A DNA stretch of 64,000 nucleotides from Nitrososphaeria archaeon (GTDB taxonomy: Archaea; Thermoproteota; Nitrososphaeria; Geothermarchaeales; JDFR-13). This document shows positions 1 to 64,000 of this stretch, in pieces. Under the pieces are notes generated by a model. That model was not told the DNA's origin. It did no database searches and worked only from the letters and a program-made list of their open reading frames with translations. The DNA is taken from positions 992,001-1,056,000 of the forward strand of contig JALWXN010000004.1 in NCBI GenBank assembly GCA_027078545.1, given 5' to 3'. Made by a program: the position numbers and the translations under genes. Numbering within the stretch: the stretch's first letter is position 1; every line of letters begins with the position of its first letter.

Positions 1-134
1 CCGCTGAGCCCAGCCTCCATCCACCTCTCCAGGGGGAGGCCCCTGATAAATACCTCCCCGCTATACCTGTTGAGGTGGAAGAGCCCCGTCTTGAGGAGGT
101 AGACCTCATCATCGATATGGAAGGGGCGGCTCAT
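1..134 (-). CDS. 5' end of a CDS running off the window (MSRPFHIDDEVYLLKTGLFHLNRYSGEVFIRGLPLERWMEAGLS...); product uncertain, weakly like the N-terminus of the diaminopimelate decarboxylase family
   Basis: ATG at 134-132, open to base 1, typical codon usage, AT-rich TATA-like element at 158-168. Confidence 0.6.
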   Translation of the reverse strand, partial: MSRPFHIDDEVYLLKTGLFHLNRYSGEVFIRGLPLERWMEAGLS

Positions 135-157
135 ACAACAAGGGATTATCCCCCGGG

Positions 158-168
158 TAATAATTATT
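158..168. promoter_or_regulatory. Candidate bidirectional TATA element
   Basis: TAATAATTATT lies about 25 nt from both the minus-strand ATG (134) and the sRNA 5' end (194). Confidence 0.45.
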
Positions 169-193
169 GGCTGGAGATGGGAAACAATATCTA

Positions 194-261
194 GGGGCCG
201 ATGAAGGTCTCCACCGATCCGAGCCGAACGGCTTTGAGGATAGTTGCACGTATGAGGCCCC
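194..261 (+). ncRNA. Box C/D 2'-O-methylation guide sRNA
   Basis: Terminal stem GGGGCC/GGCCCC, C-like CCGATGA, D' CCGA, hairpin spacer AGCCG-AA-CGGCT, C' TTGAGGA, D-like ATGA; guides complementary to CGGUGGAGRCC and ACGUGCAAYU. Confidence 0.75.
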
Positions 262-303
262 CATAAACCACCCATTTTTCAGTAACATCCAGGTGAATAC
301 ATC

Positions 304-1005
304 TTGGTGTCTGGCTTGAGCGACCCTATAAACAGCATCATCTCAAAGGCCCTAAGCGAGGGGAGGAAGGCCCTCCTCGAGCATGAGGCCCTCGAACTTG
401 CTAGGGCCGCTGAGATACCCACCCCTAGATACCTATTCACACCCCTCGGATCCAGGCCGGAGCCAGACTTCCCACCACCATATGTCCTCAAGATCGTCTC
501 CCCAGACATCATACACAAGTCCGACGTGGGTGGCGTCAGGCTAAACATAGGTGGCGACGAGCTTGAGAGGGAGGTCGGGGAACTAGTCGAGACCGTGAAG
601 AGGAACGCGCCCAACGCAGAGATCACTGGTGTGCTCGTCATGGAGATGGCTGAGGAGGGTGTCGAGACCCTAGTAGGGCTGACCAGGGACCCCCAGTTCG
701 GCCCGGTAGTAGCCTTCGGACTCGGGGGGATATTCGTCGAGATATATCGTGACGTGAGTTTCAGGCTGGCGCCAATCCCCATTGAGGAGGCGAGGGAGAT
801 GATCAGGGAGGTCAAGGCATACAAGATACTCAGCGGCTATAGGGGGAGGCCCCCAGCAGACATAGACGCATTGGCCGACGTGATTGTGAAGGTCTCACAG
901 CTGGGGGATAAGTATCCCGAGATCATGGAGATGGATATAAACCCATTGATAGCCTACCCAAGAGGGGCATTAGCCGTGGATGTGAGGGTGATACTGGGTG
1001 AGTAG
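304..1005 (+). CDS. acdB: Acyl-CoA synthetase (ADP-forming) beta subunit
   Basis: ATP-grasp motifs VLKIVSPDIIHKSDVGGV, DPQFGPVVAFGLGG, EMDINPL. Confidence 0.93.
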   Translation: MVSGLSDPINSIISKALSEGRKALLEHEALELARAAEIPTPRYLFTPLGSRPEPDFPPPYVLKIVSPDIIHKSDVGGVRLNIGGDELEREVGELVETVKRNAPNAEITGVLVMEMAEEGVETLVGLTRDPQFGPVVAFGLGGIFVEIYRDVSFRLAPIPIEEAREMIREVKAYKILSGYRGRPPADIDALADVIVKVSQLGDKYPEIMEMDINPLIAYPRGALAVDVRVILGE

Positions 1006-2386
1006 GCCCTGGCTAAAGGAGGCCCTAAAGAGGACACTATACCCAGACTCAGTAGCGGTTATAGGGGCCAGTAGGAGCCCCCGGAAGATAGGTTTCCAGG
1101 TGGTGTACAACCTCATCAAGGACGGCTTCAGGGGGAGGATATACCCGGTAAACCCCAATGCAGAGGAGATTATGGGGCTCAAGGCATACCCAAGCATAAC
1201 ATCCATCCCAGACGAGGTCGACGTGGCGGTAATAGCAATACCCGCTGAGAAGGTTAGGAGGGCTCTGAAGGGTAGTATAGAGAAGGGGGTCTCAGGAGTC
1301 GTAGTAATAACCTCTGGCTTCGCAGAAGTGGGTAGGGCCGAGGAGGAGAGGGAGCTCGTCAGGATGGCTGACGAGGCGGGGATAGCCCTCCTAGGACCCA
1401 ACGTCGTCGGCATACTCAACACCGACCACAATATGAACCTAAGCTTCTGCCCAAGCCTCCCCTACAGGGGGAGGATAACAATGGTCACTCAGAGCGGGGC
1501 CCTAGCAATAGGACTGGTCGGGTGGACATGGGCCAACAGGATAGGCCTCTCAAAGATGGTGAGCATAGGCAACATGGCCCAGATAGGCTTCGAGGAGATG
1601 CTGGAGTACCTAGAGGATGACGAAGACACAGAGACGATCCTCCTATACATGGAGAGCCTCAAGGATGGGAGGAGGTTCGTCGAGATAGCTAGGGAGGTCT
1701 CGAAGAAGAAGCCTATAGTGGCGATAAAGTCGGGTAGGAGCCAGCGGGGAGCCAAGGCTGCGATGAGCCACACAGGCAGCCTCGCCGGGGATGTTAAGCT
1801 ATACGATGTGGCATTCAGGGCAAGCGGGGTGATACCTGCATATGGCCTGGAGGACGGGTTCGACAAGGCTTTGGCGCTGCACCTACAGCCACCTATGAGG
1901 GGGCCCAACCTCGTAGTCGTAACCAACGGTGGCGGGGCTGGTGTACTGGCGTCGGACTTCGCCGAGGAGTATGGACTACCACTTAGGGACATGCCCCAGG
2001 ACCTGGAGAAGGAGGTTAGGAGGGCAATCTCACCCTTCGGAAGCCCGAAGAACCCTATAGACCTGACGGGCAACGCCTATAAGGAGGACTATATAGAGGT
2101 GCTTGACAAGGTCCTATCCCACCCCTGGGTGGACGGCGTCGTCGCGATATATGTACATGCAGCGATAACCGACCCCTACGAGATAGCGGATGGGATAGTC
2201 TCAATTGTTAGGAGGCACCCCGGTAAGCCAGTGATAATGTCCATGATAGGCGGTAGGGAGGTCTCGATAGCCAACACCTGGCTACGCGACAACGGGATAC
2301 CCGTATATCCAAGCCCTAGGAGGGCTGTAGCAGCTGCATCAGCCCTCTACCGCTATGGAGAGTTCCTAGAGAGGGTAGGCATGTGA
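998..2386 (+). CDS. acdA: Acyl-CoA synthetase (ADP-forming) alpha subunit
   Basis: SVAVIGAS CoA-binding fold, LLGPN, QSGA, phospho-His SHTGSLAG, TNGGG, NPIDLTG; overlaps the beta subunit gene. Confidence 0.93.
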   Translation: MSRPWLKEALKRTLYPDSVAVIGASRSPRKIGFQVVYNLIKDGFRGRIYPVNPNAEEIMGLKAYPSITSIPDEVDVAVIAIPAEKVRRALKGSIEKGVSGVVVITSGFAEVGRAEEERELVRMADEAGIALLGPNVVGILNTDHNMNLSFCPSLPYRGRITMVTQSGALAIGLVGWTWANRIGLSKMVSIGNMAQIGFEEMLEYLEDDEDTETILLYMESLKDGRRFVEIAREVSKKKPIVAIKSGRSQRGAKAAMSHTGSLAGDVKLYDVAFRASGVIPAYGLEDGFDKALALHLQPPMRGPNLVVVTNGGGAGVLASDFAEEYGLPLRDMPQDLEKEVRRAISPFGSPKNPIDLTGNAYKEDYIEVLDKVLSHPWVDGVVAIYVHAAITDPYEIADGIVSIVRRHPGKPVIMSMIGGREVSIANTWLRDNGIPVYPSPRRAVAAASALYRYGEFLERVGM

Positions 2387-2967
2387 AGACCTGGCTCCTC
2401 GAGAGGGCTAGACACCTGGAGAAGCTCGGAAAAGCCCTTGAGAAGGGGCTAGTTGATGAGGGTGTGATCCCCATACTAGAGGCCGTAAACAGGTGTAGCA
2501 GCTACGTCACTAAGAGCAGCTGCTACGGCAGGATACATATTACACAGGAGGAGAGCCTGATAAAGAAGGGACGGGGGAAGACCCTGTTAAAGATACATGG
2601 GCCAATAAGCCTCGACAAGGTGGAGGAGGCGCTGGAGAAGGCCCGTGGCGGCGTAGTGTGGATGAACGTAGAGGGGACCATACTACACATCGCCGCGGAG
2701 GACCTAGGAAAGGCCGTGGAGCTCCTAGGCATAGCCATCGAGGCCGGATATAGATACTCAAGCATATACAGCATAGGGGGCCGTGGAGTGACTGTGGAGA
2801 TACTCCTAGCCCCAAAGTATAGCATACCACTCAGGGCATGGGGAGAAGATATACTGGGGAAGGAGGAGATCCAGGAGGCGCTTAGATACGCGGAGAGACT
2901 CTTCGGAGAGGCTGAGAAGGCTAGACACAGGTTTTTAACCATACTAGGGGAATTGGGGTGTGAATAG
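2383..2967 (+). CDS. taw3: tRNA wyosine methyltransferase Taw3/TYW3 family
   Basis: GLVDEGVIPILEAVN..YVTKSSCYGRI, K-x-H, ILHI, AGYRYS motifs. Confidence 0.8.
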   Translation: MKTWLLERARHLEKLGKALEKGLVDEGVIPILEAVNRCSSYVTKSSCYGRIHITQEESLIKKGRGKTLLKIHGPISLDKVEEALEKARGGVVWMNVEGTILHIAAEDLGKAVELLGIAIEAGYRYSSIYSIGGRGVTVEILLAPKYSIPLRAWGEDILGKEEIQEALRYAERLFGEAEKARHRFLTILGELGCE

Positions 2968-2969
2968 CG

Positions 2970-4055
2970 ATGATACGCCTAGCCGAGCCATACATCAGCG
3001 ATGAGATTAAGGAGAAGATACTTGAGGTGATAGACTCTAAGCAGTATGTCGATGGCCGTTACACTAGGGAGTTCGAGGAGAGATTTGCAGGTTACATAGG
3101 CGTGAAACACGCAGTAGCTGTCTCCAGCGGGACATCAGCACTCTTCCTCATACTAAGGGCCCTAGGAATAGGTAGGGGGGACAAGGTAGCTGTACCCTCA
3201 TTCACATTCATAGCAACCGTCTCGCAGGCCGTCGAGCTGGGGGCGGAGCCAGTATTCATCGATGTAGACCCCGAGACCATGACCCTCGACCCAGCCGACC
3301 TCGAGAAGAAATTAGACTCCAGCGTCAAGGCGGTGATACCTGTACACCTATTCGGACACCCAGCGGATCTAGACCCGATTATAGAGGTCGCCGAGAAGCA
3401 TGGGGCCCACCTAATAGAGGACGCTGCACAGGCACATGGAGCAAGGTATAGGGGTAGACGAGTAGGGGGGATAGGCCACGTGGGATACTTCAGCCTATAC
3501 CCCTCCAAGAACATGGGTGTATATGGCGAGGGGGGAGTAATAACCACGAATGACGATGAGCTGGCTGAGCGGATAAGGAGCCTCAAGAACCACGGGATAA
3601 GGAATGGCGAGTTCGTGATGTTCGGATACAACATGAAGTTCAACGAGATAGGGGCGGTGGTGGCTCTCGAGCAGCTCAGGCTCCTTGACAGCTGGAATGA
3701 GCGGCGTAGGGAGAACGCGTCGATCTATACAGAGGCCTTTGGAGACTTAGAGCTCGAGACACCGATCGAGAAGGAATGGGCATACCACGTCTACAACCTA
3801 TACACCCTGAAGACCAGTGCCAGGGATGGGATTAGAGAGGCCCTCAGTAAGAGGGGCGTGGCTACAGGGATATACTACGACCGGCCTGTACACACACTCA
3901 ATATTGTGAGGGAGAGGTTTGGATACACGAAACTACCCATCACCGAAGAGCTTGCCAAGAGGGTGATAAGCCTACCCGTCCACCCAATGCTTACAAGGGA
4001 CGACCTCGAAAGAGTTATAGACGGTGTTAGAGAGGCTCTCCAGACTCCTCCCTAG
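2970..4055 (+). CDS. DegT/DnrJ/EryC1/StrS family nucleotide-sugar aminotransferase
   Basis: SSGTSAL, IPVHLFG, IEDAAQAHG, FSLYPSKNMG PLP lysine, GEGG. Confidence 0.92.
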   Translation: MIRLAEPYISDEIKEKILEVIDSKQYVDGRYTREFEERFAGYIGVKHAVAVSSGTSALFLILRALGIGRGDKVAVPSFTFIATVSQAVELGAEPVFIDVDPETMTLDPADLEKKLDSSVKAVIPVHLFGHPADLDPIIEVAEKHGAHLIEDAAQAHGARYRGRRVGGIGHVGYFSLYPSKNMGVYGEGGVITTNDDELAERIRSLKNHGIRNGEFVMFGYNMKFNEIGAVVALEQLRLLDSWNERRRENASIYTEAFGDLELETPIEKEWAYHVYNLYTLKTSARDGIREALSKRGVATGIYYDRPVHTLNIVRERFGYTKLPITEELAKRVISLPVHPMLTRDDLERVIDGVREALQTPP

Positions 4056-5208
4056 ACGCCTCAGCACTCCTAACCTCTTCACCAGCAGGGACGGGCCCAG
4101 TCTCGACAAGCTCCCTAACCATATCGACCTCATGGTGGACACCGTTCACCATGAACACTAGGAGACCATCATTACTGGCAACCTCACGTAACATGTCCTC
4201 AGGCTCCAGGTCATAGAACTCTACAGCCTTACCACCCAGGACCTCCTTCACCTTCCTATAATACCTACCAGCGAGGAAGACCTTCTCCACACGGGTATCC
4301 CTAAAGATATCCTCGAAGAAGGGGATGAAGAACCTGGTCCTATCCGCCCTGTCACCCCTGAAATACGCGAAGATGTAGATCGGGCCGGAGTAGTTCCTCT
4401 TCAAGTAGTTGTAGACCATCCTCGTAGATGATGGGTCGTTCACCTTGGCGATATCTATATACTTGAAGCCCCAGGGACTATACCTCGGCCTAAGCCTAGC
4501 CATGATATGATGCACAATATGGTTGAACTCAGCCATTGAGAGGGGCTCCATACCCATTATGTCTAGGAGCTCCTGCACAATGTATACCCTCTCGATACCC
4601 AGGATATCCAGCTGCCCCTCAGGGACATCCACAACCCTAAGCTCAACCCCATACTTTATCGCATACTCCTCAAGGATGGGGTACGTCGCCTCAAAATTCT
4701 CCCTAATCGTCTCAGCGTAGATGACATACTCGAGGTCGTAGAACTGGCTCGCAAAGGTGTGAGCCATCTCCTCCAGAGTCTCACCAAGCTCGGCATGCTC
4801 AAGCCTGATGTTTGGGATGATCTCTATATTAGGCCTAAAGATCCTATGTATAACACCGTTTGTATACTTCCTGATACTCTGGTTCTCAAACACATAGATA
4901 TCCGCGGGGAACTCTGCAATAATGCCCCCGTTCTCCCAGTCCAGCATAGGGTTCTTAGGCTTATCCCCCCTATCGATAACCCACTCCTCACCATCATATC
5001 TAAAGCGGGGCCTATCACCAGTCACCTTACCAAGAACCTTTACCCCCGACTCCCCCAGCCTATTATAAAGTATGTCATAGATATCGAGGACCAGGCCCGT
5101 CTTTCCCCTGCTACCAGATACGAGTACCCTATAGATCGACTTTCTAAGGTTCTCCCTATATCTGGCCAGCATCCCGTTGGCCAATGGCCGTACCCTGTAA
5201 ATATTCAA
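4027..5208 (-). CDS. capB: CapB/PgsB-like poly-gamma-glutamate synthase (Mur-ligase family)
   Basis: P-loop VSGSRGKT, GKVTG, NIRLEH, VNDPSST, RGDRADRT; GGAGGT SD before the TTG; downstream of a capC-like gene. Confidence 0.75.
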   Translation of the reverse strand: MNIYRVRPLANGMLARYRENLRKSIYRVLVSGSRGKTGLVLDIYDILYNRLGESGVKVLGKVTGDRPRFRYDGEEWVIDRGDKPKNPMLDWENGGIIAEFPADIYVFENQSIRKYTNGVIHRIFRPNIEIIPNIRLEHAELGETLEEMAHTFASQFYDLEYVIYAETIRENFEATYPILEEYAIKYGVELRVVDVPEGQLDILGIERVYIVQELLDIMGMEPLSMAEFNHIVHHIMARLRPRYSPWGFKYIDIAKVNDPSSTRMVYNYLKRNYSGPIYIFAYFRGDRADRTRFFIPFFEDIFRDTRVEKVFLAGRYYRKVKEVLGGKAVEFYDLEPEDMLREVASNDGLLVFMVNGVHHEVDMVRELVETGPVPAGEEVRSAEASREESGEPL

Positions 5209-5262
5209 TTCTGAGTTACCTCCCTGGCTCTACGGGGGCGTTAGGATAGTAATGTCTTACAA

Positions 5263-5275
5263 TAAATATATAAAT
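5263..5275 (-). promoter_or_regulatory. TATA-like element upstream of capB
   Basis: ATTTATATATTTA on the minus strand about 55 nt upstream of the capB TTG, followed by an SD. Confidence 0.4.
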
Positions 5276-5295
5276 CAGTCGCTATTAGGAGCGAG

Positions 5296-5769
5296 TTATA
5301 TGGTTATGACCCCAGCCATGAGGTATATTATGAAGGCTATCAACATGACTGTTAGAAACTCGGCCATCCAGACCAAGACAGGCCTAAGGTAGTCACCATT
5401 CGAGACGATCTCCTTATGCATGTTATAGGCTATGATCCCTCCAATAAGTGAGGTGAAGGCCGAGGATATCTGTGTACCCACCCAGTTATAGGTGCTTAGG
5501 AAGACGATCATGCTGATAAATGCAGCCACATAGAATGCACGCCTACCGTATATCAAGTACCTGTCATGGACAATCTCGAGTGCAACCACCGCCAGGGATA
5601 TGGCGAGGCCTGTGGAGAGGATTATCGCGGGCTCCTTAACCACATAGATTACGAGGAAGGGGGTGGCTATCACACCTCCTACAGCGGTCCTATACTTGAT
5701 ATAGTAGAGATAACCAACGACAAAGCCTACCATGAGGACTAGTATGTCTAGGGCCAAGACATGTTCCAT
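5296..5769 (-). CDS. capC: CapC/PgsC-like poly-gamma-glutamate biosynthesis membrane protein
   Basis: About 150 aa, hydrophobic, GGVIATPFLVIY, LIYGRR, GGIIAYN motifs; adjacent to capB. Confidence 0.75.
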   Translation of the reverse strand: MEHVLALDILVLMVGFVVGYLYYIKYRTAVGGVIATPFLVIYVVKEPAIILSTGLAISLAVVALEIVHDRYLIYGRRAFYVAAFISMIVFLSTYNWVGTQISSAFTSLIGGIIAYNMHKEIVSNGDYLRPVLVWMAEFLTVMLIAFIIYLMAGVITI

Positions 5770-5857
5770 GGTTACACCTTCCTCCCCACCTCAATATAGC
5801 CCCATAAATATAAGGATGAGCCTCATATATCACACACCCAGATACACCTAGACAGGG

Positions 5858-6403
5858 ATGAGGATAATAGTATATGCAGACCCCATAGAGATAGGTAGGG
5901 AAGACGTGAGGGAGGCCCTCTCAAACGCGGGTATAGATGCTGGACACGTCATCCTAAGGAGGGACTACGACCATATAGAGATAGACATCGAGACCGATGC
6001 AGAGGTCCAGGAGGTCCTAGAAGCTATTCGGAGCATCGGGGTCAGGCCCCACAGGGTATCCTTGATAGAGGAGGGGGAGAACGACCTGGATATAGACCCT
6101 ATCCAGACCTTCCTAGAATACTTTACAAGGGGATGGTTCTGGGAGATCCATGAGAAGCTCGAGAAGGTATGGAGGAGGAGTGGCGACCCCTTCCTAAGAG
6201 GCCTAATACTTGCTACGATACCCTACGTCAAGCAGCAGATGGGGCAGTACGACAGGATATGGCAGGCGATCGAGAGGCTTGAGAGATACGCAACGGAGAC
6301 CGGCGATGAACGGCTAACCTGTCTAGCAAAGGAGATAAAGAAGGGTTATAGAGACTGTAGGCTTACCCGTATAGACCCGGGGAGATGCCTCTCTAGACCT
6401 TGA
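5858..6403 (+). CDS. DUF309-domain protein with an N-terminal ferredoxin/ACT-like extension
   Basis: FWEIHEKLEKVW...RGLI matches the DUF309 HExLExxW signature. Confidence 0.65.
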   Translation: MRIIVYADPIEIGREDVREALSNAGIDAGHVILRRDYDHIEIDIETDAEVQEVLEAIRSIGVRPHRVSLIEEGENDLDIDPIQTFLEYFTRGWFWEIHEKLEKVWRRSGDPFLRGLILATIPYVKQQMGQYDRIWQAIERLERYATETGDERLTCLAKEIKKGYRDCRLTRIDPGRCLSRP

Positions 6404-6566
6404 CCTCCGCCTGTGGAGCCTTGAACCCAATCTTTGCATGTGTCCCGTCGCAGAAAGGCTTCTTGTTACTCCCGCCACACCTACATAGGGCGGCCACGAC
6501 CTTACCCTCCTTCATGACCAGGTATGGCCCGTTCTCCTTAGCCAGGATGACTATGTCCTCCACCAT
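6393..6566 (-). CDS. CDGSH iron-sulfur (2Fe-2S, mitoNEET-like) small protein, 57 aa; missing from the ORF track
   Basis: MVEDIVILAKENGPYLVMKEGKVVAALCRCGGSNKKPFCDGTHAKIGFKAPQAEVKV; GGTGA SD upstream. Confidence 0.92.
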   Translation of the reverse strand: MVEDIVILAKENGPYLVMKEGKVVAALCRCGGSNKKPFCDGTHAKIGFKAPQAEVKV

Positions 6567-6613
6567 ATAACCATCACCAAATAGTTAGTAGCACTACAAA
6601 CTATTTATTGTCC

Positions 6614-6973
6614 TCAGGACATCTGCTTTATCCACTCACCCACGATGTCATAGCCATATAGCTCCTCCAGCATCTTCCTACCCTCCTCAGTGATCTTCGC
6701 AGGTGTCCATGGAGGCTCCATGACCAGCTCGACATTCACCTCCCAGTCCTCGCCAAGAGCCTCCTTGATAGCAGCCTCCGCATCGTCGATTATGGCGTAT
6801 GCCACTGGGCAGCCTATCGAGGTTATCGTCATATCCACATGTACCTTCTTGTTCTCCACGTCTATATCGATCTTGTATACCAGGCCGAGGTCATACACGT
6901 TCACAGGGATCTCGGGGTCATGGACCTTCCTCAGCGCCTCTATAATCTTCTTCTCAACCTCAGCCTTATCCAT
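6614..6973 (-). CDS. sufT: DUF59/SufT (MIP18) Fe-S cluster assembly protein
   Basis: DPEIPVNVYDLGLVY, MTITSIGCP, PPWTP; start reassigned to MDKAEV. Confidence 0.88.
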   Translation of the reverse strand: MDKAEVEKKIIEALRKVHDPEIPVNVYDLGLVYKIDIDVENKKVHVDMTITSIGCPVAYAIIDDAEAAIKEALGEDWEVNVELVMEPPWTPAKITEEGRKMLEELYGYDIVGEWIKQMS

Positions 6974-7057
6974 CCTCTCCCCCACCCTATTCCATAACCC
7001 TGTTATATCATATAAACCGGGCAAGCTATTTTTGACAGGTAATATAATATATGTACT

Positions 7058-8203
7058 ATGCCTGGGGATGAGGAGATCCTACCCATCAAGGGGGACGAGA
7101 AGCTGCTAACCGACCCAGTCCTCATACACAACGGGAGGATATACAAGAGGGTCGACTTCGGCTGGGAGAAGGATATATCCGCGTATCTCCAGAGGAATAA
7201 GAAGATCCTCAGCAGGATCTTCGGCGAGGGGAGCATATTCATACCGACGGAGAGGATCATAGGGAAGAGTAGCAAGATAATGACTGATGCCCTCCTCCTA
7301 AAGACTGGTAGGAACAGGATGGAGATATGGGTGGTAGAGGTAGACATGCTGAGGCACGGCGTGAATAGCCACATCAAGGACCAGGTATTGAAGATGAACG
7401 AGGCACTGAAGCAGGTCGACCCGGCATCACTAGCCTTCAAGATCTACGAGGAGCTTAGACGTAACAGATACATGTTCCAGAAGATCAGGGAGGAGGTCCT
7501 GGGCCAGAGGAGGGATAAGGAGGATCTACTCCCCAAGATCAAGGAGGCGGTGGAGAAGATGTCCCAGAACATTATACTGATCATCGACAAGGTCAACACC
7601 GACCTCCTAAGGGCTGTAGAGGAGATTAGGAAGAGTAGGAGGAACGTCGAGCTGATCATTATACAGCGCTTCGTCGACATAGACAAGGTGGATGGAGACG
7701 GGTCAGAAATATTCCTAATCACCCCACTGAGGGGGAGTGAGGCGGAGAAGACCAGGATAGATACTAAGAGCCTAGTTAAGAGGAGGATGGATAAGTATTG
7801 GAACACGACCCTCAAGGAGGTCCGTAGACTAGGCTGCGAAACCAAGAGGAAGGAGGTGAAGAAGACCAGGTACTACATAGCAGTTGTAGAGGATAGGCCA
7901 ATACTCGTGATGAGGAAGATGAGGAAGAAGGGTGGAGTGGAGGTATGGATAGACACCGAGCTCGTCGACGACGAGACTATTAGGGAGCTCTCAATACCCA
8001 GGAGGATAGTCAAGACCGGTAGGAGCAAGCTATTCAAGAAGCTCCTCGAGGACAAGACGTGGAGGGAGGCCTACAACTTCACCAGTAAGGAGGTACCCAT
8101 ACCCCGCATGCTAGAGCTGCTCAAGAGGGCTATAGAGAGGGTTAGGAAGACTGGAGACGCCGAAGCTCCTCAAGAACCTCATCAACATGTCCAGCAACCC
8201 TGA
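7058..8203 (+). CDS. Hypothetical protein with an N-terminal PD-(D/E)XK-like nuclease domain
   Basis: E..(EKDI) ...IFG..SIFI...TDALLL...WVVEVD...H...HI..Q pattern; basic C-terminal domain. Confidence 0.5.
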   Translation: MPGDEEILPIKGDEKLLTDPVLIHNGRIYKRVDFGWEKDISAYLQRNKKILSRIFGEGSIFIPTERIIGKSSKIMTDALLLKTGRNRMEIWVVEVDMLRHGVNSHIKDQVLKMNEALKQVDPASLAFKIYEELRRNRYMFQKIREEVLGQRRDKEDLLPKIKEAVEKMSQNIILIIDKVNTDLLRAVEEIRKSRRNVELIIIQRFVDIDKVDGDGSEIFLITPLRGSEAEKTRIDTKSLVKRRMDKYWNTTLKEVRRLGCETKRKEVKKTRYYIAVVEDRPILVMRKMRKKGGVEVWIDTELVDDETIRELSIPRRIVKTGRSKLFKKLLEDKTWREAYNFTSKEVPIPRMLELLKRAIERVRKTGDAEAPQEPHQHVQQP

Positions 8204-8618
8204 CGTTCCTCCATATCCTCCTGATCCTACCCTCAGGGTCTATCAGGAAGGTCGACCTTATCACGCCCAGATACTCCCTACCAAACCTCTTCTTGATCCC
8301 CAGGACGCCATACATCTCCAGGACCCTCCTCTCCACATCGCTGAGCAGTACGACCTTCAACCCATGCTTCTCCCTAAACCTCCTATGACTCTCGACAGGG
8401 TCTGGACTCACACCTATCACCACGGCACCGAGGCTGAGGAAGTCGTTTAGCCTACTGGTGAAGTCCACAGCCTCACGGGTACAGCCAGAGGTATTGTCCT
8501 TGGGGTAGAAGTATAGGACTACCCACCTACCCCTGAAGTCTCTTAGACAGACCTCCCTACCCTCATCCGATGGTAGGCAGAAGTCTGGGGCCTCCATACC
8601 CTCAACGACAGTCGCCAC
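8142..8618 (-). CDS. bcp: Peroxiredoxin Bcp/PrxQ
   Basis: VLYFYPKDNTSGCTREA, GVSPD, RSTFLID; likely GTG start at 8618. Confidence 0.93.
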   Translation of the reverse strand: MATVVEGMEAPDFCLPSDEGREVCLRDFRGRWVVLYFYPKDNTSGCTREAVDFTSRLNDFLSLGAVVIGVSPDPVESHRRFREKHGLKVVLLSDVERRVLEMYGVLGIKKRFGREYLGVIRSTFLIDPEGRIRRIWRNVRVAGHVDEVLEELRRLQSS

Positions 8619-8667
8619 TATACCCACCACATAGCTATATGGATGGGGCTGGATAGAAAAATCGGGG

Positions 8668-9951
8668 CTATCCATAGACGGTTATAGTCTCAACCATCTC
8701 CACACCCTTCATCTCCCTCCCCAGGAAGACGCCTAGGACGCCTAGGAGGTGGACCAGGGCGAAGAGTGTGAAGACGACGTACCAGTCCATACCTAGGAAC
8801 GGGACCACCGTAGCGCCTAGTATACCACCGATCCTACCGAAGAACCCAGCCCAGCTGGAGCCCAGGCCCCTTATATGGGTTGGGTACTGCTCAGGGGTAT
8901 AGGTGTATAGGGCTGCCCATGCACCCAGGTCGAAGAAGCTCAGTATTATCCCATATAGGTAAAGCTCGAATACGGTCCTGCTCGAGGCGAAGAGGAATGA
9001 GGAAAGGGCAGTCGCGGCTAGGTATATGCCTAGTACACGCCTCCTACCCACCCTGTCCACCAGGAGTACGGCGCTGAAGTAGCCGGGCAGCTGGGCAAGT
9101 GTGATGACCAGTAGGTAGGTGAACCTATTACCAGCTATATACTCCCCTATCTCGGGGGATATACTGCCCAGCATCGAGGGGAGCCATATGAAGATTCCGT
9201 AGTAGCCCATCGTTATGGAGAACCACGTTATCCATAGGCCTATCGACTCCCTTCGATACCTGGATAGGAGGAGCCTCACAGACTCGAGCCAGGAGAGCCT
9301 CCTCTCCTCAACCTCGGGGAGGGGCACCCCGTATAGGCTGGCCAGCCTAGAGGCCTCCTCCCTACGGCCAAGCATCTTTAGGAAGCGGAGTGACTCGGGG
9401 AGCCTGGCTATCGAGCCTAGGAATACGAGTAGTGAGAGGCCACCAGCTAGGAACATGTAGGGCCTCCACTCACCACTGGCGAAGACTGTGAAGTATGAGA
9501 GTATCAGGGCGGATAGCCAGCCCACCGCCCAGAAGCTCTCGACCAGGCTTATGTTACGCCCCCTATGCTCCGGGCTACTATACTCGGCCACGAGTGATGC
9601 TATTATGGGGAGCGCCCCACCAACACCGAAGCCTGTGGCCACCCTGAAGAGTATCAAGCTCTCCGCATTGGGTGCTAGGCCGGCTAGGAGGGTAGCTAGG
9701 GAGTGTATAGCCGCGTATATCCCTATGATCCTACGCCTCCCAACCCTGTCCGCTAGGAAGCCCGAGGTGAAGGCTCCTATAAGCATCCCTATGTTTGCAC
9801 CGCCACCTATGAGGCTCTTAATCAGTGGATCCTCGATGGATAGGCTGGTGATTATTGGGCGGAGGCTGAAGCTTATCACACCGACGTTCTGGGACGATAT
9901 GAGCCATAGCAGCCCCGCCAAGAATACTATCCTAAGCTCCCCCCTCATCAC
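8668..9951 (-). CDS. MFS transporter (NiaP/SV2-like subgroup)
   Basis: GFLADRVGRR motif A, EYSSPEHRG, PES, YTPEQYPT; about 12 TM. Confidence 0.88.
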   Translation of the reverse strand: MMRGELRIVFLAGLLWLISSQNVGVISFSLRPIITSLSIEDPLIKSLIGGGANIGMLIGAFTSGFLADRVGRRRIIGIYAAIHSLATLLAGLAPNAESLILFRVATGFGVGGALPIIASLVAEYSSPEHRGRNISLVESFWAVGWLSALILSYFTVFASGEWRPYMFLAGGLSLLVFLGSIARLPESLRFLKMLGRREEASRLASLYGVPLPEVEERRLSWLESVRLLLSRYRRESIGLWITWFSITMGYYGIFIWLPSMLGSISPEIGEYIAGNRFTYLLVITLAQLPGYFSAVLLVDRVGRRRVLGIYLAATALSSFLFASSRTVFELYLYGIILSFFDLGAWAALYTYTPEQYPTHIRGLGSSWAGFFGRIGGILGATVVPFLGMDWYVVFTLFALVHLLGVLGVFLGREMKGVEMVETITVYG

Positions 9952-10033
9952 CAGGTGAGCAATATACTATTCATAGCCTTAAAACCAAGGCTACACATAA
10001 ACACTACTCCAAACCCAGTATCACAGATGAGGG

Positions 10034-12187
10034 TCAGAGCCTCCGCATAGAGTTGATGAGAAGGCTCGTCACGCTGAGAACCATGAATATCATCGCCCAG
10101 TAGGGCTGTATAAGGCCTAGAGCAGCTAGGGGGATCCCAAGCCCATTATACATGAAGGCGACGAACAGGTTGGTCCTAGTCCTGCCATACATCCTCCTCG
10201 AGAGCCGGAAGAGCTCGACAAGCCTATCAAACCGGTCGCTGACTATCAATACATCACTATTCACAGCGGTTATGTCAGACCCTACACCGAACGCCACACC
10301 CACATCAGCCAGGGTCACCGACGGCGCATCGTTAAACCCATCACCCACCATGACCACCCTATACCCCCGTGCCTGTAGACCCCTGACTACCTCTGCCTTC
10401 TCACCAGGCCTTAGCCCTGCCATATACCAGTCCAGGTCAAGCCCACCAACCATCCTACGGGTATTCTCCTCAGAGTCCCCAGTTATGAGAGCTACTCCAG
10501 ACACGTATCCCCTCAGCTCGGCAATGGCTCTGGCAACATCATCCCTTAGGACGTCTGATAGGTGGATATAGCCGGCGAGGGAGCCATCGACGGCGGCATA
10601 AACCGTCCTAAAACCCTCCTCAGGAGGGTGGTCCACATCGATACCCATAGCCATCATCAACTCCCTACTCCCCACAGCTATGCGATGGCCATCCACCACC
10701 CCAGCAATACCCATCCCCGGTATGACCTCCACGTCACTTACCTCTCCACACTCTATCTCGCCCAGCCTGTCCAGGGCATAGCCGTAGATAGCCTCGGCAA
10801 CAGGGTGTCGGGAATAGCTCTCTAGACAGCCCACCAGCCTAAGCAGCTCCTCCTCATCAAAACCGTTGAGGGCCCCAAGCCCCGCCACCATCGGCCTACC
10901 AAGCGTCATTGTACCCGTCTTATCCAGGAGTAGGTATGGCCTCCCACTGAGGATCTCTATGGAGTCGCCATTCCTAATAAGGATCCCCCTCTCAGCAGCT
11001 ACTCCGGAGCCCCTAATGATAGCGAGGGGTATAGCCATGCCCAATGCACAGGGATAACCCATGACTAGGACCGTCATAAAGACGTATAGGGGCCTAACCC
11101 AGTCCAATCCCCGGCCCAGGATCAATGGAGCGATATCCCAGAGGACCAGCCCGGCCACCGCTGTGAAGAGGACGAAGGATATATACCTCTTCAATACACG
11201 GTCTAGGAGGCTCAGGATAGGTGGCTTAAGAGCCCTCGCCTCCCTGATATGCATGACTAGACGGTGGAGGAAGGAGTCTCTATACCTCCTCGACACCCTT
11301 ATCTCCACGGGGTCAGAGAGGTTGATGGAGCCCGAGACCACCTCATCCCCCCTATACTTATCCACAGGAAGCGGCTCACCAGTAACTATGCTCTCATCGA
11401 CCGATGCATAGCTACTTAGCAGTATCCCATCAAGGGGTATAGACTCACCCCTATCCACTATAACCACTTCACCCGGCTCCACATCCTCAACATCGACATA
11501 TCTTACTGCTCCACCCCTCCTGACCCTAACTACTCGGGGACGATACCTCAGAAGCCTCCCAACAGCCTCTTCAGACTTCTTCCTAACATATGATGCCGAG
11601 TATCCACCCAGCAAGTGATAAGTAGTCACGAATGAAGCGACACCGAAGAAGTCTCCCGGTGGGTAGAGGCCAGTCAATAGACCAATAACACCACCTAGGA
11701 GCCCAGACAAACCTGTTAGAAACATGAGTACATGCTGATTAAGGATTCCCCTGCGTAGTGAGTTGATGGATATAGCTATATACTCCCTACCCAGGAATAG
11801 GAAGTTAGCCCCTGCTATCAGGCCCATAGCCAATGCTGCCTCTCTACCCAGTGTGCCGAGCCACATACCCAGCATAAACAGTCCTGCGACTAGTGAGAGC
11901 ATAGTTGATAGGAGTAGACGTCTCCTAAGAATCCTGTATACCTTCTCATAATCAGGGGATTCATCAACATCTCTAAGCCTATATCCCAGGCCCTCTAGCA
12001 AAGCCTCTATCTCGGATTCATCTACCCTATCAGGGTCATACCTAATGTAGATCTCCTCATGGGCGATACTGACATTATACTCCCACACACCCTCTATACG
12101 GGAGAGGGCATCCTCAATATTCGAGACGCAGAAGGAGCAGTGCAGCCCCTCGATCCTCCTGTGTAGAACCCTCTCCCTACTATTCAC
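10034..12187 (-). CDS. copA: P1B-type heavy-metal (Cu+) exporting ATPase
   Basis: N-terminal HCSFC HMA domain, TGEP, YPCALG, DKTGT, HP, GDGFND, YN and MxxS TM ligands. Confidence 0.9.
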   Translation of the reverse strand: MNSRERVLHRRIEGLHCSFCVSNIEDALSRIEGVWEYNVSIAHEEIYIRYDPDRVDESEIEALLEGLGYRLRDVDESPDYEKVYRILRRRLLLSTMLSLVAGLFMLGMWLGTLGREAALAMGLIAGANFLFLGREYIAISINSLRRGILNQHVLMFLTGLSGLLGGVIGLLTGLYPPGDFFGVASFVTTYHLLGGYSASYVRKKSEEAVGRLLRYRPRVVRVRRGGAVRYVDVEDVEPGEVVIVDRGESIPLDGILLSSYASVDESIVTGEPLPVDKYRGDEVVSGSINLSDPVEIRVSRRYRDSFLHRLVMHIREARALKPPILSLLDRVLKRYISFVLFTAVAGLVLWDIAPLILGRGLDWVRPLYVFMTVLVMGYPCALGMAIPLAIIRGSGVAAERGILIRNGDSIEILSGRPYLLLDKTGTMTLGRPMVAGLGALNGFDEEELLRLVGCLESYSRHPVAEAIYGYALDRLGEIECGEVSDVEVIPGMGIAGVVDGHRIAVGSRELMMAMGIDVDHPPEEGFRTVYAAVDGSLAGYIHLSDVLRDDVARAIAELRGYVSGVALITGDSEENTRRMVGGLDLDWYMAGLRPGEKAEVVRGLQARGYRVVMVGDGFNDAPSVTLADVGVAFGVGSDITAVNSDVLIVSDRFDRLVELFRLSRRMYGRTRTNLFVAFMYNGLGIPLAALGLIQPYWAMIFMVLSVTSLLINSMRRL

Positions 12188-12227
12188 AAGTTATAATTCA
12201 TGGAGGACCACTACAAATATATTTGTA

Positions 12228-12437
12228 TCAGTCCTCCGGACTAAAGCCGAGATCCCTGATAGCCCTTATCAGATCCTCCCTCGATACCTTATCAGGATCG
12301 TATCTAACGACTACGCGTTTATCATTAATAAGGACACGTATATCCAAGACCCCATCTAAACTCGATAGTGAGCTCTCTATACTCGCTGCACAGGCCTCAC
12401 AATGTATATCCCCGACCCTTATTGAGACCAGCCTCAA
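12228..12437 (-). CDS. copZ: Copper chaperone / HMA domain protein
   Basis: IHCEAC motif, 69 aa, directly upstream of copA. Confidence 0.88.
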   Translation of the reverse strand: MRLVSIRVGDIHCEACAASIESSLSSLDGVLDIRVLINDKRVVVRYDPDKVSREDLIRAIRDLGFSPED

Positions 12438-12567
12438 TGCGGATCCCCATACCCCCGATAATATGGATGCTGACGGCCATCAAGGTATATAGACATTTAT
12501 ATTAGACCCATGATGAGTGTCCTAGTATATACCGTGTATCGCCCGTAGAGGCTGGAGGTGTGCCGAG

Positions 12568-13953
12568 ATAGTCTATGACATACCCGGGCCCAAGTCTAGA
12601 GAGTATCAGGAGAGGCTTAAGAAGGTCGCCCCAGGAGGACTGAACCCCAAGTACCTAGAGCTCCTAGAGGCCATGGCCTCCTTCATAACAGGAGGGGCAG
12701 ACCTATTCCACGTATATGACGTCGATGGGAACAAATACGTAGACTTTACCAGTGGATGGGCATCCAACAATGTCGGGAACATCCATCCAGAGGTGCTGGA
12801 CGCTGTCATAGCCGCTCTTAAAAAGTATGGCTTTATATATTATCACCCCTTAGCGATTGAGTTGGCAGAGAAGCTTGTCGAGATAACCCCACCCAACCTT
12901 ACTAGAGTCTCCATGGAGGTATCAGGTACAGAGGCTGCTGAGGCAGCTGTCTCATATATAATAACAGCATCGAAAAGACCCCACATCATCAGCTTCTTAG
13001 GTTCATACCACGGCGACAGTATAGGTGCCAGGATGATAGGAGCGCATGATGCGGCTAGGAAGAAGTATTTCGAGGGTATGGATGGCGGTGGAGTCATATT
13101 CATACCCTACCCCAGGAATTATAAGCTACCCCCTGGGATGAGCCAGGACGATTTCGCCAGGCTCATACTATGGTACCTAGACGAGTTCATCCTGGAGCAT
13201 ATAGCTGAGCCGGACAGGATAGCCGGGATACTCTATGAGCCCATGATGGCCGAGGGTGGAAACTTCATCCCACCCAAGTTCTTCGCCAAGAAGCTTATGG
13301 AGATGGCTAGGAAGTATAACTGGTTCGTAATAGCGGACGAGGTCTTGACGGGCTTCGGGAGGACGGGTAAGTTCTGGGCCTTCGAACACTACGATATAGA
13401 GCCAGACGTCGTGGTTACAGCTAAGGGCCTGACAGGCGGGTTGATACCTATCGGGGCAGTTGTCCTAAGCGATGAGGTAGCAGGTAGCGAGAGGGCATAC
13501 TCCGGAAGCACCTTCGCGGGGAGCCCAGCGGGATGCGCCGCTGCCCTCAAGACGATAGAAATCATCTACAGGGACAATCTCCTGGAGAAGGTTACAAAGT
13601 ATGGGGAGGAGGCCCTTAAATACATGAGTGAGTGGCCCGAGAAGTATGAGATAATCGTGGATAGCAGGGGCATAGGCTACTTCCTAGCCACGTCGATCGA
13701 GACCGGTAGGGGTGATGAGGCCGATATCGAGCTGGCCAAGAGGATATTCATAGAGGCTAAACGCTTCGGGGTATGGACGATATGGGATGATGAGCCCCAT
13801 ATAAGGATCTACCCACCCCTCAACATGGAGCTAGACCTACTCCTAGACGGGCTGGAGAAGCTTGAGAAGGCCATCGCGAAGGTCGAGAAGGATCTCAAGG
13901 AGGGCTTGATAACCCTGCCCGAGAAGAGGCAGACCATAGAGTTCTTCGAGTAG
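12568..13953 (+). CDS. Class III PLP-dependent aminotransferase (probable ATA start; first ATG at 12673)
   Basis: DVDGNKYVDF, SGTEA, YHG, EP...EGG, DEVLTGFGRTG, AKG; the frame extends upstream through IPGPKS. Confidence 0.85.
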   Translation: MVYDIPGPKSREYQERLKKVAPGGLNPKYLELLEAMASFITGGADLFHVYDVDGNKYVDFTSGWASNNVGNIHPEVLDAVIAALKKYGFIYYHPLAIELAEKLVEITPPNLTRVSMEVSGTEAAEAAVSYIITASKRPHIISFLGSYHGDSIGARMIGAHDAARKKYFEGMDGGGVIFIPYPRNYKLPPGMSQDDFARLILWYLDEFILEHIAEPDRIAGILYEPMMAEGGNFIPPKFFAKKLMEMARKYNWFVIADEVLTGFGRTGKFWAFEHYDIEPDVVVTAKGLTGGLIPIGAVVLSDEVAGSERAYSGSTFAGSPAGCAAALKTIEIIYRDNLLEKVTKYGEEALKYMSEWPEKYEIIVDSRGIGYFLATSIETGRGDEADIELAKRIFIEAKRFGVWTIWDDEPHIRIYPPLNMELDLLLDGLEKLEKAIAKVEKDLKEGLITLPEKRQTIEFFE

Positions 13954-13962
13954 ACCCCCTTT

Positions 13963-14916
13963 TTATCTACCCCTCTCAACAACCAGCCTCCTCACATACT
14001 CAATCCTTCTACAGGCTGAGCAGACCTCCCCAGAGGATGGGCCGCCACAGACCCTACAAACCCTATACTCAACCGGCTCACCCACCTCCTCAACCCTATC
14101 CAGGAGTGGGATAAGCTTCTTCATGAAGCTCCCGAAGAGCTGGAACTTTATCATCGGCTCCCTCTCCTCCCAGAGTCTAAGTATCTCCTTCCTCCTGAGG
14201 CTACGGGCGTCGTCGGCGAAGGGGCAGTCGATCCTCTTGACGGGTAGGCCGTTGAACATAACGTAGAGAAGCACCTCATACTCAGGGGTATCGATGAGGG
14301 GCTTGACCTTCCAATAATTGTTTGGAGGGGATGGGGGGAGCACAGGCCTAAGCCTCTTTATAGACTCGTAGTCCCCAGCTATGAACGCGTTCAGCATGAC
14401 CTCAAGGGTATCGTCAAGGTTATGGCCAGTGGCAAGAATATCTACACCGAGCTCCCTAGCAGCCTTTGATAATGCCCACCTCCTAATAGTGCCACAGGTC
14501 GCACATATCTTCCTACCATACTTGGTCTTCTTAACATCAGGTATCGTTATCCCGATCTCCTCGCTATACCTAAATACGTGGAGCTCCACATCGAGGGACT
14601 CGGCCAGCTCCCTAGCCGCCCGGAGGCTATCCTCGCTATAGTCGTAGATACCGTGGTGCAGATGGATAGCTATATACCTCTTATCCGGGAAGTGCTTCTT
14701 CAGGACGGTTAGGAGGGCCGTGCTATCCTTACCCCCTGAGAGGCCTATACCTACATAGTCTCCACGGCTAAGCATCCTATACTTCTCCACAGTCTTGACT
14801 ATCCGGTTCTCGAAGAACTTGTTGAAACAGTCTAGGCATAGATACTGCCTCATGTAGCGGATATATATCTCCGCATCCCTAACCCTACACCTACTACACT
14901 TGACAGGCATCTCCAT
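13963..14916 (-). CDS. ttuA: tRNA 2-thiouridine synthetase TtuA/Ncs6 (TIGR00269-like)
   Basis: Two Zn fingers, PP-loop SGGKDS, CATC, GHNLDD, KPL, CP. Confidence 0.88.
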   Translation of the reverse strand: MEMPVKCSRCRVRDAEIYIRYMRQYLCLDCFNKFFENRIVKTVEKYRMLSRGDYVGIGLSGGKDSTALLTVLKKHFPDKRYIAIHLHHGIYDYSEDSLRAARELAESLDVELHVFRYSEEIGITIPDVKKTKYGRKICATCGTIRRWALSKAARELGVDILATGHNLDDTLEVMLNAFIAGDYESIKRLRPVLPPSPPNNYWKVKPLIDTPEYEVLLYVMFNGLPVKRIDCPFADDARSLRRKEILRLWEEREPMIKFQLFGSFMKKLIPLLDRVEEVGEPVEYRVCRVCGGPSSGEVCSACRRIEYVRRLVVERGR

Positions 14917-14954
14917 AAATCTTAAGAGGTGGGGAGATATAAGGTGAGGACACT

Positions 14955-17900
14955 CTAGACCTGCCTAACCCCTATTACATACCTCTCCCCCGAGATCTCC
15001 CACTCCCTAGTATAGTGGTCCTGAGGTATCTCGAGGCCAGGCCCAATCACGAGGCTCTTTGCACGAGTCTCATTCGAGATGTATCCGCTATGCTCCCTAA
15101 GCATCTCGGCAGCCTCCTCGTCAGGGGTCGAGACATACACCGATACATAGGCCGATATCGGTAGATCCATCTCCTTCCTCATGGCCTGTATCCTCCTAAC
15201 AACATCCCTGGCGAGGCCCATAGCCAGCTCCTCACGGGAGACCTCCCTATCAAGGACGAGGACCCCATGTGGGAAGCTCCTCACCACGTATCTAGGGTCT
15301 GGCTCCTCCAGGACCTCCACCATATCCCTGGTTACCCTATACTCCCTATCATCGACCACCACTACGTAGTGGCCCAGCTCCTCAAGAGCCTTTAAAGCCT
15401 CCTCGCCACCCTCCTCAAGAGCTCTAGCAACCTTAGAGGCGTCGGCCTTGAAGACGGGGCCCAACACCCTCATGACCGGCCTGACCCTCCTCACCATGAA
15501 CCTTCCCTGCTCGGAAGTGGGTAGGACCATGACCTCCTTAACATTGAGCTGGCTCCTGAGGACGTCTCTAAACACCTCCACAGCCTCCCTCATACCCGGG
15601 TCGTCACTGAGTATGTATATCCTCTTCACCGGGATCCTGAACTTCAGGCCGGCCTCCATCCTGGCGGCTCCACCTGCCTCCAACACCTCGTCTATATAGT
15701 TCATCAGCTCCTCGAGACGCGTATCTATAAGCTCCTCATCAGGGTCTGGCAACATGTCTAGGTGGATACTCTCAGACCCATCGGCCAATGCTGGGAGAAA
15801 CATATCCCTATAGATCTTCTCCGTTAGGAAGGGTGTTATCGGGGAGAGCATGAGTAGGAGTCGGTATAGGACGTAGTAGAGAACCGCGTAGGCACTGAGC
15901 TTAGCCGGGTCATCACCCTCTAGCCACGTCCTCCACCTAACCAGCCTTATATACAGCCTACTGAGATCCTCGACGAAGAAGTCCCTAAGAGTCCTGAGGG
16001 CCTCATGGATGAATGCCCTATCCATAGCCCTTAGATACTCCTTGAGCACGGTGTTTACCCTGCTCAGTATCCACCTATCCTCAGGCCTCAAAACCTCGAG
16101 ATACTTCTCCAGGGGATGCTCGTCATACCTATAGCGGTCAAGGTTCATATACATCGAGGCGAAGAGGTAGATGTTCCAGAGTATATTGAGGTCCTTAAGG
16201 CTATGCTCAAGCTTCGCCCAGGAGAACTTGAGATCCTCCCAGATCGTGTACTGTAGTAGTGTATAGCGGAGTATATCCCTTCCAAACCTATCCACCACCT
16301 CGGTGGGGGAGACATAGTTACCCAGGCTCTTATGCATCTCCCTACCCTTCTCATCCAGTACGAAGCCGTGGATCTGTAGCCTCTTATAGGGAGACTCGTC
16401 GAACCCTATGACCCCGGCCCTCAACAGGCTGAAGAACCAGCCCCTAATCTGGTCATGACCCTCTGTTATGAAGTCGACTGGGTAGAGGGTCTTGAAGGGC
16501 TCCTCCCTCATGGGGTAGGAGAGACTCGCGTAGAAGGCGACTCCACTATCGAACCACACGTCCAGGACATCGGGGACACGCTCCATAACCCCTCCACATC
16601 TACACCTAAGCTTCACCCTGTCTATCCAGGGCCTATGGAGGTCTTCAAGGCTACCCTCGACCATACGCTCCTCTATCTCACCCCTGGATCCTATCACGAC
16701 ATAGTCTCCACAATCCCTACAGACCCAGACAGGTATGGGAATACCCCAATACCTCTGCCTAGATATGACCCAGTCCCTAAGCTCCGTCAACCAGTTCCTA
16801 AACCTCTCGACGCCCCAGGCTGGGGTTATATCTACATCCTCAATAGCCCTGAGGAGATCATCCCTAATCCTCGTAACCCTTATGAACCACTGCTCCGTAG
16901 CCCGTATGATCAGCCTACTCTTACATCTCCAGCAGACCGGGTATTTATGGACTATACTCTCCCTCTTGAAGAGGTATCCATCCCTCTCGAGATCCCCTAT
17001 GATCTCCTCATTAGCCTCGAAGACATTCATCCCGGCATACTTGCCGACCTCCTCCCTATACACTCCACGCTCATCGACGGGCGACACGACTGGGAAGCCC
17101 CTAGACCTACCCACCGAGAAGTCCTCCTCACCATGCCCAGGGGCGGCGTGTACAAGGCCTGTACCCTCCTCCCTAGAGACATGCTCAGCGGTCGTCACGA
17201 CTACATGGTAGTCATCCAGCCCCTCCTGGAGCTTCACATACCTCCTCAGGGGATGGATATACCTAAGCCCCTCAAGCTCCCTACCAGGGAACCTCCTGAG
17301 AACCCTATACTCCTTATCACCCATCACGGCCTCGAGCCGGGCCTCCATCAGTATAAGCCTCTCACCCTCGACCTCCACCTCGACATACGTCTCGTCGGGA
17401 TGGGCCATGACGAAGACGTTGGCGGGGAGTGTCCATGGAGTAGTCGTCCATACAAGGAGGCTAGCGCCACCATCCCTCAGGGGGAAGCGTACATAGATCG
17501 AGGGGTCCTTCAGATCCTTATACTCGGAGACCTCATAGTCCGAGAGGACGGTCTCACACCGGGGGCACCACCAGACGATGCCTAGATCCCTCGTCAGGAG
17601 CCCCTTCTCATGGGCCTTCTTAATCAGCCACCAGGAAGACTCTATATACTCGTTCCTAAGGGTGTAGTATGGGTTCTCCCAGTCCATACTGACCCCGAGG
17701 TCCCAGAAATGCCTACTCATACTCCTCGAGTTCTCAATAGCAAGTCTCTTACACTCCTCTATGAAGCGCTCAACCCCCACCTTCTCCTCGATCTCCCGCT
17801 TATTCGAGATCCCCAGCCTCTTCTCAGTAGCCACCTCGATCGGGAGGCCATGCGTATCATAACCGGGCTGGTCCCAGACCCAGTACCCCCTCATCCTCCT

Positions 17901-18131
17901 ATACCTGATCACAGCATCCTTCATAGACTTGTTCCAAGCCGTACCGATGTGGGGAACGTCGCTCGAGGGGTATGGAGGCCCGTCTAGGAAGTAGTATTTA
18001 GGGCCTCGCCGGGACCGGGCCTTCTCATATATCCTAGCCTCCTCCCAGAACCTGAGTATATCCTCCTCAAAGGATTTTGGCGAGTATCTACGCTCGAGAC
18101 TACCTATGTATCGATCCTCATCACCAGCCAT
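14955..18131 (-). CDS. ileS: Isoleucine--tRNA ligase (archaeal/type 2)
   Basis: DGPPY, HIGT, WTTTPWTLP, DWVISRQRYWG, EGHDQIRGWF, EMHKS. Confidence 0.97.
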   Translation of the reverse strand: MAGDEDRYIGSLERRYSPKSFEEDILRFWEEARIYEKARSRRGPKYYFLDGPPYPSSDVPHIGTAWNKSMKDAVIRYRRMRGYWVWDQPGYDTHGLPIEVATEKRLGISNKREIEEKVGVERFIEECKRLAIENSRSMSRHFWDLGVSMDWENPYYTLRNEYIESSWWLIKKAHEKGLLTRDLGIVWWCPRCETVLSDYEVSEYKDLKDPSIYVRFPLRDGGASLLVWTTTPWTLPANVFVMAHPDETYVEVEVEGERLILMEARLEAVMGDKEYRVLRRFPGRELEGLRYIHPLRRYVKLQEGLDDYHVVVTTAEHVSREEGTGLVHAAPGHGEEDFSVGRSRGFPVVSPVDERGVYREEVGKYAGMNVFEANEEIIGDLERDGYLFKRESIVHKYPVCWRCKSRLIIRATEQWFIRVTRIRDDLLRAIEDVDITPAWGVERFRNWLTELRDWVISRQRYWGIPIPVWVCRDCGDYVVIGSRGEIEERMVEGSLEDLHRPWIDRVKLRCRCGGVMERVPDVLDVWFDSGVAFYASLSYPMREEPFKTLYPVDFITEGHDQIRGWFFSLLRAGVIGFDESPYKRLQIHGFVLDEKGREMHKSLGNYVSPTEVVDRFGRDILRYTLLQYTIWEDLKFSWAKLEHSLKDLNILWNIYLFASMYMNLDRYRYDEHPLEKYLEVLRPEDRWILSRVNTVLKEYLRAMDRAFIHEALRTLRDFFVEDLSRLYIRLVRWRTWLEGDDPAKLSAYAVLYYVLYRLLLMLSPITPFLTEKIYRDMFLPALADGSESIHLDMLPDPDEELIDTRLEELMNYIDEVLEAGGAARMEAGLKFRIPVKRIYILSDDPGMREAVEVFRDVLRSQLNVKEVMVLPTSEQGRFMVRRVRPVMRVLGPVFKADASKVARALEEGGEEALKALEELGHYVVVVDDREYRVTRDMVEVLEEPDPRYVVRSFPHGVLVLDREVSREELAMGLARDVVRRIQAMRKEMDLPISAYVSVYVSTPDEEAAEMLREHSGYISNETRAKSLVIGPGLEIPQDHYTREWEISGERYVIGVRQV

Positions 18132-18254
18132 ATATAATTGTTTCTAGGCCCAGGCGTTATTAACCCCCAACATTTGAACGGGCATTATGAACGGGGTGTA
18201 CACATCTGGGGCTATCCCTGTAAATCACGGGTAAACAGTGTTAACCACGGTTTA

Positions 18255-18974
18255 CTATGGCGAGACCGAGATGTATATCCTCCTATTCCTCCTACCCTTA
18301 CTCTCATACTTAAGGAAGACTATCTCCCCGATCTCCCTGGTATTCTTGACATGTGTACCCCCATCGAACTGGATATCGATATCCCCTATCTTAACCACCC
18401 TGAGGGGGCCCTTCATATACTTCTCATACTTGCTGAAGTCCGCAACCCTGAAGAGATGCTTCATCTTCAATGCCTCCTCGGGGGAGACGAAGAATACCTC
18501 CACCTCATGACCCTTCCTAGCCAGCTTGTTAGCCTCATCCACGATCTCCATCGCATACTCCTTATTCATCTCCTCGGCGGGGAAGTCTATCCTGGCACGG
18601 TCCTCATAGATCTGGCTACCCGTTATGAGTACGCCGAGCCTCTCATACATCACAGCGCTTATCACGTGGAGAGACGTATGGAGCCTCATTATCCTATACC
18701 TCCTCTCCCAATCGATCTCGAGCTCTACAGCCTCACCAACCTCTGGCAATCCATCCTCAGCCACATGGTAGACTAGTGAGCCCTCCCTATACGCCCTGAC
18801 TATCCTATGCTCAGAGCCTCCCCACCTAGCCAGACCCGTGTCGTGGGGCTGCCCACCCCCACCCGGGTAGAATACTGTCTTATCCGTGGCGAAGCCATCC
18901 TCACTCCTCGCTATAACCTCTGCCTCCACCCTCCTGGCATAGGAGTCTCTCCAGTATATCGGGTCGGTCTCCAT
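18255..18974 (-). CDS. alaX: Alanyl-tRNA editing protein AlaX-M
   Basis: TVFYPGGGGQPHD, HTSLH, DGGTHV; start reassigned to METDP. Confidence 0.9.
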   Translation of the reverse strand: METDPIYWRDSYARRVEAEVIARSEDGFATDKTVFYPGGGGQPHDTGLARWGGSEHRIVRAYREGSLVYHVAEDGLPEVGEAVELEIDWERRYRIMRLHTSLHVISAVMYERLGVLITGSQIYEDRARIDFPAEEMNKEYAMEIVDEANKLARKGHEVEVFFVSPEEALKMKHLFRVADFSKYEKYMKGPLRVVKIGDIDIQFDGGTHVKNTREIGEIVFLKYESKGRRNRRIYISVSP

Positions 18975-19026
18975 ATCAATAATGGATGGGGCTGCAGCCC
19001 CTATATCTATTACAGGTGTCCAGCGC

Positions 19027-19404
19027 ATGACAGCTAGGAGGAGGGCTGAGAAGATCGTAGAGTCCATACGGGATAGGGCCGAGGTAGTGAGGATCGTCGG
19101 CGACAAAAGGGGCAGGGCCTACGTAAAGACAGGGCTATCCATGGAAGATGCTAAACAGATAGTAGAGGATGTACTGGGGAGGGTGGAGGAGGGTGAGGTG
19201 GTCAAGATGAGTGTAGATAGGGGCGTATTCATCGACATGGGTAGTGAGACCGTCGAGATAACCGGGGGAGCCATATACGAGTACTACGACTACCCAACAT
19301 CCTCACACCTATACCTTAGGCTCCTCAGGCTGAGGTATCTAGGGAGGGAGTGGACAGCGGTCTATATAGACTGGGACATAGACTCACCCTGGTGGAGCGA
19401 CTAG
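19027..19404 (+). CDS. Hypothetical protein
   Basis: Open frame with typical codon usage between alaX and amrS; no motif recognised. Confidence 0.65.
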   Translation: MTARRRAEKIVESIRDRAEVVRIVGDKRGRAYVKTGLSMEDAKQIVEDVLGRVEEGEVVKMSVDRGVFIDMGSETVEITGGAIYEYYDYPTSSHLYLRLLRLRYLGREWTAVYIDWDIDSPWWSD

Positions 19405-20483
19405 GATCCAGTATCGATCAGGACCGGGGCCTCTACATCCCTCCACCTGAGGACAAAGTTGAGCTTATACCCACACCTGGGGCATCTACCATCCCTATCC
19501 AGCTCGAACCTAGTGATGTAGAAGCCATATCTATCCACAACCTTGTAGCCACAGCCTGGGCAGTAGGTATCCTCATAGGGATGGCCCCAGACATTCCCTA
19601 TATAGACGTGGTGAAGCCCCATAGACCTAGCCCTCTCCACATACTTCTCGAGGAGCTCCACAGGTGTGTGGGGCACATCCATCATCCTATAGTCGGGGTG
19701 GAAGCGTAGGAAGTGTAGAGGAGTCTCTGGCCCAAGCTCGTCATGTACGAACCTAACCAGCCTCTCAAAACTCTCCTCCCTAAGACCCTCCTTAACCGGG
19801 ACGACTAGATCCGTAACCTCTATGAATATCCCACGCCTCCTCATCTCCCTAAGCGACTCGAAGATATCCTCGGCATCCTTCACCCAGATATACTTCCTGT
19901 AGAAGGCCCTGTCCCCATGCCCCTTAAAATCGACGGTGGCCGCATCCAGGTCACGGCTAATCTCCCCAAGCGCCTCAACCGTCATATACCCATTCGTCAC
20001 CCACGTGTTAAAGAGCCCCCTACTATGTGCCAGAGCCATGACGTCCATGGCATACTCCGCGAATATCGTGGGCTCGTTATAGGTGTATGATATCCCCGAG
20101 GCACCCCTCCTAATAGCCTCCTCCACCACATACTCAGGAGGTGTATAGGGCTCCTCCACACGCCTCCTCTGGCTTATATCCCAGTTCTGACAGTACTGAC
20201 AGGCATAGTTACATCCCGCAGTAGCTATTGAGGCAACCAAGGTCCCGGGCATGAAATGGCTCAACGGCTTCTTCTCAATAGGATCCACGTTCAGGGTGAC
20301 TATCCTACCATAGTTGAGGGCGTACAGCCTACCATTAACAACCTTCCTCACACCACAGAAGCCTATACCCCCCTCAGGGATACGGCAATGCCTAGCACAT
20401 AGATAGCAGTGGACCCTACCATCCTCCCTCCGCCAGAACCTAGCCTCGACAAGACCCGTCTCCACAGTCCACCTCCCACCCAT
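19401..20483 (-). CDS. amrS: AmmeMemoRadiSam system radical SAM enzyme
   Basis: CxxCxxxC N-terminus, DPIEKKPLSHF, CNYACQYCQN, YTYNEP, FHPDY, YIGNV. Confidence 0.9.
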   Translation of the reverse strand: MGGRWTVETGLVEARFWRREDGRVHCYLCARHCRIPEGGIGFCGVRKVVNGRLYALNYGRIVTLNVDPIEKKPLSHFMPGTLVASIATAGCNYACQYCQNWDISQRRRVEEPYTPPEYVVEEAIRRGASGISYTYNEPTIFAEYAMDVMALAHSRGLFNTWVTNGYMTVEALGEISRDLDAATVDFKGHGDRAFYRKYIWVKDAEDIFESLREMRRRGIFIEVTDLVVPVKEGLREESFERLVRFVHDELGPETPLHFLRFHPDYRMMDVPHTPVELLEKYVERARSMGLHHVYIGNVWGHPYEDTYCPGCGYKVVDRYGFYITRFELDRDGRCPRCGYKLNFVLRWRDVEAPVLIDTGS

Positions 20484-20526
20484 ATAGACTGGGACGGATG
20501 GTGATAAAGAATATTTAGCTATAGCC

Positions 20527-20958
20527 CTACATCAGCAACGCTGTGGTGGCTATAGCGGCGGGGCTCGCAGCTATAAGGGGGATAGCAGAGCCCTCAAGCC
20601 CGAGGAGATTCCTGAGATACGGTATGAAGAGGCCTATCGTATTCGTCATCAATACTAGCATCAGGTAGGCCGCCAATCCACCGAAGACAGATGCATAGAA
20701 GACGTAGAGGAAGTATAGGATCATATCTCCCTCCCCAAACCCCTCCCCAAGCCTGTTAAGGACTATGTAGACAGGGATGAAGATGACGATGTAGAAGGGT
20801 ATGATCTCGACGACCCTGTAGGGGAAGTGGGTCAGGGAGTAGATAACCACGGGTATAGTGGGTAGCCACATAAAGTCGTCAACATAGTAGTCAACGAAGT
20901 CGTCTATCGCCGCCGGGACCAGTGAGAGCACCAGGAATATATCTGGCAGGGTGAACAT
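20527..20958 (-). CDS. Small A24/prepilin-peptidase-like GxGD membrane protein
   Basis: Hydrophobic; first Asp cluster (AIDD..Y.VDD), GFGEGD, IPL near the C-terminus. Confidence 0.55.
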   Translation of the reverse strand: MFTLPDIFLVLSLVPAAIDDFVDYYVDDFMWLPTIPVVIYSLTHFPYRVVEIIPFYIVIFIPVYIVLNRLGEGFGEGDMILYFLYVFYASVFGGLAAYLMLVLMTNTIGLFIPYLRNLLGLEGSAIPLIAASPAAIATTALLM

Positions 20959-20967
20959 CTAATGCCT

Positions 20968-21318
20968 TTACCCTTCCACGCCCAGCTCCTTCCTCACATC
21001 CTCAGTCGCATTCTTACTCAGTATCTCGTCCTTATCGAAGACCTCCACCTCGATATCCACGGGGACGACCCTACTATCCTCGACCCTGAACCTCAGGTTG
21101 ATATTCGTCACGGCCTGCTTAGGAACCTTATACTTCTCCGCCAAGACTCGGTAGATAGCCCTGTTAACCTCGGTTATACTATCATTCAAAGCCTTGGAGT
21201 CCACCTTCCCAGCCTTGACATCATCCCTTAGTACTCCGTTGATCACCCTCCTAAGCTTCAGGGCATACCCACTGACCCTTACAGGGCCAGTTCTGACCTC
21301 GAGGACATCAGTACTCAT
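20968..21318 (-). CDS. DUF2258 / ThermoDBP-related nucleic-acid-binding protein
   Basis: TGPVRVSGYALKLRR motif, alpha/beta body, ...IEVEVF. Confidence 0.7.
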   Translation of the reverse strand: MSTDVLEVRTGPVRVSGYALKLRRVINGVLRDDVKAGKVDSKALNDSITEVNRAIYRVLAEKYKVPKQAVTNINLRFRVEDSRVVPVDIEVEVFDKDEILSKNATEDVRKELGVEG

Positions 21319-21426
21319 AGCCACCACAATAACCATAATATTATTATATCCATAGTTAATTAAGCAGGGCCCATGGATAGTCGGGGTACCCCCTTAAATA
21401 CTCGTTAGACGTGTAAAGAATACCAG

Positions 21427-24400
21427 ATGAAGACTAGACACATACACGGGATATACCTATCCGGATGCGTGGTCTGCGGAGGCCCCATAGGAGACGACAG
21501 GCTAATGATGGGCCTCCCATGTAGGGGATGCATACCCGATAAAGACCTTGAGAGGCTCGGCCCCAGACCAAGCCTCCTAGAGATAGACAGGTATATCAGG
21601 GATAGGGGGGTCGAGCCCAGCCAGACATTCAGGCTAATGGTTGAGGTGGAGAGGAAAACCAAGGAGTTTAGAGATCTCTTCCAGAGGGCCGTGGGTAACA
21701 GGCCCTGGTCCGCCCAGCTAACCTGGGCGAGGCGAGTATTCAAGAAGGAGAGCTTCTCGATAGTCGCTCCCACCGGTATCGGGAAGACAGTCTTCGGGAT
21801 AGTCATGAGCATATATAAGACCTACATAGAGCTGGAGAGGGGGAGGGACAGGGACAAGGCATACATAGTCCTCCCCACGACAGCCCTGGTCAAACAGGTC
21901 TACCAGAAGACCCTCCAGTTCCTCGATAGGCTCGGTCTGGACCCCAGCTACGTAGTGGCATACCACAGCGACCTCAGGACCAGGGAGAGGAGGGAGGTTG
22001 TGGAGAAGATAGTGAGTGGAGACTTCAAGATACTGATAACGACCAACCAGTTCCTATCCACTAGGTTCGACCTACTCAGCGACAAGAAGTTCGAGTTCAT
22101 ATTCGTAGACGACGTAGACGCGGTGCTTAGGAGCAGCAAGAACATAGAGAACATCATAATCCTACTGATGCGCCGCGGCAGATCAAAGGCGGAGACCCTG
22201 AGGAAGGACCTCAAGAACATCCTTGAGGCCCTGATAGAGATTAGGAGGGCTAACCGTGAGGGAGACCCCGAGAAGATAGCCGAGTATAGGCGTAGGGTGG
22301 AGGAGATAAAGGAGCGGATGAGGGCTATAGGGACACTAGTCATCTCAAGCGCCACCGGGAGGCCCCGGGGGATAAAGGTCAAGCTATTTAAGGAGCTCCT
22401 AGGCTTCGAGGTGGGCCTGAGGAGCGAGACGATAAGGAACATAGTGGACACCTACCTCATCGTGGATGACGAGGAGGAGGCGCTGGAGAAGCTTGTATAC
22501 TACACAAAGACCCTGGGTAGTGGCGGCCTGATATACGTCCCCGTGGACAAGGGGATAGAGTATGCAAAGAGGCTTGCAGAACACCTGGCAAACAGGGGTA
22601 TAAAGGCCGACTACATGGCTAGTGGTAGGCTAACACCCCTGGAGAAGTTCCTCACAGGCGAGCTAGACGTCTTGATAGGGGTCTCGATCTACTACGGCGT
22701 CATGGTCAGGGGGCTCGACTACCCAGAGCATATTAGATACGCCATATTCCTAGGAGTCCCACGCTTCAGGTTCAGCGCGAGGCTTGCTGAGCCCAACGTC
22801 AGCCAGATAGCGAAGACGCTGAACATCCTGAAGGACATCGTACCCCAGGAGGAGATAGGCTACTGGCTCCGACTGGCAAACAAGATCGTGAAGACCGGGA
22901 CAATATACTACATCAGGAAGCTAAACGAGGTTCTACAGGGGGCTAGGGAGCCGGAGACAAAGACTGAGAGGGAGCTCCTAAAGGCTCTACAGTACATCAG
23001 GGAGAGGCTTGCCCAGGAGGAGGTCAGGGAGGCCCTAAAGAAGCATCCAGACGTGGTGATCGAGGAGGAGGGTGGCGAGCTATACCTCGTCATACCAGAT
23101 GTATATACCTATATACAGGCTAGTGGGAGGACGAGTAGGCTATACGCAGGAGGAGTCACCAAGGGCCTATCACTAGTCATAGAGACGGAGGAGAAGCTCC
23201 TAAAGATACTGATCAGGAGGATGGAGATAGTCTTCGAGGAGGCCAGGTGGAGAAGTATAGACGAGGTAGATCTGGATAAGCTCCTCAGGGAGATAGACGA
23301 GGATAGGCAGAGGGTCGTCATGGTGAGGACGGGCCAGCTAAAGGCGGAGTTCAGAGACCCGATCAGACCCATACTGATAATAGTGGAGAGCCCTAACAAG
23401 GCCCGGACCATAGCCAGGTTCTTCGGAAGGCCGAGCACCAGGAGGAGGAATGGACACCTAGTATACGAGGTGACCACGGGAGACATGTTGATATCCGTCA
23501 CCGCCACCGGAGGCCACATATACGACATCGTTGAGAGGCTGGATGAGGAGACCCTAAATAGGATAACCAGCCTACTCGGGGAGGAGCTCGAGAACGTCTA
23601 TGGCGTCCTTAGAGGCAGGGGGAGATACATCCCCGTCTATGGGAGGATAAAGATATGTAGGAATGGCCATCAATACATAGTCCCCGAGAAATACGTGATA
23701 GACGGGGAGACATACGAGGTCTGCCCCAAATGCCTCAGGAGCCTTAGGAGGAAGAGCCATAGGAAGAACCACCTAGAGAAGCTCAGGCTCGAGATCCCAC
23801 TCCTAGCAAGCGACGTGAGGGACAAGGGAGAGGCGGTAGACTTCATCAGGGGGATAGCCTCCGAGGTCGAGACGGTACTCGTGGGGACAGACCCCGACAC
23901 AGAGGGTGAGAAGATAGGCTGGGACATAGCCTCACTCGTAAACCCCTTCGCCAGGGAGATGCATAGGATAGAGTTCCACGAGGTGACCAGGAGGGCGATA
24001 TCAAACGCAATACGGGAGAAGAGGGAGCTCAACGAGAAGCTGGTGGAGGCACAGCTCGTCAGGAGGATAGAGGACCGCTGGATAGGCTTCGAACTATCCA
24101 GGAGGATCTACGGCGAGATATCTAGGGAGAGGGATAGCTGGTTAGTCCAGACCCTACAGGGCGGGTGGAGCGCCGGCCGTGTACAGACACCGGTACTGGG
24201 ATGGATAGTGAACAGGACAGAGGAGGCGGACCGCAACAAGAAGCAAGGTATTAGGCTGAGCATACCCAGCCTCGACATAGTGGTCTGGCTAACCTACGAC
24301 GAGCTCAGGAGGCTGGGTATAGACCCGGGCGAGATCCCACGTAGGACAGAGGATGGTGGGGACGGGGAGAGGGACGTAGACACAGAGATACTCCTCAGGC

Positions 24401-25398
24401 TAGAGATTGGAGATACATATACAGCGGAGGCCAAGCCACCACCCCCACTAACCACCGACTCCCTCCTAAGAGAGGCCTCGAGGCTATACGGGATGGACAG
24501 TAGAAAGACGATGAGGATAGCCCAGGAGCTCTTCGAGTCTGGACTAATAACCTACCACAGGACAGACAGTACAAGGATATCCGAGGAGGGCATGGGGATA
24601 GCTAGGAAATACCTAGAGACACGCTACGGAGAGGAGGGGCTGAAGGACTACTACCCGAGGAGGTGGGGCGAGGGAGGTGCCCACGAGGCGATACGCCCGA
24701 CAAGGCCCCTAGACGTAGACACCCTGATAGACATGGTGAGCCAGGGAGACCTGATGATACCTATAAACCTGACCCGGGACCACCTAAGGATCTACGGCCT
24801 AATCTTCGACCGCTTCATACTCAGCCAGCTAGCACCTGCCAGGTTGACTAAGAGGGTCGTAAAACTCCTATACCGGGATAGGGAGATCTACAGCACAGAG
24901 ATAACTACTGGGGCCGATACACCGGTGAAGGAGAGGTTCTACAGCATAGCCCACCCGATCAAGAAGATCGAGCTGAGGGAGGGCTACGTCAAGGCACTGG
25001 CAAGGCATGGGACTGTCTACCTAGTCAGGTTCTACACCGAGGGAGAGGTCATCGAGGAGATGAAGAGGAAGGGTATAGGGAGGCCCAGCACATACGCCAG
25101 CATAATACAGACGCTTAAGGAGAGGAGGTATGTAAAGGCTGTTCTTAGGATCTACCTCCTAGCCACCCTAAAGGGTAAGAAGGCCTACCGCATACTAAGC
25201 ACGAAGTATGGAGACCTAGTCTCTGAGGAGAGGACCAGGTTCGTCCAGATGCTTATGGACATGATCGAGAGGGGTGAGAAGGACTATATATCCGTCCTGG
25301 ACGAGCTATACGAGGAGATAGAGTATCTCAGGCATCGGGACTCGACGGAGGCCCAGTCCGAGGAGGTAAGGACTGCGGGCCCAAGGATGAGGCCCTAG
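21427..25398 (+). CDS. rgy: Reverse gyrase
   Basis: N-terminal Zn finger, APTGIGKT, DDVD, QASGRTSR helicase motifs fused to a type IA topoisomerase (ESPNKA, DPDTEGE, SAGRVQ, ITYHRTD, GRPSTY). Confidence 0.97.
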   Translation: MKTRHIHGIYLSGCVVCGGPIGDDRLMMGLPCRGCIPDKDLERLGPRPSLLEIDRYIRDRGVEPSQTFRLMVEVERKTKEFRDLFQRAVGNRPWSAQLTWARRVFKKESFSIVAPTGIGKTVFGIVMSIYKTYIELERGRDRDKAYIVLPTTALVKQVYQKTLQFLDRLGLDPSYVVAYHSDLRTRERREVVEKIVSGDFKILITTNQFLSTRFDLLSDKKFEFIFVDDVDAVLRSSKNIENIIILLMRRGRSKAETLRKDLKNILEALIEIRRANREGDPEKIAEYRRRVEEIKERMRAIGTLVISSATGRPRGIKVKLFKELLGFEVGLRSETIRNIVDTYLIVDDEEEALEKLVYYTKTLGSGGLIYVPVDKGIEYAKRLAEHLANRGIKADYMASGRLTPLEKFLTGELDVLIGVSIYYGVMVRGLDYPEHIRYAIFLGVPRFRFSARLAEPNVSQIAKTLNILKDIVPQEEIGYWLRLANKIVKTGTIYYIRKLNEVLQGAREPETKTERELLKALQYIRERLAQEEVREALKKHPDVVIEEEGGELYLVIPDVYTYIQASGRTSRLYAGGVTKGLSLVIETEEKLLKILIRRMEIVFEEARWRSIDEVDLDKLLREIDEDRQRVVMVRTGQLKAEFRDPIRPILIIVESPNKARTIARFFGRPSTRRRNGHLVYEVTTGDMLISVTATGGHIYDIVERLDEETLNRITSLLGEELENVYGVLRGRGRYIPVYGRIKICRNGHQYIVPEKYVIDGETYEVCPKCLRSLRRKSHRKNHLEKLRLEIPLLASDVRDKGEAVDFIRGIASEVETVLVGTDPDTEGEKIGWDIASLVNPFAREMHRIEFHEVTRRAISNAIREKRELNEKLVEAQLVRRIEDRWIGFELSRRIYGEISRERDSWLVQTLQGGWSAGRVQTPVLGWIVNRTEEADRNKKQGIRLSIPSLDIVVWLTYDELRRLGIDPGEIPRRTEDGGDGERDVDTEILLRLEIGDTYTAEAKPPPPLTTDSLLREASRLYGMDSRKTMRIAQELFESGLITYHRTDSTRISEEGMGIARKYLETRYGEEGLKDYYPRRWGEGGAHEAIRPTRPLDVDTLIDMVSQGDLMIPINLTRDHLRIYGLIFDRFILSQLAPARLTKRVVKLLYRDREIYSTEITTGADTPVKERFYSIAHPIKKIELREGYVKALARHGTVYLVRFYTEGEVIEEMKRKGIGRPSTYASIIQTLKERRYVKAVLRIYLLATLKGKKAYRILSTKYGDLVSEERTRFVQMLMDMIERGEKDYISVLDELYEEIEYLRHRDSTEAQSEEVRTAGPRMRP

Positions 25399-25423
25399 AC
25401 TTATATAGCCGATCCATAGGCTA

Positions 25424-26167
25424 GTGATTAATATGCAGAGCCTCATAGAGAGCCTCCTAGAAGTCATCGACAGCCACGTATCGATAAGGAGGTATAAGCC
25501 CCACGAGATGGACGACGAGACCCTTGAGAAGCTGATATACGCCGGGATAAGGGCCCCATCATCCGCCAACCTACAGCCCTACACCATCATAGCCGTTAGG
25601 GACCAGGCCAAGAAGGACATAATAGCAGAGCTATGTGGGAACCAGCCCCACATAAGGCAGTGCTCAGTATTCCTACTATTCACAGCCGACTACTATAGGG
25701 CCTCTAAGGCGATGGAGAAGCTAGGTATAGAGCCGGCCCAACCAAACATATATGGACTATACGTAGCCGCGGTTGATGCAGCCCTAGCAGCCCAGAACAT
25801 AGCATTAGCAGCCGAGGCAATGGGCTATGGAATATGCTACATAGGAGCGGTCCAGAACAATCCATGCAGAATAGCAGAGCTCCTAGGCCTACCCGAGAAG
25901 ACATACCCACTCTTCGGAATGACTATAGGCGTCCCCGACGAGGAGCCGCCCAAGAGGCTTAGACTCCCAGTCAAGACCATACTGCATAGGGAGGCCTATG
26001 AAGGGGCCAAGGAGGAGAGCGTCATCAACACCTATAGGGAGGCGGGCCACCTAGACAGCCTGGTGAGACGGTTCAAGAGATACCTATCGATAGAGGGCGG
26101 CATAGCCAGGAGATTCCCCAGCTTCATAGAGTGCCTCGAGAAGAGGGGGTTCAGGACTACCCCCTAA
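25424..26167 (+). CDS. NfsA/FRP-type NADPH-flavin nitroreductase
   Basis: HVSIRRY, APSSANLQPY, DAALAAQN, GICYIG, RLP. Confidence 0.88.
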   Translation: MINMQSLIESLLEVIDSHVSIRRYKPHEMDDETLEKLIYAGIRAPSSANLQPYTIIAVRDQAKKDIIAELCGNQPHIRQCSVFLLFTADYYRASKAMEKLGIEPAQPNIYGLYVAAVDAALAAQNIALAAEAMGYGICYIGAVQNNPCRIAELLGLPEKTYPLFGMTIGVPDEEPPKRLRLPVKTILHREAYEGAKEESVINTYREAGHLDSLVRRFKRYLSIEGGIARRFPSFIECLEKRGFRTTP

Positions 26168-27044
26168 CCCTAAACTCCTCGCTGAAGGCCTCCTCAAGGA
26201 TCCTGAGCCTGTTATACCTCCTGACAAACTCCTCCGCCGATAAGGATCCAGCCCTAAACTCCTCGACAAGCCTCTCCATCTCCACCCTGATCTCCTCCAG
26301 CCTCCTACGTATATAGTCGGAGACAGACTTCTCCATATCGGCCATCGAGGTGACCTCTGCCGGGCGGTATGTACCAACTACCCTCCCATCCTCCAGGAGG
26401 ACAACCCTGTCAGCCTCCCTAGCAACCCTAGGGTCATGGGTATTCACGACGACGGTCTTACCCCTAGCCACCTCGTCACGGAGTAGTCCGACAACCCTAC
26501 GGATATTCTCACCATCAAGCTCAGCAGTCGGCTCGTCAGCCAGTATAATGTCGGGGTCGTTGGCCAGGGCGGCCGCGATAGCGACCCTCTGCTGCTCACC
26601 CCCACTAAGCTCCTCCACAAGCTTGTCAAGCTTATCCCTGATACCAAGCCTCTCAGCCAGTGCCTCTACCCTCTCCCTCCTCTCACGCTCCGGTATCCCG
26701 AGTACAGACATGGGGAGCTCGATATTCTCCCTAGCAGTCAGCCTATGAACCAGGTTGAGGAACTGGAACACCACGCCGATCCTCCTAAGCCTAAGCTCCT
26801 CAAGCTCATCCTCCCTCATAGCTGAGAGGCTCCTACCCTCCAGCAGGACACGCCCCGAGCTGGGCATGTCGAGGCCCGACAATAGGTTTAGGAGCGTGGT
26901 CTTACCACTCCCACTTGGCCCCATAACAACTAGGAACTCTCCACGGTAGACCTCCAGTGAGACGCCGCGCAGCGCCACTACTCCCGACTCCCCCATGGGG
27001 TAGACCTTAACGACATCCTCCACGACATAGATCGGGTCAGCCAA
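26157..27044 (-). CDS. ABC transporter ATP-binding protein (LolD/MacB type) with a C-terminal helical tail
   Basis: GPSGSGKT, LSGGEQQR, ADEPT, THD. Confidence 0.92.
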   Translation of the reverse strand: MADPIYVVEDVVKVYPMGESGVVALRGVSLEVYRGEFLVVMGPSGSGKTTLLNLLSGLDMPSSGRVLLEGRSLSAMREDELEELRLRRIGVVFQFLNLVHRLTARENIELPMSVLGIPERERRERVEALAERLGIRDKLDKLVEELSGGEQQRVAIAAALANDPDIILADEPTAELDGENIRRVVGLLRDEVARGKTVVVNTHDPRVAREADRVVLLEDGRVVGTYRPAEVTSMADMEKSVSDYIRRRLEEIRVEMERLVEEFRAGSLSAEEFVRRYNRLRILEEAFSEEFRVRG

Positions 27045-29745
27045 CCCTACTCACCTCCAGGGTCACCCTCCTACCCAGGCGGGAGACATATACATAGGGT
27101 ATGATAAGCGCCAAGACGAGGGAGACCACCATGACTACCAGGTTAAGCTCGTTGAGGATTAGGGGGTAGATCACCAGCCTATCAACCGTTACAAACGTAT
27201 TTATGAACTGGTTACTACTCCCATAGCCCCCTATGAAGCCGGAGACTAGACCCACCGCAACGCTGAATATTATGACTGGCAAGATGAGTGAGTAGACGAT
27301 CCTAACAGTGTATCTACCCATACCCCTAGCCTTCAACACAGCTATATCCCTCCTGAGGCTCCTCATATAGACCGACGATGCCAGTACCATGACTATCACG
27401 ACGAGGCCAGCGCTATACACGTTGAAGGGGTAGAGGATCCTCTGGGACTGGCCAAACGTCTCTAGGAAGACGGCCTCCGGTGAGGAGGAGCGTCCAAAAC
27501 CCGCCAACGCCTGGCCAGCATCCTCGAAGACCTGCATCACAGTTGTTAGCCTAACAGGCTCCCTAGACAGTATCCTGAAGGAGACTAAGGTATGTTGGGG
27601 CAGCCTATACTCCCGGACATTATCGTAGTGGGTCACAATCCCGTATACCAGGCCCCTAGGATCTATTAGGAGGTAGCCATCTATAGCCAGCCTGATACCC
27701 TCCTCATCCGGCGAGTACTCGCCCTCCCAGGCGGGGACAATCAGCAGCTCAACATCCTCGGGATACTCTCCGAAGAGACTCTCAAACATCGATGCGAACC
27801 TCCCAGTTGCATATACCCCCTCCTCGAGATCCGCCTCACCAGTGGAGAACATCCAGTCCTTCAGATTGAATATGGAATCCACCCTATCACTCGGGATGAG
27901 GATGCCTAGCGTCACCTCAGTAACCATCCCCTTATGATTAATGTAGGAGGGGATATCCATGACTAGGAGGGCGGGCTCAGACAGGGAGCTGTTGAGGAGT
28001 GTCCCAAGCCTGTCACCCAGCTCCCCAACCGTCGTCTCATTGACCACACGCATATAGATAGAGTATTCATACTCATACTGGGAGGCCCCTGTATAGTCGT
28101 TGATGAAGGCTATAGACCTACCCATAAAGACCATGTAGTACATCATGAGGAATAGGATAAGAGCCACGAGGAAGGCTGTCTTTGGGATCATCCCGGGAAG
28201 CCTCATCGAGTATCTATAGGAGATGCTCCCTACAGGCCCTGCAACAACGCTCGAGAGGGATCTGGTGAGCCTCGCTACTAATCCAGTCCTGTGGAGCACA
28301 TAGTTGATGACGAAGTAGGGGAATATCACAGGGGCGATTATCTCCATAAACCCGCTTATCATGGCATAGATAAGTAGGAGGATCCCTAGGAGGCCCATGC
28401 CGAACATGTCAGGTGAGAAGGTGAAGCCAGAGGCCCACTCAACAATCTTTAGACAGCTAAGTATGAAGAGTATCGTCACGGTGGTCGAGGGCCTCCACTC
28501 AACCCTCTCCTCCCCATGTAGATAGACCCTAGAAGCCTCCAACGGCCCCATCCTCACAATCTGGCCATACACCTTCCTATAGGCCAGGAGAACAAACAAG
28601 GAGCCAAGGACAACCGTAGCCAACAAGACGTCTAGGGAGTAGAAGAGTGGGGAGACCTCTATAGATATCCCGACAACCCTGGCTAGGGAGTCCCCAGTCA
28701 GGCTGGCCAGTAGAATACCGATCAAGGCGGCGACTAGGAAGAGGACGATAGTCACCACCAGGAACGAGAGGGAGATACTCCTACCACCCACACCCCTAAG
28801 CCTGAGGATCCCGATATCCCTCCTATAGTTCGAGACCACGAGATCCAGCACGATATACGTCAGGTAGATGGTGGCGAAGGCATAGGGTATACTCGACCAG
28901 GCTATGGAGAAGTTTAGGGCCAGGTCTATGAAGTTGGCGAAGGTGAGCTGAGACTCGATAAGGTTGACCCATGAGACCGGGCTGTCTAGTATGGCGGTCA
29001 CCCTACCGCTCAGCTGCCCTGCCAGGGAAGCTGCATTCTCATTGATCGTCTCGACATCGAGGCCTAGATAGTCTAGGCTAACCCTGACAAGAATCTCAAG
29101 CCCACCCACAAACTCCTTATCCCCAATATCCACAAGCCCAGGCTCGAGGAAGACAGTGTCAGGCGATAGCTGGCCGACAATCGGGACCTGGGGCCCAAAG
29201 GGGGCGCCCACAAACCCTATATCAACCTCTATTACCCCCTTTACCCTGGTCTCTATACTCCCCTCCTCCCCATACAACCCTATTACAACAGGATCCCCAA
29301 TATCAATACCCGCCAAATCTGCGAAGTCGGAGGATATGTATACACCCTCCTCAATCGAGGGATCCTCACTAATAACCTGCATACCCGACAGCTCGAGGAA
29401 GGAGAGGATATCCGGATAAACAATAGCCACGTCCATGGGTCCAGACTCATTACCCACCTCTACAGATGTGGGGTAATACATGAGTAGGGCGTAGGACTCG
29501 AGCCTATCATCACCCCCAAGGAAGTCGAGGATCTCAGCCACCTCATCACCGGTATAGTCCCCCTCATACCTCATTATGAGGTGGGGCGTCACAGCATCCA
29601 CCAAGGCCCTTATCCTCTCTATCCTCATAGCGTTTGATAGAACCATGGGTGTCGAGACAATCATGGATATGAGGATGAAGATTATGAAGAGGGTTACCAG
29701 CCTATACCCAGTCCTGGCAAAGTATTTATACACCACACCAGGCAT
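27037..29745 (-). CDS. FtsX/MacB-like ABC permease (duplicated)
   Basis: Two RRDIxxLxxRG motifs, large extracellular loops, coupled to the ATPase. Confidence 0.8.
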   Translation of the reverse strand: MPGVVYKYFARTGYRLVTLFIIFILISMIVSTPMVLSNAMRIERIRALVDAVTPHLIMRYEGDYTGDEVAEILDFLGGDDRLESYALLMYYPTSVEVGNESGPMDVAIVYPDILSFLELSGMQVISEDPSIEEGVYISSDFADLAGIDIGDPVVIGLYGEEGSIETRVKGVIEVDIGFVGAPFGPQVPIVGQLSPDTVFLEPGLVDIGDKEFVGGLEILVRVSLDYLGLDVETINENAASLAGQLSGRVTAILDSPVSWVNLIESQLTFANFIDLALNFSIAWSSIPYAFATIYLTYIVLDLVVSNYRRDIGILRLRGVGGRSISLSFLVVTIVLFLVAALIGILLASLTGDSLARVVGISIEVSPLFYSLDVLLATVVLGSLFVLLAYRKVYGQIVRMGPLEASRVYLHGEERVEWRPSTTVTILFILSCLKIVEWASGFTFSPDMFGMGLLGILLLIYAMISGFMEIIAPVIFPYFVINYVLHRTGLVARLTRSLSSVVAGPVGSISYRYSMRLPGMIPKTAFLVALILFLMMYYMVFMGRSIAFINDYTGASQYEYEYSIYMRVVNETTVGELGDRLGTLLNSSLSEPALLVMDIPSYINHKGMVTEVTLGILIPSDRVDSIFNLKDWMFSTGEADLEEGVYATGRFASMFESLFGEYPEDVELLIVPAWEGEYSPDEEGIRLAIDGYLLIDPRGLVYGIVTHYDNVREYRLPQHTLVSFRILSREPVRLTTVMQVFEDAGQALAGFGRSSSPEAVFLETFGQSQRILYPFNVYSAGLVVIVMVLASSVYMRSLRRDIAVLKARGMGRYTVRIVYSLILPVIIFSVAVGLVSGFIGGYGSSNQFINTFVTVDRLVIYPLILNELNLVVMVVSLVLALIIPYVYVSRLGRRVTLEVSRVG

Positions 29746-29819
29746 ATACCCTACTCACCGCATTCCAAACATTAACGCCTTATCAAGGATATCTCTATAA
29801 GAGGTATTTATTAAGCTAA

Positions 29820-30428
29820 CTATATCAAAGAAAAGTATCTCCTAACTATCGTTTCCTCTATCTCCAAAAGATGGTGGTAATCCCTCAGGAAAACCTCCCT
29901 CAACACCCTCTTACGGAGTAGTAAAGAATCATATTTCTCATACGCCTCCGCCGAATCGATACTTGCTAGTAGCCCCATACCCACCAGCCTATCGATGGTG
30001 ACACCCTTGTATAGAAGGTTGAGGAGAGCATGTCCACCCCTGAACATCCCATAGGTGAACCCGCTTAGTAGGTGGCTATACCCCCGGCTCGCCAGGAGAG
30101 CCTCCCCACCCACATAGTCCGACGCAAGGAGTAGGTCTATGGGGAAGCCCCAGAGATCACCCTCGGCAACAGTTATGTAGATAGCGTCACTATAGATAGC
30201 GTTTGCAAGGGCGATCCTCAACCTCCTCAATAAGGCTAGATACTCCTCAGCATCAACCTCGGGATCCCCCTCCCTCAATGGTTTAAACGGGTCTGACCCT
30301 CCCCTATCCAGGTGTAGGATTACTAACCCCTCCCTCACGGAGAACCACTCCTCAAACATGGATACATATTCGGGCGTCACATGGTTAGGATAATCCTCAA
30401 CCCTGTACTCGACAACCTTCCCGCCCAA
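29820..30428 (-). CDS. Divergent crotonase/enoyl-CoA hydratase-fold protein
   Basis: SDAIYITVAEGDLWGFPIDLLLASD resembles the P.IAAV.G.A.GGG.EL.LA.D motif; TTG start at 30428 with an upstream GGTGG. Confidence 0.45.
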   Translation of the reverse strand: MGGKVVEYRVEDYPNHVTPEYVSMFEEWFSVREGLVILHLDRGGSDPFKPLREGDPEVDAEEYLALLRRLRIALANAIYSDAIYITVAEGDLWGFPIDLLLASDYVGGEALLASRGYSHLLSGFTYGMFRGGHALLNLLYKGVTIDRLVGMGLLASIDSAEAYEKYDSLLLRKRVLREVFLRDYHHLLEIEETIVRRYFSLI

Positions 30429-30477
30429 GGAGTACCACCAACCATATAGATGCCGGGGCCTAAGAGTAATATGTGTA

Positions 30478-31092
30478 ATGGATAGGCTTGGTGAGCTGGA
30501 GGAGCTGGCCAACAAGATTAGGAGTTGCACCTTATGTAGGCTCCACGAGAACAGGACGAACGCGGTCCCCGGGGAGGGTAGTGGATCCTCGGGAGTCATG
30601 TTTATAGGTGAGGCCCCTGGTAGGAGTGAGGACGAGATGGGTAGGCCCTTCGTGGGGAGAGCTGGGCAGCTACTCACCGAGCTAATATCCCTCGCAGGGC
30701 TTAGGAGGGAGGATGTCTACATAACCAACGTGGTCAAGTGTAGACCCCCTGGGAATAGAGACCCCTTGGAGGATGAGATTAGGGCCTGCCTACCCTACCT
30801 GAGGAGGCAGATACAGATACTCAGGCCCCGCCTAATAGTGACCCTGGGTAGACACGCGGCTAAGACCATAGCCATGGAGGCCGGGAGGAGCTTCAGGGGG
30901 ATGACGAGGGAGAGGGGGAGGAGCTACAGGGCAGTGGTCGCGGGGGTTGAGGTGACGATATTCATGACCTACCACCCAGCGGCAGCCCTCTACAACCCTG
31001 GACTACTCGAGAAGCTTAGGGAAGACTTTATGAAGATACCCAGCCTCCTAAGCCCCGGGAAGAGAGGCGCCACCCTAGACGACTTCCTCTAA
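30478..31092 (+). CDS. udg: Uracil-DNA glycosylase family 4
   Basis: CTLC Fe-S ligands, GEAPG, PFVG, NVVKCRPP, YHPAA. Confidence 0.94.
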   Translation: MDRLGELEELANKIRSCTLCRLHENRTNAVPGEGSGSSGVMFIGEAPGRSEDEMGRPFVGRAGQLLTELISLAGLRREDVYITNVVKCRPPGNRDPLEDEIRACLPYLRRQIQILRPRLIVTLGRHAAKTIAMEAGRSFRGMTRERGRSYRAVVAGVEVTIFMTYHPAAALYNPGLLEKLREDFMKIPSLLSPGKRGATLDDFL

Positions 31093-31439
31093 TTCTTACC
31101 CTTCTTCTCAGCCTCTAGCCGCTCCTTGAAGTAGGCCTCCAGGTCAATATCCCTATACTCCTCAGCAAGGAGATCCCTCTTATCAGGGTTCTTGAGGAAG
31201 TAGTAGACACTGTAGCTACAGATGGGGACTATCTTAAGCCCATTCTCCCTCGCATACTCGATAGCCTTCTCCACAAGTTTCCTAGCCAGTCCACGTCCAC
31301 GCCACTGCTCAGGGGTATACGTGGCGTCGAGGAAGAGCTTACCATCCTCTTTGTGATACCTCAGGTATGCCTTGGACCCGTCGGGCAGCCTTATGAAGAA
31401 GACCCTACCAGTCATCTCGACATTAAAGTCCTCCGACAT
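31089..31439 (-). CDS. Small GNAT acetyltransferase (YjdJ-like)
   Basis: TYTPEQWRGRGLA, KIVPICSY. Confidence 0.85.
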   Translation of the reverse strand: MSEDFNVEMTGRVFFIRLPDGSKAYLRYHKEDGKLFLDATYTPEQWRGRGLARKLVEKAIEYARENGLKIVPICSYSVYYFLKNPDKRDLLAEEYRDIDLEAYFKERLEAEKKGKN

Positions 31440-31504
31440 CCCAAGACCAGCTATCACGGAGGGGGTTTATAAATCTTCACCACGAGTCTATAGGTGATGC
31501 GGAG

Positions 31505-32074
31505 ATGGTTGTATACGACGGCGGCGAGATAGAGCCGATTCTACGGCGGATAAGGGATATGGAACGTGTCAGGCTGGCGATATTCGATATCGACAACACG
31601 CTTATAGACTCTACAGAGAGGTTTAGGAAGAGCCTCGAGGATGTGGCTGGCAGGAGGGTCGAGAGCCTTGAGGAGCTGGGCCCAGAGGAGAGGAACAGGT
31701 TCTGGGACGTATTCCTAAGCCCCAAATACCTCTACCTAGACAGGCCGATGGAGAGGGGTATTAAGGAGCTCCTGGAGAGGAGGGGCGAGGGCTACTACAT
31801 ACTCATCCTCACAGGGAGGCCGGAGAGGATGAGGGATGTAACTGTCGAGCAGCTAAGAGAGATAGGTGTGGAGTACGACGCCCTACTCATGAGGAGGGAT
31901 GACGATAGGAGGCCCGACCACATCTACAAGCCCGTGAGGATAGGGATGATAATACAGGGGATAGACTATAGGGACGCCTCGATAGAGTATCACGAGGATA
32001 TGCCCAAGACCATAGAGGTAGTGAGGCAGAGGTTCCCATACATCAGGATATGTGTCCACGGCCCCGAGACATAG
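31505..32074 (+). CDS. HAD-superfamily phosphatase (PNK-phosphatase-like)
   Basis: FDIDNT, LTGR, LLMR..DD.R.D..YK, ED. Confidence 0.8.
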   Translation: MVVYDGGEIEPILRRIRDMERVRLAIFDIDNTLIDSTERFRKSLEDVAGRRVESLEELGPEERNRFWDVFLSPKYLYLDRPMERGIKELLERRGEGYYILILTGRPERMRDVTVEQLREIGVEYDALLMRRDDDRRPDHIYKPVRIGMIIQGIDYRDASIEYHEDMPKTIEVVRQRFPYIRICVHGPET

Positions 32075-32129
32075 GAGATACCCGTATATGCCCATCCCAA
32101 GCCTAATATGTATAGAGTGGTGGTAGGCG

Positions 32130-32498
32130 GTGGAGGATAAGGAGCTGGAGAAGATCATGCAGAGGAAGATGATGGAGTATATGGAGAGGCTCCGCAAGAT
32201 GCAGGAACAGGGATCCGAGAAGGAGAGAAGGGAAGACATCCTCGAGAAGATACGCCCACTCCTAACCAGCGATGCATACAACCACCTAAAGAAGATAAGG
32301 AGTGGGAACCCCCGCCTGGGGGAGGAGATGATCAAGATCCTTATAGAGCTGCTATACCTAGGCTATCTAAGAACCCCGATAGACTACGTAGTGGTTGAGA
32401 GACTCCGGAGGAAGCTTACTGGTGAGACGGGCAAGATCTACGTATATAGGAAGGGGGAGCTCAAGAACCTGGGAGACGCACTCACCGGAGACGAGTAG
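32130..32498 (+). CDS. PDCD5/TFAR19-like DNA-binding protein (divergent)
   Basis: DKELEKI..RK..E, ILEKIRPLLT.DA..L..I...NP. Confidence 0.6.
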   Translation: MEDKELEKIMQRKMMEYMERLRKMQEQGSEKERREDILEKIRPLLTSDAYNHLKKIRSGNPRLGEEMIKILIELLYLGYLRTPIDYVVVERLRRKLTGETGKIYVYRKGELKNLGDALTGDE

Positions 32499-32946
32499 CC
32501 AGGAGGGCCGCCCCCAACACGATAGCGATGCCCAGGACGATTGGGAGTATATCCACCCCACCCTTGACGGAGAAGCTGGAGGAGTAGACCTCCTCCCCAT
32601 AGTCAGAGACTAGGATAAAGTAGTAGTAATCCCCAGGCTCTACATCCTCAGGCAGCCTAACGACCAGGGTTGCCTCACCACTCCTAGGGATCTCCAAGCC
32701 CACCTCGATCCTGCCTAGATAGATCCTCTCAGAGCCTGGAGACGTGAGATACACCTCGAAATACTCGACCTCCCTAGGACCATCACCAATATTCTTCACG
32801 TGGAGCATAACCTCCTCACCGGGTGAGAAGCTCTCACCCTCGGTGTAGCATACCAGCGACCTAGGGGCGCACTTTGGGCAGCCACCCATGACGAGGACTG
32901 GGAGGAGTAGGAGTATTATCAATATTAACGTGGCCGCCCTAGCCAT
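32482..32946 (-). CDS. Secreted/membrane-anchored Ig-like protein
   Basis: Signal peptide ending MGGC, beta-rich domain (PGEEV..VKN.G, PGDY), C-terminal TM with basic tail. Confidence 0.65.
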   Translation of the reverse strand: MARAATLILIILLLLPVLVMGGCPKCAPRSLVCYTEGESFSPGEEVMLHVKNIGDGPREVEYFEVYLTSPGSERIYLGRIEVGLEIPRSGEATLVVRLPEDVEPGDYYYFILVSDYGEEVYSSSFSVKGGVDILPIVLGIAIVLGAALLATRLR

Positions 32947-32986
32947 GCAAAATAATTTACTGGTGCCAGACTAATATTGTTAATCG

Positions 32987-34867
32987 GTGTCAGACTTGGC
33001 TGGAACCGGGTGGTACAGGAGGATCCTATGGGTAGACCTGAGCAGGGGGAAGTCCTGGGTAGAGGAGTATCCCGAGTCGATGGCCCATGAATACCTGGGC
33101 GGGAGGGGCTACGCCATACGAATACTCTGGGACAGGCTGGAGCCCGGGACGGACCCACTCTCACCGGAGAACATAATTGTATATGCGGTCGGCCCCCTGA
33201 CCGGCCTACCCCTACCCAGCAGCGGTAAGATGGTGATAGCCTCGAAATCCCCACTCACAGGTGGATATGGAGACGGAAATATAGGGACCAGGGCCGCAGT
33301 ACATCTAAGGAAGGCTGGCTACGACGCGTTGGCAGTCACTGGAAAGGCGGAGAAGCCTGTATACCTCTACATAGACGAGAAGGGTGCAGAGATACACAGC
33401 GCCGAGGACCTATGGGGGCTTAATGCGGAGGAGATCGATAACGAGCTTGGGAAGAGGCATGGACGGAGGAGCGGGATACTCACCATATGCCCGGCAGGCG
33501 AGAAGCTGGTTAGATACGCAGTAGTTATGAGTGAGAAGGACAGGGCCGGTGGGAGGCCGGGTATGGGCGCGGTCATGGGTAGCAAGAACCTCAAGGCGAT
33601 AGTGATCCATGGAGAGGGCGAGATCCCGGCGAAGGACCCGGACAGAGTGAAGGAGATAGGTAAACAGGCCTATTCAGACGTGAAGAACGCCGATAACTAT
33701 CAGCACTGGATGAGCGAGGGCACTATGGCCATCCTGATGTGGTGCCAGGAGATGTCTGTCCTACCCACCTACAACTTCAGGGAGGGCGTCTTCGACGGTG
33801 CCGAGAAGGTGAGCGGAGAGATCATGGCCAGGGAGTATAAAGTCTTCCAGAAGGGATGCCCCCAGTGCAACATGGTATGTGGAAACGTGGGTGAGGCCAA
33901 GACAGGGCCCTTCGCAGGGACGAGGGCTGAGCTGGACTATGAGAATGTTGAGATGCTCGGGCCCAACCTAGGAATAGACAGTCTAGACGAGATCATAGGC
34001 CTCGTCAGGATGGCGGACAACATGGGGTTCGACACAATCTCCCTAGGCTCCGTACTAGGCTTCGCTACCGAGGCCTACGAGAAGGGCCTCATAACAAAGG
34101 AGGACCTAGACGGGATAGAGCCTAGATGGGGCGAGACGGAGAGCTATGTAGACCTGATAAACCTGATACTTGAGAGGAAGAAGTTCGGAGACACGCTGGC
34201 CAAGGGGACCAAGCTAGCAGCCCTCAAGCTGGGCAACGGGGCGATAGGATTCGCTATGCAGGTGAAGGGCCTCGAGGCCAGTGCATACGACGCCCATATA
34301 GCACATGGGATGGCACTGGCATTCGGCACTAGCCCTATAGGAGCCCACCACAAGGATGCATGGTACATCTATAGGGAGGCCCTGAGAGGCTTCGACGTAA
34401 ACGATAGGCAGAAGGTGGAGGAGATAATCAATCTACAGAGGATTAGGGGAGGGCTCTTCGAGACATTCGTGACATGTAGATTCCCCTTCGTAGAGGTGGG
34501 GCTAAACCTCGACTACTACCCCAGGCTCCTAGAGGCCGCCACCGGGCTTAGCTACACGATGGACCAGCTCTTCAACATGGCGGACAAGATCTACGACCTG
34601 ATACGCCTCTTCTGGGTGAGGGAGTACGGCTGGTGGGACAGGCAGATGGACACACCCCCAGCCAGGTGGTTCGACGAGCCACTAACCAAGGGGCCGAGGA
34701 AGGGCGCCCACCTAGACAGGAAGATCTATAACCAGCTCCTAGACTGGTACTACGAGATAAGGGGCTGGGATGAGCGTGGAATACCCAGGAAGTCCACCCT
34801 AGAGGCTAGGGGGCTTGGAAGAGAGGCCAGAGAGATAGAGTCGATGGGTATAAAGCTCTCCCCCTAG
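32987..34867 (+). CDS. aor: Aldehyde:ferredoxin oxidoreductase (W-pterin AOR/FOR family)
   Basis: YLGGRG, KSPLTG, GRPGMGAVMGSKNLKA, CPQCNMVC, DYEN, YYEIRGWD. Confidence 0.93.
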   Translation: MSDLAGTGWYRRILWVDLSRGKSWVEEYPESMAHEYLGGRGYAIRILWDRLEPGTDPLSPENIIVYAVGPLTGLPLPSSGKMVIASKSPLTGGYGDGNIGTRAAVHLRKAGYDALAVTGKAEKPVYLYIDEKGAEIHSAEDLWGLNAEEIDNELGKRHGRRSGILTICPAGEKLVRYAVVMSEKDRAGGRPGMGAVMGSKNLKAIVIHGEGEIPAKDPDRVKEIGKQAYSDVKNADNYQHWMSEGTMAILMWCQEMSVLPTYNFREGVFDGAEKVSGEIMAREYKVFQKGCPQCNMVCGNVGEAKTGPFAGTRAELDYENVEMLGPNLGIDSLDEIIGLVRMADNMGFDTISLGSVLGFATEAYEKGLITKEDLDGIEPRWGETESYVDLINLILERKKFGDTLAKGTKLAALKLGNGAIGFAMQVKGLEASAYDAHIAHGMALAFGTSPIGAHHKDAWYIYREALRGFDVNDRQKVEEIINLQRIRGGLFETFVTCRFPFVEVGLNLDYYPRLLEAATGLSYTMDQLFNMADKIYDLIRLFWVREYGWWDRQMDTPPARWFDEPLTKGPRKGAHLDRKIYNQLLDWYYEIRGWDERGIPRKSTLEARGLGREAREIESMGIKLSP

Positions 34868-34881
34868 CCAACCCCACCTTT

Positions 34882-36228
34882 CTACCTAGGCTCCAGCCTC
34901 GCGAAGAGCTCGATATGAGGTGTGTGGGGGAACATATCTATCAGGTATAGCCCGTCGGAGACCCTATACCCCCTTGAGAGGACCTCTAAGTCCCTAGCCA
35001 TACTCAGTGGGTTACAGCTGAAGTATAGGATCTCACCCACCTCCATCCTGAGGAGGGCCTCCTTAACCTCCCTCGAGAGGCCAGGCCTAGGCGGATCCAC
35101 AACCACCGTGTCGAACCTCCCAGACATCTTGGCAAGCCTATCCTCAGCCCTATCCCTGATTATAGCCACGTTCTCAGCCCCCAGCTCCTCCCTAACCACC
35201 TCAGCACTATAGACGGAGTATTCATCCACCTCCACAGAGACCACGCGGTCATACCTATCCATCAGGGTATAGCTGAAGAGCCCCACACCACTATACACGT
35301 CTAGAAGGGTGGAGCCGCCGGACGCGTGCCTCCTAGCCAGGTCTACAAGCGTGTTCGCCTGGTACGAATTCGTCTGGAAGAAGGCGTTTGGATGGATATA
35401 GAACTCTATCCCGCCCACACGCTCCCTGAGGAAGTCCCTACCATATACCGGCCTTAGGTCCCTACCCATCGAGACGTCGGTCAGGGTATCGTTCACGCTC
35501 CAGACTATCCCGGTGACGAGGTCTGAGAGCTCGGTGATCAGCCTATCCAAGCCTATGAAGCCCCCACCCTTATAGGTCACGAAGTTTACTAGTCGGTCAC
35601 CAGTATACTTCCCCTCCCTAATCACAACGTATCTGAGGAACCCCTTCTGCTTGATAATGTCGTAGGGCTCGAGGCCATACCTCTCCATATGCTCCTCCAC
35701 CCTATGGATGATCTCCACCGCTTCGGGCGACATCAAGAAACACTCGTCTAGATCCACTACCACGTCCCACCTACCAAGCATCTTAAGCCCGACCACGCCC
35801 CTTCCATCTACGACCCCGACTGGGAAGTCCATCCTGTTCCTGTAGAACCATATCTCAGGGCTCGGTATCGGCTTATGGATGGCTGGGAGAGCCACGTTAA
35901 ACTCGTCGAAGATCTCCTCAACCATCTCCCTCTTAATGACGAGCTGCCTCTGATAATCCAGGTCCTGGAACCTACACCCCCCACAGGTTCCGAAGTGTCT
36001 ACACCGTGGCTCAACCCTATAGGGGGAGGGGTCGAGAACCTCCTTCACAACGCCCCAGTACTCCCTACCCCTACGCCCCTTAGGCTTCGCGGTTACCTCT
36101 GCCAGAACGGTCTCCCCGGGGATACCATAGTGGAAATAAATCTTCCTACCGTTAGCCACGCCGTATATCCGGCCCCTATGGTCGAGGCCCCTAATCCTAA
36201 CCCTCTCCAGCGACACGGGACCCTCCAT
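34882..36228 (-). CDS. rlmD: RlmD/RumA-type RNA (uracil-5)-methyltransferase with TRAM and 4Fe-4S domains
   Basis: CRHFGTCGGC, YRNRM, AFFQTN, DPPRPG, SCNP, DMFPHTPHIE. Confidence 0.88.
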   Translation of the reverse strand: MEGPVSLERVRIRGLDHRGRIYGVANGRKIYFHYGIPGETVLAEVTAKPKGRRGREYWGVVKEVLDPSPYRVEPRCRHFGTCGGCRFQDLDYQRQLVIKREMVEEIFDEFNVALPAIHKPIPSPEIWFYRNRMDFPVGVVDGRGVVGLKMLGRWDVVVDLDECFLMSPEAVEIIHRVEEHMERYGLEPYDIIKQKGFLRYVVIREGKYTGDRLVNFVTYKGGGFIGLDRLITELSDLVTGIVWSVNDTLTDVSMGRDLRPVYGRDFLRERVGGIEFYIHPNAFFQTNSYQANTLVDLARRHASGGSTLLDVYSGVGLFSYTLMDRYDRVVSVEVDEYSVYSAEVVREELGAENVAIIRDRAEDRLAKMSGRFDTVVVDPPRPGLSREVKEALLRMEVGEILYFSCNPLSMARDLEVLSRGYRVSDGLYLIDMFPHTPHIELFARLEPR

Positions 36229-36661
36229 ACCTCCTAAGGTAGAGGAAGAGGAATAGATATATTATCCATAGTGGGAAGACTAGTGAGACCCCGCCGATAA
36301 GGGGTATTATGAAGAATATAAGGTAGCCAGCCCCGACGAGTATGCTCCCCACCCTGTATAGGCTGAGCTGCTCACCACCCTTGAAATAGGCATAGAATAT
36401 TATGACGAGGCCCACAACCACAGCCAGTAGGGGGAGGAGTAGTAGCTGGGGAGCCCCTAGGACCATGGTACGTATACCCTGATTCATTATCATGTCGAGA
36501 GCCGTCGCTATCGAGAGCATGAGGACGAGGCCGTTGAACAGCCTCGAATACGCCTCACCACCAAGGGATAGGTCGAGCCTAACAACAATCTTAGCCCCAC
36601 ATTTTAGGCAGTAGACGGCCTCGTCAGGATTCTCATACCCACACTTCGGGCACGTCTTCAT
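36197..36661 (-). CDS. Zinc-ribbon membrane protein
   Basis: CPKCGYENPDEAVYCLKCG followed by about 4 TM helices. Confidence 0.8.
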   Translation of the reverse strand: MKTCPKCGYENPDEAVYCLKCGAKIVVRLDLSLGGEAYSRLFNGLVLMLSIATALDMIMNQGIRTMVLGAPQLLLLPLLAVVVGLVIIFYAYFKGGEQLSLYRVGSILVGAGYLIFFIIPLIGGVSLVFPLWIIYLFLFLYLRRYGGSRVAGEG

Positions 36662-36735
36662 AGCTGAGCACCACACTGGAAAATCTATTATAAATGATAT
36701 TCATCCAAATAAAATCTTGATTAGGGAACAGGGAC

Positions 36736-37374
36736 ATGTACGTCGTTATAGCCGGGGGAGGCGCCACAGGGCTTATCCTAGCCCAGAGACTCGAGAAGAA
36801 GAATATAGATGTGACGATCATCGAGAAGGATGTTGAGAGGTGTGACGAGCTCCTAATGAGGACACGTGCCCACGTAATAAGGGGGGACGCAACCGATCCA
36901 GAGGTCCTAGAGGAGGCCGAGATAACCAGGGCCGACCACCTAGTATGCGTGACCGGGGACGACAAGACCAACCTACTAGTAGCCACGATAGGGATGCATA
37001 TAGGGGTGGAGAACATCATCGTAAGGGTGGAGCACCCCACCTATGAGAAGATAGCCAGAGAGATGGGCTTCAAAAACCTGATCAACCCGGCCGAGATAGG
37101 AGCAACGATGATAGAGTCTGTGATCAGGGGTATCAGAGTCATAGAGATGTTCCGGATAGAGGACGACTCAGTCGATATGGAGGAGATAACCATCGATGAG
37201 AAATCGATATTCAAAGACAAGCCTTTGAAATACATCATAGAGAAGTCCAAGGACACCGTCTATCCACTCATGATCCTGAGGAACGGGGAGATAATAATAC
37301 CCGATCCAAACTATAGGCTCAAGGTCGGGGAGAAGGTCTGGGTACTCAGGAAGAGGAGGCGCTTCCTATTTTAG
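36736..37374 (+). CDS. trkA: TrkA/KtrA RCK-domain potassium uptake regulator
   Basis: VIAGGG..G, GDAT, TGDDKTN, TrkA-C domain. Confidence 0.88.
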   Translation: MYVVIAGGGATGLILAQRLEKKNIDVTIIEKDVERCDELLMRTRAHVIRGDATDPEVLEEAEITRADHLVCVTGDDKTNLLVATIGMHIGVENIIVRVEHPTYEKIAREMGFKNLINPAEIGATMIESVIRGIRVIEMFRIEDDSVDMEEITIDEKSIFKDKPLKYIIEKSKDTVYPLMILRNGEIIIPDPNYRLKVGEKVWVLRKRRRFLF

Positions 37375-38763
37375 GCTCCTCCAGTGGGCCGGGCTCCTCT
37401 CCCTATCCTCAACCTGCTCAGAATAGATACTATACCTACCCGTCAAGAAGTATGAGATGGCTATGGATAGCATTGCTGGGGCCATCAACTCATAGGAACC
37501 AGTCATCTCACTCACCATTATAAGGACGGCTAGTGGCGCCTTAGACACACCCCCGAAGAGGCTCACCATACCAACGATGACCATAGAAGCGGTGAACCCC
37601 TTAGGGTCAGAGACATATCCTGGGAAGAACGTGAGTATCAGTATAGAGGTTATAAGGCCCACCACACCCCCTATGAATAGTCCAGGCGCGAATACACCCC
37701 CACTACCACCACTCCCGACCGAGAAGCCGGTGGCGAGTATCTTGATAGGGATCAGGAGGAGTAGTATCGCGAGGACTGGGACGACGTCCCTATAGAGGTT
37801 GAAGTAGTAGGCCTCTCCGAATAGGCTGATGAATACCTCGCCCTCCACAAAGACCCCCATCCACTCATAGCCTCCTCCGAGGACCTGGGGGGCGAATATC
37901 GCCAATACCCCGGTCAATACTCCGCCTATGAAGGGCTTCACCGGCCTAGGTAGGGAGAGGGTCTTGAACAGCCCATGTATACCGTAGAAAACCTTTACGT
38001 AGGCCACACCAGCAATAGCCGTGAACAGCCCGAGGACGGCGAAGAATAGGAGCTCCACCACATTGGTCAGAGGCTTAAACTCCATGACGAAGACATGTTC
38101 AAACCCAGTGGCATAACCCATGACTGCATAGCCGGTCAATGCTGCTATAAAGGCGGGTATCAAGGCTTCAGCCTCGAAGTCCCTCCTATAGATCACCTCG
38201 ATAGCGAAGACAGAGGCTCCAAGAGGGGCTTTGAACATCGCCCCAATACCTGAGGCCATACCCACAAGGACAGCGGTCCTCTGGAGCTTGATGGGCGAGT
38301 TGAAGAGCCTGCTCAGGATAGATGCTATGCCACCCCCTATCTGGGCCATAGGACCCTCCCTTCCAGCGCTGCCGCCAAAGCCTATAGTTGCTATCGAGGC
38401 GAGGAACTTGGCCAGGGGAGCCAACCCACTTATGTGGCCAGCCCTCCTATGGAACGCAGCCACCACAGCGTCTGTACCATGCCCCTCAGCCTCTGGGGCT
38501 AGTGAATAGACTATCACACCCGATAAGAGCCCACCTAGACCCACTACGACAGGTGCTAGGAACCACTGGCTAGGCGGGTGGCCAGCCTCCATACCGATGA
38601 GTGTGAATACCCAGTGCTCCACGGTTAGGAGTGTGAGGTAGAAACCCACTGATACCCCACCAACCACTAGGCCGATTAAGAGTGAGAGGAGTATCTGATC
38701 CCTAATCGTACCCCTAACCCTGAAGGCCCTGACAGCCAGTCTATGCACAACGTGGAAGATCAT
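37366..38763 (-). CDS. ClC chloride channel/antiporter (no CBS domains)
   Basis: GHGTD, GGSAGREGP, GGVFAP motifs. Confidence 0.92.
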   Translation of the reverse strand: MIFHVVHRLAVRAFRVRGTIRDQILLSLLIGLVVGGVSVGFYLTLLTVEHWVFTLIGMEAGHPPSQWFLAPVVVGLGGLLSGVIVYSLAPEAEGHGTDAVVAAFHRRAGHISGLAPLAKFLASIATIGFGGSAGREGPMAQIGGGIASILSRLFNSPIKLQRTAVLVGMASGIGAMFKAPLGASVFAIEVIYRRDFEAEALIPAFIAALTGYAVMGYATGFEHVFVMEFKPLTNVVELLFFAVLGLFTAIAGVAYVKVFYGIHGLFKTLSLPRPVKPFIGGVLTGVLAIFAPQVLGGGYEWMGVFVEGEVFISLFGEAYYFNLYRDVVPVLAILLLLIPIKILATGFSVGSGGSGGVFAPGLFIGGVVGLITSILILTFFPGYVSDPKGFTASMVIVGMVSLFGGVSKAPLAVLIMVSEMTGSYELMAPAMLSIAISYFLTGRYSIYSEQVEDRERSPAHWRSLK

Positions 38764-39695
38764 TCATAGACACCCACGTAGCCTATGTATCCATGTGGCC
38801 TGGCTACACCCATCCTCATAATCGAGATGACCATACCATCCCCTGGGTAGCGGACACGCTCCATAACATTGCCCAGGAGATCCTTGACCACGGCGATGTC
38901 TTCATAGGCCCTGAACTCCTCCCCAGGCTTCTTATACGGCTCCACAAGCCCGGGATGTTCAGAGGAGAGGATACGCCTGATCATCCTCCTCCCCGGCCAG
39001 CTCACCTCGTCGATCCTCCTAGGCTCCTCCTCCACGACGCCCAGGCCGGCCAGGAGGTTGATCATAGCCCTTACAGATATGGATAGTAGGGAGTCATCCA
39101 TATACTCAGACCCGGGAACCTCATATGTGAATGCGGGTACACCCCTCCTGATCAGGTGTGGAGGGAGGCTATCACCAATCATATCGGCACGTATCTCGTC
39201 AACGTCAAGGGAGTCTATGACGACTGGTAGGCCTGTAGACAGGCCACGGCTATACACCTCCTCGTCCAGGTCACTCCCAAGCCTATCCACGATTATATGG
39301 GGGATACAGTTACCAGCCGCGTGCATATCCACGACGAAGTCATAGCCCTTGGAAGCCAGCTGGAAGACTGTCTTGGCTATGCTCCTACCCAGGCCAGCCT
39401 TCTCGAGCCCTGGATATACCCTGTTGATATTGATGTTTGATAGGGGCTCATTCCTACTAGCCATTAATAGTCCTAGATAATTAGGCCCGATGAGGAAGTC
39501 GGCTCCCCCACCAACTCCCGAGGAGGAGAGGTACTCCATCAGCCTCCACATCACATATATCGTGGATACCTCGCCCCCATGGACAGGCCCCGTGAAGAGT
39601 ATCCTCGGAGAACCATCCCCAATCCTTACAAGGGGAATCCTGACATCCTCACCGCTAAGGAGTTTGAAGAGGGGTATCCAGGAGACCTCCACCAT
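38760..39695 (-). CDS. Succinylglutamate desuccinylase/aspartoacylase (M14-like) protein
   Basis: HGGE, NINRVYPG, DMH, YEV, biotinyl-like C-terminal domain. Confidence 0.85.
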   Translation of the reverse strand: MVEVSWIPLFKLLSGEDVRIPLVRIGDGSPRILFTGPVHGGEVSTIYVMWRLMEYLSSSGVGGGADFLIGPNYLGLLMASRNEPLSNININRVYPGLEKAGLGRSIAKTVFQLASKGYDFVVDMHAAGNCIPHIIVDRLGSDLDEEVYSRGLSTGLPVVIDSLDVDEIRADMIGDSLPPHLIRRGVPAFTYEVPGSEYMDDSLLSISVRAMINLLAGLGVVEEEPRRIDEVSWPGRRMIRRILSSEHPGLVEPYKKPGEEFRAYEDIAVVKDLLGNVMERVRYPGDGMVISIMRMGVARPHGYIGYVGVYE

Positions 39696-39769
39696 CTAGA
39701 GACGCACCCAAAATCCTTATTGGAGACCCACCACCCTATTAAGCCCCCAGCACGGAAAACTTTTTTTGT

Positions 39770-40570
39770 ATGATGAGGACGACGAAGTACCTCCCAATGC
39801 TCGACAACGAGAGGACGAAAGACATAATCATCAAGGAGCTAAGGAGCTTCTTCGAGGAGGCTGGGCTGGAGAAGGCGGTCCTAGGCCTCAGCGGAGGCGT
39901 GGACAGCAGCACGACACTCATGCTGGTCAAGGAGGCTATAGGCCCTGACAACACCCATGTATACCTACTACCCAGTAGGACAACCTCACAGGAGAGCATA
40001 GCAAACGCATTGAGAATGGTTAAGGTGGCTGGGATACCGGAGGAGAACTATAGGATAATCAATATCGAGCCGATACTCAAAACCTACACCTCCGCACTAG
40101 GCATAACAGACAAGGTGGTGAGGGGCAACACAGCCGCCAGGACGAGGATGACGATCCTATATGCAGAGGCGAAGAGGCTGGGAGCCGCAGTAATAGGCAC
40201 CGGTGATAGGAGCGAGTGGCTAATAGGATACTTCACAAAGTACGGCGACGGAGCAGCCGACATCTTCCCAATAATGGATATCTACAAGACACAGCTCAGG
40301 AGATTCGCAGAGTACCTAGGAGTACCCCCAGAGATAGCGTATAGGCCTAGCACACCCGAGTTATGGGAGGGCCAGACCGCTGAGGGGGAGCTAGGCCTAA
40401 GCTACGAGACGATCGACGACATCCTATACCTAATCTTCGACCAGGGCCTGACCAGGGACGAAGTGGTGGAGAAGGGCTTCAACGAGAGGGAGGTAGACCT
40501 AGTCCTAGAGCTACACAGGAGATCCGAACACAAGAGGAGGATGCCAAAAATAATTAGTGTGAGGGGCTAG
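39770..40570 (+). CDS. nadE: NH3-dependent NAD+ synthetase
   Basis: GLSGGVDS, ARTRM, GYFTKYGDG, SEHKR. Confidence 0.95.
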   Translation: MMRTTKYLPMLDNERTKDIIIKELRSFFEEAGLEKAVLGLSGGVDSSTTLMLVKEAIGPDNTHVYLLPSRTTSQESIANALRMVKVAGIPEENYRIINIEPILKTYTSALGITDKVVRGNTAARTRMTILYAEAKRLGAAVIGTGDRSEWLIGYFTKYGDGAADIFPIMDIYKTQLRRFAEYLGVPPEIAYRPSTPELWEGQTAEGELGLSYETIDDILYLIFDQGLTRDEVVEKGFNEREVDLVLELHRRSEHKRRMPKIISVRG

Positions 40571-41673
40571 GCCCCCTTCCCAGATGGCTGGGCGTACTCC
40601 TTAACCTCCTTTATCCACTTGACGTTATACTCAGGGTTCTCCAGCGTCCTGTTAATAGTTATCTCGGCTATCGAGTCCACGCTATCGGCGATCATCTGTA
40701 TATAGCTTATCATGAGCCTGAAGGAGCTGAGCAGATCCACATCATCCCTGATCGTGTTTATGAACCAACGGTCGACATCCTTAACATCCTCCCTGAACAT
40801 CCCAATCTTATTCAGGATCTCATTGGCCCTGACGATATTCAGCTCTATCAAGGCCTGCATAGAGTCGCCCACCATCATGTTGATATAGTCCAGGAGGTAG
40901 AGGATCTTATTCACAGCCTCGGGATACTTATGGAGATCCTGGAAGTCCAGCTTCCTCACAACCATGCTGAAGTCATGGATCCTATCAGCAATCTCCTCAA
41001 GGCTCTTCACGATCGCCCTATTACCCACGATGTGGTATGGATGCTCGACACCAACCTCTTTAGCCAGCCTCCAACTCTTCTGGCTCAGGAGGAGCTGCCT
41101 AACAGTGAGCCAGTAAACCCTGTCAGCCTCATCCTCCATCTTATCAACCTGCTCAATGACCGAGGGGTCACCCTCCTTTATATAAACCTCGATAGCCTCC
41201 AGCATTGAGAAGATCAGTGTATAGATCCTCCTGATCAGGCCGTTGAGCTTAAACTTTGTGGAGTCTATCAGGCACTGGACAGTGATCTTGTTAAGGCTCT
41301 GATCAACAATCTGTACACCGCTCAGCCTATTAATAGCGCTCTGAATCTCATCTATAACCCAGTTGGGCAGCCTCTGCCCATTGATATAGAACGTTATATT
41401 GTCGTGGCCCACTAGGTAGCTCCCAATCAGGATCCTCTTCACGAGACCCTTAGAAGTGATCTTAGAGACATCTACCTGGTAGCTCTCCCCAATACCTGTA
41501 TCCCCAACGTCGTTATACGGGATTATCCTGAGGGAGCCGTCATCCTCGATCCTGATGATGACGTTATCCCCCTTCTTAATCCCCTTATCCCTAACCCATG
41601 ACCTTGGGAGCGAGACCACGATAGTGCTATAGCCCAGCTTCTGGACCTTCCTGATCTCCATGTGCCCGCTCAT
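40567..41673 (-). CDS. phoU: AbrB-PhoU phosphate uptake regulator (archaeal)
   Basis: RKVQKLGYST.VVSLP.SW AbrB domain; EDEADR and LEEIAD PhoU repeats. Confidence 0.85.
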   Translation of the reverse strand: MSGHMEIRKVQKLGYSTIVVSLPRSWVRDKGIKKGDNVIIRIEDDGSLRIIPYNDVGDTGIGESYQVDVSKITSKGLVKRILIGSYLVGHDNITFYINGQRLPNWVIDEIQSAINRLSGVQIVDQSLNKITVQCLIDSTKFKLNGLIRRIYTLIFSMLEAIEVYIKEGDPSVIEQVDKMEDEADRVYWLTVRQLLLSQKSWRLAKEVGVEHPYHIVGNRAIVKSLEEIADRIHDFSMVVRKLDFQDLHKYPEAVNKILYLLDYINMMVGDSMQALIELNIVRANEILNKIGMFREDVKDVDRWFINTIRDDVDLLSSFRLMISYIQMIADSVDSIAEITINRTLENPEYNVKWIKEVKEYAQPSGKGA

Positions 41674-41885
41674 TTCATATACCTAATCTACCCATGTATA
41701 TATAAAATTTACACCCCACATCGAAGTATTAAGGGGCTCCCCCCGAGTTTATACGATTAAGTGGATAGGCCAACAACATATACTGGGAGGAGGTGATTAG
41801 GGGGAGGGTTTCTATAAAGATTATATACGGATACCCCCCTATAGTATTTAAACTTGGAGCCGGAACGCATATGGGTGAATAGGAG

Positions 41886-43427
41886 ATGGATAAGTATCTC
41901 ATACTCCCCGACCTCGTGAAGAGGGGATACCTATTCAAGGCCCTCGAGAAGGGGGATCTAAAGGGTGAGCTACTCATCCCCTGGAGGGCCATGAACAAGC
42001 TGATATCAGAGGAGCAGAACGAGTTCTACAGGGAGAAGAATATCCGTGAGCTGGAGAGGGTTAAGAGGCTTGCCGACGAGGGTAGGATAAAGATCAGGTA
42101 TATAGATGACGAGGTGGGGAACGACCTGGAGGCTATACACAGCGTCAGCGACAAATATGAAGCGGTGGTCGCCACGTCGGACGACATCATATATAGGGGG
42201 CTGAGGGTGATAAACACCCCGGCCATACTCATAAGCTACGACACCCTAGAGACACCCAGTATAGAGAAGTTCTTCGACGAGCACACCATGTCGATCCATC
42301 TAAAGGAGGGTGTCGAGCCCCACGCAAAGAAGGGATATCCAGGCGAGTGGAGATATGAGAAGATAGGGGATAAGCCCCTCACAAGGGAGGAGATAATCGA
42401 CCTCATCGACGAGATAATGGACTTCGTCGAGGAGGATGAGGAGAGCTTTATTGAGAGCGACTCTAGAGGCGTAACCATCATACAGATGCGTAACTACAGG
42501 ATAGTGATAGCCAGGCCACCCTTCAGCGACGGCTACGAGCTCACAGCCGTGAGACCGGTCAAGAGCCTAAAGCTAGAGGACTACAACCTACCCAGGGAGC
42601 TTATCAAGAGGCTTACAGAGAGGGCCGAGGGCATACTCATATCAGGCGCGCCCGGCGAGGGTAAGACGACCTTCTGCCAGGCACTGGCGGAGTACTATAT
42701 CAGCATGGGCAAGGTGGTAAAGACTATCGAGAGCCCTAGGGACCTCAACCTACCCCCCAACGCCAGCCAGTACAGCAAGTCCTACGGCGATGAGCAGACG
42801 ATACACGACATACTCCTCCTCTCCAGGCCCGACTACACAATATTCGACGAGATGAGGAATACGGAGGACTTCAAGCTATATATAGACCTCAGGCTGGCAG
42901 GCGTAGGAATGGTCGGAGTTGTACATGCGACGAAGCCTATAGACGCCGTCCAGAGATTCGTAGACAGGCTGGAGCTGGGCATGATACCCAGCGTGATAGA
43001 CACAGTGATCTACATCAAGGGCGGTAAGGTAGCCAAGGTCTACGAGATCTCCATGGCGGCCAAGGTTCCACACGGACTCTCAGGCGAGGAACTGGCCAGG
43101 CCGGTAGTCGAGGTCAGAGACTTCTTCACCAAGAAGATCGAGTATGAGTTCTACATATTCGGGAAACGCGTATTCGTCATACCAGTCGGGAAGGAGCACC
43201 TATACACCGAGGAGGGAGGCTACACCATCGAGGATGAAATCAAACGTGACTTGGGAGACCTAGGCGAGGATATCGAGGTCAAGGTCCTGAATAACAGGGA
43301 GGTGGTGATCTACGTACCACCATGGAACTACAGGGGTATAAAGCGTGCCCTCAGGAGGAAGAGCAAGCTGATAAAGAAGAAGTATGGGTTGAAGGTTAGT
43401 ATAGAGCCCGTGATCGGCTACGAGTAG
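41886..43427 (+). CDS. PIN-ATPase-KH protein (PINA, Holliday junction branch-migration ATPase family)
   Basis: TMSIHLKEG, GAPGEGKT, ESPRDL, RPDYTIFDEMR, DLRLAGVGMVGVVHA. Confidence 0.88.
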   Translation: MDKYLILPDLVKRGYLFKALEKGDLKGELLIPWRAMNKLISEEQNEFYREKNIRELERVKRLADEGRIKIRYIDDEVGNDLEAIHSVSDKYEAVVATSDDIIYRGLRVINTPAILISYDTLETPSIEKFFDEHTMSIHLKEGVEPHAKKGYPGEWRYEKIGDKPLTREEIIDLIDEIMDFVEEDEESFIESDSRGVTIIQMRNYRIVIARPPFSDGYELTAVRPVKSLKLEDYNLPRELIKRLTERAEGILISGAPGEGKTTFCQALAEYYISMGKVVKTIESPRDLNLPPNASQYSKSYGDEQTIHDILLLSRPDYTIFDEMRNTEDFKLYIDLRLAGVGMVGVVHATKPIDAVQRFVDRLELGMIPSVIDTVIYIKGGKVAKVYEISMAAKVPHGLSGEELARPVVEVRDFFTKKIEYEFYIFGKRVFVIPVGKEHLYTEEGGYTIEDEIKRDLGDLGEDIEVKVLNNREVVIYVPPWNYRGIKRALRRKSKLIKKKYGLKVSIEPVIGYE

Positions 43428-43436
43428 GGCTACCCA

Positions 43437-44309
43437 CTACTTATACTTGTCCAGGATCTCCCTTACGTCCCTAGCCTCCCTAGGCCTCAGTGCAGGTGGA
43501 TCGTTCACCAGGCCGAACTCCACCTCCAACGCCTTCTGCGAAGTATCCCTGTAGAAGATACCGATGGGGAACTTGTCACCATCCACATAGGCCATCTTAT
43601 AAGCCATAGTTATATCGCTGGGGTCATAGTTCGGATCCTTCTGGAGGTCATACTCCCTCTTCTTATAGTAGGTTATGAATGGCTCACCGAAGATCACGGG
43701 GTTATAGGTGATGCAGTACTGGATAATATCTACGAAGGCGAAGCCATAGCCCTCCTGGACATGCTTGATAGCCTCCTTGATAACATACTCCATGTGGTTA
43801 GGGTTACCAGTCCATGTCCTAGCCACGAAGGTAGCGCCAGCGGATAATGCCACCGGGATCGGCTGGAAAGGCCTGTAGATATTACCCCTGAAGCCCTTGG
43901 GAGCCGTCGGGGAGGGCTGCCCAGTGGTGAGGCCGAAGACACCGTTGTTCTGGGCAAGGTGTACAATACCTATGTTAGACCTAGGTACGTTGGCGAAGTG
44001 CCCAGCACCTATACCGAAGGTATCCCCATCACCACCTATACTGATCACCGTTAGGTCGGGCCTAGCAATCTTGAGCCCCATAGCTATTGGGAGGGCCCTC
44101 CCATGGATGGTGTGGAATCCGTTGACCCTGATATAGTGTGGAAGCTTACTCCCACAGCCGATACCACTGACTACCACTACCTCGTGGGGCGGGAGACCCA
44201 TCGTGGCGAAGACCTTCTTCAACACGTTCAGTATCGTGAAGTCTCCACAGCCTGGGCACCAGGTAGGCTTCTTATAGTCATAGTCCCGGATGGTATACTT
44301 CGTACTCAT
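43437..44309 (-). CDS. korB: 2-oxoacid:ferredoxin oxidoreductase beta subunit
   Basis: WCPGCG, SGIGC, HGRA, GGDGD TPP motif, GQPSPT. Confidence 0.93.
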   Translation of the reverse strand: MSTKYTIRDYDYKKPTWCPGCGDFTILNVLKKVFATMGLPPHEVVVVSGIGCGSKLPHYIRVNGFHTIHGRALPIAMGLKIARPDLTVISIGGDGDTFGIGAGHFANVPRSNIGIVHLAQNNGVFGLTTGQPSPTAPKGFRGNIYRPFQPIPVALSAGATFVARTWTGNPNHMEYVIKEAIKHVQEGYGFAFVDIIQYCITYNPVIFGEPFITYYKKREYDLQKDPNYDPSDITMAYKMAYVDGDKFPIGIFYRDTSQKALEVEFGLVNDPPALRPREARDVREILDKYK

Positions 44310-46147
44310 CCTACCACCCTCACCTCCTTCAGGAGTGATATAAACCTGTCATACAGATATTCCAGGCTGAAGGGCCTACCATCATACTTCCTGATACTTT
44401 GATCCATCTCGATCAGGGCGTTCTCCCTGATAAGCCCCTCCATAAGCCCGTCGAAATTATTCTCAACAATCACCTTGAGCTTCGCACCCTCCAATGCACT
44501 CTTCACAGCCTCTGTGGGGAAGGGATAGGCAAACCTTATCTGTACAAACTTGGCGTTCACACCGTCCTCGGATAGGAGCTCCAGCAGGTCAAGGATCACA
44601 CCCTTGGTGCTCCCCCACCCAACTATGGCTATCTCGGCATCGGGCTCGCCATACACCTTGACCGGCATGTAGTAGTTGAACCTCTCCTCCAACTCCCTCT
44701 TAAACGTCTCGATCTTCCTATACCTCTTATCCATCTGGACAACCCTCTCATCAGCCCTCTCAGTGATGTCTCCATACTCGTTGTGCTCATTACCAGTCGA
44801 CCAGATAACCAGGTCCTCAGTACCGAGGTCCATGAGGGGGCTTATACCATCCTCGGTGACCTTGAACCTCTTATAGTTGTCACCAGCCTCCCTAATACTC
44901 TTCAACTCATCCTCCGAGACCCACTTTGCATCCTCATAGACATACATATCCTGGTCGGGATATGGGAAGGTGTAGAAGCTCTCGGCAATATGCTTGTCAT
45001 AGTTGACTATGACGGGCATCTGATACTTCCAGGCAATGTTGAAGGCGTTCGCCACATCGAAGAATACCTCGTAGGGATCACCCGGCAGTATAACCGCCTT
45101 TGGATAGTATCCCTGGCTAGCGTGTAGCACCTGCCTAAGATCACCCTGCTCCTGCCTAGTTGGTAGACCCGTACTAGGCCCCGGCCTACTAGCAACTATA
45201 ACGACTATAGGTACTTCGGCTATCCCGGCCAGGCCCAGGGCCTCAGTCATAAGTGCGAAACCACCGCCAGATGTGGCGACACCAGCCCGGGCACCGGCGA
45301 AGGCCGCGCCGATAGCTATGTTGATCACCGCCAACTCACTCTCGGGCTGGACGAGGAATATCCCATACTTATCCTTCACCTCCTCAAGGTAGCGGTATAT
45401 CCTGCTGGCCGGGGTCATGGGATACTGTGCCCACACCCTAAGCCCAGCCCTCACAGCACCGGCAGCGGCCATATGGTTACCCGTGGCTATCAGGGTCTCC
45501 TCCTTAGTAGGTGGAGGGTCAAGTATGATCCTACGGCCGTCGCGGAAATTCTCCATGGCATACCTGTAGCCCAGGTCATGGAGCTTAACATTAGCCTCGG
45601 CGACGGCCTCCTTCTTGGCGAACCTCTCCCTAATCACGGACTCGACCAGATCCTTGTCCAGGCCGAGGACATAGGTAGATACGCCGAATCCAACCATATT
45701 CCTAACAACTAGGTTTACCTTACCACCAGCGGCGGCCTCCCTAACAATCCTCGTCATGGGGACGTCATACACATATATCCCACGCGACTCAAGCTCCTCG
45801 AAGACCTCGTCCTCAACCCTACTCGACTCCCGGTCAAATATGACTACACTCCCCTCATGCAGCTCATGTACATGACCATCGCTATGCTCTCCACCATCCC
45901 CTACAAGGCTAGGGTCGTCGAGGGCTAGGAGGACATCCACATAGTCGACGTGGCTATTCAGGGGCCTAGTGTCATACCTCACCCTGTAGTAGCTATGCCC
46001 ACCCCTGATCAGGCTCTCATACTCGATATTAGCGAAGACGTAGAACCCCTCCCTGACAAGCGCCTTGGAGAGAAGCTCCGCAACCGTATTGATACCGAGG
46101 CCCGCCGCACCACCAATCATCCAGCTGATGCCTCTAAACCGTCTCAT
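44306..46147 (-). CDS. korA: 2-oxoacid:ferredoxin oxidoreductase alpha (gamma-alpha fusion) subunit
   Basis: GGAAGLG, IRGGH, YPMTPAS, ESE, TSGGG, RPGPSTGLPT; start uncertain (46147-46186). Confidence 0.93.
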   Translation of the reverse strand: MRRFRGISWMIGGAAGLGINTVAELLSKALVREGFYVFANIEYESLIRGGHSYYRVRYDTRPLNSHVDYVDVLLALDDPSLVGDGGEHSDGHVHELHEGSVVIFDRESSRVEDEVFEELESRGIYVYDVPMTRIVREAAAGGKVNLVVRNMVGFGVSTYVLGLDKDLVESVIRERFAKKEAVAEANVKLHDLGYRYAMENFRDGRRIILDPPPTKEETLIATGNHMAAAGAVRAGLRVWAQYPMTPASRIYRYLEEVKDKYGIFLVQPESELAVINIAIGAAFAGARAGVATSGGGFALMTEALGLAGIAEVPIVVIVASRPGPSTGLPTRQEQGDLRQVLHASQGYYPKAVILPGDPYEVFFDVANAFNIAWKYQMPVIVNYDKHIAESFYTFPYPDQDMYVYEDAKWVSEDELKSIREAGDNYKRFKVTEDGISPLMDLGTEDLVIWSTGNEHNEYGDITERADERVVQMDKRYRKIETFKRELEERFNYYMPVKVYGEPDAEIAIVGWGSTKGVILDLLELLSEDGVNAKFVQIRFAYPFPTEAVKSALEGAKLKVIVENNFDGLMEGLIRENALIEMDQSIRKYDGRPFSLEYLYDRFISLLKEVRVVG

Positions 46148-46255
46148 CCCCACCATCCCATCACAACATTTGAGACCCTGTTTCAATGATAAACACTACG
46201 TTAAAAACCCATATAGCAATATATATACCCCCGCAGAGTATATACCCCCGGCTTA

Positions 46256-47590
46256 TCACCTAGAGATCTCCCTAAACACCTCCTCCATAATGTCTAGAGC
46301 CTCCTCAGCAGCCTCCTGGGTAATGTTGAGCGGAGGGGCTATCCTCAGCGTCGATACCCCAGCCCCAATCAGGAGGAGCCCCCTCCTAAACGACTCCTCC
46401 ATAACCCTCTCCATAAGCTTAGGAGCAGGCTCCTTAGACTCCCTATCCCTGACGAGCTCCACACCAATCATCAGTCCCCTCCCACGGACATCACCAATGA
46501 AGCTATACCGATCCATCATCTCCACAAGCCTCCTCTTGATATACTCACCAACTTTCGCTGCGTTCTCAATATACTTCCCAAGTAGGAGACGCAGCGTCGC
46601 CTTGGCAGCGGCTAGGGCTACCGGGTTCCCTCCAAAGGTGTTTGCATGGCTACCCGGGGGTAGATTCATAACCTCCTCCCTACCTAGGAGGACGCCGAGT
46701 GGGAGGCCACTCGCGATACCCTTGGCACTAGCCACTAGGTCGGGCTCCACCCCATGATGCATATATGCGAATAGCTTGCCAGTCCTCCCAAACCCGCTCT
46801 GAACCTCGTCCAGCATGAGGAGAGCGCCATACCTCTCCATAAGCCTCTTAAGTCCACGTAGGAAGTCGGGGGGAGCCTCTACATATCCACCCTCACCAGA
46901 GATCGGCTCTATAACCGCAGCTGCGAGCTCCTCACCGGGGAGGTACTTGTTCAAGACCCACTCCTCAATATAGTCTAGACAGGCCAGTCCACAGGATGGA
47001 TACTCCTGCTTGAAGGGGCATCGGTAGCAGTAGGGATACGGCACATGGACAGCCCCGGGCACCATTGGGTAGAAGAACCTCCTCTGTACAGGCTTACTAG
47101 CTGTTAGGGATAGGCTCCCAAGAGTCCTGCCGTGGAACCCGCCTATGAAGGCTAGGAAGTAGTGTCTAGCCCCCCTATGGAAGCCCTTAGCAACCTTCAT
47201 ACCAGCCTCAATACTCTCGGTACCACTATTCGTGTAGAAGACCCTACCCCTCATCCCCACAGCCCTCAGGAGCTCCTCGGCATACTCCACAGCCAGCTCA
47301 TAGTAGAAGTCCGTCAGGCTATAGTGTAGAAACCTATCCAGCTGAGCCTTGATAGCCTCCACAACCTCGGGATGCCTATGCCCAGTGGAGAGGACAGCCA
47401 AGCCAGCGTTGAAGTCTATATACCTATTCCCATCCACATCCTCAACTATGAATCCCTCCCCCCGCCTAATCACGAGGGGGAACCACCTCACATAGGACTG
47501 CATAAGGACTTTGGAGTCCCGCTCGATCACCTCCCTAGCACGTGGGCCGGGAGGTGGAACCTTCACCTCGGCGTATCGTCTCCGCCTCAT
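46256..47590 (-). CDS. Class III aminotransferase (ornithine/4-aminobutyrate type)
   Basis: PPGPRA, DVDGNRYIDF, NSGTE, FHGRT, DEVQSGFGRTG, AKG, NTFGGN. Confidence 0.92.
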   Translation of the reverse strand: MRRRRYAEVKVPPPGPRAREVIERDSKVLMQSYVRWFPLVIRRGEGFIVEDVDGNRYIDFNAGLAVLSTGHRHPEVVEAIKAQLDRFLHYSLTDFYYELAVEYAEELLRAVGMRGRVFYTNSGTESIEAGMKVAKGFHRGARHYFLAFIGGFHGRTLGSLSLTASKPVQRRFFYPMVPGAVHVPYPYCYRCPFKQEYPSCGLACLDYIEEWVLNKYLPGEELAAAVIEPISGEGGYVEAPPDFLRGLKRLMERYGALLMLDEVQSGFGRTGKLFAYMHHGVEPDLVASAKGIASGLPLGVLLGREEVMNLPPGSHANTFGGNPVALAAAKATLRLLLGKYIENAAKVGEYIKRRLVEMMDRYSFIGDVRGRGLMIGVELVRDRESKEPAPKLMERVMEESFRRGLLLIGAGVSTLRIAPPLNITQEAAEEALDIMEEVFREISR

Positions 47591-47613
47591 GGGATATAAT
47601 TAATGAGAAAACC

Positions 47614-47627
47614 CGTGTTATAACACG
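47614..47627. promoter_or_regulatory. Perfect 14-bp palindrome in a divergent promoter; candidate operator
   Basis: CGTGTTATAACACG about 25-30 nt from both divergent start codons. Confidence 0.45.
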
Positions 47628-47657
47628 CCGGACAATACTCAATATTTAGGCCCCGGG

Positions 47658-48611
47658 GTGCTGTGGATGGGGATGGAGGACTACTATGACCAATGGGGTG
47701 GGAACCTCCTCAGTGGCTACGAGGCGGCTAGGGAGATGTGCATAGATAGGGCCCTTATAGTCGGGATGGGCGGCTCGGGAATAGTGGGCCATATAGCTAG
47801 GGACGTGGTTAACTCCCTAGACCTAGAGATAGAGATCGAGGTGGAGAATACACCCTATATAACTCGATGGAGAGCAACTTGTAAAACCCTCATACTCATA
47901 AGCCACAGTGGAAACACTATAGAGACACTGGAGGCGGCTGAGAAACTAAGCGGGGAGGCTCTCGAGACAGTGGTCATATCAACCGGTGGCAAACTACTTG
48001 GAATGGCTGAGGATAAGGGCTGGATAGGGATCAAGGTGGATCCAGCCCCACTCCCTAGGCTTGGACTGCCACAGATGCTGGGAGCTCTACTGAAGCTCCT
48101 AGGTCTGCATGAAAAGAGAGTCAGGGAGGCGTCTCAACAACTATCCGAAGAGTTAAAAGACATAAGGTCCAAGGCCAAGAAACTTGCTGATTGGCTATCC
48201 AAGAAGGATGTGATCTACGTGGCGTATCCTCTACACCTATCATCTGTAGGCCTTAGGATGTGGCAGATGATGGCTGAGAACGCTAAGAAGGGGGTCTACC
48301 TAGCCCCATACCCAGAGGCTAGCCACAACATCATCGAGGCGATGATAAAGAGCAAAGGGGGCGGGGGAGTATACCTAATATCTACGGGGGACAAATACGG
48401 CGAGACACTGGGAAAGATCCTTGGGAAGGAGGGTATAGACCTATTTAAGGCCGATATAGACCCATCTACAAATATCCTCGGAGGGGTTTTAAAGACCATA
48501 GCGGAGCAGGATCTGGCAACCATATTCTACGCCAGGAATAGGGGGGCAGATCCCGAGAAGACACCATATATAGAGAGGTTCAAGGAGTTGATCCGGGAGT
48601 GGCGGGGCTAG
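47658..48611 (+). CDS. Bifunctional phosphoglucose/phosphomannose isomerase (SIS)
   Basis: GMGGSG, SHSGNT.ET, STGG.L, PR, ENAK, PEASHN. Confidence 0.85.
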   Translation: MLWMGMEDYYDQWGGNLLSGYEAAREMCIDRALIVGMGGSGIVGHIARDVVNSLDLEIEIEVENTPYITRWRATCKTLILISHSGNTIETLEAAEKLSGEALETVVISTGGKLLGMAEDKGWIGIKVDPAPLPRLGLPQMLGALLKLLGLHEKRVREASQQLSEELKDIRSKAKKLADWLSKKDVIYVAYPLHLSSVGLRMWQMMAENAKKGVYLAPYPEASHNIIEAMIKSKGGGGVYLISTGDKYGETLGKILGKEGIDLFKADIDPSTNILGGVLKTIAEQDLATIFYARNRGADPEKTPYIERFKELIREWRG

Positions 48612-49300
48612 ACGAGATACAGGTAGTCGTTATAGACATAGACGGAACCATAACAGATGAGCTGGGAAGGATAAGCCTAGAGGCTGTCGAGAAGATTAGG
48701 GAGCTTGAGATGAGGGGCTACATGACCCTACTAGCCAGTGGGAACGCCCTACCAGTAGTGAAAGGCCTGGCCCACTACCTAGGCTCCACAGGGCCAGCCA
48801 TAGGGGAGGCGGGATGCGTCTTCGAATATATGGGCGACATCTACGTGCTTGGAGACCCGGACAGGACTATGGAGGCCCTTGAGAGGCTTAGGAGGAGGTT
48901 CGGCCCCCGCCTCAAGGAGAGCTGGTCAAACATATACCGCCATGTAGACAAGGCCATAAAGCCCACGATACCCCGTGAGAAGCTGGAGGCAGTTATCAAG
49001 GATATGGAGGACATCGTAATCCTGGACAGCAAGTTCGCCTACCACATCCACCCCAAGGACGTGGATAAGCTCAACGCCCTAGACGCGATATCCCACCTGA
49101 TAAACCTCCCACTAGAATACTTCGCAGCCATAGGGGATAGCGAGCTCGACATAAGGATGCTCAAGGAGGTCGGCTACGGAGTAGCCGTCGCAAACGCCGA
49201 TGAAAAGGTGAAGGAGGCGGCTGACCACGTGACCAAGGAGCCGCTATACAGGGGATTCCTAGAGTTCGTCGATATGCTCCTCGGGGGTGGAGAGGGCTGA
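48599..49300 (+). CDS. Phosphoglycolate phosphatase (archaeal HAD, TA0175 type)
   Basis: DIDGTIT, ASGN, K, GDSELD, AVANA. Confidence 0.88.
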   Translation: MAGLDEIQVVVIDIDGTITDELGRISLEAVEKIRELEMRGYMTLLASGNALPVVKGLAHYLGSTGPAIGEAGCVFEYMGDIYVLGDPDRTMEALERLRRRFGPRLKESWSNIYRHVDKAIKPTIPREKLEAVIKDMEDIVILDSKFAYHIHPKDVDKLNALDAISHLINLPLEYFAAIGDSELDIRMLKEVGYGVAVANADEKVKEAADHVTKEPLYRGFLEFVDMLLGGGEG

Positions 49301-50646
49301 GATACGAGAGGCTCAGACCCAAGCCCGAGGTAATAGCGAGTCTAAGGGGAGACGAGATGGAGCCTGTAGACCTAGTGGTATACGGGGCCTACAGCACCCT
49401 GAAGAAGTCTCCTAGCCACGTCCTCAAGAAGATGGATATGGAGGCCGGGAACGTAGAGAAGAGGAGGGAGCGCCTACTAAACATCACCCTCGAGAGCGGG
49501 CATCTAAGCGTCCTAGATCAGGCGGTCTTCACGGTATACGTCTCGGACATACCCAGGCTCTCAACACTCTTCCTAGTACAGCCCCTCTACCTAAGCCATC
49601 TACAGCAGAGTATGAGGAGGGTGGAGCCCTACGGACTAACACTCCCCGAGAGCCTAGCGAAGATAGACTGGCTAGACAGCCTACTCGACAAGTCCCTAGA
49701 CCTGTACTACGAGATGGTGGGGGACGGGATACCCAAGGAGGACGCTAGATACGTCATCCCACTCTACACCTCGACAAATATACAGACCGTGGGGAACGCC
49801 AGGGAGTATACAAACCTCCTACTCCTCTCACGCCAAGAAGGCGTCCCAAGCATAACCAGGGAGATAGTCGAGGAGATAATCAAGGAGCTTAGACAGGTCT
49901 CCAAAGGACTCTTCGAGGAGTATGGGGAGAACATGAATATACTCAAGTACTACCCACCCCCGAACATGTTCCGACTCCGACGCCTAGTGGTGGATAGACT
50001 GGCTGAGGAGGGTGGAGCCCCACGCCTCATAGACTACTCAGTAGTATATAGGCCCAGCAGGGAGGAGGTTGAGGAGGCCCTGATAGGGCTTAACACACCC
50101 CTCCTATCAGTCCTCAGGAACAACGTCTACCATGTCCTGACAAAGATGAGTATATCCACCCTACACCAGTTCCTACGCCAGAGGACGCTGAGCCACATAC
50201 CAGAGTCTATATACCATGCCCTCGAGAGGAGGGACTACGTAACCCCACCCACGATCCAACGCTCCCGCTACAGGGAGAGGTATATAGAGATGGTTGGCAA
50301 GCTCCACGAGGCGTATCATAGACTGGTGAGGATGGGGATACCCAGGGAGGACGCGGTAGGAGTAGTCAGCCACGCCCACGCCATATACGACCTGGTCAAG
50401 GTGGATGGGTGGAACATCATAGGGGCGATGCCCACCAGGAGATGTGTAAAGGCCCAGTGGGAGATCAGGAGGGTGGTTGGAGACATGGTCTTCAGGATAA
50501 GGGAGGTAGACCCAGTCCTACCCATCTACAGCCTACCGGGATGCATAGTATTCGGGAAGTGTCCAGAGAAGTATCCCTGTGAGTGGAAGGAGGAGTTCGA
50601 GAGTAAGGGGCCACTTGTCAGTAGGCCTCATACTCCCACTTATTAA
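49297..50646 (+). CDS. thyX: Flavin-dependent thymidylate synthase with two tandem ThyX domains (probable CTG start; first ATG at 49357)
   Basis: GHLSVLD, QQSMR, EDARYVIP, NARE; second repeat LHQFLRQR, EDA, RRC..AQWEIR. Confidence 0.8.
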   Translation: MRYERLRPKPEVIASLRGDEMEPVDLVVYGAYSTLKKSPSHVLKKMDMEAGNVEKRRERLLNITLESGHLSVLDQAVFTVYVSDIPRLSTLFLVQPLYLSHLQQSMRRVEPYGLTLPESLAKIDWLDSLLDKSLDLYYEMVGDGIPKEDARYVIPLYTSTNIQTVGNAREYTNLLLLSRQEGVPSITREIVEEIIKELRQVSKGLFEEYGENMNILKYYPPPNMFRLRRLVVDRLAEEGGAPRLIDYSVVYRPSREEVEEALIGLNTPLLSVLRNNVYHVLTKMSISTLHQFLRQRTLSHIPESIYHALERRDYVTPPTIQRSRYRERYIEMVGKLHEAYHRLVRMGIPREDAVGVVSHAHAIYDLVKVDGWNIIGAMPTRRCVKAQWEIRRVVGDMVFRIREVDPVLPIYSLPGCIVFGKCPEKYPCEWKEEFESKGPLVSRPHTPTY

Positions 50647-51643
50647 CCCCCTCCTGGAGGGGGATAGTTATCCTACACCTCCCACCCTTGAAGCTCACAC
50701 TAATCCCACTGGCCACGGCCCGTGAAAATACATCCCTAACCATCATCTCGACACAGAGCCTACACACCTGTCTAAGCCCACCACCAGCGACATTCCTATC
50801 CACTGCACGGGATAGTAGCCTAGCCATCCTAGGATATCTACAGTACGACTTGACGACATATCCACCCTCAGAAGCATCACTACCAGCCCAGTAGAGATAG
50901 GCATAGATCTCCCTATAATGACCCAGGAGCCCCCTCTCCACGAGGTAGGACATGCCGAAGTCCCGGGCCAGCTCCACCATCAATTCCCTAGGCCCCACCG
51001 CGTCATACAGGCTATATCCATCCACATAGTCAGAGACCATATCCATATAGAGCATGAACTCCAGCCTCCTAGAGACATGGCCAAGAGACACCGTAACCCC
51101 CAGATCCATGAGCCTCCTCAGGAGAGTGTGGAAGCTGGCGCTGTCTCCACCACCCATATATCCAGTCTCCACAAGCCTAACCACATCCCTGAAATACCTA
51201 GCCATGGTCTGCCTATCCGGGGGAGACCTGAAGCTGGACATGTTGAGTATCTCCATGACACGGCCACGCTTAATGCCATACCTGTCAAGCATCCTGATCT
51301 CGATATCGCTGAGCATCTCCCTAAGCAGCCTAGAGATCCTGATCCTAGCCCTACGTAGACGGGCCTGGGGAACAGCCCCCCTAGGCACATACTCGGAGAC
51401 CCTGCTATAAACCCGGCTTATGAGATACGTGTCATACACCATGAAGAAGAGGTAGCCTAGATACCCAGGCCCAGCATAGCTGCTGGGGTCATACGTAATC
51501 GGCATCTCAACAACGGAGGAGTAGAAAGACTCATATACAACCCCCCGCCACCCAGCATCGAGATAGGCCCTCTCATACCTCCTCCCATACTCGAGGGGGA
51601 GGTAGAGGACGGAGGAGAAGTTGTCGCTGGGCCTAGGAGACAT
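50618..51643 (-). CDS. Hypothetical protein with a Cys-containing, V4R-like C-terminus
   Basis: Long ORF with typical codon usage; C-terminal YC...VCRLC...GRCRITI. Confidence 0.6.
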   Translation of the reverse strand: MSPRPSDNFSSVLYLPLEYGRRYERAYLDAGWRGVVYESFYSSVVEMPITYDPSSYAGPGYLGYLFFMVYDTYLISRVYSRVSEYVPRGAVPQARLRRARIRISRLLREMLSDIEIRMLDRYGIKRGRVMEILNMSSFRSPPDRQTMARYFRDVVRLVETGYMGGGDSASFHTLLRRLMDLGVTVSLGHVSRRLEFMLYMDMVSDYVDGYSLYDAVGPRELMVELARDFGMSYLVERGLLGHYREIYAYLYWAGSDASEGGYVVKSYCRYPRMARLLSRAVDRNVAGGGLRQVCRLCVEMMVRDVFSRAVASGISVSFKGGRCRITIPLQEGVNKWEYEAY

Positions 51644-51769
51644 CTCTAATAATTAAGAGCCCATCGGCACGGATATTTCCCCGATGTGTAACCCTTACAC
51701 GGCCTAGGCGGCACAGCCCAGAGACCCATCAATAAATCAGTGGAGACATATAGTTTATCATTGGTCGGG

Positions 51770-52711
51770 ATGAGCAAGAGGAAGTGCATGTGGTGCGGCG
51801 GGGAGGCGACCATAGAGCTTAGATACGCCAGGCTCCTACTATGCGACGACTGCTTCAAGAAATACTTCATAAAGAGGATAGCCAAGACCGTCGAGGAGTA
51901 TAGGATGGTTAGGGAGGGGGAGAGGATAGGCGTCTTCTACGACGGCTCAAAACCATCGATAGCCCTCCTAGACGCACTTCCCCAGGCACTCCCCCGACAT
52001 GAGATCCACGCCATAATGATCGACATGGGCCTACCATACTACACGATAGAGGCCCGTACACCCCTCGAGGAGATAGCCAGGGAGAGGGGTATAGAGATAC
52101 ATGTATATAGCCTGCCAGACGAGAGGGGCTACTCGATAGAGGACTTCAGGGGGACGAAGTACTGGCCACGCATATGCAGCACATGCGCCCTGCTAAAGAG
52201 GTACTACAGCTCCTACGTAGCCAAGCAGGCAGGCCTCGACGTATTAGCTACGCCACACACCCTAGACGACGCTGTAGAGCTCCTCCTCACACTACTGGTG
52301 GATGGGAAGCTCGACGAGCTGGCCAGCTTCACACCTGTACAGGAGCCGGAGTTTCCGAACCAGGTCAGGAGGGTGAAGCCCCTGATAAAGACCTATGAAT
52401 GGGAGGTGGAGAAGTATATCGAGGTATCCGGCCTAGACACGGCCGGGGAATGCCCACTGAGGGAAGGCGCCCGGAGCACCTGGAGGAAGGAGGTCCTATC
52501 CAGGTTCGAGGAGCACGAGCCAGCCTTCCTAAGAAAGATGTATAGGAGCCTCACCAAGAAGCTGGCCCCAGTCCTGAGGGAGAGGTATGAGAGGCCCAGG
52601 CCAATACCCTGTAGGATATGTGGCGGTCCAAGCACAACAGGGATATGTGGGAGATGCGTGAGGGAGATCTACCTAAGGGATAGGAAGAAGCTGGACATAA
52701 AGATAGGGTGA
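51770..52711 (+). CDS. TtuA/Ncs6 paralogue with a degenerate PP-loop
   Basis: Both Zn fingers, CSTC, HTLDD, KPL and CP are kept; SGGKDS is replaced by DGSKPS. Confidence 0.82.
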   Translation: MSKRKCMWCGGEATIELRYARLLLCDDCFKKYFIKRIAKTVEEYRMVREGERIGVFYDGSKPSIALLDALPQALPRHEIHAIMIDMGLPYYTIEARTPLEEIARERGIEIHVYSLPDERGYSIEDFRGTKYWPRICSTCALLKRYYSSYVAKQAGLDVLATPHTLDDAVELLLTLLVDGKLDELASFTPVQEPEFPNQVRRVKPLIKTYEWEVEKYIEVSGLDTAGECPLREGARSTWRKEVLSRFEEHEPAFLRKMYRSLTKKLAPVLRERYERPRPIPCRICGGPSTTGICGRCVREIYLRDRKKLDIKIG

Positions 52712-52715
52712 GGCG

Positions 52716-54077
52716 ATGGGGGAGATAATCCTCGACAGGGACACCAAGGTAATAATCCATAGGGGGGAGAACGAGATAGGCGGGACGATAATAGAGATTA
52801 GGACACGGGACGAGGCGATCATCCTAGACTTCGGCATATCCTACTCCAGGCGGAAGAAGTTCTATGACCCCCTATATAGACGGCCAAGGGGGGTTGAGGA
52901 GCTCATACGCCTAGGCATAGTACCGCCTAGGGAAGGGCTATATACCATCTGGCGCGACGATGGAGAGTATAATGAGAATCCCGAGACCGACGTGATAGGC
53001 GCCTTCATATCCCATGCCCATACAGACCACATAGGCCTACTAGCCCACATAAACGGGAACATACCCGTATACCTGGGCCACGCCGCACACCTAATTAACA
53101 ACGTATACCTGGAGAAGTCTAGGAGGGAGAGGTACAGCCTCAAGAGGAGGGAGGATATAGAAATAGAGACCTTCAGGACCGGAGACGTGATAAGTGTGGG
53201 GAGCTTCAGGGTAAGACCTATACACGTCGACCACAGCATACCCGGGGCATACTCATTCCTAGTAGAGACACCCGGCGGACTCATCCTCTACACAGGGGAC
53301 TTCAGGCTCCATGGAAACAACTATAGGCTAACCCAGGACATGGTCGCTACAGCCGAGTCTGAAGACGTCGAGCTAATGATCACCGAGGGCACCAGGGTAC
53401 ACGGCGGGACAAACATGGATGAGGAGAGGGTCTACAGGGAGATAATGAAGATAATGGATTCCTACCACGGGGAGGTCCTGGTAGAGAGCAACGCTAGGGA
53501 CTACGACAGATACGTATCGATACTGAGGGCGGCAGCCGAGACGGGGAGGAAGGTCGTGATGACCGATGAGCACCTGATATACTTCGTCAGGGGGATGTAT
53601 AGAGACCATAAGCTGAGGAGGAGCCTGGAGAGGGATATAGGCGACCCTAGAGACCTAGTCCAAGGCCTAGTCCCAGGCGGTGTAGAGAAGAGGAGGAGAG
53701 ACAAGAAGAAGGATGTCCTGGAGAAGATCATGGATGACGATGGATTCACAGTGGTGGGGGAGTATAATTATGACAGGGACAACGTACTCCTAGGATTCTA
53801 TAGGATAGTCCAGGACATCTACGACAAGGGTGGAGAAAGGATAGCCATAATAAGCAACTCAGAGCCCTTCGACGAGGAGGGTGAGACAGACGAGGCGAGG
53901 CTACGGAACTGGCTGACAGTTATGGGGGCACCCTCATATAGGGTCCACTGTAGCGGCCACATATCCATGCTAGACCTGAAGAAGATAGTCGAGAGGATAG
54001 AGCCTAGGAGGCTGAAGGTCGTACACTCAGAGTACCCCGAGCTCGTGGCGAGGTTCCTCGGGATAGGGGAGGGGTAA
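52716..54077 (+). CDS. Metallo-beta-lactamase/beta-CASP ribonuclease (RNase J-like)
   Basis: EIGG, SHAHTDH, VDHS, YTGDFR, EGT, SGH, VH. Confidence 0.85.
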   Translation: MGEIILDRDTKVIIHRGENEIGGTIIEIRTRDEAIILDFGISYSRRKKFYDPLYRRPRGVEELIRLGIVPPREGLYTIWRDDGEYNENPETDVIGAFISHAHTDHIGLLAHINGNIPVYLGHAAHLINNVYLEKSRRERYSLKRREDIEIETFRTGDVISVGSFRVRPIHVDHSIPGAYSFLVETPGGLILYTGDFRLHGNNYRLTQDMVATAESEDVELMITEGTRVHGGTNMDEERVYREIMKIMDSYHGEVLVESNARDYDRYVSILRAAAETGRKVVMTDEHLIYFVRGMYRDHKLRRSLERDIGDPRDLVQGLVPGGVEKRRRDKKKDVLEKIMDDDGFTVVGEYNYDRDNVLLGFYRIVQDIYDKGGERIAIISNSEPFDEEGETDEARLRNWLTVMGAPSYRVHCSGHISMLDLKKIVERIEPRRLKVVHSEYPELVARFLGIGEG

Positions 54078-54135
54078 TTACACCCTATTATATTGTATCT
54101 CGCCACAATCATAGATACTTGTCCGGGGGGTAGAT

Positions 54136-55854
54136 GTGGAGAGGATCCTCCATGACCTATTAATAATCGGCAGCGGCCTGGCAGGGCTCAGAGCAGCGGC
54201 GGCCGCAACCCTCAAGAGCGGCGGGAAGCTCGACATAGCCGTGATATCAAAGCTATACGCTAATAGGAGCCACAGCGTAGCAGCCCAGGGAGGGACAGCC
54301 GCAGTTCTATACCCCAACGAGGGGGACAGCTTCATACTACATGCGTGGGACACGATCAAGGGCTCAGACTTCCTAGCAGACCAGGACGCGGTCATGATAC
54401 TGGTCAGGGAGGCGCCTAAGGAGATCTACTTCCTCGAGCACTGGGGGATGCCATGGAACAGGAGGGAGGACGGGAGGATAGCGCAGAGGAAGTTCGGTGG
54501 GCACAGCTTCCCCAGGGCGACCTACGCAGTCGATAAGACAGGCCTATTCGAGATGCAGACCCTATGGGGGATCATACAGAGATACGACAACATAACGGTC
54601 TACAACGAGCACTACGTGACCAACCTCATCGTGGAGCAGGGAAGATTCAAGGGCGTATTCGCCATAGACATGAAGACAGGCGAGATGAAGGCGATACTAG
54701 GCAAGGCCGGGATCCTAGCCACCGGGATGGGGCTCAGGATGTATAAATTCACGACCTACAGCCTCAGCCAGACAGGTGATGGGGGAGCCATAGCATTGAG
54801 AGCAGGGCTAGCCCTGAAGGACATGGAGTTCGTCCAGTTCCACCCCACAGGCCTAGTACCGTCGGGCATACTCATCACAGAGGGCGCCAGGGGAGAGGGT
54901 GGATACCTGAGGAACAACAAGGGGGAGAGATTCATGAAGAGATACGCCCCCGACAGGATGGAGATAGCCCCCAGGGACGTAGTCTCGAGGGCTGAGATGA
55001 CCGAGATACTCGAGGGGAGAGGCTTCAAGGGGCCGGGAGGCCTCGACTATGTCCATCTAGACCTGACCCATCTAGGGGCGGACCATATAAATTCTAAGCT
55101 ACCCCTAGTCAGGGAGGTCTCGATAAAGTTCGCAGGTGTAGACCCTATAAACGAGCCGATACCCGTGAGGCCCGTGGCCCACTACCCAATGGGGGGTGTG
55201 AAGATATCGATATACGGCGAGACAGATATCAAGGGGCTATGGGCCGCCGGCGAGGTAGGATGCCTAAGCGTACACGGAGCCAACAGGCTTGGAAGCAACT
55301 CCACAATAGAATGCCTAGTCTGGGGGAGGATAACGGGAGAGGCGGCCGCTGAATACCTTATGAACCATGCGGACGGCACAGTCACCATAGACAAGGAGAG
55401 GGAGAAGGAGGAGGAGCGCTGGATATACGACCACTTCATGGGCAGGGAGACGGGTGAAGACCCCTACCAGATAAGGAGGGAGCTGAGGGAGGTTATGGAC
55501 AAGGACTTCTACGTATTCAGGAACGGGAGGGATATGGAGGAGGGCCTAAAGAAGATTAGGGAGCTCAGGGAGAGGGCCGAGAAGATGTATGTAGCCGATA
55601 AGAACAGGGTCTACAACCTAGACCTGATATACACACTGGAGACATACAACATGGTACAGGTCTCAGAGGCCATAGCGCTAGGCGCATACCTCAGGACAGA
55701 GTCGAGGGGGGCGCACTACAGAACCGACTATCCAAAGAGGGACGACAAGAACTGGCTGAAACACACCCTCGTATGGCTCACAAAGGACGGGCTGGAGGTT
55801 GGATACGAGCCCGTGAGGATCCTCCTATGGAAACCCACCGAGAGGAAGTATTGA
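54136..55854 (+). CDS. sdhA: Succinate dehydrogenase/fumarate reductase flavoprotein
   Basis: [42 protein letters not shown]. Confidence 0.96.
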
Positions 55855-55855
55855 G

Positions 55856-56308
55856 GTGGTGAATATGTCGAAGAAGGGGAGGAAGGGGATCCTCGGATGG
55901 ATAATACCCATAACGAATATAGAGAGGCTCCTATACAGCCTCCACAGGATAACGGGTATAGGCCTCACCCTATACCTCTTCATACACATATACGAGACGA
56001 GCATGCGTGCACTGGGTAGGGAGACATGGATATCCACATCCGAGTTCCTAGACAACCCGGTCTTCCACATAGGCCTACTCCTAGTAGTCCTCGCAGCCAT
56101 ATTCCACGGGGCAAACGGGATAAGGCTGATACTCCAGGAGCTAGGCCTCATAGCTCCTAAGCCCACCCAGCCAGTATACCCATATAGGAAGTACCATAGG
56201 GAAAGGAGGGTCTACATGGTCACTATAACCATGCTGATCCTAGGCATAGGAGTAGCGATATTCGCCCTCCGAGACTTCCTGATCCTACTGGAGGTGCTTG
56301 GGAAGTGA
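55856..56308 (+). CDS. sdhC: Succinate dehydrogenase cytochrome b subunit
   Basis: HRITG, FHGANGIR, 3 TM. Confidence 0.88.
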   Translation: MVNMSKKGRKGILGWIIPITNIERLLYSLHRITGIGLTLYLFIHIYETSMRALGRETWISTSEFLDNPVFHIGLLLVVLAAIFHGANGIRLILQELGLIAPKPTQPVYPYRKYHRERRVYMVTITMLILGIGVAIFALRDFLILLEVLGK

Positions 56309-56652
56309 ATGGGAGGATAAGGCTGGGGATATACTTCTCGGGAGCCCTACTGGTGGTGCTGGTCCTAATACACCTCTCACTATTCTCATACTGGTTCGTC
56401 GAGGAGGGATACTACACAGGGATGTCCTGGGAAGCAGTCTCTGAGAGGATGAACAGCATATTATGGGACGCCTTCTACCTAGTATTCCTCACAACCGTCA
56501 TGGCACACTCCTACATAGGGATCAGGAACATCCTATTCGAATACATCACCTCCGAGGGGGGCAGGAGACTCATAACCTATGCCCTAGCCCTCATATGGAT
56601 ATCCGCATACATCTATGGACTAATACCCATAATAGCCTCGGCAGGTGGTTAG
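56305..56652 (+). CDS. sdhD: Succinate dehydrogenase hydrophobic anchor
   Basis: 3 TM, H..., HSYIGIRNILFEY. Confidence 0.85.
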   Translation: MNGRIRLGIYFSGALLVVLVLIHLSLFSYWFVEEGYYTGMSWEAVSERMNSILWDAFYLVFLTTVMAHSYIGIRNILFEYITSEGGRRLITYALALIWISAYIYGLIPIIASAGG

Positions 56653-57532
56653 GATGGAGGAGAAGAAGGTCATATTTAGGCTCAGGAGATACGACCCGGA
56701 GACAGGCGGGTATAGAGAGGATAGGTATGAGGTCCCGGTATATAGGGGGATGACCGTACTCGACGGCCTGATATGGATAAAGGAGAACCTCGACAGGACT
56801 GTCAGCTACAGGGCGAGCTGCAGGATGGGCCTATGTGGGAGCTGCGGAATGACCGTCAATGGGAGGCCCACCCTGACATGTGAGACCCAGATACTCAGCC
56901 TAGAGAGGGACGAGCTGACGATAGAGCCCCTATACAACATGGAGCCTGTAAGAGACCTAGTCGCAGACTTCCACCAGTTCTTCAAGAACCAGAGGGCGAT
57001 AAAGCCATACCTAATAAGGAGGGATATCGAGGAGCAGGTAGAGCCGACGAGGGAGTATCTACAGGACCCGGAGGAGTGGAACCTCTACATACAGTTCGCC
57101 ATGTGTATAACCTGCGGCCTATGCTACTCGGCATGCCCAACCACAGCCACTAATGAGAAGTACCTAGGCCCACAGGCACTGGCAAACCTCTTCCGCTTCT
57201 ACATAGACAGTAGGGACGAGGGGTGGGAGGAGAGGCTAGCCATAGCCGACTCGTTGGACGGGGTATGGGGATGCCACCTAGCGACGGGCTGCTCAGAGGT
57301 ATGCCCCAAAGGTGTCGACCCAGCACTCGCTATACAGCTCCTAAGACGGGAGATCTTGAGGAAGAACCTGGGTAGGAAGACTAGGCGGGAGGCCAGGCCA
57401 CTCGCACCCCTACTACCCCCAGAGGAGGAGAGTCCATACAGGGCCTTCGGAGAGGCCCCAGAATTCACGGTCGAGGGTGCGGAGGAGGCCGCCGAGAAGT
57501 TCAATATTCTACACGACCCCAGGAAGAGGTAA
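56645..57532 (+). CDS. sdhB: Succinate dehydrogenase iron-sulfur subunit
   Basis: CRMGLCGSC, CITCGLCYSACP, CHLATGCSEVCP (3Fe-4S type); ATG alternative at 56654. Confidence 0.95.
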   Translation: MVRMEEKKVIFRLRRYDPETGGYREDRYEVPVYRGMTVLDGLIWIKENLDRTVSYRASCRMGLCGSCGMTVNGRPTLTCETQILSLERDELTIEPLYNMEPVRDLVADFHQFFKNQRAIKPYLIRRDIEEQVEPTREYLQDPEEWNLYIQFAMCITCGLCYSACPTTATNEKYLGPQALANLFRFYIDSRDEGWEERLAIADSLDGVWGCHLATGCSEVCPKGVDPALAIQLLRREILRKNLGRKTRREARPLAPLLPPEEESPYRAFGEAPEFTVEGAEEAAEKFNILHDPRKR

Positions 57533-57541
57533 ACCGGACAC

Positions 57542-58510
57542 ATGGATCTCCACGAGATATACAGTGGGGTTGAGAGGGGGGAGCTCCTAAACCTGGCATA
57601 CCCATCACTGGGCCATATAGCGGAGCCAAGCGATGCGCCTAGGCGGGATATAGACCTCTCCACAGCAGCGGAGAAGTATATGGAGAGCCTCGGACTGGGG
57701 AGTGGATGGAGGGCATCAGCAGTCCCGAGCCCCAGGGAGGCCATAGAGGCAGTAGCATCCCTACTACCCAGGGGTAGGACAGCCTATGCACTCCCATGGC
57801 ATACAGAGGCTGAGAAGGCTCTGAAGAGGATCTACAAGCCACTCGTCTCCATACCAGTCGATGGAGCCGACCCAATACCCAGCTTCCTAGACTATAACTT
57901 CGAGTATGACGGCCTATACTACATAGAGACTCCCGACAGGACCACGGGCAAGACCTACCTAGACCTCCTAGCGAAGATCGTTGAGACCCTTGTGGACAAG
58001 GCCGGACTCATACTCATCGACATAACATATCTACACACGATCCCCATAGAGGAGAGGAGAGCGGTGGCCAGGCTCCTATCCATAGAGGAGGTATGGGCCG
58101 CATACCTAGCCAGGCTACCAGAGTCCCTGACGAGGCACGACTATACAGCCCCGATCCTCATACATAGGATAGATGGTTTAGACGTAGAGCAGGCACCACC
58201 ACCCATAGCCAGATCCACAGCATCAGACCTCATCTACCAGACCAGCCTCTGGGACGGCCTGATAGACACAGTCTCGGAGACCATAGGCCTGAGAAAGGAG
58301 GTGCTGAGGGAGATAGGCATAGAGGCCTGGGGAGCCTCCGTAACAATAGAGGTTGAAGACCCGGGAGACGCGGAGTTGATAGCGAGGTCTAGAGGGGTCG
58401 TCCTCAGGAGGGTTGACAGCATCAGGAGGATAGGGATGAGCCTCTACACAAGGACAGACTTCCCCAAGGCGGTGGAGAAGATCCGGGATGTCCTCGAGGC
58501 CAGACCCTAG
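57542..58510 (+). CDS. Degenerate fold-type I PLP aminotransferase-like protein
   Basis: LLNLAYP, YYIETPDRTTG (cf. NPxNPTG), ILIDITY (cf. DEAY); no Schiff-base Lys where expected. Confidence 0.5.
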   Translation: MDLHEIYSGVERGELLNLAYPSLGHIAEPSDAPRRDIDLSTAAEKYMESLGLGSGWRASAVPSPREAIEAVASLLPRGRTAYALPWHTEAEKALKRIYKPLVSIPVDGADPIPSFLDYNFEYDGLYYIETPDRTTGKTYLDLLAKIVETLVDKAGLILIDITYLHTIPIEERRAVARLLSIEEVWAAYLARLPESLTRHDYTAPILIHRIDGLDVEQAPPPIARSTASDLIYQTSLWDGLIDTVSETIGLRKEVLREIGIEAWGASVTIEVEDPGDAELIARSRGVVLRRVDSIRRIGMSLYTRTDFPKAVEKIRDVLEARP

Positions 58511-59174
58511 GGAGGTCTATAGGAGGCTGAGGAGAGCCGTAGAGCTAGGGAGGCAGAGGTTCACCACCCTAGAGGCAGGCCAGAACATATTCGCCAAGGC
58601 AGTCGCCACAATACTCAGCCAGAACACCAACGACGAGAACAGTATAGCGGCGTACCAAGAGCTTAGCAGGAAGGTGGAGGTAACCCCAGAGTCGATGCTC
58701 AGGATAAGCATCGAGGAGCTTGAGAACCTCATCAGGAGGGCGGGCCTACAGAGGCAGAAGGCAAGAGCCATAAAGAACCTAGCAAAGAAGGTTGTTGAGG
58801 ATCTGGGTGGAGACCTAGCCAGACTAGGAGAGATGGATACAGAGAGGGCTAGGGAGTGGCTCCTAGGGATAGAGGGGATAGGCAAGAAGACTGCAGATAT
58901 AATCCTGATAAACCTGGGCCACCCAACATTCCCAGTAGACACCCACATCTCAAGGATCACATGTAGACTCGGGATAACAGACAGCAGGCGGTACGACGAG
59001 GTCTCAAGGGCATGGATAGAGGCCCTAGACCCCAGCCAGTACCACGACGCACACCTAAGGCTAATAGCATTCGGCAGAACAGTCTGCACAAGCAGGAGCC
59101 CCAGGTGTGGAGACTGCGTTTTAAACGATATATGCCGATACTATAGCGAAGATGGTCAGGGTTGTAAGGCTTAG
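58488..59174 (+). CDS. nth: Endonuclease III (HhH-GPD, 4Fe-4S)
   Basis: ILSQNT, GIGKKTAD, PVDTH, CTSRSPRCGDCVLNDIC. Confidence 0.93.
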   Translation: MSSRPDPREVYRRLRRAVELGRQRFTTLEAGQNIFAKAVATILSQNTNDENSIAAYQELSRKVEVTPESMLRISIEELENLIRRAGLQRQKARAIKNLAKKVVEDLGGDLARLGEMDTERAREWLLGIEGIGKKTADIILINLGHPTFPVDTHISRITCRLGITDSRRYDEVSRAWIEALDPSQYHDAHLRLIAFGRTVCTSRSPRCGDCVLNDICRYYSEDGQGCKA

Positions 59175-60282
59175 GAGGGGTGTAGAGACACCCAGGCCCA
59201 CCATATACAGCAAATGGGTATATGACCATGGAGGGGCCGAGCCCGGGGAGGAGGTTATAGTCGAGACATATGAGAGGGAGACGATAGGCGTCGGGATCTA
59301 CGACGGGGCGGGCCCAATAGCAGTTAGGATGCTAGGCATAGGAGTAGCGGCACCAGCGGCCCAGCTCCTAGAGGAGAACCTCCTAAAGGCATACATCCTA
59401 AGGAGGGGCCTAGGCTGGGACTCATATAGACTGGTGAACTCGGACGGCGACATGATACCAGGGATAATCATAGACATCTATAGAGACACAGCCGTTATAC
59501 AGAGCGGAAGCCTAGGTATGGACCACCACCTAGAGACGATAGCGAGGATACTGAAGAAGCACGGGATAGCCGAATACATCTACATAAGGAACGACCAGAG
59601 AAGCAGGCGAGAAGCCGGCCTAGATACATGGAAGGACTGGCTCGGTGAGAGGGGCGAGACACAGATAACCATCCATGAGGGGGAGGCAAGGTTCCTAGTC
59701 GACATCGAGAAGGGACACAAGACAGGCTTCTTCCTAGACCAGCGGATGAACAGGCTGGAGACAAGGCTATACAGCAGGGACAGGGTAGTCCACGACCTCT
59801 ACGCCTATACAGGCGGCTTCGGCATACACGCCCTACTATCAGGGGCTAAGAAGGTCTACTTCATAGAGAGGGATGGATGGGCAGCCGAGATGATCGAGGA
59901 GAATATAAGGCTAAACAGGCTCAGTAACCGGAGCTACGAGGTTGTCCAGGGAGACGCCATGGAATGGCTAGGAGAAGCCAGGGGAGACCTAATCATAGCA
60001 GATCCAAACGCCTTCATACAGAGCCGGAGGGAGATTGAACACGGCACCAAGAGGTATAGAGAGCTATATACAGGGGTATACACCTCCCTTGAACATGGGG
60101 GAGTAGCCTTCCTAAGCAGCTGTAGCTACTTCCTAAGTGAGAAGAGGTTCCTAGAAATAGTGACAGGCCTGGGGAGCCACAGAGTACTAGGCTGGCTAAG
60201 GGGAGCCTCACCAGATCATGTGGTTAGACACGACACCCCGGAGCTCCGATACCTAAAGGCGGTCTTCATATACAAGGCCTAG
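59152..60282 (+). CDS. rlmI: RlmI-like (PUA + SAM) rRNA m5C methyltransferase
   Basis: RLVNSDGD.IPG, GHKTGFFLDQR, YTGGFG, DP, SCS, YLK. Confidence 0.85.
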   Translation: MVRVVRLRRGVETPRPTIYSKWVYDHGGAEPGEEVIVETYERETIGVGIYDGAGPIAVRMLGIGVAAPAAQLLEENLLKAYILRRGLGWDSYRLVNSDGDMIPGIIIDIYRDTAVIQSGSLGMDHHLETIARILKKHGIAEYIYIRNDQRSRREAGLDTWKDWLGERGETQITIHEGEARFLVDIEKGHKTGFFLDQRMNRLETRLYSRDRVVHDLYAYTGGFGIHALLSGAKKVYFIERDGWAAEMIEENIRLNRLSNRSYEVVQGDAMEWLGEARGDLIIADPNAFIQSRREIEHGTKRYRELYTGVYTSLEHGGVAFLSSCSYFLSEKRFLEIVTGLGSHRVLGWLRGASPDHVVRHDTPELRYLKAVFIYKA

Positions 60283-60821
60283 CTAATCTCGATACTCTCT
60301 ATAAACTCGAGCTCCCTAATCTCCTCTATAGCCTTGCCAGGCACCGGGCCCTCAGTAACTATGTACAGCTTCTGAGCCTCCTTGAGGTAGGGGCTCTCAG
60401 CAATGACCTGGACAATATTGACGCCATGCCTAGCAAGTATACCCGATACACCAGCAATGATCCCTGGCTGATCCCTCCTAGGCGTTATCGATAGAACGGA
60501 GTAGCCCAGGTAGCGGGCAACATCCCTCAGGAAAGGGCCAGCGGGCAACAGCCTCTCGAAGAAGCTGGAGAGCCACTCATCACGGCCTATAAACTCGACA
60601 GCACTCTGGACAACACGCCTATCAACACCTAGGGCCTCGGCCAGGGATGAGAAGGGGATCTTTATACTCCCGAGGTAGATCCTACCAGACCTCACGGAGA
60701 GGCCATAGTTGACCAGGGCCTCGACAACCCTCTTCTGGGCGGGACGGTCACGGAAGACCTCATCGATATAGCTTGGGAGATCCTTCAAACCGATCCACCA
60801 TAGACTCGATACATCAGTCAC
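60279..60821 (-). CDS. HTH-ACT regulator of amino acid metabolism (archaeal)
   Basis: IPFSSLAEALGVDRRVV, PGIIAGV ACT domain; divergent from trpB2. Confidence 0.8.
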   Translation of the reverse strand: MTDVSSLWWIGLKDLPSYIDEVFRDRPAQKRVVEALVNYGLSVRSGRIYLGSIKIPFSSLAEALGVDRRVVQSAVEFIGRDEWLSSFFERLLPAGPFLRDVARYLGYSVLSITPRRDQPGIIAGVSGILARHGVNIVQVIAESPYLKEAQKLYIVTEGPVPGKAIEEIRELEFIESIEIS

Positions 60822-60892
60822 ATATTTAATGCTCCAGAGCCTTTAACTGTTCATTAATGCTTAAATATGTTCATCGATGTATATCTATTATC

Positions 60893-62257
60893 ATGACCCC
60901 GAGAACCATCCACCTAGACCCAGAGGAGATGCCGAGGAGATGGTACAACATACTCCCCGACCTCCCAGAGCCACTACCACCACCCCTAGACCCGGAGACT
61001 GGTAAGCCACTAGGCCCAGAGAAGCTCGCCCCACTATTCCCCATGGAGCTGATCAAGCAGGAGGTAAGTACCGAACGCTTCATAGACATACCGGAGGAGG
61101 TCCTCGAGGTATACAGGATCTATAGGCCAACTCCACTCATCAGGGCTAAATACCTCGAGGAGAAGCTGGGAACGCCAGCCAAGATCTTCTATAAATATGA
61201 GGGTGTAAGCCCCACGGGGAGCCATAAGCCGAACACAGCGATAGCACAGGCATACTACAACATGAAGGAGGGTGTTGAGAGGCTCACCACAGAGACAGGG
61301 GCTGGGCAGTGGGGCAGCGCACTATCCTTCGCCGGCTACGTATATGGCCTCAAGGTCACTGTATACATGGTTAGGATAAGCTATCTACAGAAGCCCTTCA
61401 GGAAGGTATTGATGAGGCTCTATGGAGCAGATGTAGTGCCCAGCCCCAGCGATAGGACGCCCTATGGAAGGGAGCTCCTGAAGGAGGATCCTGAGCATCC
61501 AGGCAGCCTCGGGATAGCGATTACAGAGGCGGTGTACGACGCGGCTACAAACGAGGATACCAAGTATAGCCTAGGCAGCGTACTCAACCACGTCCTCATG
61601 CACCAGACCATCATTGGGCTTGAGGCGATCAAGCAGATGGAGATGATAGACATGATGCCCGACTACGTGGTGGGGGCAGTCGGGGGAGGCAGTAACTTCG
61701 CAGGCCTAGCATATCCATTCTACATGTTGAAGAAGATGGGCAAGGCCGACCCCAAGCTCCTGGCAGTAGAGCCAACAGCAGCCCCAACACTAACGAAGGG
61801 TGTCTATACCTACGACTTCGGAGACACGGGTAGGATGACACCACTGCTAAAGATGTATACCCTGGGACACACCTTCATCCCCCCACCCATACATGCAGGG
61901 GGGCTCAGATACCATGGCGACGCACCCACACTATGCCTCCTGAAGGACAAGGGGGAGATAGACGCAGTAGCCTATAACCAGGTCGAGGTCTTCGAGGCGG
62001 CGAAGCTATTCTTCACCACAGAGGGGATACTACCAGCCCCAGAGTCTGCCCACGCGGTGAAGGCTGCGATAGACCTTGCTCTCGAGGCCAAGGAGAAGGG
62101 TGAGGAGAGGGTTATACTCTTCAACCTTAGTGGGCACGGATTCTTCGATATGAAGGCCTACGAAGAATTCATAGAGGGCAAGCTAGAGCCCTACGACTAT
62201 CCAGAGGAGGAGATCAAACGGAATATTGAGAAGCTCCGTGAATTCGTCAAGGTCTGA
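60893..62257 (+). CDS. trpB2: Tryptophan synthase beta chain type 2
   Basis: [45 protein letters not shown]. Confidence 0.95.
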
Positions 62258-62810
62258 GGCGGAGGAGTAGGAGCTCCTCCCCACCCATATCCATTTTATC
62301 CACTATACGACCCCCATACCTATCAAGTATCTCCTCATACCTCGTCAGGCTAGAGACCACTACATAGACCTCTGAGCCGCACCCCCTAAGCCTATCCAAA
62401 ACCCTCGATAGGGTCTCCACACCACCCTCACCACCCAGGAACTGACTATCCACCATTGTAGAGGGATCCCCAGGTAGGTAGGGGGGATTGATAAGGACTA
62501 GGCCGAAGCCACACCTAAAGGCTTCATACCCATCAGCCAAGACGAGATCCACATATCCATCGACTCCGTTACGTAGAATATTCCTAGACGCCCAGGCCAG
62601 GGCACCCCAGGAGATATCTGTCCCGACCGTGTAGACACCCCTCATACCCAGGAGGATAGCCAATACGCCTGAGCCGGTCCCAATATCTAGTGCTGATACA
62701 TCCTTGCTGATCTCCTCTGCCACCGAGGCTATGAGTAGGGTGTCCTCGGCAGGCCTGTAGACATGGCTATCCCCCTCAAGCTCCACACCCCTGAACACAG
62801 CCCTCCACAC
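62247..62810 (-). CDS. HemK2/PrmC-like protein methyltransferase
   Basis: [24 protein letters not shown]. Confidence 0.88.
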
Positions 62811-62866
62811 CTAGGCCCACCTACAGGGTCTTAATACCCAGCATATCATGTCCATACTATGTAGCG

Positions 62867-64000
62867 ATGACGAAGATAGTTGAGAGGCTAGACCTAGGAG
62901 AATATGCAACCTTCAAGCCTAATAAGGACCTACCCCGCCATAGATGGTTCTACTTCAAGGAGGGCTTCTCCCGCCACCTTGTTGAATACATGATTAGGAG
63001 GTTCAAGATAGGAGGGGGAGACACAGTCCTCGACCCATTCATGGGCGTGGGGACAACCCCATTGACGTGTAGGGAGCTGGGTATAAACACTGTTGGGGTG
63101 GAGGTCAGCCCCCTATTCAAGATGGTGGCCGAGGCCAAGACCTCAGACTACGACGTCGACAGGCTGAGGGAGATATCCAGCGAGATAATGTCTAGGAGGG
63201 GGAGGGTAGACCTATCTGGGCAGCACCCACTCCTATTGAAGGCATTCCCACGCCACAACCTCTACGACATCATACTATATAGGGAGGCGATAGAGGAGAT
63301 ACCCGAGGCGAGGTATAGAAACTTCTTCTACACAGCCCTAATATCAGCCGCGAACAAGGCGGGATACGCCTTCAAGGACGGGAGCAGGGTTAAGATAGTC
63401 CCAAAGAAACACGTCCCACCCTTCAAGGAGATGTTCCGGAGGACGGTCAAGATGATGATAAGCGACGTCGAGAGCCTCCCACTCAAGGATGTGGAGCACT
63501 CCCTATACCAGGGCGACGCCAGGAGGCTAACCATGCTGGGTGAGGAGGAGATAGACGCGGTGATAACCTCACCCCCATACCTGAACAAGATAGAGTACAC
63601 CACCCTCTACGAGATAGAATACCTACTAGTGTATGGAGACACGAGGGTCAACCCGATAAGAAGCTACATAGGCCTAACCTTCAGCAGGGAGGACGTACTA
63701 GAACTCCCAAAGGAGTATGAAGACCTCCCGCCAGGGGCGAGGGCCTACTTCACCGATCTTAGACAGGCAGTGGAGGAGATGTATAGAGTCCTGAGGAGGA
63801 ATGGCAGGGCAGCCATAGTCATAGGCCAGGGGATATACCCCGACAGAGTCATACCATCCGACAGGATACTGGCCGAGATGGCCAAGGGAATAGGCTTTAG
63901 AGAGGCTGAGATATGGATAGTTAACAAGAGGATAGCGACTAGGAGCAGGACGGTAAAGATAGGGGTGGCTGAGGAGTCAATAGTCATCCTGAGGAAGTAG
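62867..64000 (+). CDS. DNA amino-methyltransferase (likely m4C, alpha motif order)
   Basis: HRWFYFKEGFS, DPFMGVGTT precedes GDAR and TSPPY; stop codon at the window end. Confidence 0.85.
   Translation: MTKIVERLDLGEYATFKPNKDLPRHRWFYFKEGFSRHLVEYMIRRFKIGGGDTVLDPFMGVGTTPLTCRELGINTVGVEVSPLFKMVAEAKTSDYDVDRLREISSEIMSRRGRVDLSGQHPLLLKAFPRHNLYDIILYREAIEEIPEARYRNFFYTALISAANKAGYAFKDGSRVKIVPKKHVPPFKEMFRRTVKMMISDVESLPLKDVEHSLYQGDARRLTMLGEEEIDAVITSPPYLNKIEYTTLYEIEYLLVYGDTRVNPIRSYIGLTFSREDVLELPKEYEDLPPGARAYFTDLRQAVEEMYRVLRRNGRAAIVIGQGIYPDRVIPSDRILAEMAKGIGFREAEIWIVNKRIATRSRTVKIGVAEESIVILRK

Follow-up and report, generated by a model that had tools for sequence, protein, structure and literature searches.

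Archaeal capC-capB pairs are already in print, from Haloquadratum walsbyi (Bolhuis et al. 2006, PMC1544339) and, in 2025, from Halobacteria, Methanosarcinales and Korarchaeota (PMC11915815), and the novelty that an earlier note on the present DNA attached to such a pair was over-rated. No characterised archaeal synthase for poly-γ-glutamate (PGA), a slime polymer made by Bacillus, was found in the literature, though Natrialba and Natronococcus make L-PGA, the former being a documented producer (PMC3815933). PGA at 26 g/L, 95% of it L, was obtained in B. subtilis from pgsBC in the absence of pgsA (PMC6029982). Here we describe a capC-capB-like pair from Candidatus Geothermarchaeota, a new host for a known kind of system, which leaves the existence of the family in archaea as it was. 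We consider the pair to be a minimal PgsA-independent PGA-type synthase of the archaeal (ENQ) subfamily, with a probability of roughly 0.6.

The window, i.e. the whole stretch of 64,000 nucleotides that was analysed, belongs to a metagenome-assembled genome (MAG) of 1.24 Mb that is 92% complete. The reverse gyrase gene ascribed to this organism was found within the window, at about 21442-25323. Both genes of the pair lie on the minus strand. The first encodes a CapC/PgsC-like integral membrane protein of 157 aa with an ATG start (5296..5769), and the second a soluble, ENQ-type, PgsB/CapB-like ATP-dependent amide ligase of the Mur-ligase fold, 393 aa long with a TTG start (4027..5208). The module, two genes and about 550 residues in all, is about the smallest natural version of the PGA machinery. 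A putative TATA-like box, TTATATTTAT (5804..5813, minus strand), lies some 40 nt before the start codon of the capC-like gene, and that ATG appears to be preceded by a GGAGG-like stretch. Between the genes is an 87 nt spacer in which (5261..5294, same strand) a hairpin resembling a terminator (5294-5279) precedes an AT-rich stretch that looks like a TATA box (5274-5261). The spacer of the 53%-identical relative is likewise AT-rich, and in other lineages the two genes overlap by 4 nt. The TATA-like boxes were identified by eye, a sigma-70 scan not being meaningful for an archaeon. A GGGAGGT element resembling a Shine-Dalgarno sequence (5218..5224, minus strand) stands 9 nt before the ligase TTG. 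Homologues align from about residue 4 of the ligase, and only 7 in-frame codons lie 5' of its start (open frame 400 aa).

All the motifs by which the co-oriented pair had originally been recognised were present in the two translations, namely SGSRGK, GKVTG, PNIRLEH (NxRxxH), NDPSST, RGDRADR and FENQ in the ligase and LIYGRR and GGIIAYN in the CapC-like protein, and most of them are invariant or near-invariant among homologues. PgsB was the best family match of the ligase (NCBIfam TIGR04012, 47.4 bits, E 1.1e-12), the best stretch spanning profile positions 20-158 only. As this score is below the PgsB equivalog cut-off of 222.7, the ligase is a PgsB-like subfamily member and not an equivalog; the proposed CapB assignment thus held for the family but missed the equivalog. 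Comparison by hhalign with 33 canonical PgsB proteins, all of which match TIGR04012, gave a probability of 100% (E 2.7e-44) over 342 columns, covering template positions 21-387 of 397. By this alignment the ligase is homologous to canonical PgsB from end to end. It retains GxRGK(S/T), the P-loop with Lys36, together with KxTG, the Mg-binding Glu, NxRx(D/E)H, NDxxS and RxDRxxR, and its catalytic residues are invariant across homologues. The glutamate of its ENQ motif is Glu108. Of the 28 columns at least 90% conserved in canonical PgsB, 23 are kept, the five changes being E22, D142 to E (conservative, and counted as a change), M to Q, T to P and F to A; the E22 position falls in an anchor-adjacent region that the ligase does not have. 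No hydrophobic or transmembrane segment was detected anywhere in the protein (maximum Kyte-Doolittle 19-residue mean 1.1), which bears out the reading that it has no N-terminal anchor. The C-terminal tail (residues 376-393) is disordered and acidic.

Membership of FolC/FPGS, MurC-F, CphA or MurT was considered and rejected. The murC profile reached 13.6 bits, near noise, and folC was not among the matches listed at E ≤ 1, while in the profile search canonical PgsB proteins were the next relatives, well before FolC and Mur ligases. HMM, profile search and hhalign therefore agree in siding the ATPase with CapB, as had been suggested. The AlphaFold2 (AF2) model of the ligase (pLDDT 87) has the Mur-ligase fold, and its top Foldseek matches were FPGS, MurC/F, CphA1 and pMurE. 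A sequence profile and Foldseek found no PgsB-like chain in the PDB copy searched, the sequence search giving Mur-ligase P-loop matches only. The ligase could use another substrate, making a polymer of a different amino acid or adding glutamate to a small molecule or cofactor in the manner of FPGS, with the CapC-like protein merely as a membrane tether. FPGS is indeed the best structural match, the ligase is the sole Mur-ligase-like gene detected in the genome, and so marked a divergence from PgsB (ENQ, no anchor) would allow for altered specificity. However, the position of canonical PgsB far ahead of FolC and Mur ligases in the profile search, the retention of the PgsB-specific C-terminal blocks NDxxS and RxDRxxR, and an obligate small membrane partner, which is a trait of PgsBC and not of FPGS, make such a substrate improbable.

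The CapC-like protein exceeded the threshold of Pfam PF14102 (47.1 bits against 27, E 3.8e-12, profile positions 1-113 of 119; 47.9 bits in the genome-wide search), and the CapC identity put forward for it was upheld at this level. With the NCBIfam equivalog TIGR04011 it scored 20.8 bits, under the cut-off of 96.45. An alignment of archaeal CapC proteins matched Bacillus thuringiensis PgsC in hhalign with a probability of 93.6% (E 2e-7), and the YGRR and PG(L/I)IA(Y)N blocks of the two lined up. The homologue search with the CapC alignment reached archaeal-type CapC only, and canonical PgsC was taken from annotated plasmids. Six helices were predicted in the AF2 model (pLDDT 89). A fold search of this model against 48,161 chains returned generic helical matches only, the best (Z 7.7 over 59 residues) being under the helical-bundle noise level, and these matches carry no information on function.

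ENQ in place of ECM, an anchor-less ligase and C-then-B order mark a coherent archaeal-type subfamily of which the pair is a member. Members were found in Halobacteria, Methanomicrobiales, Methanoperedens, one Aenigmarchaeota MAG, Nitrososphaerota and a few Thermoproteota. The replacement of Bacillus ECM by ENQ, noticed at first reading, was confirmed in the alignment, where all Geothermarchaeota, methanogen and haloarchaeal rows carry ENQ and canonical rows carry ECM; among the top-ranked relatives, 56 of 64 have ENQ. The N-terminal anchor is absent from 63/64 archaeal-type relatives and present in 70/90 canonical proteins. Of 35 archaeal loci, 29 have the capC-like gene directly before the ligase gene. 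The module also occurs in three other Thermoproteota genomes, and two of these show the same arrangement, with overlapping genes. In a tree without an outgroup root, canonical PgsB formed one side of a branch (SH-aLRT 95) and the ligase fell in its sister group, in line with the CapB relationship first proposed. Within the archaeal type it grouped with Methanoperedens, Methanomicrobiales and an Aenigmarchaeota-labelled cluster, and not with haloarchaea. The earlier view that the ENQ type is nearer to the haloarchaeal one was thus correct in that haloarchaeal homologues share ENQ, but the ligase itself lies outside the haloarchaeal clade. In Natrialbaceae loci, genes with the PGA-hydrolase domain PF05908 flank the module.

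The absence of capA and of a racemase, noticed in the window, was found to hold genome-wide. PgsA/CapA (PF09587), Asp/Glu racemase (PF01177) and PGA hydrolase/PghP (PF05908) had no match in the 92%-complete genome, nor was PghP found at the locus or PgsE in the genome. A control search detected PF09587 in 7 of 14 genomes, and none of the archaeal loci read has PgsA beside the module. Two genes of the GGT family, to which CapD belongs, are located about 245 kb from the module. They were rejected as CapD-like partners on account of this distance, and since relatives with and without the module alike carry GGT homologues, these lend no support to a PGA function. A gene for a DegT-family sugar aminotransferase adjoins the ligase gene in convergent orientation, and this synteny extends to each of the genus's three species. 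This gene and a DUF309 neighbour were not accepted as parts of the module, their synteny being confined to the genus and both being missing beside the module elsewhere.

The DegT neighbour would suit another product, in which a γ-glutamyl or glutaminyl chain stays on an envelope acceptor (a glycan, lipid or S-layer component), as in Natronococcus glutaminylglycan, and does not form a free capsule or slime. Haloarchaeal CapB has been proposed to act in glutaminylglycan synthesis (Lupo et al. 2025, PMC11915815), and short-chain, wall-bound L-PGA is known from Natronococcus (PMC3815933). The aminotransferase gene is, however, convergent, not co-transcribed, and missing beside the module in other lineages, and no glycosyltransferase or other envelope gene was found in the surrounding 12 kb. 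We regard an envelope-bound chain as unlikely, though less so than a change of substrate.

The module occurs in 3 of the 4 other genomes in the genus, in none of 9 in the remaining family and in 3 of 400 sampled in the phylum. Such patchiness, together with the slightly low GC of the two genes (0.506 and 0.48, the mean being 0.539), might indicate a decaying or non-functional remnant acquired horizontally. Membrane-protein codon bias accounts for part of the low GC, and their GC3 departs from that of the window genes by no more than about 1 sd. Moreover, both reading frames are intact, the catalytic residues are invariant, the locus is syntenic between species whose ligases are 53% identical, and comparison with a 96%-identical relative gave dN/dS values of 0.041 for the ligase gene and 0.055 for the capC-like gene (0.04-0.06). 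The pair is thus under strong purifying selection, and the remnant explanation, already disfavoured, is very improbable.

For the two intact genes, an ATP-driven, PgsA-independent poly-γ-L-glutamate synthase is the most likely function suggested by sequence. Lacking a membrane anchor, the ligase would be recruited by docking to the CapC-like protein. It would spend ATP in converting the γ-carboxyl of the growing chain to an acyl phosphate (Mur-ligase chemistry) and then join the next L-glutamate to the activated chain, while the CapC-like protein would retain the complex on the membrane and deliver the polymer to the outside. The product is predicted to be all-L, since neither PgsA nor an Asp/Glu racemase was found in the genome. 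Glutamate as substrate, the γ linkage and export are presumed, and the polymer may serve as a hydrated anionic surface layer, in metal binding or as a biofilm matrix, possibly with a thermoprotective role. Against the synthase reading, both proteins are under the TIGR04012 and TIGR04011 cut-offs, the ligase is only 28-32% identical to haloarchaeal proteins, and neither the locus nor the genome yielded a PGA hydrolase. No biochemically tested archaeal member of the ENQ subfamily was found in the literature. More tentatively, ENQ-type, anchor-less, C-then-B pairs might constitute an archaeal class of PgsA-independent polyamide synthases that is both distinct and ancient, and whose member in this reverse-gyrase-bearing lineage would work at high temperature, making poly-γ-L-glutamate or an anionic polyamide related to it. 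If a PGA-type product is made, this would be the first (hyper)thermophilic archaeon with such a polymer, and its module would supply a minimal PGA synthase that is stable to heat. Coming from a thermophile, the module is a convenient candidate for the biochemistry and structure of PgsB and PgsC without PgsA. For the Geothermarchaeota, whose cell surface is poorly known, it also adds a candidate exopolymer.

The module shares with Bacillus PgsBCA(E)/CapBCADE a full-length homologous ligase with the same ATP-binding, Mg-binding and C-terminal motifs. The membrane partners of the two systems are also homologous, both being small multi-helix proteins that contain the YGRR and PG-IA-N blocks, and in both systems the two genes are adjacent. 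In contrast to Bacillus, no PgsA, PgsE or PghP was found in the host genome, and GGT-family genes are present but unlinked. The ligase differs from Bacillus PgsB in lacking the anchor and in having ENQ for ECM, NIRLEH for NIRxDH and P for T before Asn, and the gene order is C then B, whereas B comes first in the bacterial records read. PgsA-less bacterial PGA clusters, such as those of the Fusobacterium nucleatum type, and the engineered B. subtilis pgsBC are comparable in that PgsB and PgsC can suffice and the product is L-rich (PMC6029982), but their ligases are of the canonical ECM type with an anchor, and the natural clusters usually bring a third gene. Folylpolyglutamate synthase and Mur ligases share the two-domain fold of ATP-dependent amide ligases (Foldseek E 1e-9 to 1e-11), but at 10-16% identity and with family HMMs near noise, and those enzymes have no membrane partner. 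The capC-capB pairs of Haloquadratum walsbyi, Natrialba and their relatives have the same ENQ-type anchor-less ligase and C-then-B order, and their function too is inferred. Sequence identity with these is nevertheless only 28-32%, and on the tree the haloarchaeal proteins form a separate clade. Their CapC has a length of about 388 aa and an additional multi-TM domain, their ligases are of 400-546 aa, often with DUF1508 domains, and genes resembling PGA hydrolases, or else a histidine kinase with a response regulator, are frequent in their loci. The Geothermarchaeota pair has none of these additions.

The two genes are co-oriented on the minus strand: the capC-like gene C (5296-5769, 157 aa, ATG start) is followed by the capB/PgsB-like ligase gene B (4027-5208, 393 aa), the TTG start of which is preceded by GGGAGGT. 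The 87 nt spacer between them contains a small hairpin as well as a TATA-like, AT-rich stretch; C itself has a TATA-like box about 40 nt upstream. An earlier note had proposed the pair as a minimal capC-capB poly-gamma-glutamate (PGA) synthase, and all the motifs that it quoted were found in the translated ORFs. B and a DegT-family aminotransferase gene converge and share 29 nt at their 3' ends, tail to tail, and C has a divergent DUF309 gene as its neighbour. The order TYW3 - DegT aminotransferase - ligase - CapC - DUF309 (2383-6403) was largely kept across species of the genus with 53%-identical ligases, DegT being absent there in one relative. A reverse gyrase is also encoded within the window.

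PgsB (TIGR04012) was the best family for B, at 47.4 bits (E 1e-12) with the cut-off of 222.7 not reached; Mur_ligase_M gave 16.7 bits and murC 13.6 bits. A profile search with B and its 12 closest relatives against 1.84 billion representatives returned 54 clusters below 1e-30, and then a long series of proteins of about 380 aa at 90-115 bits, of which, when scanned one by one, several scored above the TIGR04012 cut-off and others just under it. When the B-type alignment was compared by hhalign with an alignment of 33 chosen canonical PgsB proteins (33/33 matching TIGR04012), the two aligned end to end over 342 columns with a probability of 100% (E 2.7e-44). B kept 23 of the 28 canonical columns conserved at 90% or more, the changes being in the anchor-adjacent Glu (canonical E22), D to E in NIRx(D/E)H, M to Q (ECM to ENQ), T to P and F to A; the position of E92 among the conserved columns was taken from hhalign of the archaeal-type and canonical alignments. 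The AlphaFold model of B showed a Mur-ligase fold (pLDDT 87), with FPGS, MurC/F, cyanophycin synthetase and pMurE as top Foldseek matches at 10-16% identity, and neither the PDB sequence search nor the Foldseek search found a PgsB-like chain. That the ligase uses a different substrate, a reading on which both these matches and the end-to-end alignment with PgsB bear, appears improbable.

The C protein matched Pfam CapC with 47.1 bits (cut-off 27) over profile positions 1-113 of 119, and the PgsC equivalog model with only 20.8 bits, below its cut-off of 96.45. The archaeal C profile aligned with Bacillus thuringiensis PgsC at a probability of 93.6%, with the YGRR and PG-IA-(Y)N blocks in register, and the AlphaFold model has six helices (pLDDT 89).

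A maximum likelihood tree built from 92 proteins placed the canonical PgsB rows on one side of a branch with SH-aLRT 95 and the rest on the opposite side. B clustered with other species of its genus, followed outward by metagenomic representatives, a cluster with an Aenigmarchaeota-labelled member, and Methanoperedens with Methanomicrobiales; Haloarchaea formed a separate large clade. The ENQ motif was present in 56 of the 64 top-ranked relatives of B, whereas the next 90 carried ECM in 56 cases and ENQ in 7, mostly fragments. An N-terminal hydrophobic anchor was absent in 63/64 archaeal-type relatives and present in 70/90 canonical proteins. Gene order was C then B in 29/35 loci, and the opposite in the bacterial records examined. 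The ENQ motif, lack of an anchor and C-then-B order set a coherent archaeal-type subfamily apart from the canonical type. No naming model exists for it: RefSeq names the haloarchaeal partner PgsC/CapC and the ligase merely 'Mur ligase family protein', as on a Halobaculum plasmid (L054, 2385-5149). The small membrane protein encoded upstream in Nitrososphaerota loci is highly divergent, with hhalign alone hinting at CapC (probability 57%). In Methanobacteriaceae (L038:2709-4538, L039:7262-9089) the gene before a very long-branched PgsB-like ligase encodes a 210-aa protein that has about 5-6 hydrophobic segments but no Pfam match and may be another partner type.

The module was present in 3/4 other genomes of the genus, in 0/9 genomes, several of them incomplete, from the rest of the family, and in 3/400 genomes sampled across the phylum. 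Two of these last three show a 4-nt overlap of C with B and have no other neighbour in common; the third match is a fragment. Because of these counts and unshared neighbours, the module is self-contained, with a patchy distribution; composition analysis of C and B gave no clear sign of recent transfer. Both genes are under strong purifying selection, with dN/dS values of 0.041 (B) and 0.055 (C) against the closest public record, which is 96% identical, and it is very hard to credit the pair as a non-functional remnant, patchy as its distribution is.

The host, a Candidatus Geothermarchaeota MAG of 1.24 Mb, is 92% complete; PgsA, Asp/Glu racemase and PghP had no match in it, and B was the sole Mur-ligase-like gene detected. 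Two tandem gamma-glutamyltranspeptidase (GGT)-family genes (G000:C4:746292-750006) lie outside the window, 245 kb from the module; we did not take them as support for its function, since GGT is equally present in relatives without it. From knowledge of Mur ligases and PgsBCA, we infer that soluble B would dock onto the CapC-like protein at the membrane, use ATP to phosphorylate the gamma-carboxyl at the end of the chain and then add L-Glu, the polymer leaving through or along CapC. With no racemase or PgsA, the product should be all-L. In B. subtilis, pgsBC without pgsA gave 26 g/L PGA, 95% of it L (PMC6029982). L-PGA is secreted at >1000 kDa by Natrialba aegyptiaca and wall-bound in Natronococcus (PMC3815933); a wall-bound, glutaminylglycan-type product of the present pair is conceivable, yet unlikely.

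In Natrialbaceae and other haloarchaeal loci, proteins with the PF05908 poly-gamma-glutamate hydrolase domain follow or flank the module. One or two such genes stand beside the C-B pair (L031:9226-11769; cluster 3 in L012, L022, L023, L029, L034, L035), and their 200-aa N-terminal regions had no Pfam match. A cassette at about 1860-10900 in each of L014, L016, L017, L018, L019 and L033 comprises a hybrid PAS/GAF histidine kinase, a 388-aa CapC fusion and a 546-aa ligase, with a response regulator in some loci and an IS-type DDE transposase in most. It is identical or near-identical in the distant genera Salarchaeum, Haloferax, Halohasta, Halopenitus and Haloarchaeobius and in Halorutilales, which points to recent horizontal spread; one copy is on a plasmid. 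Haloarchaeal CapC carries, as a fusion, a further multi-TM domain of about 240 aa (at L031:6630-7802, L014:6346-7512 and elsewhere among the haloarchaeal loci), which matches Acyl_transf_3 weakly (17.9 bits) and might be a PgsA substitute or polymer modifier. DUF1508 (YegP-like) domains occur at one or the other terminus of many ligases from haloarchaea (P0036, P0042-P0054, L014:7509-9149).

An archaeal capC-capB pair was described from Haloquadratum walsbyi in 2006 (PMC1544339), and a 2025 survey reported CapB in Halobacteria, a few Methanosarcinales and Korarchaeota (PMC11915815). As archaeal capC-capB is already published, what is new in the window pair is a thermophilic member of a kind with putative synthase function. 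A 2015 BLAST survey of archaea found PgsB and not PgsC (PMC4497714); the conserved archaeal C partner fills that gap.

Follow-up and report, generated by a model that had tools for sequence, protein, structure and literature searches.

In one family of Geothermarchaeota, archaea from hot springs, the TtuA gene at the ancestral locus was duplicated, and one of the two copies (paralogue B) lost its PP-loop once, in a lineage that retained both copies. Since this loss, B has been maintained under strong purifying selection. Judged by its sequence, B belongs to the TtuA (U54-type) branch, of which it is best explained as a conserved pseudo-thiolase. Both B and its intact paralogue (A) lie in the window, i.e. 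the whole stretch of 64,000 nucleotides that was analysed. The corresponding genome (G000; 1.24 Mb, 92% complete) holds three paralogues, A, B and C. In the literature searched, no description of an archaeal loop-dead TtuA/Ncs2-like paralogue was found.

The first-pass annotation had described B as a full-length reading frame without stops, colinear with A, and both statements were borne out. The frame is open from its ATG, which is where the orthologues begin, the other possible start being a GTG at 51740. B aligns with A (317-aa ORF) from end to end, including the colinear blocks that had been quoted, with 39% identity (E 6e-72). Both proteins exceed the curated Pfam cut-offs for ATP_bind_3 and TtuA_LIM_N (30.1 and 29.7 bits, respectively, for B, with a cut-off of 27 in each case). 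For both, the best NCBIfam model is the Pyrococcus-type TtuA, far under its equivalog cut-off, and B misses the cut-offs of TtuA (137 vs. 450 bits) and NcsA (67 vs. 500 bits). Solved TtuA chains match B with an E of 1e-37 and about 30% identity. The AF2 model of B (pLDDT 96.4, pTM 0.93) shows in Foldseek a TM of 0.82-0.87 to TtuA structures and of 0.78 to NcsA.

The alignment with A also confirmed the change of SGGKDS into DGSKPS that had been noticed in B. The second reported change, GHNLDD into PHTLDD, is real, but its N-to-T part is ordinary, as GHTLDD is found in 12 loop-intact relatives; only the G-to-P/S replacement is peculiar to the subclade of B. Both Zn fingers and the three Fe-S cysteines are kept, as had been stated. 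The predicted cluster ligands C136, C139 and C228 do not vary across an alignment of 106 sequences, and all eight Zn-finger cysteines (C6, C9, C25, C28, C281, C284, C293 and C296) are present as four CxxC pairs. At its C-terminus, B carries a basic, Gly-terminated tail (...CVREIYLRDRKKLDIKIG; 52640-52708) that is highly conserved across the B clade, whether the loop is intact or dead. This tail ends in ...LDIKIG in B, is lacking in A and the other TtuA-like proteins, and may be an extra tRNA-binding element.

Table 1. Positions in the window of paralogues A and B, of the motifs of B and of the genes around B
Feature	Positions	Strand	Remarks
Paralogue A, intact TtuA-type	13963-14916	-	SGGKDS, GHNLDD, three cluster Cys, Zn fingers; between an aminotransferase gene and IleRS
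ThyX (Thy1 domain, two matched stretches), 429 aa	49357-50646	+	conserved upstream neighbour of the B locus
341-aa protein without Pfam family	50618-51643	-	divergent from B; conserved neighbour
Paralogue B, TtuA-fold protein, 313 aa	51770-52711	+	open ATG-started ORF; remodelled PP-loop
PP-loop remnant Y57-DGSKPS63, instead of (V/L/I)-SGGKDS	51938-51958	+	Ser55/Asp59 equivalents (T. thermophilus TtuA) are Asp/Pro
Cluster ligands C136-x-x-C139 and K143 (Lys137 equivalent)	52175-52207	+	all conserved
PHTLDD replacing GHNLDD, residues 162-167	52253-52270	+	G-to-P subclade-specific; H163, D166 and D167 (Asp161 equivalent) kept
Third [4Fe-4S] cysteine, E-C228-P-L	52448-52459	+	conserved
Metallo-beta-lactamase (MBL) / RNase-J-like gene	52716-54077	+	4 nt downstream of B

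Model scores and specificity residues separate the three paralogues. A and B have TtuA-like residues at the three specificity positions that were checked, and the TtuA model scores above the NcsA model for both. C has the NcsA-type Glu, Arg and Arg at three specificity positions (PMC10067955), and scores best with the NcsA model. On these grounds, A and B are predicted to belong to the U54-type branch and C to be the U34-type enzyme. C is located about 355 kb upstream of the window (L003:1441-2604, reverse strand; G000:C4). It bears an N-terminal ThiS/ubiquitin-like domain (Pfam ThiS, 28.4 bits) ending in ...VVSGG, which is fused in frame to its first Zn finger, so that the carrier Gly-Gly is internal. 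G002 has this fusion as well, but the C of G003 and that of G001 do not. Within the family, the other genera carry a second paralogue of the GHNASD type (L036-L046), which is no orthologue of the NcsA-like paralogue (GHNLDD/AHNLDD type) found in the genus of the window; in the tree, the two types form separate clades.

The consequences of the loop changes can be assessed from T. thermophilus TtuA, in which Ser55, Asp59, Lys137 and Asp161 are essential (PMC7138817). The variants S55A and D59A, both in the PP-loop, show no activity even with sulfide provided, and Lys137 is required for mobilising sulfur from TtuB-COSH (PMC7138817). These residues were mapped onto B by HMMER alignment to 5GHA. 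Ser55 and Asp59 are replaced in B by Asp58 and Pro62, while Lys137 and Asp161 are kept as Lys143 and Asp167. The PPi-binding/adenylation element is thus gone while the sulfur-handling residues remain, and adenylation of tRNA uridine by B is, from the sequence, very unlikely. As Ncs2 binds nucleotides despite its mutated residues (PMC10450187), B is best called putatively ATP-dead. Among 196 TtuA-like sequences, SGGxDS is present in 182 and shows a single substitution in 3 more; the loop is wrecked in only 11, all from B's subclade, and is therefore not an ordinary variation of the family. SGGxDS is the PP-loop that defines the TtuA/NcsA family, and B (DGSKPS) departs from it; for annotation, proteins of this type should not carry the name ATP-binding thiolase.

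The B clade is very small, with 11 clusters at 90% identity among 5.8 billion. It has one 50% representative among 1.84 billion, the following match being A-like, with 39% identity. SGGKDS is kept in three of its members (P0009-P0011) and in the genomes G010 and G006. The ten sequences with a remodelled loop carry DGSKPS (G000 and P0001), DGSIVS (P0002), DGSIGS (P0003), TADKKS (P0004), QGDNKS (P0005), MADKKS (G003, P0006 and P0007) or LADKKS (P0008). In all ten, the Gly before His163 is replaced by Pro or Ser. The length of the remodelled loops and their final Ser are unchanged, and each subclade keeps its own version. Outside the loop, conservation extends to eight further dead-loop proteins, and the total is about five to nine lineages, in which the ORF is intact.

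In the maximum-likelihood tree (quick IQ-TREE search), the dead-loop sequences form a single clade (support 100, stem 0.29), whose members share Y57 and W132 as newly invariant residues. This clade branches from within the loop-intact B sequences, and the basal members of B still have SGGKDS. The sister group of the entire B clade (support 100) is the family's own A clade, a relationship with a moderate support of 86; the single gene of a sister family (G014) falls outside both. An AU test rejected the grouping of dead-B with the A of its genus (P = 0.00018); the duplication thus predates the genus, and a recent event within the genus is rejected.

Gene order is informative about which copy moved. 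The order ThyX, divergent 341-aa gene, B and RNase-J-like MBL gene is common to G000, G002, G003 and two metagenome contigs. G010 and G006 have largely the same arrangement, with no match to the 341-aa gene at the locus of G006. The TtuA-type gene of the outgroup G014 also lies directly upstream of the same MBL gene. As this adjacency is common to B and to the single gene of the sister family, B is the positional descendant of the ancestral gene and A the relocated copy. The first-pass annotation had proposed a lineage-specific duplication: the pair did arise independently within one archaeal family, but the event is not recent, given the AU test, the ancestral position of B and the intact loop of the earlier-branching B sequences. 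In A-only relatives, the B gene has been deleted, not eroded.

Two other observations concern this locus. The ThyX gene encodes a duplicated-domain thymidylate synthase, and overlaps the convergent 341-aa ORF by 29 nt. In G008, an A-only genome assembled as a single contig, a 304-aa ThiN-domain gene (L057:2921-3835, reverse strand) fills the slot of B between the 341-aa gene and the MBL gene. More broadly, a TtuA-type gene and the MBL gene are neighbours throughout the order, outgroup family included (window; L006, L007, L008, L013, L050 and L052), which suggests an old operon joining a tRNA thiolase to a beta-CASP-type nuclease.

B is neither absent from relatives nor decaying with a dN/dS near 1. 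Between G000 and G002, the only pair for which dN/dS is informative (dS is saturated in all others), omega is 0.067 (NG86) or 0.044 (YN00) for B, close to the values for A (0.051 and 0.029, respectively). In the remaining dead-loop lineages, the ORF of B is intact although dS is saturated. Compared over the same pairs of genomes, the dN of B is about 1.3-1.6 times that of A. The losses of dead-B are focused. The positions conserved in A, intact-B and outgroups but lost in dead-B are 58-62, His83, Ile88, Ser92, Gly162, Leu205 and Pro267; the first nine fall within or close to the PP-loop and the G-H motif. All the cluster and Zn cysteines, K143 and D166/D167 are spared. Conversely, Tyr57, Trp132, Arg96, Pro98, Pro116, Glu124, Thr164, Thr174 and Lys256 have become invariant in dead-B, and the cluster ligands, K143, R144, H163, D166/D167, the K-P motif and all the Zn ligands are invariant throughout.

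B co-occurs with the intact copy in its relatives. A is present in all five dead-B lineages with enough contig, a count that leaves out G001 and G004, where the whole B locus, MBL gene included, is unassembled. A and dead-B share a contig, with about 38 kb between them, in the case of G000, G002, G003 and P0002. The A-type P0165 matches P0003 in its sample and in the length of the longest contig (448,826 bp). In the loop-intact-B genomes G010 (84% complete) and G006 (87% complete), no A-type gene was detected with either query. As the dead-B lineages share one ancestor, the association of A and B counts as one evolutionary event and not as five independent ones; it has nevertheless been retained in every dead-B descendant examined. 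In a genome of another genus (G013; 74% complete, 5% contamination), an A-type gene and its aminotransferase/IleRS neighbours resemble those of the genus of the window (L011, G013:C37), and this 5-kb contig may be a binning contaminant.

The reading that we tentatively prefer, with slightly less than even confidence, is that B acts as a non-adenylating partner of A. TtuA-family enzymes are dimers, so that the simplest form of this partnership would be an A:B heterodimer. A would perform the ATP-dependent step of thiolation, and B would have given up tRNA uridine adenylation with its PP-loop. Inside the A:B dimer, B would bind tRNA through its Zn fingers and tail, and its own cluster would probably serve in sulfur handling, with sulfide or a Ubl-thiocarboxylate as the bound species. 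We prefer this reading because A and B are co-retained in all dead-B lineages, because the loop was lost only where A is present, and because Ctu1/Ctu2 provide a precedent. In two related thiolases, TtuI and TtcA, the cluster has no effect on tRNA affinity (PMC12084879). With the cluster being catalytic and irrelevant to tRNA affinity in these enzymes, the conserved ligands of B argue for retained sulfur chemistry, and some such chemistry probably persists at its cluster.

Several points count against an A:B dimer. A and B share only 39% identity, and their split predates the genus. The two genes are 38 kb apart and not co-transcribed, and the loop-intact B proteins of relatives are presumably homodimers. 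A pure Ctu2-like scaffold would need neither Fe-S ligands nor K143 or D167. Finally, the A of the genus shows no complementary loss at any universally conserved position and therefore looks self-sufficient.

A bolder claim, which we consider possible but rather doubtful, is that the pair forms an obligate two-paralogue thiolase, with A adenylating and B providing an ATP-free but working [4Fe-4S] sulfur site, or else that B is the first ATP-independent Fe-S enzyme on the TtuA scaffold, e.g. a tRNA 2-thiouridine desulfidase. If true, the two-paralogue enzyme would show a division of labour that is absent from Ctu1/Ctu2, and would be an early intermediate toward the eukaryotic heterodimer.

Somewhat unlikely, in our view, is the main rival, a B that works alone, probably as a homodimer, as an ATP-independent Fe-S protein acting on tRNA or sulfur carriers, neofunctionalised after A took over thiolation. 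Its chemistry might be the desulfuration of 2-thiouridine (TudS/RudS-like), or the desulfurisation or relay of sulfur from Ubl-thiocarboxylates. The pattern of conservation fits such a protein: loss is confined to the PPi-binding elements, while the three cluster Cys, K143, D166/D167, H163 and the Zn fingers do not vary, and in two related thiolases the role of the cluster is catalytic and not in tRNA binding (PMC12084879). Y57, W132, R96, P98, P116 and E124 became invariant on the stem branch, as a new function would predict, and inside each subclade the loop is conserved (DGSxxS or xADKKS) with its length unchanged. The genome also contains four free ThiS-like genes and one E1. Nevertheless, the TtuA fold is not known to support any ATP-independent activity. 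Moreover, the desulfurisation of TtuB-COSH by TtuA needs tRNA adenylation (PMC7138817), no sulfur-carrier or desulfidase-related genes are found near B in the loci compared, and the constant retention of A beside B is left unexplained.

It is improbable that B is still a tRNA thiolase dependent on ATP or another nucleotide, with a non-canonical phosphate-binding loop. The invariance of H163 and D166/D167 (Asp161 is assigned to ATP binding and hydrolysis), the kept loop length and final Ser63, the acidic residue in every remodelled loop, and the binding of ATP, ADP and AMP-PNP by Ncs2 despite its degenerate site (PMC10450187) would suit such an enzyme. However, the positions of Ser55 and Asp59, each essential in TtuA, are replaced in every dead-loop member (Asp59 by P, V, G or K), and both loop glycines are lost or altered. 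With SGGxDS in 182 of the 196 relatives, the loop is wrecked in B's subclade only, and the two subclades have different loops, which one would hardly expect of a single catalytic solution. Lastly, the redundant duplicate turning into a pseudogene, to which the loss of the catalytic motif beside an intact paralogue and the higher dN of B might point, is hardly credible and was rejected, given an omega of 0.04-0.07, intact ORFs in about five to nine lineages with saturated synonymous sites, large invariant blocks, an AF2 pLDDT of 96, and deletion of the gene rather than erosion in A-only relatives.

Under the preferred reading, in which B assists A, the pair of A and dead-B may represent an incipient form of the pairing of a catalytic subunit with a helper that eukaryotes have. 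A and B are small and thermophilic and should therefore be good candidates for recombinant expression, by which the contribution of a loop-dead paralogue would become directly testable, a hard task with Ctu2 because of its insolubility (PMC10067955). As B keeps its Fe-S site, it would be a natural protein in which one half-reaction of thiolation, adenylation, is separated from the other, sulfur handling. The transition can be traced stepwise in one archaeal family, in which are found a single intact gene, the relocated paralogue only, and both paralogues with one PP-loop destroyed.

Among known systems, B is structurally closest to TtuA, the tRNA-5-methyluridine-54 2-sulfurtransferase (T. thermophilus TtuA and P. 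horikoshii PH0300; PDB 5B4E, 5GHA, 5MKP and 3VRH). The two share the fold, the N-terminal LIM-type and C-terminal Zn fingers, the three-Cys [4Fe-4S] site and the Lys137/Asp161 equivalents, and of the four specificity positions of B, three have a residue that is TtuA-like and not NcsA-like. B differs in the replacement of SGGKDS, with the essential Ser55 and Asp59 both gone, and it alone has the G-to-P change before the conserved His, the invariant Tyr57/Trp132 and the basic tail. With NcsA, the stand-alone archaeal U34 thiolase (M. maripaludis, PDB 6SCY), B shares the superfamily, the fold and the three-Cys cluster; unlike NcsA, it lacks a PP-loop and the equivalents of Glu88, Arg94 and Arg241, which are found in C.

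The first-pass annotation had suggested a counterpart of eukaryotic Ncs2/CTU2. Archaeal TtuA and NcsA are described as stand-alone homodimers, whereas eukaryotes need a catalytic and a degenerate paralogue (PMC10067955), and Ctu1/Ctu2 have been modelled as a heterodimer mimicking the NcsA homodimer (PMC10067955). Like Ctu2/Ncs2, B is a paralogue of a catalytic subunit, with a degenerate ATP site, conserved Zn fingers and an intact paralogue in the same genome, and it fits the scenario of the duplication of a homodimeric enzyme followed by the loss of catalysis in one copy (PMC10067955). The degenerate site of Ncs2 still binds ATP, ADP and AMP-PNP (PMC10450187). The proposed correspondence did not hold, however: the scan of B gave no match to Pfam CTU2 (PF10288), for which the only genome-wide match was elsewhere and sub-threshold, and the U34-type enzyme of the genome is C. 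Ctu2 lacks the Fe-S cysteines (PMC10067955), all three of which are kept in B, and B has none of the large insertions of Ctu2. B belongs to the TtuA-like branch, its nearest intact paralogue being TtuA-like and not the NcsA/Ncs6-like C. B is also much younger (family level) and of independent origin, having arisen within one archaeal family. B resembles Ctu2/Ncs2 in concept only.
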